Assembly: GCA_965207935.1 (NCBI GenBank)
Contig: CBDBNM010000002.1
Location: 77,692 to 141,691 of the forward strand
DNA length: 64,000 nucleotides
Direction of reading: 5' to 3'
Source of the DNA: Dehalococcoidia bacterium
GTDB lineage: Bacteria; Chloroflexota; Dehalococcoidia; Lucifugimonadales; JAGWBF01
Every line of letters starts with the position of its first letter. The first letter of the stretch is position 1. Both the position numbers and the translations under genes were made by a program. Below the pieces are notes generated by a model, which had not been told where the DNA came from, searched no databases, and worked only from the letters and a program-made list of their open reading frames with translations. This document shows, in pieces, positions 1 through 64,000 of the stretch.

Positions 1-181
1 GGCAAACTATATCAGGAACTAGTTCAAGGAGTCTAGTCCAATTACAACATTACATTATCGATATTAAGTTTCATTAAGTCGTTATGCGACCCACCCAAGA
101 GGCCATTCCGGCAAGTTGCGAAAGCAATGAACCGCCTGCAAAAACGACGGCTACTTTAAGCCCAAAGCCCCGACTTCATCG

Positions 182-448
182 ATGAATTTGTGTTGGGCAA
201 TTAAGGCAACGATTGAAGGCCGATGGCTGGGCGAAGGACCAGATCGTGCGATCTTACCCACTTATGCATGGCTCCAGTTCGAGATGCGCGAAGGGGAAGA
301 TGGGGCGACCTGGCTGGACCAGACGGCTGTCTTCGCCCCCAGGGGCCTGATGGGACTCCTGTACTGGTATGCCCTCTACCCGGTCCATGCCTGGATATTC
401 GGCGGGATGATCAAGACCATAGCCCGCCGCGCCCAGAAGGGCGTGTAG
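182..448 (+). pseudogene. DUF2867-like C-terminal fragment (probable truncated remnant)
   Basis: The tail ...GLMGLLYWYALYPVHAWIFGGMIKTIARRA resembles the C-terminus of DUF2867-family proteins. Only 88 codons are present, and the preceding 180 nt are AT-rich with no continuing frame. Confidence 0.35.
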
Positions 449-531
449 GGCGCATACTTGTGCGCGTGTAGGCTAAGCGGTTGCAGCACCGGTGGGGCTT
501 GCTGGATGCTTCTAAGGGACGCGCTGGGTCG

Positions 532-1779
532 CTAGTTCCCGTAAGCCACCGTATCAAGCTCCTCGATGCGTTCGTCCGATGTGAAGCGCCAGGTCCCAAT
601 GTGACCCCGGCGCAGGTCGCCGTTTTCGTCCCAGTCCAGTGTGCTGGCAGCGCCATCGAAGTCGATTTCTTGACCTTGAACCAGCAGGGACAGGCCCTCG
701 GCGACTCCCGTGGGAGTGCCGAGAACAGACCGGCCCGGCGGTCCTGCAACGACCCGCAGGTGGTCGCGAATCGCGGCGCCGTCGAGACTGCCTGCAGCTT
801 GGGCTGCGAGAGCGAGGGCGACTGTGGCATCGTAGGTCTCTTTAACGTAGGCGAGAACAGGAAGCTCGCCGTACGCCTCGATGAAGGCTGCTTCCCAGTC
901 GGCGGTCGCCGCGTTGTCGGGAGCGGACGCCCCCGCGGTCCCGTACGTGCCTCCCAACTTCTCTCCGCCGATCTCCTTGACTAGACTCACGCGCTTGGAC
1001 GCATCGCCGAATACGAATTGCCTGTAGATGCCCTTATCAAGCGCCTCGCGCACAATAGCCAGGGCATGGCCCTCGAACGCGATGATGACCAAAGCCTCCG
1101 CCCCGGAGCTGGCGCTCTGTTTCAGCTCGGGGAGGTAGCTGGTCTGGTCCACATCGATGGAGACGGATTGCAGCGTACCGCCCCAAGCCTCTTGGAAGGC
1201 ATCGGCCAACCCCCGACCATAGGCATCGTCCTGATAGACGAGCCCGACGTTAGTGAAACCGCGTTCCCAGGTCACGCGTGCCAGAACCGGACCCTGGGCG
1301 GCATCGGAGAGGGCTGTCCGGAAGAAGTAGCCGTTGTCCTGGACGTCGGTGAGCTGGGGAGAGGTGGCGGAAGGGCTGATGGTGGGAACGACAAGGGCCC
1401 CGGATACACTCTGCGCAACGGGCAAGGCAGCCGAGCTGGCGTTGGGGCCGACTATCCCATGGACGCCTTCCACCTCCACAAGACGCCGCGCCTCTTCCGT
1501 GGCAACCGACGGATCTCCGGTAGCATCCGCGATGACACTCTGAACCGGCATACCGAGCACACCTCCGCCCGCATTGAGGTGGCGTATAGCGAGATCGAAG
1601 GCCCGATGTCTGTCGGCGGACGCCTCGGGGGAGCCGGTGAAGTTGAGCAGCAGGCCGAGCTTCAGCGACGTCGTGTCCGGCTGCTCCGTTGAGTCAGCAT
1701 GGCACCCTGCGCCAATGACGAGCATAAAGATGGCGGCCAGCAGAACAAAAACACGTGACCCGACCAGGATATTCTTCAC
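532..1779 (-). CDS. ABC transporter substrate-binding protein, branched-chain amino acid (LivK/type I periplasmic binding) family; lipoprotein-like signal peptide
   Basis: 415 aa. The N-terminal hydrophobic signal ends in GAGC. The body (LKLGLLLNFTG..., IVGPNASSAALPVAQ, VYQDDAYGRGLADAF) is typical of Leu/Ile/Val-binding proteins. Confidence 0.8.
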   Translation of the reverse strand: MKNILVGSRVFVLLAAIFMLVIGAGCHADSTEQPDTTSLKLGLLLNFTGSPEASADRHRAFDLAIRHLNAGGGVLGMPVQSVIADATGDPSVATEEARRLVEVEGVHGIVGPNASSAALPVAQSVSGALVVPTISPSATSPQLTDVQDNGYFFRTALSDAAQGPVLARVTWERGFTNVGLVYQDDAYGRGLADAFQEAWGGTLQSVSIDVDQTSYLPELKQSASSGAEALVIIAFEGHALAIVREALDKGIYRQFVFGDASKRVSLVKEIGGEKLGGTYGTAGASAPDNAATADWEAAFIEAYGELPVLAYVKETYDATVALALAAQAAGSLDGAAIRDHLRVVAGPPGRSVLGTPTGVAEGLSLLVQGQEIDFDGAASTLDWDENGDLRRGHIGTWRFTSDERIEELDTVAYGN

Positions 1780-2105
1780 GTGGGAATTCCCTTCAGCACT
1801 GGGGCATGGTGGCTATGCATAATAGTCCCCTATTGAGCAGGACGTGATTCAGACTTCAGCAGGATTTGGACGCCAGGTCAACCGGCGGTGCGCCGGACTT
1901 CCGGCATGTGGAGGAAGCGTAGGCGTGACGGCTGGTACAGCCCAGGCCGGAGATGGAGCTTCCCGGGCGACGCGAGAGGACTGTCCTCTACCCGGTCTAC
2001 GCCCGAACATCCTGCAGGATGTTCAGGGCCATCGCCCGCGGGGTGGAGGGGGGCGAGTAGGGTGCGGTGGCCTAGCCGATTCTCATAGGTGCGGGCATTC
2101 CTATC

Positions 2106-2780
2106 TCAGGAAGGAAGCCGAGTCTCAGCCTCATCGTCCGTACCTTCCGTAGTGTCTAGCTCACTGACCTCTTCGGCAGTGATGGAGATGTCACCCCCGT
2201 TGGCTATTTCCCACAAGCCGGTCAACCTTCCAGCGATCTCCTCGTTTTCCAACAAGTGAGACGGGAAGGTTATGGCAGCAGTATTTTGTCCAATGATGGT
2301 AACTCGTTCGAGGCCGGCCTTGGGGCGTTCATTTCTTACCTTCTCCAAAATGTGAGCGAGATAGGCGTAGACAATTCGCGCCTGCCTTGGCCAATCGGAT
2401 ACTGGGCCCAGCGCTAAGTTTGCGACTACCGCTGTCTGAAGGGCATAATCCGAGATTAGATCGAACGAGTTTTCGGTTGACGAAGTGACCGTCAACACGT
2501 GTATGTTCGGCGCTTTGTCATCGTGTTGTAGCTCGTACGCCACCCGCCAGACAGCTCGCAGTAGTGCCTGCCAGTGTCGCAGAATAGTGCTGAGCTCTCC
2601 GACAGTCATCTTGCCATATTCAAGGTGCAATCTAATGGGTGTGTTGATTGCAGCATACCTGGTTGATTTCATTGCAATTCCACTCCTCTGGCCTCTGTTT
2701 TCCACTTCACGCTTTCGCCGATCTGGTTTGGATTCGCCTCTGACACTTGGTTCACCACCGAATCGGGGCATGGCCGTCAT
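2106..2780 (-). CDS. hypothetical protein (acidic C-terminus), co-directional with the upstream PIN-like gene
   Basis: 224-aa ORF in an AT-richer patch with no recognisable motif. The real start may be the internal Met (MKSTRY...). Confidence 0.35.
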   Translation of the reverse strand: MTAMPRFGGEPSVRGESKPDRRKREVENRGQRSGIAMKSTRYAAINTPIRLHLEYGKMTVGELSTILRHWQALLRAVWRVAYELQHDDKAPNIHVLTVTSSTENSFDLISDYALQTAVVANLALGPVSDWPRQARIVYAYLAHILEKVRNERPKAGLERVTIIGQNTAAITFPSHLLENEEIAGRLTGLWEIANGGDISITAEEVSELDTTEGTDDEAETRLPS

Positions 2781-2966
2781 TGTCCCCAGTTAAGCGATGA
2801 ACCGGCGATTTGAGGGACTCTCGATTTGCCACAATTCCCCAATCGCAATGGGACAAGGAATCTGTTGCGAGAATCGAGAGGCAAGCGAAAGGATCTTTCG
2901 GAAAGGATAGGTACATCGGCGTATCTGCACAACTAGCCGGCTGGACCCCTATTAGCCTGGTGCCGT

Positions 2967-3650
2967 TCATGACAGAATGCCCGTCCAAGGGCGAATGTAG
3001 TCCATAAACTCAACGGGTCGCATTACTTGCAGTCCGAGTCGTCCCACCTCTACCCGATAACGCCAGAGGGTTCTATAGTCCATGGTAAGGAATATGTCGC
3101 ACCCATACTCCAACGCATCAATTACCAGTTGTCGGTCGTTTTCGTCGGGTAGGTTCGTCAATACGCTAGACAGATAAAGCCGTTGAATGAATGTAAAGGG
3201 AGTTAGCTCTCTGTAGAGTGACTCAGTGGTCCCCTCTAGGCACTGGTCAAACCTTGACATGAAGTAGTCAGCAAGTTCACCACCCCAGCGGACAAGTTCT
3301 ACCCGCTTGTCAAGTCGTGTCGTAGCCTCCAATTCTCTCAGAGTCCTGGATGAAACGGCGAGGGGCCAACCGGCACGTTGCCCTAGGCGGATGAATTCAC
3401 CTAAGGCATGAACGTCTTCGGCAATGCGCGGACCCGCTGTTGACAGCTTGGTATCCATCGCCCGTTCGAGGGCGTTGTCGTAAATGAATTCCCCGAAAGT
3501 ATGCAGATTTTGGACGATGTTCGTGTCCAGGAAAATCAGCCGGGGATATTTGGGAACTGACCGTCCTCTTTGGGGGTTTCTGGCGTTATGAGTTCTCATT
3601 TGTCGGTCTTGTAGGGCTAGGATATTCGCAGAACCCGGCTCGGCAGACAC
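2967..3650 (-). CDS. PIN-like domain protein
   Basis: LIFLDTNIV near the N-terminus and DENDRQLVIDALEYGCDIFLTMDYR near the C-terminus match the first and last acidic motifs of PIN-fold nucleases. Confidence 0.5.
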   Translation of the reverse strand: MSAEPGSANILALQDRQMRTHNARNPQRGRSVPKYPRLIFLDTNIVQNLHTFGEFIYDNALERAMDTKLSTAGPRIAEDVHALGEFIRLGQRAGWPLAVSSRTLRELEATTRLDKRVELVRWGGELADYFMSRFDQCLEGTTESLYRELTPFTFIQRLYLSSVLTNLPDENDRQLVIDALEYGCDIFLTMDYRTLWRYRVEVGRLGLQVMRPVEFMDYIRPWTGILS

Positions 3651-3995
3651 ACATGTCCATCCACATCGCGAGGACGGTGTTGTTTACCATGCACGTTAGT
3701 GGTCCGCAGATAACTCTAGCCTCTGCCCACTTCGCGTGTAAAGCAGGTGTTTCAACTAGCTGAATTAGTCTCCCACCACCAATTCCATACGGCCCGTCAA
3801 GGTCCTCACGACAACTGAGCAAGATCTGATGGCGCGACCCACCAGGCATACGTCGCCTGTAGCTATGAAGCGGTGAACTACGCCGAATAATCTACTCTCC
3901 TAGCCAGTACGGCCTTTGTTTCCTCAAATTCAGTGTAGGCTGTTGAAGTGGCGTCCTTTGCCGACACAGTGTTGATAGAAACAGGCCGGGGGCGT

Positions 3996-5056
3996 TTAAG
4001 GGTTGGAAATTGGCTCCGCAAGGAACTCAGATTCGGTCATTTCACCATCATAAGGTACTTCCGAGGCTGAGAGAGGTGTTCGAAGTGCGAGAATATCGCC
4101 AACCGTAAGGTACGTGTAGACAACGTAACGGTCGGCTTCTTCTTTACTCACAGTTGCGTGGGAGCCCTTTTGTGAGGCCTTAAATAGCGCATCGAGCCTG
4201 TTGCCGATGTACTCTAACTCGGACCCTACCAATTCATTAAATCTCTGCGACTCTGAAGCATCTTCAATCCACGCAATCAGTCTATTGATATATTGATCAT
4301 TTCCAAGCTTAATTGGCTTGGTCTCGCCATCGACCTCCACATATCGGGGTTCAACTTGGGCAGGAAATAAGGAGTCAGCAAGGTCCTGAAGGACTCTTCT
4401 GCACCCATGCACCGCATTGGCCCAGTCCTCTGGATTATCAGACTTAAGATTGTCGTAGATGGCGGTGAACTTCCTTATGGATTCCGGAATCACTTTGCCG
4501 ATGAGCGAATCAACAGACAAGCGGATTCTACCGAAAGCGTCATCGGCAACGCCACCAAAGGTGAGTTCGTAATACTTCCGCGAAGCATAGCTATATATGA
4601 AGGTACGTCGAGAGGCTAGCCGCGCACTTGTTGTCGAAATACCGGATCTCAGTCGCGTCCTTTCTGTCGGGTTATCCGCTGCCTGAAGGCCAACCCCTCC
4701 AATTTCCCTATCGTTCTCCAACTCTTCTATAGAATTCGTGTACATCCGTTTCGTTCCCTCTTCATCTGATGGCTTACGACTAAAGAAGACGCGGTCAGCT
4801 TTTTCGGCAGTTGACCAGACTCGGGAGTCACCCCCTTTGCTGTCCTTGGATACCCACCGCTCTCCCATTCAAAGATCTGCTGGGCTTCGAAGTCGTTCGT
4901 TATTCGCGCTAGGCGTAGTGTCTTTAGTGCAACCAGCGAAAGAGGAATTTGGCTCAACTCGATATCCCTTAGAATATCGCCTGCCAAGGCTTGTGCTTCC
5001 AAGAGTGCCTGAGGTGACGGCGGAACCGCCATATTCTCTTGAGATGGCTGCGTCAA
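3996..5056 (-). pseudogene. AbiTii-like abortive-infection gene split into two overlapping frames (4727..5056 and 3996..4868)
   Basis: The N-terminal ORF (...LSLVALKTLRLARITNDFEAQQIFEWESGGY) looks like an AbiTii N-terminal domain. The 290-aa ORF continues in another frame. The overlap contains a C5/G5 run at 4831-4835, where a 1-nt change would fuse the frames. Confidence 0.5.
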
Positions 5057-5331
5057 CAGACCTCCTCGGTTAACACATGAGCAACAGCTATTGTACTTAC
5101 TGCCCTGCCTTAGGTCTAATTTTTCGCGACAACATGGAGTTTTCGGCCCCCTACACCTCGTTTAGAGATATAGAAACTCCGATATTCTCGAGTCAGAATT
5201 TGGTCACTCATGAAGTCCGCCTATCTCGCTGTCAATGCTAAGTTAGATTTGACCCTTTTCCGCTAAGTTAGAACTGACCCACCTTGTCGTTAAGTCGCCT
5301 CCTTTCTGGCAAGCAAGAGTGCCTGTTGGAT

Positions 5332-6135
5332 TTAGACGTCGCCGGAGCTAGCGGCTTCAGGCGATGTCGATAGCAGTTGATGGGAGGCGAAGAGTCCGGC
5401 CTGCCTCTTGCCTTTAAGCCGGTAGCTCTCGCCTCGGATGTTGAGGACGTGGCTGTGGTGCAGCAGCCGGTCCAGGATGGCCGAGGCGATGACGGTATCG
5501 CCCAGAAGCTCACCCCACTCGGCGAAGCCCTTGTTGGAGGTGAGGATGATGCTGCCCCGCTCATAGCGAGCCGACACCAGGGTGAAGAAGGCGGTGGAGG
5601 CGTCCCGGTCGTAAGGCCAGATGCCGAACTCGTCCACGATGAGTAGCTTGGGCGACAGGTAGACCCGCATGCGCCGTTGGAGGTTGTTCTCCACCCTGGC
5701 CTTCCTCAGGTCCTCCATCAGGTCGTAGGCTCGGACGAAGTAGGCCCCCTGGCTCTTCTCGATGGCCTTGAGCGCTAGGGCCACCGCCAGATGGGTCTTG
5801 CCCACACCTGGCGGTCCCAGGAGCAGCAGGTTGGTGGCTTCAGCGACGAAGGACAGGCCGGCCAGTTCCCGCACCTGTCGCTCGTCGATGGAGGGCTGGA
5901 ACGAGAAGTCGAACTGCTCCAAGGTCCGGTGGAAGGGGAGGTGAGCCAGCTTCGTCCTGGTGGACATGTACCGCTCCTTCCGGGCGGCCACTTCCACGCC
6001 GAGTAGCTCTGCCAGCATCTCGGGGTAGGTCAGTTTCTTGGTGGCCGCAGCGTCCAAGGAGTTGTCCAGGGCTTCGACGGCCTGCTTGAGGCCCAGCGTC
6101 TCCAGGTGCTGGCGAGCCTGTTCCAGCGCGATCAT
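5332..6135 (-). CDS. istB: IS21-family helper ATPase IstB
   Basis: 267 aa with Walker A GPPGVGKTHLA, Walker B LLIVDEFG and SIILTSNKGFAEWGELLGD. Confidence 0.9.
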   Translation of the reverse strand: MIALEQARQHLETLGLKQAVEALDNSLDAAATKKLTYPEMLAELLGVEVAARKERYMSTRTKLAHLPFHRTLEQFDFSFQPSIDERQVRELAGLSFVAEATNLLLLGPPGVGKTHLAVALALKAIEKSQGAYFVRAYDLMEDLRKARVENNLQRRMRVYLSPKLLIVDEFGIWPYDRDASTAFFTLVSARYERGSIILTSNKGFAEWGELLGDTVIASAILDRLLHHSHVLNIRGESYRLKGKRQAGLFASHQLLSTSPEAASSGDV

Positions 6136-7367
6136 CGCCCACCTCCCACCGCTGCCAACTCGTACACCTCCAGGGAGCGGCGCTCCACCTGGCCCACAGG
6201 GATCTGCACCGCCACGGCTTCCTTACGAGGACGATCATCGCCGCCGGGCAGTCCGTCCCACTGGCCCGGCAGTGTGAGGCGCTGACCGGTCCGCTGGGCT
6301 TGGGGATGCACCGCCAGCCGCACGTCGCCCGACCAGACCTCCACCGTACCGGCCCGCACACCCACCTGGACCGTCGAACCCGCCCAGCTCCAGGGCACGC
6401 CGTAGCGAGACCTCTCCCAGTGGACGTAGCCGTCCCTGGCCACCTTCCGCTCCTCCCGCATGTAGGGCGCAAGGCCCGAACGCGGCGGCAGGCTGCCCAG
6501 GTGGGCGAGCTCCTCAGCCAGCATCTCTCGGGGGACCCGGTGCGTCGTCCCATGGACTCGCCGATTGGCCACCGCATCGCACCACTCCAGGGCCTGGCGG
6601 TTCATGTCTGCGTCGTCGGTGAAGCGGACACCGGGCCACAGGTTGCCCCGGACGTACTTCACGCCGCTCTCCACCTTGCCCTTCGTCTGCGCTCGGTAGG
6701 GTCGGCACAGACGGAGGTCGAAGCCCATTCGCAGTGAGAAGTCCAGCATCCGGCTGTTCCACTCCGGCCTGCCCTCCCTGTCACGCCCCAGGACCACCAC
6801 CTTGGCGTTGTCGTACAGGCAGCGGCGGGGAACACCACCGAAGTACTCGAAGGCGTTCAGATGGCACCTGATGAAGGTCGCCACGTCGGCGCGCCGGACG
6901 AACTCCACGTAGATGGTCCGAGACCAGCTCAGCACCATCACGAAGGCCCAGACCCGGTGCTTGCGCCCGTCCTCTCCGACATAGGCGAAGCTGCCCCAGT
7001 CCACCTGTGCCTGCTCGCCTGGCGCCGTCTCGAACCGCACCGTCGCACGGGGCTGACGCGGCCGACGCCGAGGCCGCACGTAGTTGGTCAGCGTCGGATA
7101 GCTGCCGTCGTAGCCCAACTCCCGGATCTCCCGCAGCAGCACCACGCAGTTGTCCACTCCCGCCGACAGCCGACCATCTATGTGACCCTTGTATGGGTCC
7201 AGCTTCGACCCCTGCTTCTCTCGCCGCTTGGCCTTGGGCACCTCGTCGGAGCGCACGTACTTGCGCACGGTGTTCCGGGAAATCCCCAACTCCCTCGATA
7301 TCCCTCGGATCGAGCTTCCATCGCCCTTCAACTCGTATAACTCTCTCACTAACCCACCTCCTATCAT
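6132..7367 (-). CDS. istA: IS21-family transposase IstA
   Basis: 411 aa with an N-terminal HTH (ISRNTVRKYV) and a DDE integrase core (QVDWG..., WSR..., YRAQTKGKVE). There is a 4-nt ATGA overlap with istB. Confidence 0.9.
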   Translation of the reverse strand: MIGGGLVRELYELKGDGSSIRGISRELGISRNTVRKYVRSDEVPKAKRREKQGSKLDPYKGHIDGRLSAGVDNCVVLLREIRELGYDGSYPTLTNYVRPRRRPRQPRATVRFETAPGEQAQVDWGSFAYVGEDGRKHRVWAFVMVLSWSRTIYVEFVRRADVATFIRCHLNAFEYFGGVPRRCLYDNAKVVVLGRDREGRPEWNSRMLDFSLRMGFDLRLCRPYRAQTKGKVESGVKYVRGNLWPGVRFTDDADMNRQALEWCDAVANRRVHGTTHRVPREMLAEELAHLGSLPPRSGLAPYMREERKVARDGYVHWERSRYGVPWSWAGSTVQVGVRAGTVEVWSGDVRLAVHPQAQRTGQRLTLPGQWDGLPGGDDRPRKEAVAVQIPVGQVERRSLEVYELAAVGGGR

Positions 7368-7487
7368 TTGACTTGCTGCACCTCCTAATCGGTTTCCCGA
7401 CGAAGATGCGTCCGCTATCGGGGTGGGTCAATTCCAAATTAGCGCTACTGGGTCAGTTTAGAGTTAGCACTAACATCGCCAAGCAGC

Positions 7488-7550
7488 GGTGTCGTCAAGA
7501 GGAATTGAACCTCTGGCCCCCTGCGTGTAAAGCAGGTGCTCTAGCAACCC
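7488..7550 (-). pseudogene. 3' fragment of tRNA-Val(UAC) lacking the 5' acceptor and D-stem
   Basis: The minus strand reads ...TAGAGCACCTGCTTTACACGCAGGGGGCCAGAGGTTCAATTCCTCTTGACGACACC. That covers the anticodon arm (loop TTTACAC), the variable loop, the T-arm and the 3' acceptor strand. No complementary 5' acceptor strand or D-stem lies upstream. Confidence 0.55.
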
Positions 7551-7686
7551 ACCTTGCGCCTCGCCTGCGGCCTCGGACTGTTTTCAGGAAATCGCGGCTC
7601 CTGACGGCGAACGGGATGTATAATCGGGCCATACTCGGAGAGAGAACACACCAACCATAACCGATGCTGAAACCGGAGGCTGTACG

Positions 7687-7887
7687 ATGCCTGACACTGG
7701 CGAGACTTCAATGGAGGAGTTCAAGCTCATGGCCGACCGGGCCGGGTTGGGGATGATTCAGGAAGAGCTGGATGACCTCAAGCCGATTTACGAGCTCTAC
7801 GCCGCCTACGCCCAACAGCTGCACACTCTGAACTTCGGGGCCGAGGAGATGGTCGTGGAGTTCCACCCGGACTGGCCGGAGGCATGA
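7687..7887 (+). CDS. small AtzG/GatC-like protein (DUF4089-like) preceding the amidase
   Basis: 66 aa, positioned immediately upstream of an amidase-signature enzyme. Size and pattern (...GLGMIQEELDDLKPIYELYAAYAQQL...) recall AtzG-type amidase partners. Confidence 0.4.
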   Translation: MPDTGETSMEEFKLMADRAGLGMIQEELDDLKPIYELYAAYAQQLHTLNFGAEEMVVEFHPDWPEA

Positions 7888-7933
7888 CAGGGGTCTGCCA
7901 AGCAATCCTAGACCTACCAAGGAAGGAGGCGAT

Positions 7934-9340
7934 ATGTCCACTTCCGACACACCACTCCATTACCTGACCATTCGTCAGGCTGGGGAGTTGATTCGGACAA
8001 GACAATTTTCCCCAGTGGAATTGACCCGGGCCTGCCTGGACCGCATCGAAGCCACCGACGACAGGCTGCACTCGTTCATCCTGCTGCTGGCCGACGAAGC
8101 GCTGGAGCAGGCGCGAACGGCCGAGGCACAGGTGCTAAGTGGTGATTACAAGGGGCCAATGCACGGCATACCCTTTGCCCTGAAGGACCTGTACGATACC
8201 GCTGGAGTCCGCACCACCTCCGGTTCCCAAGTGGACATCAACCGGGTACCCACCGAAGACGCCACCACTACCGCCAGGCTCAAGGAAGCCGGGGGCATCC
8301 TCCTGGGCAAGCTGGCGATGCACGAGTTCGCCCTGGGCGGTCCGGACTGGACGACGCCTTTCGAACCGGCCCGCAACCCTTGGAACCTCGACCATATCAC
8401 CGGGGGCTCCAGCAGCGGCTCCGGCTCGGCGGTAGCATCGGGCCAGGCTCCCGGGGCGTTGGGTTCCTGTACCGGCGGTTCCATCCGTGGCCCGGCCTCG
8501 CTGTGCGGTATCGTGGGCCTGAAACCGACCTATGGGCGAGTGAGTCGCTTCGGCGTGGTTACCTTGAGCTGGTCCCAGGATCACGCTGGGCCGATGACGC
8601 GCACCGTAGAAGACACTGCCTTCATGCTCCAGGCCATCGCCGGCCACGACCCCAGGGACCCGACATCCAGTCGCGCCCCGGTGCCGGACTATTCCCTGTC
8701 CCTGCGGGAGGACATTCGTGGGGTCAGGCTGGGCCTTCCCAGGCATTACTTCTTTGACAATGATCCCAGGGTCAATCCCGAGGTGGTGGCCAAAGTGGAG
8801 GAGGCAGTGGCCGCGCTCGAAGGTCTGGGCGCGCACGTGGAGGAAGTGACCCTGCCCAGCCTCGATTATGTGCGCGCCGCCAATTCGGTGATAATGGTCA
8901 GCGAGGCGTTCGCCTACCACGAGCCTAACTTGAAGACCCGCCCCCAGGAGTTCGGGGAAATAGTCCGCGGCAGGTTCCGGATCGGCGGACTGCTGAACGC
9001 ATCGGACTACCTCCAGGCCCAGAGGGTGCGGACATGGGCGAGGCGGGAGTTCGCCGATGTCATGAAGAGAGTGGACTTCCTGGTAACCCCGACCATGTCC
9101 CAACCGGCGGCCGCCTTCGAGGGATACGACCCACTCTCGACGGCTCGCGGGAAGAGCTTCACCGCACCCTTCAACGTCACCGGTCTTCCGGCAATTTCGG
9201 TACCCTGCGGTTTCACTGAAAGCGGCCTGCCCATCGGTATGCAGATTGCCGGCAAGCCCTTCGACGAGCCCGGCGTTATCCAGGCTGCTTACACTTACCA
9301 GCAGCACGCCGGCTGGCACGAGTTGAAGCCCACAATATGA
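7934..9340 (+). CDS. amidase (amidase-signature family, GatA/AtzE-like)
   Basis: 468 aa with the GGSSSGSGSAVASG signature, a Ser-cisSer-Lys context (KDLYDTAG) and a typical C-terminus (GLPIGMQIAGKPFDE). Confidence 0.9.
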   Translation: MSTSDTPLHYLTIRQAGELIRTRQFSPVELTRACLDRIEATDDRLHSFILLLADEALEQARTAEAQVLSGDYKGPMHGIPFALKDLYDTAGVRTTSGSQVDINRVPTEDATTTARLKEAGGILLGKLAMHEFALGGPDWTTPFEPARNPWNLDHITGGSSSGSGSAVASGQAPGALGSCTGGSIRGPASLCGIVGLKPTYGRVSRFGVVTLSWSQDHAGPMTRTVEDTAFMLQAIAGHDPRDPTSSRAPVPDYSLSLREDIRGVRLGLPRHYFFDNDPRVNPEVVAKVEEAVAALEGLGAHVEEVTLPSLDYVRAANSVIMVSEAFAYHEPNLKTRPQEFGEIVRGRFRIGGLLNASDYLQAQRVRTWARREFADVMKRVDFLVTPTMSQPAAAFEGYDPLSTARGKSFTAPFNVTGLPAISVPCGFTESGLPIGMQIAGKPFDEPGVIQAAYTYQQHAGWHELKPTI

Positions 9341-9404
9341 CCCCCTGTGCCCAGCGTGGAAAGCCAGAGCAAACTGGCTGAAAGAGTAGGGATCTGGGAA
9401 GACC

Positions 9405-9438
9405 AACGGGGAATTTGATCTGGGAGTGATTCCCCGTT
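9405..9438 (+). terminator. possible hairpin terminator after the amidase
   Basis: AACGGGGAAT-N14-ATTCCCCGTT followed by TTCCCTATT. The T-tract is weak. Confidence 0.3.
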
Positions 9439-10051
9439 TCCCTATTGCCAACGGTCTACGCCCATGGCCGCCATCGCCTAGTTCGTCAAGTCTTTGACTA
9501 GACTCTACTAGCCATTGATTACAATTTTGGGTAAAGCCAGTTCTGAAAGTGCCGGGGCTGACAATTTGGAGCGGTGGTTCCGACCTTGTTTTGATAGCCT
9601 GCAGTTGAAATCCTCTCCGCCGTACCCTCCCACGACGACCACGAGCGCGCTTAGGGTGCAAATCCCGAGGAGGGGTGGCCGGACGGCCGCGGTCTGATTT
9701 CACCATTTGTTCTATCGCTCCAGGTTCAGGGGCTTGCATCGTTGCGGAGCCAGTAACTACCGGTTAGCTTGGCTGCGCCCTTGGTTACCCTGCTTGCGCA
9801 CCATAGAACGCTTAGCAAACTCACCCTCTACAAGAAGATGATCACGGGGGACACCACCCGGGTAACCCAATGGTGGATTGCGGGGACCGGCAGGGCCCCA
9901 AGAACGAGCCGCGGCGGCGAGCATCTAGCCTGCGACGCGATCCGGCGCATCACTCGTGCACGTAGATAGGAATGTAGGTCTCCCAGCGGGCTCGGTTGTG
10001 TCCTCGGGAGGCGTCCGAATGCTGGGCTGGACGGAGAGAAGTAGGGCGACA

Positions 10052-13000
10052 CTACCGCCGTGCTACGCCCCGGCGCCTTCGTGAGATGAGCACCGCCAAT
10101 CTGATCAACATCGCGATGACCACGATGAGCACGATGAGGACCCAAAGAGGCAACAGCCATCCGGACAGCCAGTCCGGCGCTTCGAGCGCCGGCGACGGCG
10201 CCGAGGATGTCGGCGTGGGTGAGGGTGCGGCCGTGGGATCCTGCGCCGGATCCTGCGTCGGAGTCGGTGTAGGCCTGGGCGTTGGCGTGACCGCCGGAGT
10301 CGCAGTCGGTGTGACCGTCGGAGTCGGTGTACGCCTGGGTGCCGGCGTGGGCGTCGTCGAGGGCGTCTCGCGCGGAATCTCGTTCCCCACTATGAGCCCG
10401 CGGTTGGCTGCCGACACGACGATGTCGAACGTGTCGGCGACCGAGAGGTCGCCGTCACTGGCGGTCAACCTGACGGACAGCGTGCCCACATTGGCGGCCT
10501 GGGGGGTTCCCGAGAAGTTGTGGGTCGCTGCCGTGAAGGTCAACCAGGTGGGCAGGCCTAAGCCGTCCGCCAGGTCGGCCGTGCAGGTCAGGGTGTCGCC
10601 GTCGGGGTCGCTGAACGTATTCGCCGGAATCGCATAGCTGAACGGGGTGCCCACTGTGGCCGTCTGATCCGGGATCGCGTTGGCCACAGTGGGCGCGCTG
10701 TTGGATGCGGCGCCGTTAGTGGTGCCCGAGGCTGGAGTCGACCAGTCGCCGTCGCCCTCGGCGTTGGTGGCCCGCACCCGGACCTGGTAGGCGGTGTTTC
10801 CCGAGAGACGGGTGATTACGGCTGTGGTGCCGGTGACGTCCCGGGGACCGTTGGTCCAAGCGCCGCTGGAGCCCCTTCGGTACTGGATGTCGTAGCTCGT
10901 GATCGCAGGCTTGCCGGTGTTGGACGGCGCGGTCCACGACACCGACAGTCTCGACGATGCACCCGCCACCGCGTTCACCGCCGGGGCGTCGGGTGCCGAC
11001 GGCGGCTCGTCGGTGTCGGTCACCGTGATCGTCACGGTCAGCGTGTCGGTGCCGCCGCTGCCGTCGTTGGCGGTGATGGTCACCGAGTACGTGGAATTGG
11101 ACTCGTGGTCCAGGGTGTCACCCGTCGCCACGGTCAGCTGTCGCGTGGCAGTGTTGAAATCGAACAACGCAGCGTCGATTCCGCCCAGCGAATAAGTAAG
11201 AGAGTCGCGGTCGGCGTCGGTGGCTTGCGGCAGCGCAGCCCCCACGGCAGTGCCCGCAGCCGAGTTCTCCGCCACCGACCGCGACGCTGTGTTCGGCGAG
11301 AACACCGGATCCGAGTTCGCCAACGTGCGCAGTCTGTTGGTAGTGCCCGAGGTGGGTGTGGACCAGTCGCTGTCACCCTCGGCATTGGTGGCCCGAACCC
11401 GGACCTGGTATGACCTGTTCGCCGAGAGACGCGTGATCGTGGCGGTGGTACCGGTGATGTCCTGGGGACCGTTGGTCCAAGCGCCGCTGGAGCCCCTGCG
11501 GTACTGGATGTCGTAGCTCGTGATCGCAGGCTTATCCATGTTGGCGGGTGCGGTCCACGACACCGACAGTCTCGACGACGAACGCGCCACCGCCTTCACC
11601 GTCGGTGCGCTGGGCGCGTCAGGTGGTTCGTCCTCGTCGGTGACCGTGATCGTCACGGTCAGCGTTCCGGTGCCGCCGTTGGGGTCGTTGGCGGTGATGG
11701 TCACCGAATGGCTGGGCTTGGCCTCGTGGTCCAGGGTGTCACCCGTCGCCACGGTCAGCTGTCGCGTGGCGGTGTTTAAATCGAACAACGCAGCGTCGGT
11801 ACCCTCCAGCAAGTAGGTCAGCGTGTCCCCAGTATCCGCATCGGTCGCCGCCGGCAGCACAGCCCCCACGGCAGTGCCCCCAGCTGAGTTCTCCGCCACT
11901 GAGCGCGACGCTGTGTTCGGCGTGAACACCGGGGCAGAGTTCGAAGTCGTGCCAGAGGTAGGTGTGGACCAGTCGCTGTCACCCTCGGCGTTGGTGGCCC
12001 GCACCCGGACCTGGTAGGAGGTGTTCGCCAAGAGACTGGTGATGGTGGCGGTGGTGCCGGTGACGTTCTGGGGGCCGTTGGTGTAGGTGCCGGTCGCACC
12101 CTGGCGGTACTGCACATCGTAGCTGGTGATCGCAGGCCTGCCCATGTTGGACGGCGCGGTCCACGACACCGACAGGCTGGTCGTCGAACCCGGCGCCGCG
12201 TTCACCATTGGCGCGTCGGGTGCCGACGGTGGCTCGTCCTCGTCGGTGATGGTAACGGTCACGGCCAGCGTGTCGGCGCCTCCGTTGCCATCGTCGACGG
12301 TGATGGTCACCGAGTAAGTCGAATTGGACTCGAAATCGAGGTCGGCGGATGTGCTTACGGTGAGCTGACGAGACATCGTATCAAGCGCGAACGACGAAGC
12401 GTCGATTCCCCCCAGCAAATAGGTGAGAGAGTCGCCGTCGGCGTCTGTGGCTTGCGGCAGCACAGCCCCCACGGCAGTGCCCGCAGCTGAGTTCTCCGCC
12501 ACTGAGCGCGCCGCTGTGTTCGGCGTGAACACCGGAGCAGAGTTCGAAGTGGTGCCCGAGGTAGGTGTGGACCAGTCGCTGTCACCCTCGGCGTTGGTGG
12601 CCCGCACCCGGACCTCGTAAGAGGTGTTCGCAGTCAGGCTGGTGATGACCGCTGTGGTGCCGGTGACGCCCTGGGGGCCGCTCAGGTAGGTGCCGGTCGC
12701 ACCTTGGCGGTACTGCACATCGTAGCTCGTGATCGCAGGCTTGCCCATGTTGGACGGCGCGGTCCACGTCACCGACAGGCTGGTCGTCGAACCCGGCGCC
12801 GCGTTCACCATTGGCGCGTCGGGTGCCGACGGTGGCTCGTCCTCGTCGGTGATGGTAACGGTCACGGCCAGCGTGTCGGCGCCTCCGTTGCCATCGTCGA
12901 CGGTGATGGTCACCGAGTAAGTCGAATTGGACTCGAAATCGAGGTCGGCGGATGTGCTTACGGTGAGCTGACGAGACATCGTATCAAGCGCGAACGACGC

Positions 13001-16000
13001 AGCGTCTGTTCCGCCCAGCAAATAAGTGAGAGAGTCGCCGTCGGCGTCGGTCGCCGCCGGCAGCACCGCGCCGACATTGGTCCCCGCAGCTGAGTTCTCC
13101 GCCACCATCCGGGTCGCTGTGTTCGGCGAGAACACCGGTGCAGAGTTCGGAGTAGTGCCCGAGGTAGGTGTGGACCAGTCGCTGTCACCCTCGGCGTTGG
13201 TGGCCCGCACCCGGACCTCGTAAGAGGTGTTTGCAGTCAGGCTGGTGATGGTGGCGCTGGTCGTCGTGACATCCTGGGGACCGTTGGTGTAGGTGCCGGT
13301 CGCACCCTGGCGGTACTGCACATCGTAGCTGGTGATCGCAGGCCTGCCCATGTTGGACGGCGCGGTCCACGACACCGACAGGCTGGTAGTCGACCCCACA
13401 ACCACGTTCACCGTCGGCGCGCTGGGCGCGTCAGGTGGCTCGTCCTGGTCGATGATGGTGACGGTCACGGTCAGCGTGTCGGCGCCTCCGTTGCCGTCGT
13501 TGACGGTGATGGTCACCGAGTACGTGGAATTGGACTCGAAATCGAGGTCGGCGGATGTGCTTACGGTGAGCTGACGAGACATCGTATCAAGCGCGAACGA
13601 CGAAGCGTCGATTCCCCCCAGCAAATAGGTGAGAGAGTCGCCGTCGGCGTCTGTGGCTTGCGGCAGCACAGCCCCCACGGCAGTGCCCGCAGCTGAGTTC
13701 TCTGCCACTGAGCGCGCCGCTGTGTTCGGCGTGAACACCGGTGCAGAGTTCGAAGTCGTGCCCGAGGTAGGTGTGGACCAGTCGCTGTCTCCATCGGCGT
13801 TGGTGGCCCGCACCCGGACCTCGTAAGAGGTGTTTGCCAAGAGACTGGTGATGGTGGCGGTGGTGCCGGTGACGTTCTGGGGGCCGTTGGTGTAGGTGCC
13901 GGTCGCGCCCTGGCGGTACTGCACATCATAGCTGGTGATCGGGGGCTTGCCCGTGTTGGCGGGTGCGGTCCACGACACCGACAGGCTGGTCGTCGACCCC
14001 ACAACCACGTTCACCGTCGGCGCGCTGGGCGCGTCAGGTGGCTCGTCCTGGTCGATGATGGTGACGGTCACGGTCAGTGTTCCGGTGCCGCCGTTGCCGT
14101 CGTCGGCGGTGATGGTCACCGAGTACGTGGAATTGGACTCGTGGTCCAGGGTGTCACCCGTCGCCACGGTCAGCTGTCGCGTGGCGGTGTTGAAATCGAA
14201 CAACCCAGCGTCGGTTCCGCCCAGCGAATAGGTGAGAGAATCGCCGTCGGCGTCGGTGGCCGCCGGCAGCGCCGCGCCGACGTTGGTTCTCGCAGCCGAG
14301 TTCTCCGCCACTGAGCGCGACGCTGTGTTAGGCGTGAACACTGGTGCCGAGTTTGCGGCTGATACGACAATGTCGAACGCGTCAGAGACCGAGAGGCTGC
14401 CGTCGTTGGCGGTCACCCGTACCGTCAGCGTGCCCACGTTGGCAGCCTGGGGGGTTCCCGCGAAGCTGCGCGTCGCCGCGGTGAAGATCAGCCAGGTGGG
14501 CAGGTCTGCGCCGCTGGACTGGTCAGCCTCGTAGTTCAGGGTGTCTCCGTCAGCGTCGCTGAACGTGTTCGACGGGAACGCATAGCTGAACGCGGTGCCC
14601 GCCGTCGCCGTCTGGTCCGGGATCGCGTTCGCCACCGTCGGTGCGCGGTTGGCCGCCGACACCACGATGTTGAAGGTGTCGGGAACCGAGCCGCCCTTGC
14701 CGTCGCTGGCGGTCACCCGGACTGAGAGGGTCCCTACGTCCGCGGACTGGGGGGTGCCCGAGAACGTACGTGTGTTGGCCGTGAAGGTCAGCCAGGTGGG
14801 CAGGTCTGAGCGATCCGGCAGGTCGGCCTCGTAAGTCAAAGTGTCTCCGTCGGCGTCGCTGAAGGTGTTCGCCGGGAAGGTGTAGCTGAACGCAGTGCCC
14901 TCCGTAGCCGCCTGGTCCGGGATCGCGTTCGCCACCGTGGGTGCCCTCTTGCCGGTGCTGAACGAGATGTCATGCAGCGTGTATCCCGCCTCGGACGGCT
15001 GGGCACCCCGATTGGACAGCACCAGCCGGATCTGGGTTATGCCGGACTGATCGAAAACGAACGTTGCGTTCGCTTCATTGCTTCCCAACCCCGAAACGGC
15101 CGTGCCCTGCACCGCGTTGTCGCCGATCTGCTCATTGTCAACACCCGTCACAATCTGCGTCGGGTCCACCGAGACGCCCGAAGCGGTCGCGGTTACCTCC
15201 AGGCGCTCCAAAGCCAGCACCGCTATCCCGTCCACATCGAAAACATCGAATCTCACGTCGCTGACCCCGTCCACATGCGCGAAATCGATCGTCAACGTGG
15301 TCGACGGGCCTTGAGCCTGTAGCTGCTTCAGGATCAGCAGACCTGTCTCCTGAAGACCCAGACCGCCGGTGTGGAAGTTCGTCGTCGACGGCGACACCGC
15401 ATGCGACGCCGGGACGTTCGCGAACCCGATAATGTTCCCGGAGATGGCGAACGACACCTCCGCGCCGCCCACGGTGTAGGACTCGGACAGATTCAGCGAC
15501 CCTCCCTCGGTGCGCGACCAATCCACTTCATCCCAATCCAGCACGAACACGTCCAACACGGAGATATCGAACGTAACGGCAGTGCTGGCGCCATTGGCGT
15601 CCGTCACCGAGTAGGTGGCCTCCAGCGGCCCGTCCGTTGACGCCGACGGAGTGCCCCAGATCCTGCGGCAGCCGAGATGATTCGGCGGATCGACTTCACG
15701 CTGGTTGCACTGCAAGCCCATCGGCAACGGCGACACCTCATAGCGATACGGCGCCAAGCCCCCCGTCGCATCCGGCAAGTTCACCCTGTCGATCCTCGTC
15801 CCATTCACGAACTCCAGATCGCCCGGCCCCGCCAACGTCAACGACTCGGCAGCGGTCACGGCCGGCAACGCCCCGCCCACGTTGGTTCCCAACGCGGAGC
15901 TCTCCCCCACCGAGCGCGTGGTCGTGGCCGGCGCGGTCTGGTCAGGGATCTGGTTGGCGACGGTGGGCGCGCTGTTGGTGGTTGTAGTGAATGACATGTC

Positions 16001-16351
16001 GTGCAGCCCGAACCCCGTCCCATAGACGTTCCGCGCGTCAACGGAGGCGGGCAGGAAGGCGAACGTCAGCAGGCCCGCTGCCAGCAGCAGCGGCAGGAAG
16101 TGGCGCAGCCGAACGCTGAGCCTCTCTAGCTTGTGGGCGGGGCTATCGGGTCGTCGCCCGTCACGACTTTGTGGGGCTAGGAGAGGGCAAGAAGCATGTA
16201 CGACTGCCCGTAGTAGACTACGCCAGGATTGATTTGCGGTGGGACGGCCAGTCCAGCGGCCTGCAGTCGACTGCAGGCAACTCCTGCCAAGTCGGCTCTT
16301 CCTCTTCATAGTTGTTGGCCCGGTAGCCGCCTCTGCCGGGTGCCGGCTCAA
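10052..16351 (-). CDS. giant cell-surface protein with dystroglycan-type cadherin-like domains, six cadherin+FN3 units, a Pro/Thr linker and a C-terminal membrane anchor
   Basis: 2099-aa ORF. PTVANAIPDQTAT...FSDADGDTLTY units are CADG-like. SAPVF..VAENSAAGT..DADGDSLTY...DEPP units are cadherin-like. Alternating ...SLSVSWTAP...ITSYDVQYR...YEVRVRATN...WS units are FN3-like. The C-terminus is a PT-rich stretch followed by WLLPLWVLIVLIVVIAMLIRLAVLISRRRR. The signal-like segment (HFLPLLLAAGLLTFAFLPASVDA) lies ~80 codons after the first ATG, so the true start is uncertain. Confidence 0.85.
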   Translation of the reverse strand: MSRHPAEAATGPTTMKRKSRLGRSCLQSTAGRWTGRPTANQSWRSLLRAVVHASCPLLAPQSRDGRRPDSPAHKLERLSVRLRHFLPLLLAAGLLTFAFLPASVDARNVYGTGFGLHDMSFTTTTNSAPTVANQIPDQTAPATTTRSVGESSALGTNVGGALPAVTAAESLTLAGPGDLEFVNGTRIDRVNLPDATGGLAPYRYEVSPLPMGLQCNQREVDPPNHLGCRRIWGTPSASTDGPLEATYSVTDANGASTAVTFDISVLDVFVLDWDEVDWSRTEGGSLNLSESYTVGGAEVSFAISGNIIGFANVPASHAVSPSTTNFHTGGLGLQETGLLILKQLQAQGPSTTLTIDFAHVDGVSDVRFDVFDVDGIAVLALERLEVTATASGVSVDPTQIVTGVDNEQIGDNAVQGTAVSGLGSNEANATFVFDQSGITQIRLVLSNRGAQPSEAGYTLHDISFSTGKRAPTVANAIPDQAATEGTAFSYTFPANTFSDADGDTLTYEADLPDRSDLPTWLTFTANTRTFSGTPQSADVGTLSVRVTASDGKGGSVPDTFNIVVSAANRAPTVANAIPDQTATAGTAFSYAFPSNTFSDADGDTLNYEADQSSGADLPTWLIFTAATRSFAGTPQAANVGTLTVRVTANDGSLSVSDAFDIVVSAANSAPVFTPNTASRSVAENSAARTNVGAALPAATDADGDSLTYSLGGTDAGLFDFNTATRQLTVATGDTLDHESNSTYSVTITADDGNGGTGTLTVTVTIIDQDEPPDAPSAPTVNVVVGSTTSLSVSWTAPANTGKPPITSYDVQYRQGATGTYTNGPQNVTGTTATITSLLANTSYEVRVRATNADGDSDWSTPTSGTTSNSAPVFTPNTAARSVAENSAAGTAVGAVLPQATDADGDSLTYLLGGIDASSFALDTMSRQLTVSTSADLDFESNSTYSVTITVNDGNGGADTLTVTVTIIDQDEPPDAPSAPTVNVVVGSTTSLSVSWTAPSNMGRPAITSYDVQYRQGATGTYTNGPQDVTTTSATITSLTANTSYEVRVRATNAEGDSDWSTPTSGTTPNSAPVFSPNTATRMVAENSAAGTNVGAVLPAATDADGDSLTYLLGGTDAASFALDTMSRQLTVSTSADLDFESNSTYSVTITVDDGNGGADTLAVTVTITDEDEPPSAPDAPMVNAAPGSTTSLSVTWTAPSNMGKPAITSYDVQYRQGATGTYLSGPQGVTGTTAVITSLTANTSYEVRVRATNAEGDSDWSTPTSGTTSNSAPVFTPNTAARSVAENSAAGTAVGAVLPQATDADGDSLTYLLGGIDASSFALDTMSRQLTVSTSADLDFESNSTYSVTITVDDGNGGADTLAVTVTITDEDEPPSAPDAPMVNAAPGSTTSLSVSWTAPSNMGRPAITSYDVQYRQGATGTYTNGPQNVTGTTATITSLLANTSYQVRVRATNAEGDSDWSTPTSGTTSNSAPVFTPNTASRSVAENSAGGTAVGAVLPAATDADTGDTLTYLLEGTDAALFDLNTATRQLTVATGDTLDHEAKPSHSVTITANDPNGGTGTLTVTITVTDEDEPPDAPSAPTVKAVARSSSRLSVSWTAPANMDKPAITSYDIQYRRGSSGAWTNGPQDITGTTATITRLSANRSYQVRVRATNAEGDSDWSTPTSGTTNRLRTLANSDPVFSPNTASRSVAENSAAGTAVGAALPQATDADRDSLTYSLGGIDAALFDFNTATRQLTVATGDTLDHESNSTYSVTITANDGSGGTDTLTVTITVTDTDEPPSAPDAPAVNAVAGASSRLSVSWTAPSNTGKPAITSYDIQYRRGSSGAWTNGPRDVTGTTAVITRLSGNTAYQVRVRATNAEGDGDWSTPASGTTNGAASNSAPTVANAIPDQTATVGTPFSYAIPANTFSDPDGDTLTCTADLADGLGLPTWLTFTAATHNFSGTPQAANVGTLSVRLTASDGDLSVADTFDIVVSAANRGLIVGNEIPRETPSTTPTPAPRRTPTPTVTPTATPAVTPTPRPTPTPTQDPAQDPTAAPSPTPTSSAPSPALEAPDWLSGWLLPLWVLIVLIVVIAMLIRLAVLISRRRRGVARR
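10715..14355 (-). repeat. six tandem ~603-621-bp coding repeats (one cadherin plus one FN3 domain each)
   Basis: Antisense mini-ORFs recur at 10899, 11520, 12126, 12729, 13332 and 13935. The peptide units align nearly residue for residue, and units 2-4 share long identical blocks. Confidence 0.85.
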
Positions 16352-16754
16352 TGGTGATTAGGCTACCCAAACATTGTAGTAAATATTGTGTGACAAACAC
16401 GTGACAAAACGACAATTTGTGTACCAATTGTGTGTCAATCTGGCGACCATAGCCGTTGTACAGCGTCTGAGGCTCGTGCCGGTCGGGGGGACAGGATGTG
16501 CTTGGCCCTTCACGGGCGCAGGGGATGTGTGCCCACTTTACGCGGCCGGGGAAAGTGTGCTGTTCATCAATGGGAACTTGGCGGGCCAAGGCATGCCGAT
16601 TTGCAAACTTCTCGGTGGGAGGTTCGAATATAGGATCGTGGTAGACTGAGCTGCTAGCAGGTGGTACAAAGTCCGGGCAGGTCATTTGGCCAGCGGGGGT
16701 ACGCCACCGTCACAAGATAGAATGGGCCAAATGAGTATGGAAAAGGAGGCACTT

Positions 16755-17330
16755 GTGTCTGAACCGGATAGTGGTGGGGGGTCCAAAACGATGGTAAAGC
16801 CCCATAGCGCGCGAAAAGGTCTGGTCATCGTGAATACCGGTGAGGGCAAGGGAAAGACGACAGCTGCCCTTGGCGTGATCTTTCGCGCTTGGGGCAGCGA
16901 CCTCAGAGTCAGGATGTTTCAGTTCATTAAGCACACATCCGCGAGGTTCGGTGAGCATAAGGCAGCTGAAAAACTGGACATCCAAATAGAGGCCTTGGGT
17001 GATGGTTGTACCAGGAATTCGAGCGATTTGGAAAAATCAATCTTACTGGCCAAAGAGCAGTGGATCCGCTGCAAGCACAATATACTTAACGGCAACGAAG
17101 AGATCGTCGTTCTGGACGAGTTCACTTACCCGATGCATTATGGGTGGGTCTCTGTCGCGGATGTCGTCGATACCCTAAGACGACGACCCGAAACGATGCA
17201 CGTCATCATCACGGGTCGATATGCTCCCCAGGAGTTGATTGACTGCGCAGACCTCGTTACTGAGATGAGGTCGATTAAGCATCCCTACCATGACCAGGGC
17301 ATCAAGGCTCAACTGGGAATAGAGCTTTAG
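16755..17330 (+). CDS. cobO: cob(I)yrinic acid a,c-diamide adenosyltransferase (CobO/BtuR family)
   Basis: Motifs GLVIVNTGEGKGKTTAALG, VVLDEFTY and a C-terminus KHPYHDQGIKAQLGIEL typical of BtuR/CobO. Start chosen at GTG 16755, 5 nt after AAGGAGG. The ORF track begins at 16686. Confidence 0.8.
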   Translation: MSEPDSGGGSKTMVKPHSARKGLVIVNTGEGKGKTTAALGVIFRAWGSDLRVRMFQFIKHTSARFGEHKAAEKLDIQIEALGDGCTRNSSDLEKSILLAKEQWIRCKHNILNGNEEIVVLDEFTYPMHYGWVSVADVVDTLRRRPETMHVIITGRYAPQELIDCADLVTEMRSIKHPYHDQGIKAQLGIEL

Positions 17331-18935
17331 TGGTGTCGCGGAGGGCCATCGGGGTAATCCAGTTGGTGGGCCGGACTGGACGAAATCAAGAACCGAGGCC
17401 GATTCCCTGGTCACGCCGTCGTTGGGCATGGGCACCGTGTACGTCAGCGTCGCCTCGTCTCCCTCCACCTCGATGGCCTCAACGAAGTTCCGGACGAGCG
17501 CCTTCTTCTCCGGTATCGTCCCCTTCTTCAGAAAGTCCCGGAAGTCCGCCACGTACCGCGCTATCTCCTTGGTGTCAGGAATGGAAACCCTGCGCTGCTC
17601 TAGCTGGGCCTCGGCGTCCTCCCTAGCAGCCTCAAGCTGCTCCTCACGGTGCCTCAGGGACATGATGCGGGGCGACAGGACCTCAAGGGTCAGGTCGCTG
17701 GTCTCAATGGCCTCGTAGAGCTTCCCCAGACGCTTCCTCACGTCACCAAGCTCCGCCTCCACAACCTCCAGCCTGCCGGACAGCTCTCCCGCCATGGCGT
17801 CGATCTCCTCCGCCACAAGCTGCACCAACTCGGTGATGGTCTCCTCGGTCAGTATCCTCTCCCTGATCTTCTCCACCACGAAGGTCTCCAGCTTCGGGGC
17901 GTTCAGGTAGCGGGCGCTGCACGTCCCCGCTCCTTCCCTGAACAACGTCCCGCAGATGTAGTAGGCGAACTGGCCGCTCTTGGCTCCCTGGGCCGAATAC
18001 GGCCTGCCGCACACCCCACACTTGAGCAGCCCGCTCAACAGATACGGGCTTCCCACCCTCGCGGGCCTCTGCACCTTGGGGGCGCGCTCGCTCATCGCCT
18101 GCTGCACGGCGTCGTAAAGCTCCTTCGACACCAGCGCGGGCCACGCTCCCTCCACCCTCACCGGGTCCTGGGCCTTCTCGTTCTTGCCCTTGACTCCCCA
18201 CACGGCGGTTCCGGTGTACGCCTCGTTGCGCAGCACGTAGTGGAGTCCGCCCTTGTACCACCGCTTGCCCCTGTTGGTGACTCCCCTCTCGTTCAACTCT
18301 TTGCACAGTTCTTTGAGGCCGTAGCCCTGTAGCGACTTCTCGAATATCTCCTTCACCACGGAAGCCGTGGCCGGGTCTACCTCCAGCGAGGGACGCTCCT
18401 TGGGTCCGTCCTGCACCTTGATCTTCCGGTAGCCGAAGGGGGCCTTGGAGCCCAGGAAGAAACCTCTCGAAGCGGCCTCCCGCATCCCCCGGACGACCTC
18501 TTGGGCCAAATTCTCGCTGTAATATTCGTCCACGCTCTCGATGATTCCCTCAAGCAGCCTGCCGGTGGCGCTGTCCTCGGCCTGCTCGGTGATGGACACC
18601 ACGCGGATGCCCTTGCGCCGCAGCTGGGCCTTGAAGGCCACGGCGTGCTCCCGCTTGCGGGTGAACCTACTGAATTTCCAGACTAAGATGACCTCAAAGG
18701 GCGCCTGGGGCTTGGAGCCCTCCTCGATCATCTTCCTGAACTGGGGCCGGTCGGCGACGCGGCCGCTCTCGGCCTCGTCGATGTACTCGCGGGCCACCGA
18801 GTAGCCGTTGGCCTTCGCGTACTCCTTGAGCGCCCTTAGCTGGGCCGCCACGGACAGGTCCACGTCCTGGCGGTCGCTGGACACCCTGGCGTAGAGGGCT
18901 GCCGGCGTCAGGGGCTGCAGGTGCTTCTTCTTCAT
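17175..18935 (-). CDS. large serine recombinase (resolvase/invertase N-domain, recombinase domain, zinc ribbon, coiled coil)
   Basis: 586 aa. Motifs: ALYARVSSDRQ catalytic Ser, RPQFRKMIEE, CGVCGRPY...YYICG zinc ribbon, and a long coiled-coil region. The last ~52 codons are antisense to the cobO 3' end and are probably not native. Confidence 0.9.
   Translation of the reverse strand: MKKKHLQPLTPAALYARVSSDRQDVDLSVAAQLRALKEYAKANGYSVAREYIDEAESGRVADRPQFRKMIEEGSKPQAPFEVILVWKFSRFTRKREHAVAFKAQLRRKGIRVVSITEQAEDSATGRLLEGIIESVDEYYSENLAQEVVRGMREAASRGFFLGSKAPFGYRKIKVQDGPKERPSLEVDPATASVVKEIFEKSLQGYGLKELCKELNERGVTNRGKRWYKGGLHYVLRNEAYTGTAVWGVKGKNEKAQDPVRVEGAWPALVSKELYDAVQQAMSERAPKVQRPARVGSPYLLSGLLKCGVCGRPYSAQGAKSGQFAYYICGTLFREGAGTCSARYLNAPKLETFVVEKIRERILTEETITELVQLVAEEIDAMAGELSGRLEVVEAELGDVRKRLGKLYEAIETSDLTLEVLSPRIMSLRHREEQLEAAREDAEAQLEQRRVSIPDTKEIARYVADFRDFLKKGTIPEKKALVRNFVEAIEVEGDEATLTYTVPMPNDGVTRESASVLDFVQSGPPTGLPRWPSATPLKLYSQLSLDALVMVGMLNRPHLSNEVCAVNQLLGSISTRDDDVHRFGSSS
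17363..17394. repeat. left junction (attL-like): tRNA-Ile 3'-end-like core TTGGTGGGCCGGA, 7 nt, then AAATCAAGAACC
   Basis: Direct sequence comparison with 35115-35148. Confidence 0.5.
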
Positions 18936-19147
18936 GCTGTCCTCCTTAGATGTTACCGAGTCTTACTCAGTATCATGACTCACCAAAGGGGTCATTGTCA
19001 AGAAACGGCTGTCGGTCGCTTTTCTATATCACTCCACCGAAACCGCAAGATACCGAAAGCTGCCGTAGGACTTCCCTGGGAAGCTGGAATACTCCTGCCA
19101 GCGAAGACGATAAGACCCTCGTATCTCTATCGGTGACTCTCGGCCCT

Positions 19148-19711
19148 TCACAGTTCCCGGCCTGGCGTTGGCGGCCCACGCCAATGCTCCCGAGACTTCT
19201 CGTCCCTCGTGTATGCGAAGTCGGCGTCCACCAGGTCTCTGTGTGTGGGAGCCTTCCAGTATGACGAGTCGTTGGTCAGCAACACCGCGTATCCAGCCTT
19301 GCACTGCTCCAGCTTGAAGCGCATGCGCTCAAGTCTCTGAATGTCCCGGAGGAAGTCATACCGCCCTTGGTCTTGTGCGCTTTGGTTGCGAAGGACAAAG
19401 GATTCGTCGTCTTGCTCCAGTTCCAATCCCCGAGTCTTGTACTTCAACTCGATGGCGATCCCTTCCAACGGAAGCCAGATGTCGAGGAATCTCCTCTGGT
19501 GCTCTACCTGCATGACATCGACCTCTAATCTGACCTGACTTTCCGGCATGGCCTGGTGAATATGCCATGCCAGAGCGTGCTGGAAGTCTGCTTCAGAATG
19601 AAACAGCTTCCGCGTACTTGCCAAGCTGGTCAGAAGATCGTTAACACCGAACATTGCCTTACTCATTTCCAGCCTGCGACAAAAGCCCCTCTCATCAGTT
19701 CCCCATTGCAA
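19148..19711 (-). CDS. PD-(D/E)xK nuclease-fold protein (uncharacterised)
   Basis: SEADFQHAL...FLDIWLP...IAIELKYK gives an E...D...ExK arrangement. The likely start is the internal MSKAMF. Confidence 0.45.
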   Translation of the reverse strand: MQWGTDERGFCRRLEMSKAMFGVNDLLTSLASTRKLFHSEADFQHALAWHIHQAMPESQVRLEVDVMQVEHQRRFLDIWLPLEGIAIELKYKTRGLELEQDDESFVLRNQSAQDQGRYDFLRDIQRLERMRFKLEQCKAGYAVLLTNDSSYWKAPTHRDLVDADFAYTRDEKSREHWRGPPTPGREL

Positions 19712-19723
19712 CCCCGGTCGTTC

Positions 19724-20710
19724 CTACAGCTGGCGTGGTTCATTTCTTGAATGCTCCCACGTCTCGATGGGGGCCACATGTGGGGGAAGATAACGGTTGG
19801 CTATATCAAGCACCATACCGTAGCGGTGTTTCACCTCGTCTGTCCGATTGTCTGTGCCAAAACCGACGACGGCCCTCAGGCCTCCTGAAAGGCTAGCGAT
19901 ACCGGCTGGCGTCAGCCCGACGCTCAGTCGAGCGTCAACCAATTCCTGGAGATCAACCCTCAGTTCTTCTAAGGCACAGTGCCACTCCCAAACATACTGC
20001 AATAGCTGAAAGGGCGCGTAGAATACCTTGTAATCGTTGGTCTGGGCGTCCTTCAGCTCGATTAGAACCAGGCGCCCCTTCGGATCAACTGCAATCTGAT
20101 CTACCTTCCTAGCTTTGGCACCTATCTCTGGCTCTTTCCATCCCTGCTGCCTAGCCGTTGCCTGTATAGATTTGAGTGCTGCTTTCACCTCAAGGAACTT
20201 CTTGGTCTCTTCTCGATGCTTCGCGGATTCATAGTTAAGGACAGCCTCACGGTCGAAAGGGACCCACTGTTCCGACACTCTTGACCATCGCGATTGGACT
20301 TCGCCCTCTCCCTCTGTGAAACTCGGATTGACGTCCACGACGCTCAGATAAGCCTTAAGCGCCTCGATGAACCCACCGTCGCCAATCCTCCATCGACCAA
20401 AGAGTCCCGTTCCCTTTGCACGTGGCTGGCCCATGTACTTCGGGTCGGCGTAGGCTTTCAGGTATCTTGCAGGTCGTCGTAGCGTTTGGACTGTGAGAAT
20501 AGTCGTCAGCCCGCAGTACACCTGTATCTTGTCATTGACCCGGAAGTGTACGTCCAACTCTGTGCCCTTGAACTCAACCCGGTTCAGGGCCATCACCGGC
20601 GCGAGGAACTCCCCCGGCTTCAGGAGTCCCCGCAACTGCTCGGAAGGAGCACGCGGGTATTTGATTATCGGGGTCGCCATAGCGATCCTCCTAAAGACGG
20701 TATCGAGCAC
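19724..20710 (-). CDS. uncharacterised protein with a C-terminal PD-(D/E)xK-like motif
   Basis: 328 aa with VDQIAVDPKGRLVLIELKD (D...ExK). The N-terminal ~170 aa are unrecognised. There is a 20-nt overlap with the upstream gene. Confidence 0.4.
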   Translation of the reverse strand: MLDTVFRRIAMATPIIKYPRAPSEQLRGLLKPGEFLAPVMALNRVEFKGTELDVHFRVNDKIQVYCGLTTILTVQTLRRPARYLKAYADPKYMGQPRAKGTGLFGRWRIGDGGFIEALKAYLSVVDVNPSFTEGEGEVQSRWSRVSEQWVPFDREAVLNYESAKHREETKKFLEVKAALKSIQATARQQGWKEPEIGAKARKVDQIAVDPKGRLVLIELKDAQTNDYKVFYAPFQLLQYVWEWHCALEELRVDLQELVDARLSVGLTPAGIASLSGGLRAVVGFGTDNRTDEVKHRYGMVLDIANRYLPPHVAPIETWEHSRNEPRQL

Positions 20711-21647
20711 GCATGTAAGCCGCCCAGTCTCTCAATCCTTCAGCCTCGCCGGCGCGGACGACTTCCGATGCAGGAAGAAACGGGGCCATGGCCGTGTCGG
20801 GGAGAAGATGCTTCCAGGCATCCCAATGCTCGGCAATGTCAGTGTTGGCGTCGTGAGCGCATAGTGCGAACCATGCCCGTTCAACCATGTCCTCCTGTTC
20901 AAGGCCACGGGCTATGGCAAGGTTTCGCATAGGCTGTTGCATGTCGTAGGCGAAGGGGCATGGCCCATCCAGGTCGGCATGGGGGAATGCGTTTCTGACG
21001 GAGCCGTGACTCTTGGCGAATATCTCCCAATAGCGTCTGTCCCTACTCTTCCTCCAAGGTCTTCTGAGGTAACAGGCGTCGGGGTCATTCAAGAAGAGTA
21101 CCGCAGAGTTGCAGACATCCTTACGGCGGTTTCCCCGGCTCCGTCGTCCACCGCAATGCGTGAAGCTGCCCTCGCTGAGCTTGACCTCCATCAAGACGAC
21201 AGCGCGGCGGCCATTCTCCAGCCACCCCCATAACGCCACATCTACTCCCGTGGCAGGCTCGTTTTCAGCAGGCCACTCGCCGTCCAGTTCTCCGAGCAAT
21301 CTCCCAGGGGGAATCCACTCGAAACTCAGCCTATCAATGATTAGTTGAGCGCCAACCAGCTCGCTTAGTTGTTCGGACAAGACCTCCCTGAGTCCTTCTC
21401 GGAACGGCAGAAAGAGGTTGAACGCGAATGCCTGTGAGCTGAGTATGTGGGCGACGTGCTCATGCAGCCTGATGGAGTCGGCGCGGGCCGTCGCCTTCGC
21501 TGAATCGCGGTAGGAGTCGTATATTCCGTCCGTCCACCTGGCCCATGCCGGAGGACGTCTGCCGCCGTAGTCGCACCACTCTTCCATGTGCGCTCTAAGG
21601 GATTCAGCAAAGGGTGTTGGTCGGTAGCCGGTCCTATCGTTACTCAT
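20691..21647 (-). CDS. restriction-endonuclease-like (PD-(D/E)xK) protein
   Basis: 318 aa. LSSQAFAFNLFLPF followed by GVDVALWGW...AVVLMEVKLSE gives D...ExK. Confidence 0.45.
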   Translation of the reverse strand: MSNDRTGYRPTPFAESLRAHMEEWCDYGGRRPPAWARWTDGIYDSYRDSAKATARADSIRLHEHVAHILSSQAFAFNLFLPFREGLREVLSEQLSELVGAQLIIDRLSFEWIPPGRLLGELDGEWPAENEPATGVDVALWGWLENGRRAVVLMEVKLSEGSFTHCGGRRSRGNRRKDVCNSAVLFLNDPDACYLRRPWRKSRDRRYWEIFAKSHGSVRNAFPHADLDGPCPFAYDMQQPMRNLAIARGLEQEDMVERAWFALCAHDANTDIAEHWDAWKHLLPDTAMAPFLPASEVVRAGEAEGLRDWAAYMRARYRL

Positions 21648-21698
21648 GGGCTTCTAACGGCAATGTCCAGTAGATTCAACGTCAGTCATTGGACCGTG

Positions 21699-22583
21699 CT
21701 ATACGGCCCTGGTGTCTCCAGTTGGCTGATACCGATATCCGGTGGGAAGCTCGGCGGTTCGCAAGGCCAAATCCATTGCGTTGCGGTCAGCTGCATATAG
21801 CTCTGTAGAACCTTCTATCATCATCCTGTTCAGCGTGTTGACGAACTCCTCACCGCCCTCTTGAGGTGATGGTGCTTGACATCGTAGCAACTGCGCCTCG
21901 GGAGACTTTTCAAAGCTAATCCGGCCGGATTGGCGATCCACTTCTACGACGGGACCCAGAATCTGTCCCGCGTGGCCGTCTGACACAAGGCACAGCCCTG
22001 TGGATGGCGATAGAGGAAACCAAACAAAGGTCTCCCGCTGTGCAGATTCAGCCGTGCTGGCGCACATTATCTTGTCCGATGTGAAGAAGGACTGGGGCTT
22101 ACTCAACACGAGGGGGCACAGCAGATAGTGTGTCAATGTACGCGAGACGCTGTTCACTAGGTCTCGGAAGACCCCGACGTCCTGGTGCGACGTCAGACGG
22201 TTCATCTCCCCTTCGGCTTGTTGTTGGGTGAGCCCTGAAGTTTGACGGCACTTGTCAACAACGTGTTTGATCTGGAGACGACAGGCTTGGGAACGTACGT
22301 AGTGCATGGCGATGAAGTCATAGATGTCACGGCCAACATCCGCCTTTGCGAAATCTCCGTGACTGAATCGGTAGAGGGTGTCTTTGAACCCGTTTTCGAG
22401 GTCCGTTATGTAATCGTCAACACCCTTCGAGCAATCTACTTCGAAAATCCCGACACCTCTGATGGATCGTTCCGTTGGTCGATAACTGGACGTGTTCAGG
22501 TACCAGGTTTCCCAAGAATTGGGCTGGCGGCCCACAAATGAGAAGTTCCGGAGTAGCTGTCGCTGAATCCTGTGCTGCCCCAT
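21699..22583 (-). CDS. DUF4238-like protein
   Basis: The N-terminal QHRIQRQLLRNFSF resembles the H-x-[IV]-P/Q-x-x-x-L-x-x-F opening motif of DUF4238. 294 aa. Confidence 0.4.
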   Translation of the reverse strand: MGQHRIQRQLLRNFSFVGRQPNSWETWYLNTSSYRPTERSIRGVGIFEVDCSKGVDDYITDLENGFKDTLYRFSHGDFAKADVGRDIYDFIAMHYVRSQACRLQIKHVVDKCRQTSGLTQQQAEGEMNRLTSHQDVGVFRDLVNSVSRTLTHYLLCPLVLSKPQSFFTSDKIMCASTAESAQRETFVWFPLSPSTGLCLVSDGHAGQILGPVVEVDRQSGRISFEKSPEAQLLRCQAPSPQEGGEEFVNTLNRMMIEGSTELYAADRNAMDLALRTAELPTGYRYQPTGDTRAV

Positions 22584-22585
22584 GG

Positions 22586-23014
22586 CTACTGGCTTGCCTC
22601 TGTTCGACGTGTCTCGACCTCCACTGACAAGAATCTTGGGGCGTTGAGGATTTTCGCACCCTGATGTTCCTGGAGGGGCAACAGATGCCGCCGATCACCG
22701 GTCACGAGGTAGTCGGCGGAAGCCTCCACAGCGCACTCCAGGATGCGGTTGTCCGCATGGCATCCCTCAATCACCTCCGGTAGCCGACGGGGGTAGATTA
22801 CTGTCCCGGCGTTCCCCAGCGCTCTGAGCACCTGGGACGAGCGTTACTCATCCCAACCGAACTTACGCCCTAGCACCCCGGCAGCTTCCTCCAAGATGAA
22901 GGTGGACAGGTAAAGCTCGAACCGACCCCTGAGTGCCAGTTCAAGCACAAGGCGTTCATTGCCAGGGAAGTTCAGGCCGGAGACGATGACGTTGGTGTCG
23001 AGGACGACCCTCAT
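22586..23014 (-). pseudogene. PIN-domain toxin (PIN_3-like) interrupted by an in-frame TAA
   Basis: The ATG at 23014 overlaps the antitoxin stop (ATGA). Translation gives MRVVLDTNVIVSGL...GRKFGWDE, then TAA at 22844-22846, then the same frame continues ...ILECAVEASADYLVTGDRRHLLPL. Confidence 0.7.
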
Positions 23015-23268
23015 GCACGGGCCGAGCCGATCTCGGCCCGGTACTCTTCCACCAGAGCGGCCACGTCTTCAGGCCCGATGCCCTTCGCCCTGGCCCGCTC
23101 CTCTCCGTACCGGAGAAGCTGTCTCCACTCCAACTCCTCGATGTAGCGCAGCAGCGCCTCACGAAGAAACTCGCTCCGGGACCGTCCCTGCTGCTTCATC
23201 ACCGCGTCCACCCGGTCGGCCATGTCCGGCGGCAGGGAGAAGGTAATGGTCTTGGTGGTTCGCGACAT
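23011..23268 (-). CDS. ribbon-helix-helix (CopG/MetJ-type) antitoxin
   Basis: 85 aa. KTITFSLPPDMADRVDAVMKQQGRSRSEFLREALLRYI is a typical RHH. It has a 4-nt overlap with the PIN gene. Confidence 0.75.
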   Translation of the reverse strand: MSRTTKTITFSLPPDMADRVDAVMKQQGRSRSEFLREALLRYIEELEWRQLLRYGEERARAKGIGPEDVAALVEEYRAEIGSARA

Positions 23269-23439
23269 GAATCACCTCTTGTTAGTCAGTCTTACCCAGA
23301 GTATGGCGCTATCTGCGGCTCACTGTCAATCGGTTCACGCACCAGACCGGCTTCCTGCGCAGACCCGCCTCACAGGGCGCGAGATTCGCAGGGTTGTCGA
23401 GGGGGTTGTACCCGTGTACAACAATCATGAGAAAGTAGA

Positions 23440-26400
23440 CGAGAAGCAGTCGGAGGGTATCGTAGCTGAAATCGGGGTGAATGGGGCATCCTGCTAAATC
23501 GCAGCGAGCAATCCGGTTCCGGGGTTCGCTCCACGGTCATGGGGCAGCCGCAGCTAGGAGATGGGGCAAGTGGAACATGGCGTTTGCGGAAGTTATGGGG
23601 CAGCGCCAGCTACGGAATGGGTCAAGTGGAACATTGATGCCGAAGAGAAGCAGAAGTCGTGGTCCTGAGCCGTTCAGTCCGCGTTCTCGCGCTTCGCAGG
23701 CGGCCTGGGGGCAGGCAGAGATTGAGACGCCTGATGCCGAAGGTGGGCGCGGGCGATCATTCGGGCCGGGATGCGCAGGCCGCGCCGCACCGTCTCCTGC
23801 TGCTCGACGGCGCACGCCTCAGCCCGGCGATCTGTCGATTGACTTCTCTCGTTGGCGCTTCTCATATTGCTCATCCCGCCGGCGTTTCATGGGCCGGGTG
23901 TGCGTTCCAGTCTGAGCGGTCGAGACGCCGGGCGTAACTGCCTGTACGACTAGTCACATGAGCGCCCATGTAGGGCCTCGGGCCAGCGAGCACTTCCGCG
24001 ATGCCGGTGGGCGGTACAGGGGATGGAAGTTGGTTGGAAAAATCCAAGTCGGGTCATTTCGTAGCTGATGCAGGGGCGAATCCGCCTCTACAGGCCGTAA
24101 CCAGTGAACAGTTCGACTTGCGGGTACGTTCCGGTCTGGAGTTGGATGCGCCGTAGCTAAGAGTTGCGTTTATGCAAGTGGCTGAGGTCGGGTCTGAGTT
24201 GGAAGGGCCATAGCTGGAAGTTGGAATTATGCGCGGCGAGGGAAAGGCCGCCGTCGGGATCGGTAAGCAGGCGAAGAAGGCTGCGGCGGGCGTCGTCCGG
24301 GATGTGGGGATGGTCGCCAGGCTGACACATGGGACGGTCGCACAGCCTGAATGTGTGGCCTACGGTTCCCGATTATTCGCTCGTGGCCTCGCACGTCGGG
24401 CTGGACGAGATAAGCGATGACAAGTCGTTCCTGCCCGTCACATCGAGCGGTGCGTGATGGACGCGCCAATGAAAGGGCGGATGGCGGAAACGTCGATAAC
24501 GGGGCCGGAGGGTTGTACAGAGAATCGGTCATTCGGACGGAGATGCGGAATGTACGCTGAGCGCGGTGGTGTAGGCGTTCGCACCACAACCTGGTCAATC
24601 GGAGGAAGCGATTGGTATGAAAGGGCCGGTCGCAGGGCCGTGTGCAGGCGCTGTAGCTGAGATGTGCATCGGTCGATGGCGGAGCGGTCATGGTCGTGCG
24701 CATTCTCCGTAGCTGGGATGTGCATGTTCTCGTGGAAGTCGAGCAGAATCCGGCGTTCGGGTTAGATACGAGGGCGAAGATGGCGGGCTGGCCGATTTGG
24801 GTGGCCTCATTGTGATACGTCAGCCCGTCGATATCGTCGAAGAGGTCGTCGAGGACATGGGCGACGAGGTCTCCGGGTTAATCAGCGGTCCCGCCGGTTT
24901 TGCAACGAAATGCACTTTTGGGAGCTGTTGGGGGCTGACACGGTAAGTGAGGGGAATGCCCTTTCGTCCCCTACAGGAAGTCCTGGGAACGGCTTCTGCG
25001 ACAATTTGGCAGCAAGTTGCGAGGGCTTCGTGTCGTCCGTTGGGTGACGATTCTGGGCAGGGCTGCGTAGCTATGAGTCGTAGCTGGTGGAGAGGGGGAC
25101 GAGAAAGCGTGCTGACAACCCCTGACCGGTGGGCTCTGCAACGGATTGTACTCGGATGGGCGGAATGGGAGATACGTGACCGATCGCGTCTGCAAGTTGT
25201 CCCAGCAAAGCTGCTGGGAGAGGCCCTATTGGAAGTGTCCGGAACGGAAAAGGCGGCCATGGTTGTACCTGATGCATCAGGGCCAGGGGCCTTCTGTCGA
25301 GGGCAGTGTGGCGGTAGCATCCATGCGTCACCCATGACGCCATGTTCGGCAGGAGCATCGACGTTGGTGGTGATGATGGGCACGTCGCCCTCCCCGTCGG
25401 CGATGTCGAGGAAGGCGGTCTCGCTGGCGGGAGACTCGAAGACGAATAGCACGTGGGGCAGATGTCCCTTCGTTGTCCCGTTAAGTGTAGGCGCTGCTTG
25501 ATGGTCATAACCCCTCGCATGGCGCTGTCACATGTGTCACCCGTTATGGCGTGCGGGGTTCTGGGGATCGCCGACGGTGCCGAACCCGTGTACAGAGATT
25601 TGGAGTTGGTGGTCAAAGTGTCATCGGGTCGTGGGCAAGCTGATTGGGAGGAGAAGGCCGCCTACAGGATCATTGCGGGAAGCACTTTGATTCCGGAGTT
25701 CCTTCCACGGTCATGGGGCAGTCGCAGCTAGGGAATGGGGAAAGTGGAACATGGCGGTTGGCCGGGATTGTGGGGCATTGCCAGCTACGAAATGGGGAAA
25801 CTGGAACATGGACGCGAAGACGGCTCGGAACGAGCAACGGACACGGGACACGAGGGTGTCGGTGGTGATGCGTAGAACGCGGCGACGGCGTCCTGGTTAT
25901 TCACGATCATCAGCCTGAGCACGCGATGCGGGACGCTGTGCGTGATCTCGCGGGCCACGTGTTGGGAGAGGCCGAGCGTCAAGGACGGCAGGACGGCGTC
26001 AGGCTCATCTACGACGTGAGAGCGTGACCGGGCGGACGCCAGGGACGACATCGTGGAGAAAGCTGGCGTTCACGACGCCGGCGGTGCCCCCGTGATGAAC
26101 ATGGCGGGAGCAAGCGATGGGGAGTCGAGCCCAGGGGCAACGTCTCTAGCCAGAAATTCACCGTGCCGTCGATCATGGGCTGATGCGTCAGACTACAATC
26201 GCCCAGGGGCGGTCTTCGGCCTGGGAGGGCTGTAAGGGGGATCGGAGTTAGTCGCAGAATACAATCTGGGTGATATTCGTAGCTGAATGAAGGGGAATCG
26301 GGGCGAAGCGAAGGGAATCCAGCGAGCAGTTTTACTGCGGCTCTATCGCAACTATATTGCACTGATTGTATTGTAGGAATTGTACTTTCTGAGGCATGAC

Positions 26401-26730
26401 GACCCAAGCGGTGGGCCATGATGAGCCTGTCGATGGACGAAGCGGCGGGTTTCCGGCGACGGCGTGAAGCCCCCTATTGGACAGCCCCTACCGGACCCTG
26501 GCGGACGCTCTGGTGGATGATTGAGGCAAGGTGTCTGCTGCTGCCGAGGCTCTGATGGGGTGAACTACCGTACGATCGCCGCAAGCTGTGAAACCGGGCG
26601 GGAGACGCGCCGGACGATGAAGGGGGTTTGGGGCAAAGAGAGTGCTGTAGAGGACTGATATTCGGCTGGTAGCTTCAGTGCGAGATGGTGAGATGGCCGC
26701 CTTCCCCGTGGGAGCCATCGGCATGTTCTT
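23440..26730. repeat. ORF-poor tract of about 5-6 degenerate tandem modules (~0.5-0.65 kb) carrying a recurring GTAGCTG / CAGCTA(G/C)G..ATGGGG..GTGGAACAT motif set
   Basis: TAGCT/AGCTA-centred motifs occur at 23463, 23552, 23608, 24062, 24154, 24211, 24654, 24710, 25068, 25081, 25726, 25783, 26280 and 26670. Four motif pairs are spaced 56-57 nt apart. Segments 23526-23640 and 25700-25815 align over ~110 nt. Confidence 0.6.
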
Positions 26731-29700
26731 CTAGCTACGCGCCAACCCATCTGGCCCCACTACGAGTTCCCAGGCCACCAGTTCCAAGTCCTCGACCGAT
26801 GGTTTCCTGGTCTCAGGTCGTGCGATAGGGCGGTCAAGTCCTTCGGCTTGGACAGCCCCTCGGAGCGCAGTCAGCGCCTGAACCACTTGCCCTTGTTCTG
26901 CACGAGTTGGCGCAAGCCGGTTTATGACTCTCACCGGGTCTCGCATTACCACGCGCCTGGTCGCGTCCGATGGTAACGGCATTTCAACCCACTCGTTGAA
27001 GAAGCTGAATAGGTCGGGGTGAGATTGCAATAGGTCGTCACGATTGAGGAACTGTCTAATGCGTCTCGTGAAACTGTCGGATGTAACTGCGGATATGGCG
27101 TCCAAGTATGCTTGGCCGATCTGGTCCACGGCGGCTTTCAGAGGCTCCTTTAGGTGTTTGAATGGGTTTTCGTTAGGCGGTATCTCGAAGCGGTGCTCAT
27201 CTCTGCCGGCCTCCACAATGGATAGGACATCACTTGGCGATGTCAGGGGTTGCGCCACGTTGCCCAGTGGATAGAAGCGCCAGAACACTTCGCCCGACGC
27301 CTCTTCGGGCATTTTCAGCATGACGTAGACACCGTTCGCCATGCCCTTCTTCACACTGTAAACCCCGTTGGGAATGTCCCGTACGTCCTCGGTAGCGAAC
27401 TCCTTCATCATGTCCAGATACCTGTTCAGCAACTCCGCGCCCGCGTCCAGTCCCTGGCTTCGCTCGCCCTCTCGGTACACGTGGTCCGCCTGGACTCCGC
27501 CGGCTCGCAGCTGCATCACCTTGTCCAGTTCCTTCGCCTCAATCTGCTCACCGAGCACCGAGGCGTCCAAAGCGACCGCCTCCTCTATGGTCTCAATCTT
27601 CCTTGTCAGGTTCTGAACCAGATTCAGTAGGTCTTCTAGGCCGTGCTCAGGCATCAGGTTGTAGATGTACACCTTGTCGTGGGGAGAAAACAGGCGGTCG
27701 ATGCGACCAGCCCGTTGGATCATCCTCACCGGGTTCCAGGGCAGGTCGTAGTTGACCAGGAACTGGGCATCCTGGAGGTTCTGGCCCTCCGAGAGTACGT
27801 CTGTGGCTATCAACAATTCGATGCCCTGCGCTCTCAGAGGCTCTATCTTCCTAAGAAGGGCGGGATCATCCAGAGGTTCGGTCTCGCGATGTGCTGCCAA
27901 GGGCGCGAACCGCTCAAGCACCGAACGCCTCCGATTCCGGTCATCTCCGCCGGTTAGCAGGGACATCCACCGTGCATCCTTCAGATTGCTCTGAACGCGG
28001 ACAGTGCTCTTCAATGAGTCCACATCTCCGCCGAACTGCTTAAACAGGTGTTGGGCGGTGTCCTTGTAGGTCGTAAACAGGGCTACCTTGGTGGGTTGCC
28101 CTTGGTCATCCTCTTTTGGCAGTCCTTCGAGCAGCTTGCGCACAGCCTGGGCCTTGGGGTCGCCCTGCTCGGCCAGCATCTCCTCCAGCCACTGAAGCCG
28201 AGTGAGAAGCGTCTGAAGCCTGTCCCGGTCGAACTCCACATCTGCCTGCAACCGCCCTCGAAGGTCCACGTCCTCCGGCGCAACAAGTTCCTGTTGCAAT
28301 GCCGCCACTGCCTTGGGGTCCATGTCCTCTAGGTCCTGGTCGTGGTCGGGCAACGAACCCCCCAGCACACCCCGCAGCTTGTATGCCTGCTTGGGGGTCA
28401 GGACATGTCCCTGATCCAGCCTCGCAAGGAAAAGGTTGAGATAGTCTACTAGACTTCTCACCGTGGACGTGAGCGCGGCCAGGGAACTCTCCATGCGCTT
28501 CAAGAGGATGGTGCGCATGATGCCGACGAAGTTGGCGTTGCGTTGCTTCAGTTGTGCGCTGGTCTCCTTCTCACCAGTCTCAACGCCGTACTCGTCCAGG
28601 CGGTAGACGGCGAAGTTGAGGTGCTCAATGGCGTCGATGATGTCGTGGTAGATGTTTCCATACAGGCCTTGCAGACTGTAGTCCACCGCCTTCGGTATCT
28701 CGTGTTCCGGGAAGCGCAGCGGCTGCCCATTGACCTCCATCGTCTCTCCTGCATCCTGCATGGACCGGATGTCGTGACGGGTTCGGCGTACGAGGGACAG
28801 CATCATAGTGTCCAGTAGGCCGGAGTCGGACTCCCCCTTCTCAATGGCCTGGAACGCCGTTTTGAGGTTGGGTATTGGCCCTCGCCCTGCGTACCAGGTG
28901 TCGTCTCCCCTCGTGATGAGCATGAGCTGGTGATACATATCCCAGACGGAGTTGTTGATGGGCGTGGCTGTCATCAGCACCACCCTGGTGTCCGGTTTGC
29001 CCCCTCGGATGATCTCCATAAGGGCGCGGTAGCGCTTCGTCCTTGGGTTGCGGAAGTTGTGGGACTCGTCCACCAGGATGACGTCGTACTGGTCCTGGTA
29101 ACGCTTCAACTCGGCCCGGAGCCGCTGCCGTTGAACGGGTGACGGCTCCTCGTCGATGTCCACGAGGCTGGGAAGCGACTCCATTGTGACCGTGGTGGCG
29201 ATGATTCCCCACTCTGCGAACCTGTCGGTGCTCCAGTTGTCCTGAAGCTGGGCGGGGCAGACGATCAACGCCCGCGTGGAGGTTCTCGCTCGCTGCGGGT
29301 CATCGCTCCGCTGGTTGGCGAATTCCCTCAGGATGCCCAAGCCTTCGTAGGTCTTGCCTAAGCCCACCGAGTCGCACAGCATGGCCCCCCAGTGGCGTCT
29401 CAGCAATGCTACGCAGCGTTGGACGGCCTGCTGCTGGAATCCGGCCAGCCTCCCCATGACTTCTTCCGACAGCCCCATCTCCAGGAACCGGCCGTAGGCG
29501 GCATGTAGTGACTTGAGCATGACCTGCCACGGGGTGTAGCGCCTCCCGAACAGGACACACTCTTCTAGGCGCTGGACGAACTGTGCCTTGCAGTCCTGGC
29601 CAAGCTCCCACTTCTCGTCGAACCAGCCTTCCAATTGCACCGTCAGGTCATGGTCGTAAGAGGTCAGGTTCAACTCGGAGTTCTCGGATAGGCCGCTCTT

Positions 29701-30303
29701 GGTTAGGTTGCTGGAGCCGACGGCGGCATATCGTCCCATCTCGCCGGAGAACAGGTACGCCTTGGCGTGAAGTCGATTCCTCGGCGAGCGGTGGTCCAGC
29801 ACCTGTTCGGGCAGCACCTTTCCTCTATCGGACCCGAGGAATCGCCTGACCTCCACCCCGTCCTTTCTCAGGAAGTCGGCCAGCGTAGTGACCCGCTCCC
29901 ATGCGGACAGGTCGAAGGCTGCCGCCTCCGGCGTCACTCCGCGTGCCAGAAGCTCCCGCCGTTCCTCGTGAGTCAGCAGCAGCCACGGGTAGCCGCCTTC
30001 GAGGAAGGTGTACCAGTCCACGGACTCCTCTGGGCCTCGAAGCTCGTCGCGGTCGCCGGGTTGGGACAGTACGTCTCCCGGCCCACGCCGATTCATGAAG
30101 GGCCGTTCTCCCAGCAACAGCCGCACTCTGGCGGCTCCCTCCATGCCATGCTTCAGGTCTAGGAATCCATCGGGTGTCAGGTATGCCGTTGCGATGCGAA
30201 TGTCCTGAGGGATGACGCGAGCCAGCGCACCGAATAGATGCTCCCGCATGAAGCCTGTTGTCGGCTCGTTGGCAACTGGAAGGACGTCTGTCTCATTGGT
30301 CAT
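26731..30303 (-). CDS. PLD-family (HKD) nuclease domain fused to an SNF2-family helicase
   Basis: 1190 aa. N-terminal motifs: IRIATAYLTPDGF...RLHAKAYLF...VGSSNLTKSG (HxK...GSxN). Then SNF2 motifs: DSVGLGKTYEG, ILVDESHNFRN, LMTATPINNS, ATDVLSEGQNLQD and WNPVRMIQRAGRIDR. Confidence 0.9.
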   Translation of the reverse strand: MTNETDVLPVANEPTTGFMREHLFGALARVIPQDIRIATAYLTPDGFLDLKHGMEGAARVRLLLGERPFMNRRGPGDVLSQPGDRDELRGPEESVDWYTFLEGGYPWLLLTHEERRELLARGVTPEAAAFDLSAWERVTTLADFLRKDGVEVRRFLGSDRGKVLPEQVLDHRSPRNRLHAKAYLFSGEMGRYAAVGSSNLTKSGLSENSELNLTSYDHDLTVQLEGWFDEKWELGQDCKAQFVQRLEECVLFGRRYTPWQVMLKSLHAAYGRFLEMGLSEEVMGRLAGFQQQAVQRCVALLRRHWGAMLCDSVGLGKTYEGLGILREFANQRSDDPQRARTSTRALIVCPAQLQDNWSTDRFAEWGIIATTVTMESLPSLVDIDEEPSPVQRQRLRAELKRYQDQYDVILVDESHNFRNPRTKRYRALMEIIRGGKPDTRVVLMTATPINNSVWDMYHQLMLITRGDDTWYAGRGPIPNLKTAFQAIEKGESDSGLLDTMMLSLVRRTRHDIRSMQDAGETMEVNGQPLRFPEHEIPKAVDYSLQGLYGNIYHDIIDAIEHLNFAVYRLDEYGVETGEKETSAQLKQRNANFVGIMRTILLKRMESSLAALTSTVRSLVDYLNLFLARLDQGHVLTPKQAYKLRGVLGGSLPDHDQDLEDMDPKAVAALQQELVAPEDVDLRGRLQADVEFDRDRLQTLLTRLQWLEEMLAEQGDPKAQAVRKLLEGLPKEDDQGQPTKVALFTTYKDTAQHLFKQFGGDVDSLKSTVRVQSNLKDARWMSLLTGGDDRNRRRSVLERFAPLAAHRETEPLDDPALLRKIEPLRAQGIELLIATDVLSEGQNLQDAQFLVNYDLPWNPVRMIQRAGRIDRLFSPHDKVYIYNLMPEHGLEDLLNLVQNLTRKIETIEEAVALDASVLGEQIEAKELDKVMQLRAGGVQADHVYREGERSQGLDAGAELLNRYLDMMKEFATEDVRDIPNGVYSVKKGMANGVYVMLKMPEEASGEVFWRFYPLGNVAQPLTSPSDVLSIVEAGRDEHRFEIPPNENPFKHLKEPLKAAVDQIGQAYLDAISAVTSDSFTRRIRQFLNRDDLLQSHPDLFSFFNEWVEMPLPSDATRRVVMRDPVRVINRLAPTRAEQGQVVQALTALRGAVQAEGLDRPIARPETRKPSVEDLELVAWELVVGPDGLARS

Positions 30304-30331
30304 AGTGGAGGAGTCTATGTTTACCTCGGAG

Positions 30332-30724
30332 CTACACTGAAACGATGCTCAGCCCCCGCATCCGCTCGAAATGCTGCGTGTTGTTGGTGAGCAGCGTCAG
30401 GTTGTTGCTTATCGCTGTGGCGCCTATCAGGATGTCCATATCTCCTATGAGATTCCCTTCTTCTCGCAGCCTGGCCCTTTCCGCGCCGAAGACCCGGCAG
30501 GCTTCATCGTCCAGCGGAACCACATTCACCGCTTCCAGGAACAGGCGCAGCGCCTCGGAGTCGGAATAAGGATTTCGGGATCGGGCCAGACCCTCGTAGA
30601 GTTCGGCCAAGGAAATTATGCTCATGCCGACTCCATCGGGCAGGAGTGCCTCCAACCGCCTGGCCGTTCTATCGGCCCTGTGCAGGTAGTCGATTGCCCA
30701 GTCTGTGTCCACGAGATACTCCAT
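30332..30724 (-). CDS. vapC: VapC-type PIN-domain toxin, with no separate antitoxin gene upstream
   Basis: 130 aa with YLVDTDWAIDYL, SLAELYEG, IGDMDILIGATAISNNLTLLTNN and HFERM. It starts 11 nt after the methyltransferase stop codon. Confidence 0.85.
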   Translation of the reverse strand: MEYLVDTDWAIDYLHRADRTARRLEALLPDGVGMSIISLAELYEGLARSRNPYSDSEALRLFLEAVNVVPLDDEACRVFGAERARLREEGNLIGDMDILIGATAISNNLTLLTNNTQHFERMRGLSIVSV

Positions 30725-30735
30725 GACGTTGGTTG

Positions 30736-33700
30736 CTAGAGCCTTGGTACGGGCCGCGTGCGGATGTCTCGGCTGGCGCGGATGTCTCTAATCAGTTCAT
30801 CCCCGTCAACACTCCATTTCCATGCACCGGCGGAGGCTTTCAAGGTGTTTAGTTTCCTCCAGTCCGACGGCATATCGGCACCCAACGCCTCGCGGCGTTC
30901 CCCAAGCCAATCGAGCATCAGTTTCCGTTCAGAAGCAGACAAGTCATACACATGAAAAACGATGGAGTCAATCTCCCGTTCGATACCCTCCAATTCTTCA
31001 GGCGAATTCTCAAAGCCAACTATTTCGTTTCCAAGCCGCTCGAGTTCAGCTTGGGCTTCGGTGCCGGGGGTTACGATAGGAGTTGGCTCGATGTAGCCAA
31101 TCTTGAACTCCTGAAACGAACCCCCGCGTGCAACCGTCAGCTTTGGGTAAAGGAAGTTGAGCACCGAAGAATTCATCATTGGCAACAGCCAACGCACTGG
31201 CTCAACTAGGAAGTTGGCAGGAGCGGAAATATACGCTTGGGATGTGTCTCTGGCAAATTTACTCTCTACTGCGAGGTTCCCCCACACAACTTTGGGGTGT
31301 TCGAACTCATGATAGAGACCCTCCTGCGGCTGTTGAAGCTCGTACCACGGGTGTAAATGTGCCGTAGCCCGCTCCTCAAGGTCGCTGCGAAACCACCTCA
31401 GATGGTCTCTGATGGCAGGATACTGATCTACGTCTACCCCACGACTCGTGAAGATGATGTAGAGTCCCGGTGAATGTGCCTTCCACCGCTTGATGTCCCG
31501 TCCGCGTAGCCACGGCTTGATGAGCTCCGCGCTTCGCGGGTCGTCCTCAATCAGTTCGTCACGCTTGTCCTGGTCTATGACGAACGCCTCGTTCAGACCT
31601 GTCTTGACGCCGTAGTACATGCGCCTATTGACGAACTCACCCAACGGAGTGCCCAGATTCATCAGCCGCTCGAAGAGGCGTATCAGGGCAGGATCTTCCA
31701 GAATCCAGCCATCCTTCTTCAGCATGACTTGGGGGAAATCGCCAATTGCGACCCTTGCGAGCAGCCCATCCAAGTCCTCCAACATGCCTCGCACCCTCTC
31801 GGTGTTGATTCTAAAGTCAGCTTCGGAGAGTTCCTTCCTAACGGGGGCGGATAGGTCGGCGACGGTCAGTGCGTGTCCCGCCATGTCATCTGCCCGGCGA
31901 CCCACTAACACAGCCGGGTACGCCGCGATAGCTTTGCCATTAGCTTCGAACAGAGGTAGATCGCCGAAATCGATTACGCTCTTTATGCGTAGTGAATTGG
32001 GCAAGTGTCCGCGGGTCCCCGCTCCATAGCCAGCCCGCATGTATTTGTTGCTGGTAATGAAGGCCAGCCAACCGCCGGGTCGAAGTAGTTGTAAGGCACG
32101 CGCGTAGAAGTAAACGAGGAGGTCCGCCCGTGAAGCGGCCACCTCCGGGAATGCCTCTCCATAGAAGAGTTCGTCCTCGTTGTCGATTCTCTCCATACGC
32201 ACATAGGGCGGGTTGGCAAGAACGATGTCGAAACCTGCCTCGGGATCGCCCTGTTGCAGGACATTGGGGAAGGCAACCGGCCACAGGAAGGGCTTCTGCA
32301 CTAGCGCGAAGTCCGTTGACTCCACTCCATCTCGAAGGGAGCGAATGCGCTCCATGAATCGGTCGGCTCTCCTCAGCGCGGCCTTACTGGGCTTCTCGGC
32401 TTTTCGTAGAGCCGCCCGCTTCTCCTCGGCCTTCCCCAGCGCATCTGTTAGGTGCAGAAGGATTATCTCCCGCTGGTCGCGGGCGATCAGGTCTCGCAAT
32501 TCACGGAGACGGGTCGGGTTTCTGTGTGTCCTCTCGAACTCCCTCCGCCGTTGGTCGATGTTGCGCTCCAATCTCTGGAGGCGGCTCTGGAGTTCCATGT
32601 CCAGTTGTATGCTTTTGGGCGCGGGCCAAGACTCCTTGAAGGTCACGCCCGCCACCCCGTCTACCAGCGAGTCGCCAGCCAGAATCTGAAAGTCCAGGTT
32701 GGGCAGTGCCCAATCGGAGTTCGGTTCAGGCGGCTCATCCATGTCCAACACCATAGAGAGCCAGAGGCGCAAGCGGCATATCTCAACGGCCTCAGGATTG
32801 ATGTCCACTCCGTAGAGGCTGCTCTCTATGATGCGCCGCTTCCATTCGCTCACTGTCCGGTAGAACTCGTTAGGCTCGACGTGGTTGCGCTGAGAGAAGA
32901 GAATCCCGCGACGCAGGGTCACCATCTCTTGGATGGTTCCTAGTAGGAACGCCCCTGAGCCGACGGCCGGATCGCAAACTCGCACCGTTTCCATCGCGTC
33001 GATGAGCGCATTAGCTGGGAAGTCTGGCAGAGGCTGATGCTCGTCCCTGGAACCAACGGCCTCTTGGCGCAGGGCCTCCAGGGTAGAATTTTCAACGCCG
33101 GTGGCATCACGCAAGTATCCGTCCAGGGCCTCCCGACACATGAAGTGGACAATCTCACGAGGGGTGTAGTAAGTGCCGGTGTCGTGACGCTCATCCCCCT
33201 GGTAGAGGTTCTCAAAGACCCGGCCTAGTAGCTCAGGATCTGGGTCAACGGATTGGTCGTCCGGCGTTGACTCTCTGGTGGTGAACCGATAGCGAGAAAG
33301 CAGGCCGAGGAGGGTTCGCTGCTGGCCTTCTTCACTATCGGCATCGGGGTCGAACACTTCGTCCGGCAGGGACACCTGCCCCGCGTCGTCGATGCGATCC
33401 TCCAGCGCGTTCCGACGGAACAGGCCACCATTTAGGTAGGGGACGTATCCCAGGACTGGGTGTTCGCTCCTACTGCTGCTCCCCGTCGCCATCGCATCGA
33501 AGAACATCGGGGTCAGGATGCCGCGATAGTATTCGCCCTCTTGCGTCTCTGCCCGTTTGTCCCAAAGATTCAGCAAGTAAGTCGGCGAACCCATCCCTCC
33601 GGGTGCTCCCAGCCAACGCTTGGCCTGAAGGAACCAGAGAAAGAGCACCCGGCCCATCTGTCGGGTGGCCCAGGCGCGGGCCTCCTCCTCGCCGAGAGAA

Positions 33701-34374
33701 GTGATTACGGGATGCTCCGGGTTGTGGGCTAGGAGCGCCTTGGCTATACGGTCCCGGACGGCGGCATACTCCTGGTAGAACCTGGTGGTTACGCGCTCAA
33801 CGCTGAATTGTTCTTGCCACAGTCTCGACACTTCCAAGAGGCTCGCCTCGTGCGGGATGCGCAAACCGCGCAGCAGATCTCGATGGAACCGAGTCGGCTT
33901 GTCCAAGTCGAGGTGGGCACGGACGCTGGTCACAGACCCGTTGGAAGCCCTAATCTGCGTGCGGGGAAAGACCAACTCAGCCTCGCGTCGCGAGTCGTTG
34001 GATGGAGGAACCAACAAGGCTAAGGCCCGCCTGTCAGGTACATGTTCTACCAGAGCGCGGGTGATGCGCCTTCGCGACCGATCCCTATCTGACGATTTGT
34101 AACCCCAGTCCGAGAGTACGCCGATCCACAGTCCAGCTTCCGCCGGTTCTGCCTTGCAACTCCCTACCCGATAGAGTTCGCTTACCCCGAAGCCTCCGTC
34201 GCCTCGGCCACGCAGAAACTGTTTGAGTCCGCCAGAAAGAGCACCAGCCAATCGGTCCTCTGGGCTCGGGACTGGGTCGAAACCCAAGAACGCGGCCAAG
34301 CTCCCCGCCCTCTGGGGATCGCCGCCGAAGTCCTGAAGGATACTGGCTACGTTACCGTCAGCGCCTAAAGTCAT
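30736..34374 (-). CDS. large N6-adenine DNA methyltransferase (Eco57I / type IIG / BREX PglX-like gamma class) with extra N- and C-terminal regions
   Basis: 1212 aa. Motif I is VCDPAVGSGAFLLG and motif IV is VLANPPYVRME. A TaqI-C-like region follows. The usual family C-terminus (VYDLSASERKLM) is followed by ~50 additional residues. Confidence 0.9.
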   Translation of the reverse strand: MTLGADGNVASILQDFGGDPQRAGSLAAFLGFDPVPSPEDRLAGALSGGLKQFLRGRGDGGFGVSELYRVGSCKAEPAEAGLWIGVLSDWGYKSSDRDRSRRRITRALVEHVPDRRALALLVPPSNDSRREAELVFPRTQIRASNGSVTSVRAHLDLDKPTRFHRDLLRGLRIPHEASLLEVSRLWQEQFSVERVTTRFYQEYAAVRDRIAKALLAHNPEHPVITSLGEEEARAWATRQMGRVLFLWFLQAKRWLGAPGGMGSPTYLLNLWDKRAETQEGEYYRGILTPMFFDAMATGSSSRSEHPVLGYVPYLNGGLFRRNALEDRIDDAGQVSLPDEVFDPDADSEEGQQRTLLGLLSRYRFTTRESTPDDQSVDPDPELLGRVFENLYQGDERHDTGTYYTPREIVHFMCREALDGYLRDATGVENSTLEALRQEAVGSRDEHQPLPDFPANALIDAMETVRVCDPAVGSGAFLLGTIQEMVTLRRGILFSQRNHVEPNEFYRTVSEWKRRIIESSLYGVDINPEAVEICRLRLWLSMVLDMDEPPEPNSDWALPNLDFQILAGDSLVDGVAGVTFKESWPAPKSIQLDMELQSRLQRLERNIDQRRREFERTHRNPTRLRELRDLIARDQREIILLHLTDALGKAEEKRAALRKAEKPSKAALRRADRFMERIRSLRDGVESTDFALVQKPFLWPVAFPNVLQQGDPEAGFDIVLANPPYVRMERIDNEDELFYGEAFPEVAASRADLLVYFYARALQLLRPGGWLAFITSNKYMRAGYGAGTRGHLPNSLRIKSVIDFGDLPLFEANGKAIAAYPAVLVGRRADDMAGHALTVADLSAPVRKELSEADFRINTERVRGMLEDLDGLLARVAIGDFPQVMLKKDGWILEDPALIRLFERLMNLGTPLGEFVNRRMYYGVKTGLNEAFVIDQDKRDELIEDDPRSAELIKPWLRGRDIKRWKAHSPGLYIIFTSRGVDVDQYPAIRDHLRWFRSDLEERATAHLHPWYELQQPQEGLYHEFEHPKVVWGNLAVESKFARDTSQAYISAPANFLVEPVRWLLPMMNSSVLNFLYPKLTVARGGSFQEFKIGYIEPTPIVTPGTEAQAELERLGNEIVGFENSPEELEGIEREIDSIVFHVYDLSASERKLMLDWLGERREALGADMPSDWRKLNTLKASAGAWKWSVDGDELIRDIRASRDIRTRPVPRL

Positions 34375-34877
34375 GACGCAGACTCCACACCGTCAATGAT
34401 CTTAACTGTGGCGTGCTCGAAATCCATCCCGAACTTCGCACAGTCAAACGGATCGGGATAGACGATGGCCCTGTCAGGTTCCTTCGGAAACTTCACGGGC
34501 AGCCACCGCTCCACCTGCACGTTCTCCTCCCTAAACTGCTGCAGGACCGCCAGCACTCTCTTGGCCTCGTTCACCGCCCTGTCGTAAGTGGGATGCTCAG
34601 ACTGATAGTCGGGGAACGGTAGACCTAAACCCCACCCCATGAACCCAACCCTGTACCTAATCATCTCATTCGCGAGTCGCTTCATCTCAGCGTCAGTCAA
34701 CTCGTAATGCTCCCTGATAGCCTCGGCACTGATGCGGTACTCGCGGGCGGCACCCTTTACCCGTACCTTGGACGCCTCAAGCCGTCCATCTACGATTCGC
34801 TGGCGGACAGCCTGGGGCGTGATCCCAAAGAATTGGGCCACTTCAGGCACGGTGTACATTCTCTCTTTGGTCATCAC
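34371..34877 (-). CDS. excisionase/MerR-type HTH DNA-binding protein with an unknown C-terminal domain
   Basis: MYTVPEVAQFFGITPQAVRQRIVDGRLEA is an Xis-family HTH. It has a 4-nt ATGA overlap with the methyltransferase start and lies ~240 bp from the right junction. Confidence 0.65.
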   Translation of the reverse strand: MMTKERMYTVPEVAQFFGITPQAVRQRIVDGRLEASKVRVKGAAREYRISAEAIREHYELTDAEMKRLANEMIRYRVGFMGWGLGLPFPDYQSEHPTYDRAVNEAKRVLAVLQQFREENVQVERWLPVKFPKEPDRAIVYPDPFDCAKFGMDFEHATVKIIDGVESAS

Positions 34878-35114
34878 GCCTAACTCACGCCTTCCATCGA
34901 GTCGAGTAGCGAAGCAATTCTAGCAAAGCACCGCAATCGACACAACCTAGCAAAGGCGAGAAAGAAATGGGAAATTGGGGACTGGTTGGGTTTGCGCGCA
35001 CCTCTGCGGATGAGGACCGCAGGGGTGCGGAGGAATCTCAGTCTCGTGGACCCACCACCCAAGCCGTCAATGTAGAGTCCCTGACTACACCTCCAGCTTG
35101 AAGGTCAAGGCGAA

Positions 35115-35148
35115 GGTTCTTGATTTTATCAAGCTTGGTGGGCCCGGA
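35115..35148. repeat. right junction (attR-like): GGTTCTTGATTT, 8 nt, then TTGGTGGGCCCGGA (the 3' end of tRNA-Ile)
   Basis: GGTTCTTGATTT is the exact reverse complement of 17383-17394. The core overlaps the tRNA acceptor/CCA end. Confidence 0.5.
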
Positions 35149-35212
35149 TAGACTCGAACTATCGACCTCGGTCTTATCAGGACCGCGCTCTAACCACCTG
35201 AGCTACGGGCCC
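35136..35212 (-). tRNA. tRNA-Ile (anticodon GAU), CCA encoded
   Basis: The minus strand folds as GGGCCCG TA GCTC AGGTGGTTA GAGC G CGGTC CTGATAA GACCG AGGTC GATAG TTCGAGT CTATC CGGGCCC A CCA. Confidence 0.9.
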
Positions 35213-35332
35213 ATCCTGAAGAAGGCCATTTTAGCAACGCAGCAGCCTTCAGCGCAAGCCTGAACCCCGCCTACGGGGTGCTATAATCGCGTGGTCATCA
35301 GCCATCAACATCCCCCCAAACGGAGCTAGACC

Positions 35333-35620
35333 ATGATCGGCGTTCTCACCCACCACTGGGCTAAGGAGGACCGGGTCGAAGCCGCCCGGACGCTCCTGGA
35401 TGGCAACGGCCTCGCCCAAAGCAAAGCCCCCGGCTTCGGCGGCCGACAGACACTGTACTCCCATACCGATCCCTACAAGATCACCACCCTGGTGCTCTGG
35501 GACAGCAGCGAGATCTACGACCAGTGGCGGGCCAGCCCCGAGCGGGCGGCAGCCATGGCAGGCGCCGAGGAGCTGTGGTCCTCGCCTCCCCAGTCCGAGC
35601 GCTTCGAAGTGGCCGGCTAG
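35333..35620 (+). CDS. small ABM (antibiotic-biosynthesis-monooxygenase-like, dimeric alpha/beta barrel) protein
   Basis: 95 aa. The pattern ...TLLDGNGLAQSKAPGFGGRQTLYS...ITTLVLWDSSEIYDQW fits the ABM fold. Confidence 0.45.
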   Translation: MIGVLTHHWAKEDRVEAARTLLDGNGLAQSKAPGFGGRQTLYSHTDPYKITTLVLWDSSEIYDQWRASPERAAAMAGAEELWSSPPQSERFEVAG

Positions 35621-35649
35621 GCAGGGGATCCTTGGCCACCTCAGACCAG

Positions 35650-36105
35650 GTGCACATCAGGAAAGCCACCCCGGACGACATAGAGGTCCTGGTAAGCTTC
35701 AATGCCTCCATGGCTATGGAGACCGAGGGGAGGTCTCTGGACACAGTCACCCTCAGACAGGGCTCCCAGGCTGTCTTCGCTTCGCCCCAGAAGGGCTACT
35801 ACCTGGTGGCTGAAGCCAATGGCGAGGTGGTGGGAAGCCTTCTGTGCATGGAGGAGTGGAGCGACTGGCGTAGTGGCACCTTCTGGTGGATACAAAGCGT
35901 GTACGTTCGCCCAGACTGGCGGCGCAGGGGCATCTACCGCCGACTCCACAACTGGCTGCACGATGCTGCCAGGGACGCCGATGGTGTGTGCGGTGTGCGC
36001 CTCTATGTGGACAAGGACAACCACATCGCCCAGGAGACCTACGCCAGCCTGGGGATGTCCAGGACCAACTACGACCTGTACGAGATCGACTTTGCACCCC
36101 CCTAG
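35650..36105 (+). CDS. GNAT-family N-acetyltransferase
   Basis: IRKATPDDIEVL..., then WWIQSVYVRPDWRRRGIYRRL (acetyl-CoA motif A). Start placed at GTG 35650. The upstream part of ORF 35524 is Arg/Gly-rich and non-protein-like. Confidence 0.75.
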   Translation: MHIRKATPDDIEVLVSFNASMAMETEGRSLDTVTLRQGSQAVFASPQKGYYLVAEANGEVVGSLLCMEEWSDWRSGTFWWIQSVYVRPDWRRRGIYRRLHNWLHDAARDADGVCGVRLYVDKDNHIAQETYASLGMSRTNYDLYEIDFAPP

Positions 36106-36808
36106 GCGCACCCTTTCCTACTCCCGCATTATCCACCTTTCCCACATCATTGACCCCGACATTCCGGCTTGGCCCGGCGACCCTCCCGTAGAGATGGAGC
36201 AGGTCGCCGACATTGCCACCGACAGTTTCTTCCTCAGGCGCATCTCCATCGGGGAGCACTCGGCAACCCACATGAATGCCCCCGTTGGCTTCCATGAAGG
36301 CGGGGCAGGCATCGAAAGCTACGAGGCCGGCTCCCTTATGGCTCCCGCCATCGTGATCCACCTGGCCGACCTTTCTGGGAGGGCGGAACAGGATGATCTT
36401 TCCGTGAGGGACGTCGCCGCGTGGGAGGCAGTCCATGGGCCCGTCCCAGAAGGCAGCTTGACGCTGGTGAACACCGGCTGGAGCGAGCGCTGGCGGGACC
36501 GGGACGCCTACATGAACGTCGACGCCTTGGGATTGCCACGATATCCGGGCATTGACGTAGAAGCTGCCCGGATTCTCCTAGAGGAACGGGGAGCCGCCGG
36601 ACTAGGGATAGACAGCCCCGGCATCGATTCCCACCGGGACGGGAACTACGCCACCAACCGCCTGGCATTGGCCCAGGGGCGCATCGTGCTGGAAAACCTG
36701 ACCAACCTGGAGGAACTTCAGCCCACCGGGGCGACCATTTTCATAGGCGCCCTACGGCTCAGGGGAGGGTCCGGCAGCCCGGCGGCGGTGCTGGCCTTGC
36801 TGCCCTGA
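36092..36808 (+). CDS. putative cyclase / kynurenine formamidase-like protein
   Basis: IIHLSHIIDPDIPAWPGDPP...IGEHSATHMNAPVGF...GIDSPGIDS matches the cyclase family (HxGTHxDxPxH-like). There is no ATG, so TTG at 36092 is proposed. The N-terminal 130 aa of ORF 35702 overlap the GNAT gene and are rejected. Confidence 0.7.
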   Translation: MHPPRRTLSYSRIIHLSHIIDPDIPAWPGDPPVEMEQVADIATDSFFLRRISIGEHSATHMNAPVGFHEGGAGIESYEAGSLMAPAIVIHLADLSGRAEQDDLSVRDVAAWEAVHGPVPEGSLTLVNTGWSERWRDRDAYMNVDALGLPRYPGIDVEAARILLEERGAAGLGIDSPGIDSHRDGNYATNRLALAQGRIVLENLTNLEELQPTGATIFIGALRLRGGSGSPAAVLALLP

Positions 36809-36817
36809 GGCCGTGAG

Positions 36818-37507
36818 CTACAGCACCACCGGGATCTGCTCAGTGATCGCAACCTCCGAGGTGCTCACCCTGCACCTGAAGGCGTAGGCTTCCACCCCCT
36901 GCTCCACGGCCTCACGCAGGGCCTCGCCAAAGTCGGGGTCCGACTCGTCGTTGGGCGACACGGAACCGGCATCCTCTCTCTGCACTACGAACACCACCGC
37001 TCCCCGGTAGCTTTCCTTCACCTTTTCGGCGAGGGTCAGCACATGCTTGCGCCCCCGAGTGGTGGGCGCATCCGGGAAGATGCCCGAGCCGTCCACAACG
37101 AGGGTGACCGACTTCACCTCCACCAGGCAGGTACCACCCTCCCCCGACAGGGCCATATCCAGGCGGCTGTCGCCATAGGTCGCCTCCAGCCTGATGCCGT
37201 CATACCCAGCAAAGCAGTCCAGCCTGCCCTGGACCTGGGCTTCGTGCACCAGCTTGTTGGGCAGCCTGGCGTCGGCGGACGCCAGAGTGTGCCCCAGGTC
37301 CACGAGGGCAAGGTCGAAGGCGGTCTTCCGGTGCTCCCCCGCAGCCCGGGCCACGTAAACCCGCCGGCCCTCCACCAGGAGCTCCTTCTTGCGCCCTGAA
37401 TTGGCGACGTGGACAAGGGTTTCTTGCCCATTTATGTCAACGTGGGCAGCAAAGCGGTTCAGCCGTCGAATGAACCGGGCTTCGACTAGCCTGCCAAGCT
37501 TGACCAT
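36818..37507 (-). CDS. sfsA: sugar fermentation stimulation protein SfsA (nuclease-fold DNA-binding protein)
   Basis: 229 aa with FIRRLNRFAAHVDING..., LVEVKSVTL, FPDAPTTRGRKHV and VFVVQR. Confidence 0.85.
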   Translation of the reverse strand: MVKLGRLVEARFIRRLNRFAAHVDINGQETLVHVANSGRKKELLVEGRRVYVARAAGEHRKTAFDLALVDLGHTLASADARLPNKLVHEAQVQGRLDCFAGYDGIRLEATYGDSRLDMALSGEGGTCLVEVKSVTLVVDGSGIFPDAPTTRGRKHVLTLAEKVKESYRGAVVFVVQREDAGSVSPNDESDPDFGEALREAVEQGVEAYAFRCRVSTSEVAITEQIPVVL

Positions 37508-37679
37508 ACCACCGGCTCCTTGGTGCGGGTATGAGAACTACCTTGGTGTGAGTGAGGCTGTGCCCATCTTACCAACGGCCTCAATGACCCGGCAACCGGT
37601 CACGACGCAATGGCTTAAGGGCGGGTGGGCAGATATAATTGCCAGCAAATCATTGGGGTGGTGGAACTTGGCATCGTTC

Positions 37680-38504
37680 ATGGAGAAGCTGGAGTCCGCA
37701 AGCCTGGCAAACCGCAGCCTTCTGTGCGTGGGACTGGACCCGGACCCCCGACATATGCCCGTGCCCGACCTGTTCGAGTTCAACCGCGCCATCATCGACG
37801 CCACCCTTGATTTGGTCTGCGCCTACAAGCCTAACTTGTCCTTCTACGAGGCCCGAGGCATCCCTGGACTGGAAGCCCTCAAGCGCACCGTCGAGTACAT
37901 TCACAGCGCGGCCGGCGAAGTCCCCGTTATCGGCGATGCCAAGCGGGGGGACCTGGGACCCTCTTGCGAAAGCTACGCCAAAGCCATGTTCGATGTTTGG
38001 GAGTTCGATGCCATAACCACCAGTGCATGGGGTGGGCGGGAGTCCATCCAGCCCTTCCTTGACCGCACAGATAGGGGCGTGTTTGTGTGGTGCCGAAGCT
38101 CCAACAGCTCCGCCGGCGACATCCAGGACCTGCCCGTAACCACCAACGGAGGGCAGCGCCCCGTCTTCGAGCTGCTTGCCGATTTGGCTCAGAGATGGAA
38201 TGAAAACGGAAACGTGGGCTTGGTGGTGGGAGCTACCTACCCCGAGGACCTAAAGACGTTGAGGGCAGGTTGTCCCGACATGCCCTTTCTGATTCCTGGT
38301 GTGGGGGCCCAGGGGGGCGCCCTGGAAGAGTCGGTGCGTTGGGGCACGAACTCCGCCGGGCGGATGGCTGTCGTCAACTCGTCCCGGGGCATACTGTACG
38401 CCTCGACGGGCGCGGACTATCCTCTGGCAGCCCGGCAAGCCGCCCTGGAGCTAAGGGACCAGATGAACGCTGTGCTGGAGCAGGAAGGCAAGGGATGGTA
38501 CTAG
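37680..38504 (+). CDS. pyrF: orotidine-5'-phosphate decarboxylase (type 2)
   Basis: LCVGLDPD, CAYKPNLSFYE, VIGDAKRGDLG and FLIPGVGAQGG. Start placed at ATG 37680. The upstream part of ORF 37389 overlaps sfsA. Confidence 0.85.
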   Translation: MEKLESASLANRSLLCVGLDPDPRHMPVPDLFEFNRAIIDATLDLVCAYKPNLSFYEARGIPGLEALKRTVEYIHSAAGEVPVIGDAKRGDLGPSCESYAKAMFDVWEFDAITTSAWGGRESIQPFLDRTDRGVFVWCRSSNSSAGDIQDLPVTTNGGQRPVFELLADLAQRWNENGNVGLVVGATYPEDLKTLRAGCPDMPFLIPGVGAQGGALEESVRWGTNSAGRMAVVNSSRGILYASTGADYPLAARQAALELRDQMNAVLEQEGKGWY

Positions 38505-38680
38505 AGCTGCGCATCGGCGATGTCCTGCGCCTGAAGAAGACTCACCCCTGCGGCAGCAGTATGTGGCAGGTAGTTCGCTTGGGCGCCGACATAGGCATTC
38601 GCTGCCAAGGCTGCGCCCGGCAGGTGATGCTGCAGCGCTCATACCTGGAGCGGCGGGTCAGGGAAGTCCTGCCCCGCTGA
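38495..38680 (+). CDS. DUF951-family small protein
   Basis: 61 aa: MVLELRIGDVLRLKKTHPCGSSMWQVVRLGADIGIRCQGCARQVML. It overlaps the pyrF stop. Confidence 0.6.
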   Translation: MVLELRIGDVLRLKKTHPCGSSMWQVVRLGADIGIRCQGCARQVMLQRSYLERRVREVLPR

Positions 38681-38699
38681 TGCGAAGCGCCCGCCCAGC

Positions 38700-39956
38700 A
38701 TGAGGATGTCCTACCGGCTGCCCACCCTCACGCGCACCCACCGGGGAGTGGTGGTGCTGTGCATCGCCATATTCTTCAGCCTCATGTCCCAGGGGATCAT
38801 CACGCCGGTGCTGCCCCTGTTCGCCGAGGACTTCAACGACAACACCTTCCTGATCGGCCTCGCCGTTGGCATATTCGGCCTCGGCCGGGTCGCCATGGGC
38901 ATACCCTCGGGCATGCTGGCCCAACGCCATGGCCGGCGCATAGTCCTGGTAGGTGGGACGGGCTTGGCCGCCCTTGGATCCATCCTGGTGCCCTTTTCCG
39001 GAAGCCTCAACGAGCTGATGATCTATCGAGGGATAGCGGGCCTTGGCGGGGGCGCATACATGGTGGGGGCAGCCATCTACCTCCGTGATGTTTCCACACC
39101 AGAGACCAGGGCGCGGTTCCAAAGCCTTCAGGAGATCAGCGTGGTCGCCGGGGTCATAGTCGGCCCGATCATCGGCGGATACCTGGCCGAATGGCTGGGC
39201 ATCATAGCGCCCCTGTATGCTCAGGCGGCGGCTGTTGGGGTGGGGGTGCTGGTGGTGCAATTGTGGCTGCCAGAAACCCAGCCCAGAAGGCGGGCATCGA
39301 ACCGGACAGACAGCCCGCCTTCGGGCACTGCGGGAGGGGCAACACCGCAGATGAACACCCTGCAGGGTCTGAACATCCTGCTGCGCCACCCGGGTTTCGT
39401 CTCGGCATGCCTGTTCAATCTTGCCATCGTCGCCAACAGGCAGGGGGGCCGTTTTGCCATAATGCCTCTGCTCGGGAGCGCCAAGGGATTCGGATTCGGG
39501 CAGCTGGGGGTATTCCTGACGGTGACTCACATATTCCAGCTAGTGTTTCTGCCCTTCACCGCATTCATATCCGACCGGGTCGGCAGGGTCTTCACGGTCC
39601 TTCCGGCGGCAGCTTCCATCATCCTTGGGATAGCCATATTCATATATGCGGACAACATCTACTTCCTTCTTCTTTCGGCGGTGTTCCTAGGCATGGGGGA
39701 AGGGCTGGCGGGCCCGCCCCCAACAGCCTACGTTGCTGATGCGGCGCCTACAGGGATCGAGGGCATCACACTGGGCTTGTTCAGGACCATCGGAGGAGCC
39801 GGTTTCCTTGGAGGCGCGCTGCTTTTGGGCGGGCTCTCCAACCTGTTCGGCATCCGCTGGGCGCTGTGGATCGACAGCATGATCGTAGCGGCCGCATCGG
39901 TGAACTTCGTCATCGTTGCCGGCAGAAGCATCAGGAGGAGCAAGTCTGTCCCTTAG
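38700..39956 (+). CDS. MFS transporter
   Basis: 418 aa with about 12 hydrophobic segments and a GRVAMGIPSGMLAQRHGRR loop motif. Confidence 0.8.
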   Translation: MRMSYRLPTLTRTHRGVVVLCIAIFFSLMSQGIITPVLPLFAEDFNDNTFLIGLAVGIFGLGRVAMGIPSGMLAQRHGRRIVLVGGTGLAALGSILVPFSGSLNELMIYRGIAGLGGGAYMVGAAIYLRDVSTPETRARFQSLQEISVVAGVIVGPIIGGYLAEWLGIIAPLYAQAAAVGVGVLVVQLWLPETQPRRRASNRTDSPPSGTAGGATPQMNTLQGLNILLRHPGFVSACLFNLAIVANRQGGRFAIMPLLGSAKGFGFGQLGVFLTVTHIFQLVFLPFTAFISDRVGRVFTVLPAAASIILGIAIFIYADNIYFLLLSAVFLGMGEGLAGPPPTAYVADAAPTGIEGITLGLFRTIGGAGFLGGALLLGGLSNLFGIRWALWIDSMIVAAASVNFVIVAGRSIRRSKSVP

Positions 39957-40057
39957 AGGGCATCAAGGCTTGGGCAGGTTTGACCTTCAACGGCGCCCGT
40001 TGCTAGACTTTCAGGAAGCTGAGAGTTCAATCTGGGTAACCAGCAAGAGGTACGGCT

Positions 40058-41722
40058 TTGGTTGAACAGAATGACATGGAAGCCATGAGGCAAGCGGGGG
40101 CCGCCTGGGCGAGCAGCGCCGCCGGCGCTCCCCAGACCAAGGCTGAGTTCAAGACGCCCTCCCAGATTCCCGTCGAGGCTGCCTACTCACCCCTGGACTT
40201 GGAGGACGCAGGAAATCCCGACGACATCGGATACCCCGGTGAGTTCCCCTTCCTGCGGGGAGTCCACCCCACGGGTTACCGGGGCCGGCTCTGGACCATG
40301 CGCATGTTTGCGGGCTACGGCACCGCTGAAGAGACCAACCAGCGGTTCAAGTACCTACTGGAGAACGGGCAGACCGGCCTGAGCGTCGCCTTCGACATGC
40401 CCACCCTCTACGGCTACGACACCGACGCGCCCCAGGCCGCCGGCGAGTTTGGCAAATGCGGTGTTGCCGTCTCCTCCCTGGCAGACATGGAGGTGCTTTT
40501 CGACGAAATCCCCCTGCAGGGGATAACCACTTCCATGACCATCAACAGCCCCGCAGCCATCATCTGGGCGATGTACATCGCCGTGGCCGAAAAGAAGGGC
40601 TTGGCCATCGACACCATGGGGGGAACCCTCCAGAACGATATCCTGAAAGAGTACATCGCCCAGAACGAGTACATCTTCCCCCCCGAGCCCTCCATGCGCC
40701 TCGTGGTGGACACCATCGAGTTCGCTTCCCGGCATATGCCCCGCTGGAACCCCATCAGCATCAGCGGCTATCACATCAGGGAAGCCGGCGCCACCGCAGT
40801 GCAGGAGCTGGCCTTCACCCTGGAGGATGGGCGGGAGTACGTTCGCTGGGGCTTGGACCGGGGACTGGACATCGATGACTTTGCTCCCCGCCTCAGCTTC
40901 TTCTTCAACGTCGACAACTACTTCTTCGAGGAGATAGCCAAGCTGCGGGCTGCCCGCAAGATATGGGCCCAGGAGATGCGGGACACCTTCCACGCCAAGG
41001 ACCCCCGCTCATGGTGGATGCGCACCCATGCCCAGACAGCAGGCTGGACGCTGACAGCCCAGCAGCCCGAGAACAACGCCATCCGGGTGGGCATCCAGGC
41101 GCTGGCGGCGGTGCTGGGGGGCGCCCAGTCCCTGCACACTAACTCAACGGACGAAGCATGGGCATTGCCCTCCCAGGAGGCGGTGCTCCTGGCCCTCCGC
41201 ACCCAGCAGATCATTGCCCATGAGAGCGGCGTTGCCAACACCGTGGACCCACTCGGTGGCAGCTACTACCTGGAGTCCCTCACCCGGCAGGTCGAAGCCC
41301 ATGCTTACGACTACTTCCAGCGCATCGAAAAGCTGGGCGGTGTGCTGCCGTCCATCGAGATGGGCTACTTCCAGCAGGAGATCGCCGGCGCCTCGTACAG
41401 GTACCAACAAGAGGTTGACCGAGGCGAGCGGGTCACCGTCGGTGTGAACAAGTACGTTACCGGCGAAGCCCCCGAAATACCTCTCCTTCGGATGGATGAG
41501 GAGGGTGAGGCCCTCCACTTGGAGCGCCTCGATGATGTCCGGAGAAGGCGGGACAGCAGGCTGGTGCGCACCAAGCTGGAGGAGCTAGGCCAAGCGGCCC
41601 GGGGCAGCGAGAACCTCATGCTCCCCCTGATCGAGGCTGTGAAGGCCTACGCCACCTTGGGCGAGATGATGGATGCGCTCCGGGAAGTGTTCGGCGAGTA
41701 CCAGCCCACCTGGGGGTACTAG
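40058..41722 (+). CDS. methylmalonyl-CoA mutase family, large (catalytic TIM-barrel) subunit without a fused B12-binding domain
   Basis: 554 aa with [45 protein letters not shown] and [13 protein letters not shown]. It ends before any DxHxxG B12 domain. Confidence 0.9.
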
Positions 41723-41919
41723 AAGGCCGAGGCCCCCCCACCACAGTTTCGTTGACACGCTTTCTGGGCCTCTGCTACACTGCCCATGTGTTGACCTTCC
41801 CTCATTGATACCCCCAGACAACGTCGGTGCAGCCCCTTGCACCCGGGGAAATGCTATTGTCTCCAACACGACGACCGCAAAGCATGTTGGCAAAGCACCA
41901 CCAAATCTAAGGAGCAGCC

Positions 41920-43092
41920 ATGAAGCTAACTTTGTCAATTCTCAAGGCAGATGTGGGTTCTATCGGCGGCCATACCAAGCCAAATGACAAGATGATGGAT
42001 GCCGTCCGCCAAGATACGGACGCGGCCATCAAGTCGGGGCTGTTAATCGATGGGTGGGTGTCCCACACTGGCGACGATATCGCCATACTAATGTCTCACA
42101 CCAAGGGTCCCGACAACACAGACATTCACCAGTTCGCCTGGAATGCCTTTATCAAGGCCACCGGAATTGCCTCCAGTTTCGGCCTTTACGGCGCCGGGCA
42201 GGACTTGCTGGTGGACGCCCCCTCGGGCAACATCCGAGGCGCAGGTCCCGCCGTCGCAGAGCTGGAGTTCGACCATGAGCCGGGTAAGGGAAACCGGGTA
42301 AGGCCCGCCGAGTCTTTCATGATGCTGGCCGCCGACAAGTGCGGTCCCGGCGCCTACAACCTGCCCATCTTCCTGGGCTTTGCCGACCCGATGTACTGCG
42401 GTGGGCTGATGCTCCCCAACATGATCCAGGGCTTCACCTTCCACATCATCGATATGGACAACACCGACGGGGACAGCATCATCGAGCTAAACGCCCCAGA
42501 AGATTACTATCGCATCTCTGCCCTCCTGCGAGACAACGAGCGCTTCGGAATTGACCGCATCTACTCCCGCACCCACGGCCAGCAGGCTGCGGCGATTTCG
42601 GCCCAGCGACTGCACAGCATCGCGGGCACTTACACGGGCAAGGACGATCCCGTTGCTCTCGTGCGCAACCAGGGCATATTTCCGGCGCCCGAGGAGCTGA
42701 CCTCGCCCTTTGCCAAGGCCCACTACGTCGGAGGCGACGCCCGGGGGTCCCACGTAATGCCCCTTATGCCGGTGCCCATCAACACACCGGTTACGGGCAT
42801 ATACTGCCTGCCCCTGGTGTCCTGCACCGGCTTCTCGGTAGGTCCCGACGGCCACTTCTCCGACTCCTTCGTCGACTTCTTCGACAACCCCGCCTGGGAT
42901 GTCGTAAGGACCAGGGCCCAGGAGAAGGGCATGGAGATGCGCAGCCAGGGCTGGTCGGGCGCTGCTATGCTGCCCTACACCGAGCTGGAGTATGGCGGCT
43001 TTAGGACGACGGTTACCGGCTTGGTGGACCGCTTCGTGTTCCGAAACGGAAAGGTTGAGGACATCCCTGCGGAGAAAGCCACCGCGGACTAA
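41920..43092 (+). CDS. fbp: bifunctional fructose-1,6-bisphosphate aldolase/phosphatase (class V FBPase)
   Basis: MKLTLSILKADVGSIGGHTKP... is the hallmark N-terminus. 390 aa, with AAGGAG upstream. Confidence 0.9.
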   Translation: MKLTLSILKADVGSIGGHTKPNDKMMDAVRQDTDAAIKSGLLIDGWVSHTGDDIAILMSHTKGPDNTDIHQFAWNAFIKATGIASSFGLYGAGQDLLVDAPSGNIRGAGPAVAELEFDHEPGKGNRVRPAESFMMLAADKCGPGAYNLPIFLGFADPMYCGGLMLPNMIQGFTFHIIDMDNTDGDSIIELNAPEDYYRISALLRDNERFGIDRIYSRTHGQQAAAISAQRLHSIAGTYTGKDDPVALVRNQGIFPAPEELTSPFAKAHYVGGDARGSHVMPLMPVPINTPVTGIYCLPLVSCTGFSVGPDGHFSDSFVDFFDNPAWDVVRTRAQEKGMEMRSQGWSGAAMLPYTELEYGGFRTTVTGLVDRFVFRNGKVEDIPAEKATAD

Positions 43093-43315
43093 GGGGCGCC
43101 CAGAGCCAATCGCCCTGTTCGATGTAGTCGTTTGTCAGGTACCCTGAAGTGAAGTGTGGTCACTGAGAATTCTGACCATCTTCCCTGCTATTCTTTCATT
43201 CTGCCTGTCAAACGAATTGTGATCTGTTTCCTCGGCAAGCTTGGCATCCCCGCATTTCCTCGTTATCACGCTACGTCATGCTACAATTGTATTGGCGAGG
43301 TGCGGGGGCAAAGCC

Positions 43316-43972
43316 ATGAAACGCGCCACGCTGAATGCACTCCAGGCCTCGGCATCCAGGAGGAATCCGGTAGAAAAGCTGGTAGTGGCCACGCGTAACC
43401 AGGGCAAGGTGCGGGAGTTCGAGCGCCTATTGCTGGACATCCCCTTTCAGCTTATCTCCCTGGATGATGCGGGAGTGCCCCCGGACATGGAAGTGGAGGA
43501 GACAGGCAATACCTTTGAGGACAACGCCTGCATCAAGGCCAAGGCTTACGCAATGGCCAGCGGCCTGTTGACCTTGGCAGAAGACTCGGGGCTGGAGGTG
43601 GATGCGCTGGGGGGTGATCCCGGGGTGAGGTCGGCCAGGTACGGCGGCCCCGGCTACGATGATGCCGGGCGGGTCCAGCTGCTCTTAAGCAACATGAAGA
43701 ATATACCTTGGGGAAAACGGGCGGGAAGGTTCCGCAGTACCATCGCCATCTCCACCCCGGATGGTATGGTCAGCACCGTAGAGGGGTCGGTGGAGGGCAT
43801 GGTAATCTTCGAACCCCGGGGTGACGGCGGATTTGGCTATGACCCGATCTTCTACGTGCCCTCCCTGGGAAAGACCACGTCTGAGATGAGCATGGAGGAG
43901 AAGAACACCATCAGCCACCGGGCCAGAGCAACCCAGAAGGCCCTGGAATTGCTGAGGGACTGGCCCAAGTAA
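43316..43972 (+). CDS. rdgB: non-canonical purine NTP pyrophosphatase (RdgB/HAM1)
   Basis: LVVATRNQGKVREF, ETGNTFEDNA, EDSGLEVDALGGDPGV, GFGYDPIF and NTISHRA. Confidence 0.85.
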   Translation: MKRATLNALQASASRRNPVEKLVVATRNQGKVREFERLLLDIPFQLISLDDAGVPPDMEVEETGNTFEDNACIKAKAYAMASGLLTLAEDSGLEVDALGGDPGVRSARYGGPGYDDAGRVQLLLSNMKNIPWGKRAGRFRSTIAISTPDGMVSTVEGSVEGMVIFEPRGDGGFGYDPIFYVPSLGKTTSEMSMEEKNTISHRARATQKALELLRDWPK

Positions 43973-43976
43973 CGCC

Positions 43977-45005
43977 ATGCAGACAGGACTACTGCAGACG
44001 ACACCTGACGCCTTTGGGCGGCCGCTGCGGGACCTGCGGGTCTCCGTAACCGACCGGTGCAATTTCCGCTGCCCCTACTGCATGCCGGCCGAGGTGTATG
44101 GCGAGCGGTACAAGTTCCTTCCCAAGAAGGAGATACTCACCTTCGAGGAGATCGCCCGGGTGAGCGGACTGCTGGTGCAGCTGGGCGTTACCAAGATCAG
44201 GCTGACCGGGGGCGAGCCGCTGGTGCGCTCCGGCGTCCCCAATCTGGTGTCCCAGCTCTCCGCCACCCCAAACCTGCAGGACCTGACCCTGACCACCAAC
44301 GGCTATCTGCTGTCCCAGCACGCCCAAGCCCTGAGAGACGCCGGCCTGCGACGGATTACCATCAGCCTAGACTCCCTGGATGAAGAGGTGTTCAAGGCGA
44401 TGAACGGTCGGGGCTTCTCCCCCGACCGGGTGTTGGAAGCGGTCCAGGTGGCCCAGGACATTGGCTTCCATCCTGTGAAGATCAACTGCGTGGTCCAGAA
44501 GGGTGTGAACGACCACACCATCGTGGACCTCGCCCGGCGCTTCAAGGGAAGTGGATGCATAGTCCGCTTCATCGAGTACATGGATGTGGGCAATCTGAAT
44601 GGCTGGAAGCTGGACGAAGTTGTACCTGCCCAGGACATCTTCGAGATGATAAACAGGAGCATGCCCCTGGAGGCGCTGGAACCCAACTACGGGGGAGAGG
44701 TGGCCCTGCGCTATCGGTACCTGGACGGCGAGGGTGAGATCGGGATCATCGCCTCGGTGACCCGGCCCTTCTGTGGCGCATGCACGAGGCTGCGTCTCTC
44801 CACTGACGGGAAGCTGTTCACCTGCCTTTTCTCCGGCCAGGGCACCGACCTTCGCGGTCCGATGCGCTCAGGGGCCAGCGATGAGGACCTGGTGGATATA
44901 GTGAGGAGCGTCTGGAGCGTGCGGGAAGACCGATACTCCGAGCTTCGCGCGCGGGCCACCGCCAGTCCCGGCCGCAAGATCGAGATGTACCAGATCGGAG
45001 GCTAG
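43977..45005 (+). CDS. moaA: GTP 3',8-cyclase MoaA (radical SAM)
   Basis: [25 protein letters not shown] and a C-terminal [15 protein letters not shown] cluster. Confidence 0.9.
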
Positions 45006-45015
45006 AGGCCCAGCT

Positions 45016-45525
45016 ATGCCGGATAGCCAGGACAAACAGACAAACGATCCTGCCCTCACCCACCTGGACGAGGAGGGCAAGGCGTCCATGGTGGATGTGG
45101 GCTGGAAGCCCGAGACCCGCCGGGAAGCCGTAGCCCGGGGGTTCGTATCCATGCGGCCCCAGACCCTCCAGCTTATCGTGGACGGCTCCTTCGAAAAGGG
45201 AGATGTGCTGGCCACAGCGCGGCTGGCGGGAATCATGGGCGCAAAGTCCACCTCCCAGCTAATTCCCCTGTGCCACCCCATACCCATAGACCAGGTGGCG
45301 GTGGACCTGGAGGTGGACCGCGAAAGCGTAGGAATTCGCGTAACGGCAACCGCTCGCACGTCGGCCAAGACGGGTGTGGAGATGGAGGCGATGACGGCGG
45401 TCTCAGTGGCCGCCTTGACCATCTACGACATGTGCAAGGCTGTGGACCGGGGCATCCGACTGGAGGGCATCCGGCTCGTGAAGAAGACCGGGGGCAAGAG
45501 CGGGGACATCATCCTGGAAGAGTAA
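45016..45525 (+). CDS. moaC: cyclic pyranopterin monophosphate synthase MoaC
   Basis: [47 protein letters not shown]. Confidence 0.9.
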
Positions 45526-45546
45526 CCAAGGCGTCGTTTGCTTTGC

Positions 45547-45813
45547 TCAGCGAGAGCTTTTTGCTTTCCCCAGGGCCTGGATCTGGCTAATCCCACAGCT
45601 TGGGCACTTGAACCGGTTGTTGAAGTAGATCCAGGCGGGGACAACCAGGAGCAGGGACAGCAGCACCATCTTCTTTATGGACAGGTCCTGCAGCGGCTTG
45701 AACCTCGTGTTGCAGGTTTCGCAGTTGACCTGCAGATTGCGGTCCAGCCTGTTTCCGCCCTTCCTTACCCTACCGCTGCGGTGTCGTCTTCTTTCGCGCC
45801 GGGCCATAGCCAC
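45547..45813 (-). CDS. small zinc-ribbon membrane protein (hypothetical)
   Basis: 88 aa with two CxxC pairs (CETC, CPSC) flanking one hydrophobic segment and a basic N-terminus. Confidence 0.35.
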   Translation of the reverse strand: MAMARRERRRHRSGRVRKGGNRLDRNLQVNCETCNTRFKPLQDLSIKKMVLLSLLLVVPAWIYFNNRFKCPSCGISQIQALGKAKSSR

Positions 45814-45833
45814 CCCCTGTCAACCGGTTTGGG

Positions 45834-46427
45834 CTAGAGTCCCCGCCCCTTCTCGTACTCTGTGATCTTGTCTTGATGCTGGAGGGTCAGGCCGATGTCA
45901 TCCAGGCCGTTCAACAGCGCGTGCTTGCGGAAGGCGTCTATCTCGAACCCGTAGGACACCTCTTCATCGGCATCCCACACCCGCTGGGCCTCCAGGTCGA
46001 TGTTGATCTGGTAGCCCGGGCTTGCCAGGGCCTTGTCCAGGATGCGCCGCACCGCCTCCTCGGGCAGGATCACCGGGAGAAGGCCGTTCTGGAAGCAGTT
46101 GTTGTAGAAGATGTCAGCGAAGCTGGGTGCGATGACGCAGCGGATACCATACCCGTCCAGGGCCCACGGCGCATGCTCCCTGGACGACCCACAACCGAAG
46201 TTGCGCCCCGCGACCAGCACCCTGGCATCCCGGTAACCCTCCTGGTTCAGGACAAAGTCCTGCTTGGGAGTGCCGTCCTCGTTGAACCGCCACCGGGCGA
46301 AGAGGAACTCGCCATAGCCCGTGCGCTCGATCCGCTTGAGATAAACCGCAGGTATGATCTGGTCCGTATCGACGCTTACCCTGTCCAGGGGTGCAACGTT
46401 GCCCGTCAGCTTCACAAAGGGTTCCAT
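45834..46427 (-). CDS. leuD: 3-isopropylmalate dehydratase small subunit
   Basis: 197 aa with [26 protein letters not shown] and FADIFYNN. Confidence 0.9.
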
Positions 46428-46478
46428 ATCTTCCTCTTCTTCTAGTTCGTTGGCATCAGCAAAGCTAGCTTGGGCACG

Positions 46479-47876
46479 CTACCAGTCGCGTATGTCCACG
46501 AAATGTCCCGCTATGGCAGCCGCAGCGGCCATGGCTGGGCTGACGAGGTGGGTGCGCCCGCCCTTGCCTTGACGACCTTCGAAGTTGCGGTTGGAGGTGG
46601 AGGCGCACCGCTGGCCCGGGTCCAGCACATCGGGGTTCATCCCCAGGCACATGGAGCATCCCGCCTCCCGCCAATCGAAGCCTGCATCCCTGAAGACCGA
46701 GTCCAGTCCCTCAGCTTCGGCCTGCCGTTTGATGGCATTCGAGCCGGGCACCACCATGGCATACACCTTGGCGTTGACCTGCCGGCCCTTGACCACATCG
46801 GCGGCAGCTCGCAGGTCTTCTAGTCGGCCGTTGGTGCACGACCCGAGGAAGACCCGGTCTATGGCGATGTCTTCGATGCGCATGTTGGGCTCCAGCCCCA
46901 GGTAGGTCAGCGCCCGTTCGGCGGCTTCCCGGTCAGCCGCCTCGGCAAAGGACGCAGGGTCGGGCACACGGCTGGTGACCGGCGCCACCATTCCCGGGTT
47001 GGTCCCCCAAGTTACGTAGGGTTCCAGGTCCTTTGCGCTGATCTCGACGACCTTGTCGTAGGAGGCGCCAGGGTCTGAGGGGAGCTGTCGCCAGGTCTCG
47101 ATCGCTTCGTCGAAAGCACTGCCCTGGGGCACCTGTGCCCTTCCCTTCATATAATCGAAAGTGATGTCATCGGGGGCTACCATTCCTGCCCGGGCGCCCG
47201 CTTCGATGCTCATGTTGCAGACCGTCATCCGGCCTTCCATGGACAAGGAACGCACCGCTTCGCCGGTGTATTCGATGGCATGGCCCACGCCTCCGTTGAT
47301 GCCGATGCGGCCTATTGTGCCCAGGATCATGTCCTTGGCGGTAACACCCATGGGAAGCTGGCCGTCTACCCTCACTTCCATGTTCTTTGGCTTGGCTTGG
47401 CGCAGGGTCTGGGTTGCCAGCACATGCTCTACCTCGGAGGTCCCGATCCCGAAGGCCAGCGCCCCATAGGCGCCATGGGTCGCGGTGTGGCTGTCCCCGC
47501 AGACGATAGTCTTGCCCGGCTGGGTGTAGCCCTGCTCCGGGCCAATAATGTGGACTATGCCCTGCAGAGGACTGAACCGGTCGTACAGGGTGATGCCGAA
47601 CTCTTCGCAGTTGGCTGTTAGGGCCTCGAGCTGCCTCTTGGATATCTCGTCGGTCACGGGCAGGGACAGGTCCCACGTCGGCGTGTTGTGGTCGGCGGTG
47701 GCTACGGTCAGATTGGGCTGGCGCACCTTTCGCCCGGCCAAGCGCAGGCCTTCGAAGGCCTGCGGGGAAGTCACCTCGTGCACCAAGTGGAGGTCTATGT
47801 ATAGGAGGGCAGGTTGTCCCTCTTCCTGGTGAACGACATGGGCATCCCATATCTTGTCCAGCATGGTCTTGGCCAT
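46479..47876 (-). CDS. leuC: 3-isopropylmalate dehydratase large subunit
   Basis: [29 protein letters not shown] and the Cxx[10 protein letters not shown] aconitase motifs. Start placed at ATG 47876, preceded by GGAGGG. Confidence 0.9.
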
Positions 47877-47957
47877 GGACGACCCTCCTCGGAGCACGAT
47901 AGTACCCGTGATAACGCCGGCAAAGTAGGGCCGGGAAAACCTGTGAGGATGCTCGCT

Positions 47958-49517
47958 TTAGTCGGGTGTGGTAAGGGGCGCCGCCGTCGCTCCCAAGCCC
48001 TCCTGGGCGATCATGCGGTTGACGGCGCTCAGGTAGGCCTTGGCGCTGGCGACGATTATGTCTGTCGATGCTCCCCTGCCCACGTACATCTCGCCGTTCT
48101 GCTGGACGCGCACCACCACTTCGCCGATGGAGTCCTTGCCCTCCGTGACTGCCTGCACGTTGAAGTCGGCCAGCCTGGCTTGCACCCCCGTTGCCCTTTC
48201 GATAGCCCTGCAGACCGCATCCACCGGCCCGTTGCCCGTGGCTGCGTCGCTGTAGGTCTTTTCGCCGGGCCCGGTTACCCGCACCGTGGCTGTGGCGATG
48301 TCATGGTCGCCTCCGGAGAACTGCACTTGGTCCAGCAGGTAGGTGGAGGGCTCAATCGCTACCCGCTTCTCCTCGGCCATCAGGGACTCAAGGTCCCGGT
48401 CGGTGACTTCGCTCTTGCGGTCAGCGAGAAGCTTGAAAGCCTCGAACACCCGGTCCAGGTCTTCGCGGGAGAGATGATAGCCCAGGGCCTCGAGGCGGGA
48501 ACGCAGCCCGGCACGTCCGCTGAGCTTGCCCAGCACCAGGGCGTTGCCCGGCCAGCCGACGGTCACTGGGTCCATCACCTCGAAAGTGGTGCGCTCCTTG
48601 AGGACACCGTCCTGGTGAATGCCGGAGGCATGCCGGAAGGCGTTTTCGCCAATGACCGACTTGTTGGGCTGGATGGGCATACCGGTAATGCGGCTCACCA
48701 TTCGGCTGGTGGGATATATCTGGGTGGTGTCGATGTTGGTGGCGACGTTCAGGATATCCCGGCGGGTGTGCAACGCCATGATTATCTCTTCCAGCGCCGC
48801 GTTGCCCGCCCGTTCACCGATGCCGTTGATGCAGCCCTCCACCTGGCGTGCGCCTGCCTGGATGGCGGCAACGCTGTTGGAGACGGCGAATCCCAGGTCG
48901 TTGTGGCAGTGGACGCTGAGCACTGCTTTGTGCATGTTGGGCACGTTTGCCTGTATGTCCTTCAGCAGGTTGGTGAAGTGGGAAGGAATAGCATAGCCAA
49001 CGGTGTCGGCTATGTTGACCGTCGTGGCGCCTGCATCGATCACCGCTTCGAGGAGGTGGTACAGGTATTCAGGCGTGGTTCGGGTGGCATCCATGGGCGA
49101 AAACTCGACGTCGTCGCAGTACTTCTTCGCCCTTGCCACCATCTCCACCGCCATTTCCATGACCTCTTCCCGGTTCTTGCGGAGCTGGTGAAGTATCTGG
49201 ATGTCGGAGCTGGACAGGAAAACGTGAATCCTGGGGGATTCGGCCCCCTGTAGAGCTTCCCAAGCCTTGTCAACATCATCGGGATGGGCGCGGGCGAGGG
49301 AAGCGATGGTCGGGCCCTTGACCTCGCGAGCGATGGTCTTTACCGCCTCGAAATCCCCCGGCGAGCTCGCTGCGAAGCCCGCTTCTATAACGTCAACTCG
49401 CAGGCGTGCAAGCTGTTGCGCTATGGCCAGCTTCTCTTCACCGGTCATGCCTATGCCCGCCGATTGCTCACCATCCCGGAGGGTGGTGTCGAATATTCTT
49501 ACTACATCTTCCGCCAT
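47958..49517 (-). CDS. leuA: 2-isopropylmalate synthase
   Basis: IFDTTLRDGEQS, HCHNDLGFAVSNS and a C-terminal LeuA dimerisation/regulatory domain. Confidence 0.9.
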   Translation of the reverse strand: MAEDVVRIFDTTLRDGEQSAGIGMTGEEKLAIAQQLARLRVDVIEAGFAASSPGDFEAVKTIAREVKGPTIASLARAHPDDVDKAWEALQGAESPRIHVFLSSSDIQILHQLRKNREEVMEMAVEMVARAKKYCDDVEFSPMDATRTTPEYLYHLLEAVIDAGATTVNIADTVGYAIPSHFTNLLKDIQANVPNMHKAVLSVHCHNDLGFAVSNSVAAIQAGARQVEGCINGIGERAGNAALEEIIMALHTRRDILNVATNIDTTQIYPTSRMVSRITGMPIQPNKSVIGENAFRHASGIHQDGVLKERTTFEVMDPVTVGWPGNALVLGKLSGRAGLRSRLEALGYHLSREDLDRVFEAFKLLADRKSEVTDRDLESLMAEEKRVAIEPSTYLLDQVQFSGGDHDIATATVRVTGPGEKTYSDAATGNGPVDAVCRAIERATGVQARLADFNVQAVTEGKDSIGEVVVRVQQNGEMYVGRGASTDIIVASAKAYLSAVNRMIAQEGLGATAAPLTTPD

Positions 49518-49714
49518 GATATTTTTCTCCCTTCTGACTCTTCAGTTAGGCCCTGAGGCCATTCGCCAGTATCTGTCGGGCTTCGGATTCAGAAGGGCTC
49601 ACAGGATAACGCAGTCCGCTGCCCCATCGCCCTCGCGGCGCTGTGGGGTGTAGCGGACTACGCTATTCATGTCCTCCGTCATGGCATTTATCCCGAACAT
49701 GTTGTCCCCCGTGT

Positions 49715-50713
49715 TTATTCGACAGGGTTCATCCAGGGCATCATGCGCCGGAGCTCCCTGCCGACCTCCTCGATCTGGTGCTCGGTCCCGTCCTCCCGAA
49801 GCTGGAGGAAGCGCTTCCGGCCTTCGTCGTTCTCCGCCATCCACTCCCGGGCGAAGCTGCCATCCTGTATGTCCTTCAGTATCCTGCGCATATTGTCCCG
49901 GACATGGTCGTCGATGACCCTGGGTCCCCGGGTGTAGTCGCCGTACTCAGCGGTGTCGCTCACCGAGTAGCGCATGTACTTGAACCCGCCCTGGAAGATC
50001 AGGTCCACGATCAGCTTCATCTCGTGGAGGCACTCGAAGTAAGCCAGCTCTGGCTCATACCCGGCCTCCACCAGGGTCTCGAAGGCGGTCTTTATGAGGG
50101 CGGTTATGCCTCCGCAAAGGACGTTCTGCTCGCCGAACAGGTCGGTCTCCGTCTCGTCCTTGAAGGTAGTCTCAAGGACTCCGGCCCCGGTGCAGCCGAT
50201 CCCCTTGGCATAGGCCAAGGTGATGTCTTTGGCATCGCCTGTGGCATCCTGCTCGATGGCCAGCAGAGCGGGAACACCGATGCCATCCACGAACATCTCC
50301 CGCATGCGGTGACCCGGCGCCTTGGGCGCAACCATGGTCACGTTCACGTTGTTGGGAGGCACGATCTGCTTGTAGTGGATGTTGAACCCGTGCCCAAACA
50401 TCAAGGTGCTATTGGGGGCTAGGTGGGGCTCTATGGACTCCCTGTACACCCGACCCTGGATATGGTCCGGGATGAGCACCATCACCACCTGGCTGTCCTT
50501 GGTGACCTGCTCCACATCATCCACCTCCAGCCCACCATCTTGGGCCTTGGCCCGGCTGGCGCTGGTGGATGGGAGGCCCACCTTGACCTTCTGCCCGTTA
50601 TCCTTCAGGCTGAGGGCGTGGGCATGTCCCTGGCTCCCATAGCCGATGATTCCTATGGTCTTGCCCTGGAGCAGCTCCAGGTTGGCGTCCTTGTCGTAAT
50701 AGACGTTGGGCAT
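49715..50713 (-). CDS. ilvC: ketol-acid reductoisomerase
   Basis: [30 protein letters not shown] and EQNVLCGG. Confidence 0.95.
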
Positions 50714-50725
50714 GCTAGTAGCACC

Positions 50726-51307
50726 TCATCCGAATGGCACCTGGCTCTGCTCGTGCTCGGCGCCGTTTCTCATTGGAGTGGGCATATCGCCCCTGGGTCG
50801 TTCGGCCCTGGTTTCCCCTGCGCTGCGGGCCATCGCGATGCGCCCGGTACGCATCACTTCCCGGATCCCGAAGGGGCGCAGGAGATTGTACATAGCATCA
50901 ATCTTGTCTTCACCGCTGGTGATCTCGATGATGAGGGAATTGGGCCCGACATCGACGATGTTGGCCCGGAAGATGTTCACAAGCTGGATGATCTCGCTGC
51001 GGGTTGCCGGAGTGGCCCTAACCTTAATCAGCGCCACTTCCCGGGCGACGATCTCTTCCTCCACCAGCTCCGACACCTTTACTACCTCAATGAGCTTGTT
51101 GAGCTGCTTGGTGACCTGCTCCATGGTGGCGATGTCGCCCTCGACCACGAAGGTCATGCGGGACAGGTTGGGCTGCTCGCTCTGGCCGACCGCGAGGCTG
51201 GCGATGTTGAATCCCCGCCGGCGGAAAAGGCTGGACACCCGGTTCAGGACGCCGGGCTGGTCCTGCACCAGCGCAACTATGGTATGGCGTTCCGTTGCAC
51301 CGCTCAT
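50726..51307 (-). CDS. ilvN: acetolactate synthase small (regulatory, ACT) subunit
   Basis: HTIVALVQDQPGVLNRVSSLFRRRGFNIASLAVG. It has a 4-nt overlap with ilvB. Confidence 0.9.
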   Translation of the reverse strand: MSGATERHTIVALVQDQPGVLNRVSSLFRRRGFNIASLAVGQSEQPNLSRMTFVVEGDIATMEQVTKQLNKLIEVVKVSELVEEEIVAREVALIKVRATPATRSEIIQLVNIFRANIVDVGPNSLIIEITSGEDKIDAMYNLLRPFGIREVMRTGRIAMARSAGETRAERPRGDMPTPMRNGAEHEQSQVPFG

Positions 51308-53025
51308 GTTGCTATCCCTTCGTTGCTGGCTTGGAAGGCATGTTGCTGGCCCGGCTCCTCCAGCATCTCGGCCAAGCTCTCTCCCGCCGGGATCATGGGG
51401 AACACGTTCTCTTCAGGCTCGACCAAAAAGTCCACTACGACCGGCCCCGGCTCCATCATCGCCTGCCGTATGGACGACTCCACCTGGGACTTGTCGGTTA
51501 CCCGGATTCCGGGGATCCCGTAGGCCTCGGCCAGCTTCACAAAGTCCGGGTTGGCGGAGTAGCTGGTGGCTGTATATACCTTGTCGTAGAAGAAGTCCTG
51601 CCACTGGCGCACCATGCCCAGGTAGCCGTTGTTCATGATGGCGAACTTGACGTCGATGTTGTTCTCCACGCAGGTTGCCAAGTCGCACAGGGTCATCTGG
51701 AACCCGCCGTCCCCGGCGATTGACCAGACCACCTTGTCCGGGGCACCCACCTTTGCGCCCATGGCCGCCGGCACCTCGAACCCCATTGCGCCCAAGCCGC
51801 CGGAGGTTATCAGGCTGTTGGGGTTCTTGAAACGGCAGTGCTGGGCCGCCCACATCTGGTGCTGGCCCACGCCCGTTACCACCAGGGCGCTGCCGTCGGT
51901 CACCTCGGACAGGGTGCGCAGGATGTACTGGGGGAGCATCTGGTCCGTCTCCCGTATCTTGTGGGAGGGATGCTCCGCCCGCATATCTTCGACTTGCTGG
52001 ACCCACTCGGGGTGCACCGTTGCCTGAACATGGGGAAGCAGGGCCTGCAGCACCCGCTTCAAGTCGCCCACGATGGGAACCGTGGCCTTCACGTTCTTGC
52101 TGATCTCCGACGGATCGACGTCGATGTGGACGACTTTGGCGTTCGGGGCGAAGTCGGACAGCCGGCCCGTCACCCTGTCGTCAAAGCGCATACCCAGGGA
52201 GATGAGCAGGTCTGCCTCGTTTATGGCCATGCTGGCGTATGCCATCCCGTGCATCCCGGGCATTCCCACGTTCAGGAAGTGGTCCGAGGGGAAGGAGCTT
52301 ATGCCAAGCAGGGTCGTAACCACCGGAATCTGGGCCCTTTCCGCCAACTCCTGAACTTCTTCGTAGGCCCGGGAGATGATGATGCCGTGCCCTGCCAGTA
52401 TCAGCGGGCGTTTGGCCTCGGCGATGAGCTGGGCAGCCTTCTGTATCTGCGAGGGGTGCCCGTCCATAGTCGGCTTGTAACCCGGCAGGTCCACGTCGTC
52501 GGGATAGGAGAACTCGGCCTGCTCGTTGAGCAGGACATCCTTGGGGATATCGATGAGCACGGGGCCGGGCCTGCCGGTGCTGGCAATGTAGAAGGCATTC
52601 TTGATCGCCTGGGGTATCTCCGCCGCCGACATGACCAGGTAGTTGTGCTTGGTGACCGGGAGGGTGATGCCCGTCATGTCCGTTTCCTGGAAGGCGTCCT
52701 TGCCGATGGCGGCCCTGGGCACCTGGCCCGTGATGGCTACGATGGGGATTGAGTCCATCTGGGCAGAGGCGATGCCCGTAACCAGGTTGGTCGCCCCGGG
52801 GCCTGAGGTGGCCATGCACACGCCCACCTTGCCCGTAACCCTGGCGTAGCCGTCGGCTGCCATGGCGGCCGCCTGTTCATGGCGTACCAGTATGTGGCGC
52901 AGCTGGGGGTATTCGGGCATGGCCCCGTACAAGGGCAGGATCGCCCCGCCGGGTATGCCGAAAGCCACCTCTACGTTCTCCCGGAGGAGACTCTCGCAGA
53001 CTATCTGGGCACCTGTCAGCTTCAT
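51304..53025 (-). CDS. ilvB: acetolactate synthase large (catalytic, ThDP) subunit
   Basis: MKLTGAQIVCESL..., GPGATNLVTG and GLGAMGFEVPAAMGA...GDGGFQM. Start placed at ATG 53025. The 24 upstream codons of the tracked ORF overlie the T-box terminator. Confidence 0.9.
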   Translation of the reverse strand: MKLTGAQIVCESLLRENVEVAFGIPGGAILPLYGAMPEYPQLRHILVRHEQAAAMAADGYARVTGKVGVCMATSGPGATNLVTGIASAQMDSIPIVAITGQVPRAAIGKDAFQETDMTGITLPVTKHNYLVMSAAEIPQAIKNAFYIASTGRPGPVLIDIPKDVLLNEQAEFSYPDDVDLPGYKPTMDGHPSQIQKAAQLIAEAKRPLILAGHGIIISRAYEEVQELAERAQIPVVTTLLGISSFPSDHFLNVGMPGMHGMAYASMAINEADLLISLGMRFDDRVTGRLSDFAPNAKVVHIDVDPSEISKNVKATVPIVGDLKRVLQALLPHVQATVHPEWVQQVEDMRAEHPSHKIRETDQMLPQYILRTLSEVTDGSALVVTGVGQHQMWAAQHCRFKNPNSLITSGGLGAMGFEVPAAMGAKVGAPDKVVWSIAGDGGFQMTLCDLATCVENNIDVKFAIMNNGYLGMVRQWQDFFYDKVYTATSYSANPDFVKLAEAYGIPGIRVTDKSQVESSIRQAMMEPGPVVVDFLVEPEENVFPMIPAGESLAEMLEEPGQQHAFQASNEGIAT

Positions 53026-53039
53026 TATGTAACCTCGCT

Positions 53040-53305
53040 GCGCCTGATAAAAAACGACCCGTCCTACAAAGGGACGGGTCGTCTCCCGCGGTACCACCCT
53101 TATTCTCGGTGATGTAAATCACCAGAGCACCTCTGTGACATTAACGGCGTCGACCGCCCTTCCCTACGCTGTAGCCGGAATCCCGGTACGTTCAGGAGGG
53201 CCGCTCCGGGGCGAGTTGGGGATTTCGCTGCCGCCGGCCTTCCACCTGTGGCCGGCTCTCTGGGGGCGCTATATCCCTACTACTCCCCTTCAGGCGCGGT
53301 ACTAT
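53040..53305 (-). promoter_or_regulatory. T-box riboswitch leader of the ilvBNC-leuACD operon
   Basis: The minus strand contains AGGGTGGTACCGCGGGAGAC (the conserved T-box sequence, 53081-53100). It overlaps the 5' arm of a strong terminator, GACGACCCGTCCC-TTTGTA-GGGACGGGTCGTTTTTTAT. Upstream are an AGAGA box and a GGTGGAA distal motif. Candidate specifier codons are CUC (Leu) or AUC (Ile) within GCGAAATCCCCAACTCGCC. Confidence 0.7.
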
Positions 53306-53418
53306 TGACTTGCTTGTACAATTCTAAGCATCCGACGAAGATTTGTAAAGGGTTACAGGTAGTGATTCATCTGTTCTGGACGCCGGCCGCAGGGCCGGCG
53401 CCCGCAAGTTATCGATAG

Positions 53419-54315
53419 ATGTATTGGATCATGGCTGCCCTGGGCAGCTCAGCGATTTTCGGCTGGATGAACATCGCAGACCGCATCCTGCTCAGCCGTC
53501 ATTTCCCCATAGTGTCCGTCTTCTTCATCTGGGAAGGCACGTTCCTCGCCACCTCGGGGACTACGGTGCTGCTTATCGCAGGCATCCCCGACTCGGGCGA
53601 GGGCATCCTGCTGGGGTACCTGTCGGGCCTTATCTGGGGAGCAGGCCTGATGTGCGTGTTCCTTGGGTTCCGCATCGAGGAGGCCTCCCGGGCTGTGGCC
53701 ATCTACCAGACCTTCCCCGTGTTCGTAGCCATCCTGGCGCTGATCTTCCTTGACGAGGTTCTCAACGCAGGACAGTGGGTGGGCATCCTGGCTGTGGTGG
53801 TGGGGGCGGTTATCATCTCCTTCCGGGGTTCGTTAGGGTCCGGCCTGATAAGGTTCAACCGCGCCCTGCCGGTGCTGTTGGCCTCCAGTTTTCTCATAGC
53901 CCTCGGCTTGCTTATCAGCAAGCCCGCCCTGGACCTGATGCCCGTCTATGACGTTTTCATCTTCCGCGCCCTGGGTATGGCGTCCGTCTTCCTGCTGTTT
54001 TTCCGCCCCCGCCACGTGTCGAGCCTCCGCGACTCCCTCAAGAAGAAGCGGGTCATGGGGCTGTTCGTGATGGCTGAGCTGGTCGGCAGCAACATAGCCC
54101 TGTCCATGGTGCTCATTGCCACCGACCTTGGCCCCGTCTCCCTGGTGTCGTCGCTGATGGCTACCAGACCCCTGTTCGTCTTTGCCTACAGCACCGCCTT
54201 AAGCACACCGAGGCTGAACGTGCTGGACGAGCCGCTGAAGAAAGAGGTGCTCCTGCAGAAGTCCGTCGCCGTCGCCGCCATCATAGGGGGCGTGTGCATG
54301 GTCAGCCTGTGGTAG
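53419..54315 (+). CDS. EamA/DMT-family transporter
   Basis: 298 aa with about 10 TM segments in two EamA-like halves. Confidence 0.7.
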   Translation: MYWIMAALGSSAIFGWMNIADRILLSRHFPIVSVFFIWEGTFLATSGTTVLLIAGIPDSGEGILLGYLSGLIWGAGLMCVFLGFRIEEASRAVAIYQTFPVFVAILALIFLDEVLNAGQWVGILAVVVGAVIISFRGSLGSGLIRFNRALPVLLASSFLIALGLLISKPALDLMPVYDVFIFRALGMASVFLLFFRPRHVSSLRDSLKKKRVMGLFVMAELVGSNIALSMVLIATDLGPVSLVSSLMATRPLFVFAYSTALSTPRLNVLDEPLKKEVLLQKSVAVAAIIGGVCMVSLW

Positions 54316-54319
54316 GTAC

Positions 54320-54420
54320 CCCCTCATCCTAACCTTCTCCCACCAGGGGAGAAGGAACAGATATTCCCCCTCTCCCTTGAGGGAGAGGGCTGGGGTGAGG
54401 GCGAATCCACGCCAAGTCGA
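54320..54420. repeat. REP-like palindromic elements (CCTTCTCCC-N5-GGGAGAAGG; CCCTCTCCC-TTGA-GGGAGAGGG followed by CTGGGGTGAGGG)
   Basis: Hairpins seen directly in the sequence. A related CCCTCACCCTAACCCCTCTCCCC copy lies at 57861-57885. Confidence 0.45.
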
Positions 54421-54529
54421 GGCAGCACCGATGCTGAAAAACGGTCCTTGCAAAACGTTCTCTTTGGTGGTCCACTGGTCCGACCAATTCAGACTCTAGA
54501 ACGCATACCGTATTGGGGCGGGACCGCTG

Positions 54530-55438
54530 ATGGGTGTGGACTATTTGGACGCTGTCATTCAAGGGTACTGTGAAGAAGTTCTTCAGGATGTCCCAGACGA
54601 CACAGTCGATTTAATCATTACCTCTCCTCCCTATGCAGACCAACGCAAGAGCACCTACGGTGGCATCCACCCGAATCAATACGTCGAGTGGTTCATGCCC
54701 AAGGCTGACCAGTTCTATCGAGTTTTGAAACCCACCGGGACCTTTGTGCTCAACATCAAAGAAAGGGTAGTCAACGGTGAGCGCCACACATACGTGATGG
54801 AGTTGGTACTCGAGATGCGAAGGAGGGGCTGGCTCTGGACCGAGGAGTTCATGTGGCACAAGAAGAACTCCTACCCTGGTAAGTGGCCCAATCGTTTCCG
54901 AGATAACTGGGAACGCTTACTCCAGTTCAACAAGCAACGAAAGTTCCAGATGAACCAGGAAGCCGTAATGGTTCCGGTTGGAGACTGGTCAAAAACCAGG
55001 CTTGCCAATCTCAGTGAAACCGACTGTACGAGGGACGAATCTCGAGTCGGAAGTGGGTTCGGAAAGAACGTGTCCCATTGGGTAGGCCGCGATATGGTTT
55101 ATCCCAATAACGTGATTCACATCGCTACCGAGTCTTCCAATAAGCAACACAGTGCCGTATTTCCGGTTGGATTGCCGAGGTGGTTCATTAAGCTATTCAC
55201 TATGCCCGGCGATACGGTGCTTGACCCTTTCGTGGGTTCAGGCAGTACGCTACTCGCCGCAATCGAGCAGGGGAGGCACTACATTGGCATAGATGTGAAC
55301 GCAGACTATGTTCAACTCTGCAATGAGCGCATAAGAGATGCACAAATCCAGCTGCCCGGCGTCTTAGAACGGAAGGCCCGATACGCTACAACAACTACTT
55401 CCGAAGAGGTTGATGACGATGGAACCTCTAGACCTTAA
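54530..55438 (+). CDS. DNA methyltransferase, beta-class N4-cytosine/N6-adenine (motif IV before motif I)
   Basis: DLIITSPPYADQRK (SPPY) is N-terminal and VLDPFVGSGSTLLAA is C-terminal. The gene is visibly more AT-rich than its neighbours. Confidence 0.85.
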   Translation: MGVDYLDAVIQGYCEEVLQDVPDDTVDLIITSPPYADQRKSTYGGIHPNQYVEWFMPKADQFYRVLKPTGTFVLNIKERVVNGERHTYVMELVLEMRRRGWLWTEEFMWHKKNSYPGKWPNRFRDNWERLLQFNKQRKFQMNQEAVMVPVGDWSKTRLANLSETDCTRDESRVGSGFGKNVSHWVGRDMVYPNNVIHIATESSNKQHSAVFPVGLPRWFIKLFTMPGDTVLDPFVGSGSTLLAAIEQGRHYIGIDVNADYVQLCNERIRDAQIQLPGVLERKARYATTTTSEEVDDDGTSRP

Positions 55439-56177
55439 GATAGTTGAAGCATGGGTTAACGAGAACATCGTTAAGTTCCACAATAGGAAGCTGAGGTCAA
55501 TTGAAAGCCTAAGGCTATTCAAACTATTGCAGAAGAACCCTTACCTGTTTAAGGCCAAGAATATCGCAAGAGCTGGCGACCTAGTTGACGGTTTCCTTGA
55601 CGCCTTTCTATCGTCGTCCGAAGAAAAGCTGTTCGGAGATTTCTTGGAGGGCCTCGCCATATTCGTTGCCGAGCGAACTTCCAACGGCCACAAGTCGACC
55701 GCTCCCGGAGTCGATCTGGAATTCTTCAACAACAATGTCCACCATGTCGTGTCGGTAAAGTCAGGAACCAATTGGGGCAACAGCTCCCAGCATAGCAAAT
55801 TGGCCCAGGACTTAAGCACCGCCGTCATTAGAGTTAAGCAATCCAACCAGGCTGTAAAAGTAGAGTCGGTTCTCGGAATCTGTTACGGCAAAACCAAGAC
55901 TGCCTATCACAAATCAGGATATCTGAAGGTCGTTGGGCAGAACTTCTGGCACCTCATCAGCGAGAACAAAGACTTATACATCGACATTATTGAACCCATA
56001 GGATACGAGGCCCAGAAACACAATGATGAGTTCGCCAAGAAGAAGGCGGATGTAGCCAATCTGCTAACTAGGGAATTCACCAACGTGTTCTGTGACAAGA
56101 GCGGGGCGATTGATTGGCCAAAACTAGTGAAATCAAACAGTGGCAATTACGATACCGACAAGTTCTGGCAGAAGTAA
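55410..56177 (+). CDS. putative type II restriction endonuclease (PD-(D/E)xK)
   Basis: It overlaps the methyltransferase 3' end by 29 nt. GVDLEF...VVSVKSGTNWGNSSQ gives D-x-E...S-x-K. AT-rich. The family assignment is not certain. Confidence 0.5.
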   Translation: MMTMEPLDLKIVEAWVNENIVKFHNRKLRSIESLRLFKLLQKNPYLFKAKNIARAGDLVDGFLDAFLSSSEEKLFGDFLEGLAIFVAERTSNGHKSTAPGVDLEFFNNNVHHVVSVKSGTNWGNSSQHSKLAQDLSTAVIRVKQSNQAVKVESVLGICYGKTKTAYHKSGYLKVVGQNFWHLISENKDLYIDIIEPIGYEAQKHNDEFAKKKADVANLLTREFTNVFCDKSGAIDWPKLVKSNSGNYDTDKFWQK

Positions 56178-56198
56178 GCCAGAGAAGAAGGTGCGACG

Positions 56199-57251
56199 AT
56201 GACCTATGAGACGGGGGCGCTGATGTCCGGGCGGGTGGATGCCGACGGCATCGAAGATGCCATGGAGATGTGCTACACCAAGGGCTGGACCGACGGCCTG
56301 CCCGTAGTGCCTCCCACCGAGGAGAAGGTCGCGCGCTTCCTGGAGATGGCCGACCGGCGGGCCTCGGACGTCATCGGCGTCGAGCCTGTCCGCGGGAGGG
56401 TCATCACCGCCGAGAAGGTGGCCATCAATGCCGTGATGGCTGGCTGCCTGCCCGATTATATGCCTGTGGTCATGGCAGCAGTGGAGTGCATGGTGCAGCC
56501 CCAGTACAACCTTCACGGCAGCTCGGCCAGCACCGGAGGCTCCGCTCCCCTGATCGTGGTCAATGGCCCGGTGCGCCACCGCCTTGGATTCGCCAGCAGC
56601 CACAACATCTTCGGCCCCGGACCTGACCGCAGGGCCAACGCCACCGTGGGCCGGGCTGTGCGCCTCCTCCTCATCAACGTGCTGGAGAACCACCCCGGCG
56701 TGCTGGACCGCTCCACCCTGGGGCACCCGGGCAAGTACACCTACTGCATCGCCGAGGATGAGGAGAACAGCCCCTGGGAGCCCCTGCACGTGGAGCGGGG
56801 CTTCGCCCCCGACGCCAGCACCGTAACCCTGTTCACATCCCTGGGGCCGACCCAGCTTGAGTCCCGGCCCGCAGGCACCGCCGAGGCGATGCTGACAGGG
56901 GCCATCGACAGCATGATGGGCTTCGGGCATGGACACAATGAGCTGCTGATGATGGTGTCCCAGGAGCACGGAGGCTTCTTCAGAGCGGCCGGCTGGGACA
57001 AGGCCCAGGTGCGTGAGTTCGTGCACCAGCGAGCAAGACGCACGGCCACCGACTGGGCCGGTGTCTATAAGGGCGAGGTGCCCCCGGCAGGCTCGGAGGA
57101 TGTTATGGTGCCCGTGCTGCTGCGCCCCGAGTCCCTGGTGCTCCTGGCGGGAGGCGGGCCGGGCGGGCCCTGGTCATGCCTGGTACCCCGGTGGTCCAAG
57201 GGGGTCGGCTCCTACTCAGTAAGCCAGGAAATCGATATGCGGAACCTGTAG
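56199..57251 (+). CDS. conserved hypothetical protein upstream of the UGSC selenoprotein
   Basis: 350 aa with protein-like composition (MCYTKGWTDGLPVVPPTEEKV..., NLHGSSASTGGSAPLIVVNGP). No family was recognised. Confidence 0.5.
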   Translation: MTYETGALMSGRVDADGIEDAMEMCYTKGWTDGLPVVPPTEEKVARFLEMADRRASDVIGVEPVRGRVITAEKVAINAVMAGCLPDYMPVVMAAVECMVQPQYNLHGSSASTGGSAPLIVVNGPVRHRLGFASSHNIFGPGPDRRANATVGRAVRLLLINVLENHPGVLDRSTLGHPGKYTYCIAEDEENSPWEPLHVERGFAPDASTVTLFTSLGPTQLESRPAGTAEAMLTGAIDSMMGFGHGHNELLMMVSQEHGGFFRAAGWDKAQVREFVHQRARRTATDWAGVYKGEVPPAGSEDVMVPVLLRPESLVLLAGGGPGGPWSCLVPRWSKGVGSYSVSQEIDMRNL

Positions 57252-57316
57252 CAAATAACCCATCCCGGGGGTGTCTCCGGTGGTATAATGACGCCAACTT
57301 GATAGGAGAGTGCCGC

Positions 57317-57859
57317 ATGGTCACCGAAGCAACGGAGTTAACGTTCCTGGACCCAACAGTGGAAGCCATGCCCGACCGCACCAACATGGCTCCCCGCCCC
57401 GCCAACCTGGACGGCGCCATGGTCGGCCTCCTGGCCAATGGCAAGCGCAACGCCGATAAGCTGCTGGAGGCGGTGTACACCCTGCTGGATGAGCGCTACG
57501 AGCTGAAGGGCGCCGTCCGGGTTAACAAGGGGGATGCCTCCCGACCCGCCCCAGATCCGGTGGTGGAAGAGCTTCTCCGGAAGTGCGACCTGGTGATTAC
57601 CGCGACAGGTGATTGAGGGTCCTGCAGCTCGTGCAGTGTGCACGACGCAATCACAGTTGAGAAGGCTGGCAAGCCGGCGGCGGCCATATGCACCGAGCCC
57701 TTCGTCCCCACGGGGCGTTCCATCGCCAAGATACGTGGAATCGACGGCTATCCCTTCGCCGTAGTGACCCATCCGGTGGGAAGCGTGGAGGATGCGGTGG
57801 TGATGGAGCGGGCGCACCAAGCCCTGCCACGGGTGCTGGAAATACTGCTGGCTAAGTAG
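57317..57859 (+). CDS. UGSC-family selenoprotein (in-frame UGA at 57614-57616 read as selenocysteine)
   Basis: ORFs 57176..57616 and 57638..57859 are in the same frame, separated only by TGA. The joined sequence reads ...LVITATGD-U-GSCSSCSVHDAITVEKAGKPAAAICTEPF..., that is, a U-G-S-C motif. The start ATG at 57317 is preceded by GGAGAG. Confidence 0.65.
57629..57645 (+). promoter_or_regulatory. SECIS-like hairpin 13 nt downstream of the UGA
   Basis: UCGUGCA-GUG-UGCACGA forms a 7-bp stem with a G/U-containing triloop. Its position is comparable to bacterial SECIS elements. Confidence 0.4.
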
Positions 57860-58380
57860 GCCCTCACCCTAACCCCTCTCCCCGCTTCAACTGCTTCACT
57901 CTCGTTTTCGCGGGAGTCCACGCCCCAGAGCCTGTTCTGTCCGTTCCCCTTCGATTTCCCTCAGGGCGAACGGACGGAGGGGAATGACAAGAGGCTAACC
58001 GTCATTGCAGCGGATGCCGCAATCCAGGAAACTCCGAGACTGCTGCAGGCTGACCACTGCGGCGCCTCTTAGTTGATGGAGCCATCCCGAAAGCCGGCAA
58101 TGCTCCGTCCTAGATTGCGGCCTTCGCCGCAATGACGATTGTCCTTGTAATCACGAAATGCGCGGCCGCCTTGCGGTGCCCCTAGTTTGTGGGTTCGTCC
58201 TGAGGGAAATCGAAGGACGAACCGACAAGGAGGACGCCGGTCCAGGGCCTCAGGAAGGCGGGCCATGAAGGAACCTTGCCCGTCATTGCGGTCTACGCAC
58301 CGCCCGCCCTGGCGCACTCCCCGTTCGCCCTGGGGGAAATCGAAGGGGAACGGACAGCTATTGCTGCGCCGAGGAGGGAG
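57860..58380. repeat. cluster of REP-like intergenic repeats
   Basis: Three copies of the unit CGTTCGCCCTGAGGGAAATCGAAGGGGAACGG: one inverted near 57941-57975 and two direct near 58194-58226 and 58321-58354. Three copies of the CGTCATTGC(A/G)GCGG..GCCGCAATCC-type unit lie near 57999-58030, 58105-58135 and 58279-58300. Confidence 0.5.
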
Positions 58381-60315
58381 CTAGACGTCCAGTTCCTTGA
58401 CGCTGCGGGCGTGGGTGTTGATGAACTCCTTGCGAGGGGCCACCTCATCACCCATCAGGTCGGTGAAGGTGTCATCGGCTTCCATGGCATCGTCGATAGA
58501 CACCTGGAGCATGGTGCGGGTCTCGGGATTCATGGTGGTCTCCCAGAGCTGGTCCGGGTTCATCTCACCCAAACCCTTGTACCTCTGCACCATAACGCTG
58601 CGCTTGCCGTTCATGGAAGCGACCAGCTTCTCCTTGTGGGCATCGCTGAAGGCGTAGTTGGCGTTTTTGCCGGACTGGACACGATAGAGGGGCGGCTGGG
58701 CAATGAAGAGGTGCCCACTCTTGATCAACTCCTCCATGCGTCGGAAGAAGAAGGTGAGGAGCAGAGTGCGGATGTGGGAGCCGTCCACGTCGGCGTCGGT
58801 CATTATGATAACCTTGTGGTAACGCAGCTTCTCCAGGTTGAACTCCTCGCCCTCGCCCGCTCCAAGGGCGGCGATAAGGGCGCGGATCTCCTCGTGGCCC
58901 AGTATCTTGTCGGGCTGACGCAGCACCCGCTCCACGTTCAGGATCTTGCCCTTCAGGGGCAAGATGGCCTGGAAACGCCGGTCCCGGCCCATCTTGGCTG
59001 AGCCGCCGGCGGACTCGCCCTCCACTACATATATCTCGGAAAGCTCGGGGTTGCGCTCGGAGCAGTCGGCCAGCTTTCCGGGCAGGGAGGAGCCGTCCAG
59101 GGCGTTCTTGCGTATGACCAGCTCCCGGGCCTTCTTGGCCGCTTCCCTAGCCTTCTGGGCTGTGACGCAGTTGTCGATGATCCTCTTGCCCTCGGCGAGA
59201 TGCTCTTCCAGGTACTGGGACAGGGCCTCGCCGACCAGGGTCTCGACGATGCTCTTCACCTCGGCGTTCCCCAACTTGGTCTTGGTCTGTCCCTCGAACT
59301 GGGGATCGGTCAGCTTGAGGCTGATGACGGCGGTGAGGCCCTCGCGGACATCTTCTCCCGCCAGGTTCGCTTGGTCGTCCTTGAGGAGTTTCTGCTTGCG
59401 GGCATAGTCGTTGATCACCCGGGTGACGGCCGCGCGGAAGCCGGTAAGGTGGGTGCCCCCTTCCTCGGTGGGGATGCAGTTAGCGAAGGACAAGACGTGT
59501 TCACTGTAGCCGTCGTTGTACTGGATGGCCGCCTCGACGATGGTGTCCTCCACGGCTTTCTGCATGTAGAAGGGCTTGTCCTGGAGAACCTTGCGATGGC
59601 TGTTAATGCTTCGGACGAGGCTGGCGAGCCCGCCGTCGAAGTAGTAGCTGCGTTCTATGTCGCCGTCCCGCTCGTCCTCGTGCCAGTAGCTGGTGAAGTG
59701 CACTTCGAGGCCCTTGTTCAGGTAGGCGATCTCCTTGAAGTGGGCCGTCAGCACATCGAAGTCGTATTGGACATCGGTGAAAATCTCCGCGTCGGGCAGG
59801 AAGCGGATGGATGTGCCGGAAGATGCAGGGTTGTCGGAGGAATGTTTTTCCTTGCTCATGTTCCCCATGGATTCCCCGCGGCTGTACTTCTGGGTGGCCA
59901 CTACTCCATCCCGGCGCACTTCCACTTCCATTTGAGCAGACAGGGCGTTGACAACCGAAGCCCCCACACCATGAAGACCGCCTGACACCTTGTATGCCCC
60001 CCCTCCGAACTTGGCTCCGGCGTGGAGGGTCGTCATGACAGTTTCCAGGGCCGTGAGCCCGGTGGTGGGATGGATGTCTATGGGTATGCCGCGCCCATCA
60101 TCGAAGACGTGGACGATGCCGTCCTTCTGGATGGTTATGTCAACACCGGAACAGTGCCCGGCCATGGCTTCATCAACGCTGTTGTCCACGATCTCGTAGA
60201 TCAGGTGATGAAGGCCCCTCTGGTCGGTGCTTCCGATGTACATGCCAGGCCTTCGGCGGACGGCCTCCAAGCCTTGAAGGACCTGGATGTCTTTGGCAGT
60301 GTACTTTACCGTCAT
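58381..60315 (-). CDS. gyrB: DNA gyrase subunit B
   Basis: 644 aa with LEAVRRRPGMYIGS, HHLIYEIVDNSVDEA, GGLHGVGASVVNALS, the EGESAGGSAK TOPRIM motif and IMTDADVDGSHI. Confidence 0.95.
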   Translation of the reverse strand: MTVKYTAKDIQVLQGLEAVRRRPGMYIGSTDQRGLHHLIYEIVDNSVDEAMAGHCSGVDITIQKDGIVHVFDDGRGIPIDIHPTTGLTALETVMTTLHAGAKFGGGAYKVSGGLHGVGASVVNALSAQMEVEVRRDGVVATQKYSRGESMGNMSKEKHSSDNPASSGTSIRFLPDAEIFTDVQYDFDVLTAHFKEIAYLNKGLEVHFTSYWHEDERDGDIERSYYFDGGLASLVRSINSHRKVLQDKPFYMQKAVEDTIVEAAIQYNDGYSEHVLSFANCIPTEEGGTHLTGFRAAVTRVINDYARKQKLLKDDQANLAGEDVREGLTAVISLKLTDPQFEGQTKTKLGNAEVKSIVETLVGEALSQYLEEHLAEGKRIIDNCVTAQKAREAAKKARELVIRKNALDGSSLPGKLADCSERNPELSEIYVVEGESAGGSAKMGRDRRFQAILPLKGKILNVERVLRQPDKILGHEEIRALIAALGAGEGEEFNLEKLRYHKVIIMTDADVDGSHIRTLLLTFFFRRMEELIKSGHLFIAQPPLYRVQSGKNANYAFSDAHKEKLVASMNGKRSVMVQRYKGLGEMNPDQLWETTMNPETRTMLQVSIDDAMEADDTFTDLMGDEVAPRKEFINTHARSVKELDV

Positions 60316-60613
60316 CTTCCCCCACTTCCCTACATCGACTCTATCCCGCCGTCGGATCTTGCCCTGCTAATTCGAAGGCACCGAACTATGCGGGCATATT
60401 GGCGGAACGTTTGTTGGCGCATGTTCCAATGCAACCTGAGGTACACATAAATTATACCATCTTGGTATAGATTATGTCGTATCTAAACAGCTTGGATTTT
60501 CCGTGATTTTCGGCCACAAATCAACCGATTCAGGGGAGATACTGCACCTGAGTGTATAATCATGCCCTGTACCCGCCTGGAAACCCCTCTCATTCAGAAA
60601 GAATTGACCGCTC

Positions 60614-61918
60614 TTGAATCCCCGCGCTTGGATACCCGGATCAGGCACAAAGAACATCTACTACGGCTGGAAGGTGGTAGCCGCATCCTGCTTCATGATG
60701 TTCTTTGCCAGCGGCATCTTCTTCAGGGGCTTCTCCGTATTCTTCGTTCCCCTGAGGGACTCTCTCCACCTCACCAACTTTCAGACTTCCCTGGTCTTCT
60801 CAATATCCCGGGCTGAAGGGGGCCTCGAGGGCCCGGCGGCAGGATACCTGATTGACAAGTTCGGGAACCGCATACTAGCGGTGCTGGGCATCATAATTGC
60901 GGGCATCGGATACCTGGTGTTCGCCCGGGCGGACAATTTCATCACCTTCGCCCTTGTGTACCTTGGCATGATCTCCCTGGGCGCCAGCGTGTCGTTCCAG
61001 CATGCCATATTCGCGGGGCTGAATATGTGGTTTATCCGGAACCGGGCGCTGGCTCTGTCCATACTTGCCTCCTCGGCCGCCCTGGGCGGCGTTGTGCTGA
61101 TCCCGCTGCTAACTATCTTGATCTCCCGCGCAAGCTGGGAATGGGCAGCTTTCATTTCGGGGCTGATATTTCTTGTGCTGGTGCTCCCTTTCACCCTTGT
61201 CCTCAAGACCTCTCCTGAAAGTATGGGACTGCTTCCCGACGGGGATGCCCCCGCCTCCGGCCCTCGGCCTGCTAGAGAGCAGGGGGCCTCCACGGGGCGC
61301 ACCGCCATCGACCCCAGGGACTTCAGCATCTCGGAGGCGCTACGAACCAGCGCCTATTGGCTGCTCCTTTTGGGAATGGTCCTGCGCCAGCTTGCCATTA
61401 TGGGCATCCTGGTTAATCTCCAGCCCCTGCTCATCTGGAAGGGGGCCAGCCTGGAGACCGCCGGCTATCTGATCTCCCTGATGCTGGCCACCAACGTGGT
61501 GGCCAGGGTTGCCATCGGCTGGGCCGCGGACCGCTGGCCCAAGCCCCCAATAATGACTCTGTGCTCGGCCGCGGGCTCCCTGGCCTGCGTGCTGATCATC
61601 GTGGGGTCATGGGATACCTCTCCCTGGGCTGTGGTGCTGTACCTCATATTGACCGGCATCGGGGAGAGCGTGGGCATCATCGGCTGGGCGGCCCTGGGCG
61701 ACTATTACGGGAGGCGCAAGTTCGCGACTCTTCGGGGCATAATCACCTTCTCCCAGAGCGGAGTGCTGGTGGGGTCTCCCATGTTCGTCGGCTGGTGGGC
61801 AGACCACACCGGAGGCGACTACACCTTCCCCTTATTGTTGTGCCTGGTGTTTCTGGGAACCACGGCCCTTTGCTTTGCCCTTATGAAGAAACCCAGCAGG
61901 AGACCCGCAGCCGGGTAA
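60614..61918 (+). CDS. MFS transporter (oxalate/formate antiporter-like)
   Basis: 434 aa with 12 predicted hydrophobic segments and an N-terminal YYGWKVVAASCFMMFFASG. The exact start is uncertain. Confidence 0.7.
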   Translation: MNPRAWIPGSGTKNIYYGWKVVAASCFMMFFASGIFFRGFSVFFVPLRDSLHLTNFQTSLVFSISRAEGGLEGPAAGYLIDKFGNRILAVLGIIIAGIGYLVFARADNFITFALVYLGMISLGASVSFQHAIFAGLNMWFIRNRALALSILASSAALGGVVLIPLLTILISRASWEWAAFISGLIFLVLVLPFTLVLKTSPESMGLLPDGDAPASGPRPAREQGASTGRTAIDPRDFSISEALRTSAYWLLLLGMVLRQLAIMGILVNLQPLLIWKGASLETAGYLISLMLATNVVARVAIGWAADRWPKPPIMTLCSAAGSLACVLIIVGSWDTSPWAVVLYLILTGIGESVGIIGWAALGDYYGRRKFATLRGIITFSQSGVLVGSPMFVGWWADHTGGDYTFPLLLCLVFLGTTALCFALMKKPSRRPAAG

Positions 61919-61945
61919 GGGTTTCGCACGATTGGAAAGAGCTGG

Positions 61946-63130
61946 CTAGAGGCCGAACTTGCGGGCCGTCTGGCGGAACCCCTCCAGGGAGCCTTCGAGC
62001 ACCCGGTCCTCGACGCAGTAGGAGATGCGGAAGAATCCGGGGGAGCCGAAGGTGCGGCCCGGCACGGCAAGGACGTTCCAGGACTGCAGCTCGTCTATGA
62101 AGGCATCATCGTCCTCCACGGGAGACTCGGGGAACAGGTAGAAGGCGCCCTGGGGCTTGAAGCAGGTGTAGCCCATGCCAACCAGCTCTACGTAGATGAA
62201 GTCCCGCTTGCGCTGGTAGTCGGCCACATCCACGCTTACCCCCTGCAGGTCGCGGACAGCGTGCTGCATCAGGGCAGGGGCGTTGACGAAGCCCAGGATG
62301 CGGTTGCAGAAGGTGAGCCCGTCCACCAGGTCTCGCCGGTCGTCGTAGGACGGGTTAACGGCGATGTGACCGATCCTCTCACCGGGGAGGGCCAGGTCCT
62401 TGGCGTGGGAGTGGACCGCTATGGATGGGCCGTAGTGGGGGAATACATGGGGGTAGCTCAGCCCATCGTACAGGAGCTGCCTGTAGGGTTCGTCGCTGAC
62501 AAGAAAAATCTCGGTGCCGAAGGCACTGCTCTTGTCCCGCAGCAGACCGCAGAGGGCGCCTATCCGTTCGGCTGAGTACACAGCCCCCGAGGGATTGTTG
62601 GGCGAGTTTATAAGCACCGCCCTAGTCCTGGGCGTTATCAAGGAATCAAGGGTGCCCAAGTCGGGCTGGAAGCAGTCGTCGGTGGGGGCCACCACGGCGA
62701 CCCCGCCATGGTTGTCGACGTAGTACCGGTACTCAACGAAATAGGGCGCGAAGAAGATTATCTCATCGCCGGGGTCGATCAGGGCTTTGAGCACGACGTT
62801 CAGTGCCGCAGCCGCCCCGCAGGTCATGATCACATCCTGCATCTCGAAAGGAAGGCCTGTCTCTGCCTTCAGCCCCTCGGCCACTGCCCTGCGGGTTTCG
62901 GGGTAGCCCGCGTTGGGCATGTAGCGATGCATCCCGGGACGTGGCTCCTGGGCCAGCCCTTGAAGCACCTGCCGAAACTCGCCCGGCGGCTCAGCCACCG
63001 GGTTCCCCAGGGAAAGGTCGAACACTTTGTCTTCGCCGTGCTGGGCCTTGAGAGCAATGCCCGCCTCGAACATCTTGCGGATCGCGCTCCCCTCTTCTGC
63101 CAGCCCTCGTATCTTGGATGAAATTGCCAT
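61946..63130 (-). CDS. PLP-dependent aminotransferase, class I/II (aspartate/alanine aminotransferase-like)
   Basis: 394 aa with LSLGNP, NSPNNPSGAVY, and HSHAKDLALPGERIG (the PLP lysine context). Confidence 0.85.
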   Translation of the reverse strand: MAISSKIRGLAEEGSAIRKMFEAGIALKAQHGEDKVFDLSLGNPVAEPPGEFRQVLQGLAQEPRPGMHRYMPNAGYPETRRAVAEGLKAETGLPFEMQDVIMTCGAAAALNVVLKALIDPGDEIIFFAPYFVEYRYYVDNHGGVAVVAPTDDCFQPDLGTLDSLITPRTRAVLINSPNNPSGAVYSAERIGALCGLLRDKSSAFGTEIFLVSDEPYRQLLYDGLSYPHVFPHYGPSIAVHSHAKDLALPGERIGHIAVNPSYDDRRDLVDGLTFCNRILGFVNAPALMQHAVRDLQGVSVDVADYQRKRDFIYVELVGMGYTCFKPQGAFYLFPESPVEDDDAFIDELQSWNVLAVPGRTFGSPGFFRISYCVEDRVLEGSLEGFRQTARKFGL

Positions 63131-63142
63131 ACGTCCCTCTGG

Positions 63143-63733
63143 TTACGGGGATTCTCCGCCCACGCTCATCAGCAGGTAATTTCGGGTTTCGACGGACACA
63201 GGGTGCACCAAGCTTCCCTGCTGGAACAGGGCGGTCAGCTCCCGGCTAAGGAAGTCCAGAACCGCTCCATCAAGGCTGCTTTCCGCCAGCTCCGCCAGCT
63301 GCGGCAGGTAAGGGTAGCGGTCTATCTTCCTGGGGTCCAGCTTGTCGGACAGGAAGACCACCTTCCCTGCGTCATCCAAGCCGGGATGGGCGGTGCTGTG
63401 CCAATAGACGGCTTCATGGATCGTATCGTCGTCCAGTCCCTCCTGTTGCCTGAGCAGCTCCGCTGCCACAGGGCCGTGGAGCAGGATAGGCACCTGCTCT
63501 TCCAGCGCATGGACGGGCACCTTTAGCTTCCTGGCCATCTTGAGCAGGTCTTCGCCCTTCATTGCCCGGGCCAAGTCGTGGGCCAAGGCTCCCAGCTTAG
63601 TCGTCTCTTCATCGATTCCGTGGTGCCGGGACAGGTGTTCAGCCACGGACACCACGCGGGATATGTGCTGCTGCAGTCCCCTGGGCAAAAGGCTGACCTT
63701 CTGCTCCAGTAGCTCCTGTAGGCCGGCCGTCAA
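63143..63733 (-). CDS. yqeK: HD-domain hydrolase, YqeK family
   Basis: HISRVVSVAEHL...GALAHDLARA...LLHGPVAA...AVYWHSTA. Confidence 0.7.
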   Translation of the reverse strand: MTAGLQELLEQKVSLLPRGLQQHISRVVSVAEHLSRHHGIDEETTKLGALAHDLARAMKGEDLLKMARKLKVPVHALEEQVPILLHGPVAAELLRQQEGLDDDTIHEAVYWHSTAHPGLDDAGKVVFLSDKLDPRKIDRYPYLPQLAELAESSLDGAVLDFLSRELTALFQQGSLVHPVSVETRNYLLMSVGGESP

Positions 63734-64000
63734 CTCCGGTTGTTGCCCAAGGGGAGAAGTGGTTCGCCGCCGAGGAGGTGAACATGGGTGTGGTCAACCG
63801 TCTGGCCTGAGTCGGACCCTTGGTTGATCACCAGCCGGTAGCCGCTGACGGTAACTTCCTCCCGGCGCGCCATCTCTTCCGCCACCAGGAATATGTGTCC
63901 CATCATCTGCTCCTGGCCAGGGCCGACGTAGGCCAGGGAGGCCATGTGGTGCAGGGGGAGAATGAGCAGGTGCACCGGGGCTTGGGGCTGGATGTCCCTG
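63730..64000 (-). CDS. HIT-family (histidine triad) protein, 5' end outside the window
   Basis: YRLVINQGSDSGQTVDHTHVHLLGG (HxHxHxx). The frame stays open to the window edge (…DIQPQAPVHLLILP). Confidence 0.75.
   Translation of the reverse strand, partial: RDIQPQAPVHLLILPLHHMASLAYVGPGQEQMMGHIFLVAEEMARREEVTVSGYRLVINQGSDSGQTVDHTHVHLLGGEPLLPLGNNRS

Follow-up and report, generated by a model that had tools for sequence, protein, structure and literature searches.

The 'UGSC-containing protein' was named in 2007 as a selenoprotein without an assigned function (PMC1976440); Hyphomonas neptunium, a cultivable organism that carries it, is named in the same paper. One year later, Zhang and Gladyshev counted 255 Sec forms versus 21 Cys forms of it in the GOS data, published its fusion to a conserved 'Unknown_1' domain and proposed a thioredoxin-like (Trx-like) fold (PMC2398784). 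Although UGSC is among the most abundant selenoproteins of aquatic metagenomes, its function has been lacking for almost twenty years, and reviews of 2022 and 2026 still carry it as uncharacterised. Here we analysed a UGSC gene in a 64,000-nucleotide stretch of DNA (the window) from a Dehalococcoidia genome. Family and fusion have been known in print since 2007-2008, and the member described here is an ordinary, catalogued one. It shares with the family the U-G-S-C motif, a SECIS directly downstream and the pairing or fusion with one conserved domain, and does not differ from it in kind; as in the GOS data, most of its relatives are Sec forms.

The SECIS of E. coli fdhF is the reference for bacteria, a short hairpin directly 3' of the UGA with G23 and U24 in the apical loop. 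For the attack of selenocysteine on a substrate that is held by a larger subunit, glycine reductase and D-proline reductase are the established analogues. We compared the locus with both.

The reading frame and its UGA codon

Two tracked open reading frames, 57176..57616 and 57638..57859, belong to one frame, and a single TGA is its sole interruption between the ATG and the TAG (Table 1). The preliminary description had proposed that they form one gene, split at this TGA and preceded by a good Shine-Dalgarno sequence. Our sequence check agrees with it for every coordinate and quoted peptide, and the Shine-Dalgarno sequence is present. Read through, the peptide is ...CDLVITATGD-U-GSCSSCSVHDAITVEKAGKPAAAICTEPF..., with ...ITATGD-U-GSCSSCSVHD... 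around the Sec position.

Table 1. Coordinates of features at the UGSC locus (positions in the window)
Feature	Position	Strand	Remarks
Type II restriction-modification pair	54530-56177		directly upstream of partner gene
T-box leader RF00230	53067-53301	-	107 bits; ahead of a 597-aa minus-strand ORF
Partner gene (P0086)	56199..57251	+	350 aa; ends 65 nt before the UGSC ATG
Shine-Dalgarno AGGAG	57304-57308	+	8-nt spacer to ATG; read from sequence
Predicted UGSC selenoprotein gene	57317-57859	+	180 codons, Sec at codon 100, stop TAG 57857-57859
Start codon ATG	57317-57319	+	read from sequence
Antisense ORF (rejected)	57338-57820	-	160 aa; overlaps UGSC gene
UGA, predicted Sec codon (U100)	57614-57616	+	first residue of the U-G-S-C motif
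C103 codon	57623-57625	+	last residue of the U-G-S-C motif
Putative SECIS hairpin UCGUGCA-GUG-UGCACGA	57629-57645	+	7 bp; starts 13 nt after the UGA
Hairpin core, 5 bp	57631-57635 with 57639-57643	+	from comparative pairing
Hairpin loop G23-U24-G25	57636-57638	+	counted from the U of UGA
644-aa ORF	58381-60315	-	beyond the repeat-rich spacer

The read-through protein matched the Pfam profile PF24696 (UGSC) with 186.9 bits (E = 4e-55; cut-off 25 bits), residues 10-178 being aligned with profile positions 2-171 of 172, and the NCBIfam profile NF041046 ('UGSC family (seleno)protein') with 143.3 bits versus a curated cut-off of 125. Both scores lie above the curated cut-offs and confirm the family, which had at first been proposed from the U-G-S-C motif. 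Since the PF24696 match crosses the TGA, both tracked ORFs are one gene.

Among approximately 150 UGSC matches in 45 related genomes, nearly all have a TGA in the same column. U/C100 and C103 were invariant in 31 diverse homologues and in 34 more, and the Cys forms with CGSC (P0039, L038, L101 and L109) place their cysteine on the UGA column, where the preliminary description had expected Cys-containing orthologues to align. It had also named a finding that would speak against its reading, namely homologues that end at the UGA; instead, every homologue compared continues 3' of the UGA with conserved in-frame sequence. The proteins deposited in databases are almost all 99-residue N-terminal fragments that end at the UGA; of the remaining entries, P0003 has W at the Sec codon and P0039 is a genuine Cys form. 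One real gene thus stands in public databases as a 99-residue fragment, and the same truncation at TGA affects two genes outside the window, selD and one that is PrdB-like.

The machinery for selenocysteine, on which the proposal had been made to depend, was found in the metagenome-assembled genome (MAG) of the organism (2.5 Mb, 95% complete). The curated cut-offs were exceeded by selA (543 bits), by selB (316 bits) and by selD (377 bits), and a tRNA-Sec with the anticodon UCA is encoded at C1:111303-111399. It is the only tRNA of the genome with this anticodon, tRNA-Trp having CCA. Given that TGA terminates 249 of 861 long open frames and no other tRNA carries UCA, TGA is an ordinary stop in this organism, and a general reassignment of the codon is ruled out. 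Two further Sec genes were recognised in the genome, the PrdB-like gene (LVPA-U-PVC) and selD (G000:C2:644450-645373), which contains an in-frame TGA (CAG-U-AAK). Judged from this reading, the selenophosphate synthetase of the organism is itself a selenoprotein.

The hairpin downstream of the UGA

A SECIS-like hairpin had been proposed from the window sequence. Its coordinates agree with ours, and comparative data bear it out. For 44 homologues that encode very different peptides, we aligned the 81 nt that surround the Sec codon; this alignment (A1) is free of gaps and holds the hairpin in columns 31-37 and 41-47. At the hairpin, 88% of the cells were paired, versus 10-62% when the 3' arm was slid. 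In fixed register, compensatory changes occurred at three pairs (UA to CG in 6 sequences, CG to GC in 11 and AU to GC in 5), and none of 500 shuffles reached the covariation score. RNAalifold independently gave the same core hairpin. At 80 further loci from named genomes, all five core pairs were intact in 76 of the 77 TGA forms. Some of the stem is dictated by the C-S-V-H peptide, which is conserved; double changes at synonymous sites were seen in L077 (UGC...GUG to UGU...GUA) and L115 (UCG...CAC to UCA...CAU). The serine codon of the loop was always AGU, by which G23 and U24 are fixed.

Forms with cysteine look different. Of the two TGC forms, L101 (Nonomuraea) has one of the five core pairs left and no GU loop, and L109 retains the stem with the loop CGA, again without GU. 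In the Cys form L038 the stem is broken and the GU loop is absent.

Scanning the whole window with Rfam at gathering score returned no SECIS family, the only hits being a T-box and two tRNAs. We did not count this against the hairpin, because the bacterial SECIS models of Rfam are family-specific. When positions 57605-57680 were folded as a single sequence, the energy was unremarkable (z = 0.36) and the minimum-energy structure was a different one. The case for a SECIS therefore rests on the comparative data. Presumably, the hairpin corresponds to the fdhF element of E. coli, both being short, directly 3' of the UGA and with G23/U24 in the apical loop; the upper stems, UGCA/UGCA in both, are much alike. 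The two would differ in the loop, GUG (3 nt) here versus GGUC (4 nt) in E. coli, and in that the hairpin here is without an evident bulged U17 and without an extended lower stem.

In the mechanism we propose, SelB together with Sec-tRNA(Sec) would bind this hairpin, in whose loop G23/U24 have the canonical spacing from the UGA, and codon 100 would be translated as selenocysteine. From the sequence comparisons, we regard it as almost certain that this is a true Sec gene and belongs to the UGSC family.

The partner gene, the predicted fold and the proposed chemistry

The protein encoded upstream, P0086, had been suggested as a functional partner, and this suggestion gained support from co-occurrence, adjacency, fusions and co-divergence. 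Of 61 genomes of the order, the same 45 contain both partner and UGSC, with similar copy numbers (1 to 8). At 74 of 80 loci, which were centred on UGSC and belong to the relatives nearest to the copy in the window, the partner adjoins UGSC on the same strand, in either gene order; contig ends explain two of the six loci without an adjacent partner. True fusions, with UGSC followed by the partner, were found at seven loci, and the Sec codon is the sole TGA in their frame. The distances within UGSC and within the partner were correlated (Mantel r = 0.67, 0 of 500 permutations as high), a value that is inflated by shared species history, and for 86 of 110 pairs the closest relative of the UGSC copy comes with a partner that ranks among the three closest. 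UGSC and its partner thus probably form a functional unit, as far as can be judged from gene sequences and their order.

In the seven fusions (L044, L045, L046, L047, L050, L055 and L056), UGSC is N-terminal in a single chain of about 550 residues or more, the form in L044 having 550. Their UGSC part belongs to a distinct subfamily with the motifs UGTCASWMVHD, UGSCTSWLVHD and UGGCTSWLAHD, and no conservation is recognisable over the last approximately 70 residues of the partner. An apparent fusion in the opposite order, partner followed by UGSC (L041), was rejected, as it consists of two genes with a TGA stop between them.

P0086 gave no match in Pfam (even at E ≤ 10), NCBIfam, PDB sequences (searched with the single sequence and with a profile) or PDB folds. 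Its relatives make up at least 8000 database clusters, none of which has a Pfam domain; that is, the partner represents a very large family without a Pfam model or a solved relative. It is probably identical with the domain that Zhang and Gladyshev (2008) called 'Unknown_1'. The AF2 model (pLDDT 87, pTM 0.88) had no significant PDB fold match, and we did not rely on the weak ones, to class I fumarase and to the 'Toblerone-fold' cyclic amide hydrolases (TM 0.19-0.28). Invariant residues of the partner include C83, R145, R152, R155, C183, E186 and E188. A loop (residues 167-178) ahead of C183 is predicted to be disordered and could, speculatively, be a processing site.

The AF2 model of UGSC itself (pLDDT 92.1) consists of beta-alpha repeats with a predicted parallel sheet. 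U100 and C103 are located at the start of helix 101-116, right after strand 92-96. PDB fold matches of the model were generic flavodoxin-like domains (TM 0.3-0.5), the best being the flavodiiron flavodoxin domain, RpiB, LarB/PurE and receiver domains, and no thioredoxin was among the best 50 matches listed. Searches of PDB sequences revealed no relative of UGSC. The predicted fold is flavodoxin-like and not that of thioredoxin, and the Trx-like suggestion of 2008 is therefore not supported.

A weak match of UGSC residues 85-156 to TIGR01917 (GrdB; 17.1 bits versus a cut-off of 602.2) led us to examine the GRDB-family genes of related genomes. PF07355 did not match UGSC, and the N-terminal part of GrdB is absent from it. 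Read through, GRDB-family genes of related genomes encode ...VLLVAT-U-GTGTRSG...EKAGIPT and ...FLAST-U-PVCNRS...EVAGIPT, and the counterpart in UGSC is ...VITATGD-U-GSCSSCS...EKAGKPA. GrdB/GrdF/GrdH and PrdB share with UGSC a hydrophobic strand, U-x-x-C, a helix, E-x-x-G-I-P-T and the next strand. When UGSC was compared with the Sec domain of GrdB/PrdB by hhalign, two independently built UGSC alignments gave 91.5% (E 8.8e-7) and 92.2% (E 6e-7), and in both cases the Sec positions coincided, as did the Cys positions. By these profile comparisons, UGSC is a remote homologue of the GrdB/PrdB Sec domain, a relationship of one domain and not of family membership.

The gene calls of GRDB-family (PF07355) genes in the genome studied here (G000:C2:1162876-1163163) and in related genomes (L143-L154) also end at TGA; read through, these give ...LVPA-U-PVCHQS... 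(PrdB-like) or ...LLVAT-U-GTGTRSG... (GrdB-like) and so add to the selenoprotein genes that are truncated in annotation. The PF07355 model ends just before the Sec.

The GrdB/PrdB reductases have a second, larger protein, and UGSC appears likewise to be paired with a larger partner. That this partner is the split-off N-terminal half of GrdB was rejected (hhalign 0.1%), and no part of GrdB is related to it. For a pyruvoyl proprotein of the GrdE/PrdA type, no match of the partner was obtained in Pfam (E ≤ 10), PDB sequences or PDB folds. The partner is unlike anything known, including GrdE/PrdA, and the argument for a GrdB-like chemistry therefore comes entirely from the small subunit.

The best explanation for the whole, which we hold to be likely, is that a Sec-decoded UGSC would contribute the redox or nucleophile subunit to an enzyme of two proteins, the partner being its larger part and the two sometimes forming one fused chain. 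From their position at the helix N-terminus after strand 92-96, U100 and C103 would be able to cycle between selenol/thiol and selenenylsulfide. The alignment of Sec on Sec and Cys on Cys with GrdB/PrdB would make reductive cleavage the most likely chemistry: Sec would attack a substrate that the partner holds, a selenenylsulfide would form when C103 resolves the adduct, and re-reduction would follow. We propose this GrdB/PrdB-like chemistry for UGSC and its partner only tentatively, by analogy; the domain homology nevertheless provides a concrete and testable chemical hypothesis.

This explanation has to be weighed against other readings. UGSC could be a thioredoxin-type thiol/selenol-disulfide oxidoreductase that is general and stands on its own, with the upstream gene as one substrate or as an unrelated neighbour. 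UxxC at the start of a helix is the classic arrangement for redox activity, a Trx-like fold was proposed in PMC2398784, and six of the 80 loci, two of them contig ends, have no adjacent partner. However, the flavodoxin-like prediction, with no thioredoxin among the best 50 PDB matches listed, does not suit this reading, and neither do the true fusions, the co-divergence of the pairs and the copy numbers of UGSC and partner, which rise together up to seven or eight pairs per genome. One private partner per paralogue would not be expected of a general oxidoreductase, and we consider this reading improbable. With private pairs multiplied within one genome, substrate-specific catabolic enzymes would seem more fitting than a general redox carrier. 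UGSC as a carrier or chaperone in selenium or metal handling, with Sec and Cys as ligands, is very improbable. In this subfamily U100, C103, C106 and H109-D110 do cluster together as potential ligands, but only U/C100, C103 and D110 are invariant or nearly so, whereas C106 and H109 lack conservation in the wider family; moreover, the homology points to the catalytic GrdB/PrdB domains, and no transporter or metallochaperone gene is among the conserved neighbours.

If the UGA were a real stop, there would be either two small independent ORFs or one gene that a nonsense mutation has broken, in line with public gene calls that end at the UGA and with database entries that are mostly 99-aa fragments. 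To this we give practically no credence, as the TGA column recurs in almost all of the matches from the 45 genomes, the downstream part is conserved in frame and contains a SECIS with covariation, the Sec machinery is complete and Cys forms align at the UGA codon.

Extending the two-protein enzyme further, UGSC and its partner might represent a new class of selenium-dependent reductases, composed of a minimal GrdB/PrdB-type Sec domain and a catalytic subunit of a fold new to the PDB, with the former attacking a substrate bound by the latter. In Dehalococcoidia, where a genome has up to seven or eight private pairs, each pair would then serve another substrate in the breakdown of organic matter. 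So wide a reading is doubtful for now.

Genomic surroundings and a homologue with UAG

The UGSC-partner pair stands alone between a restriction-modification cassette and a repeat-rich spacer. The cassette, an N6/N4 DNA methylase (PF01555, 151 bits) and an EcoO109I-type endonuclease (PF14511, 228 bits), is unrelated to the UGSC module. No third conserved gene was detected near the pair, clusters other than the antisense ORF described next being present at no more than 16 of 81 loci each; minor neighbours, named by eye, were gamma-glutamyltranspeptidase-like, SDR, peptide ABC permeases, amidohydrolase and CoA-transferase-like. The second-largest neighbour cluster is the antisense ORF over the split UGSC gene (Table 1), an equivalent of which exists at 47 of 81 loci. 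We rejected it as a gene, since it recurs only because it shadows the conserved, TGA-split UGSC gene. A sigma-70 promoter scan found no site, and a terminator scan found one terminator-like site (58041-58064), which is not above chance expectation.

One UGSC homologue, from Modestobacter sp. NPDC049651 (NZ_JBFAOG010000001.1), has TAG instead of TGA at the Sec position (L130:6292-6294). The TAG is followed by an intact SECIS-type hairpin, CGGCCA-GUG-UGGCCG, with all five core pairs, and the best tRNA-Sec match of this organism (RF01852, 64.6 bits, L138:1501-1596) has the anticodon CUA. From its sequence, this looks like a case of UAG-decoded selenocysteine. A natural tRNA-Sec that reads UAG was reportedly described by Mukai et al. 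in 2016 under the title 'Facile recoding of selenocysteine in nature'.
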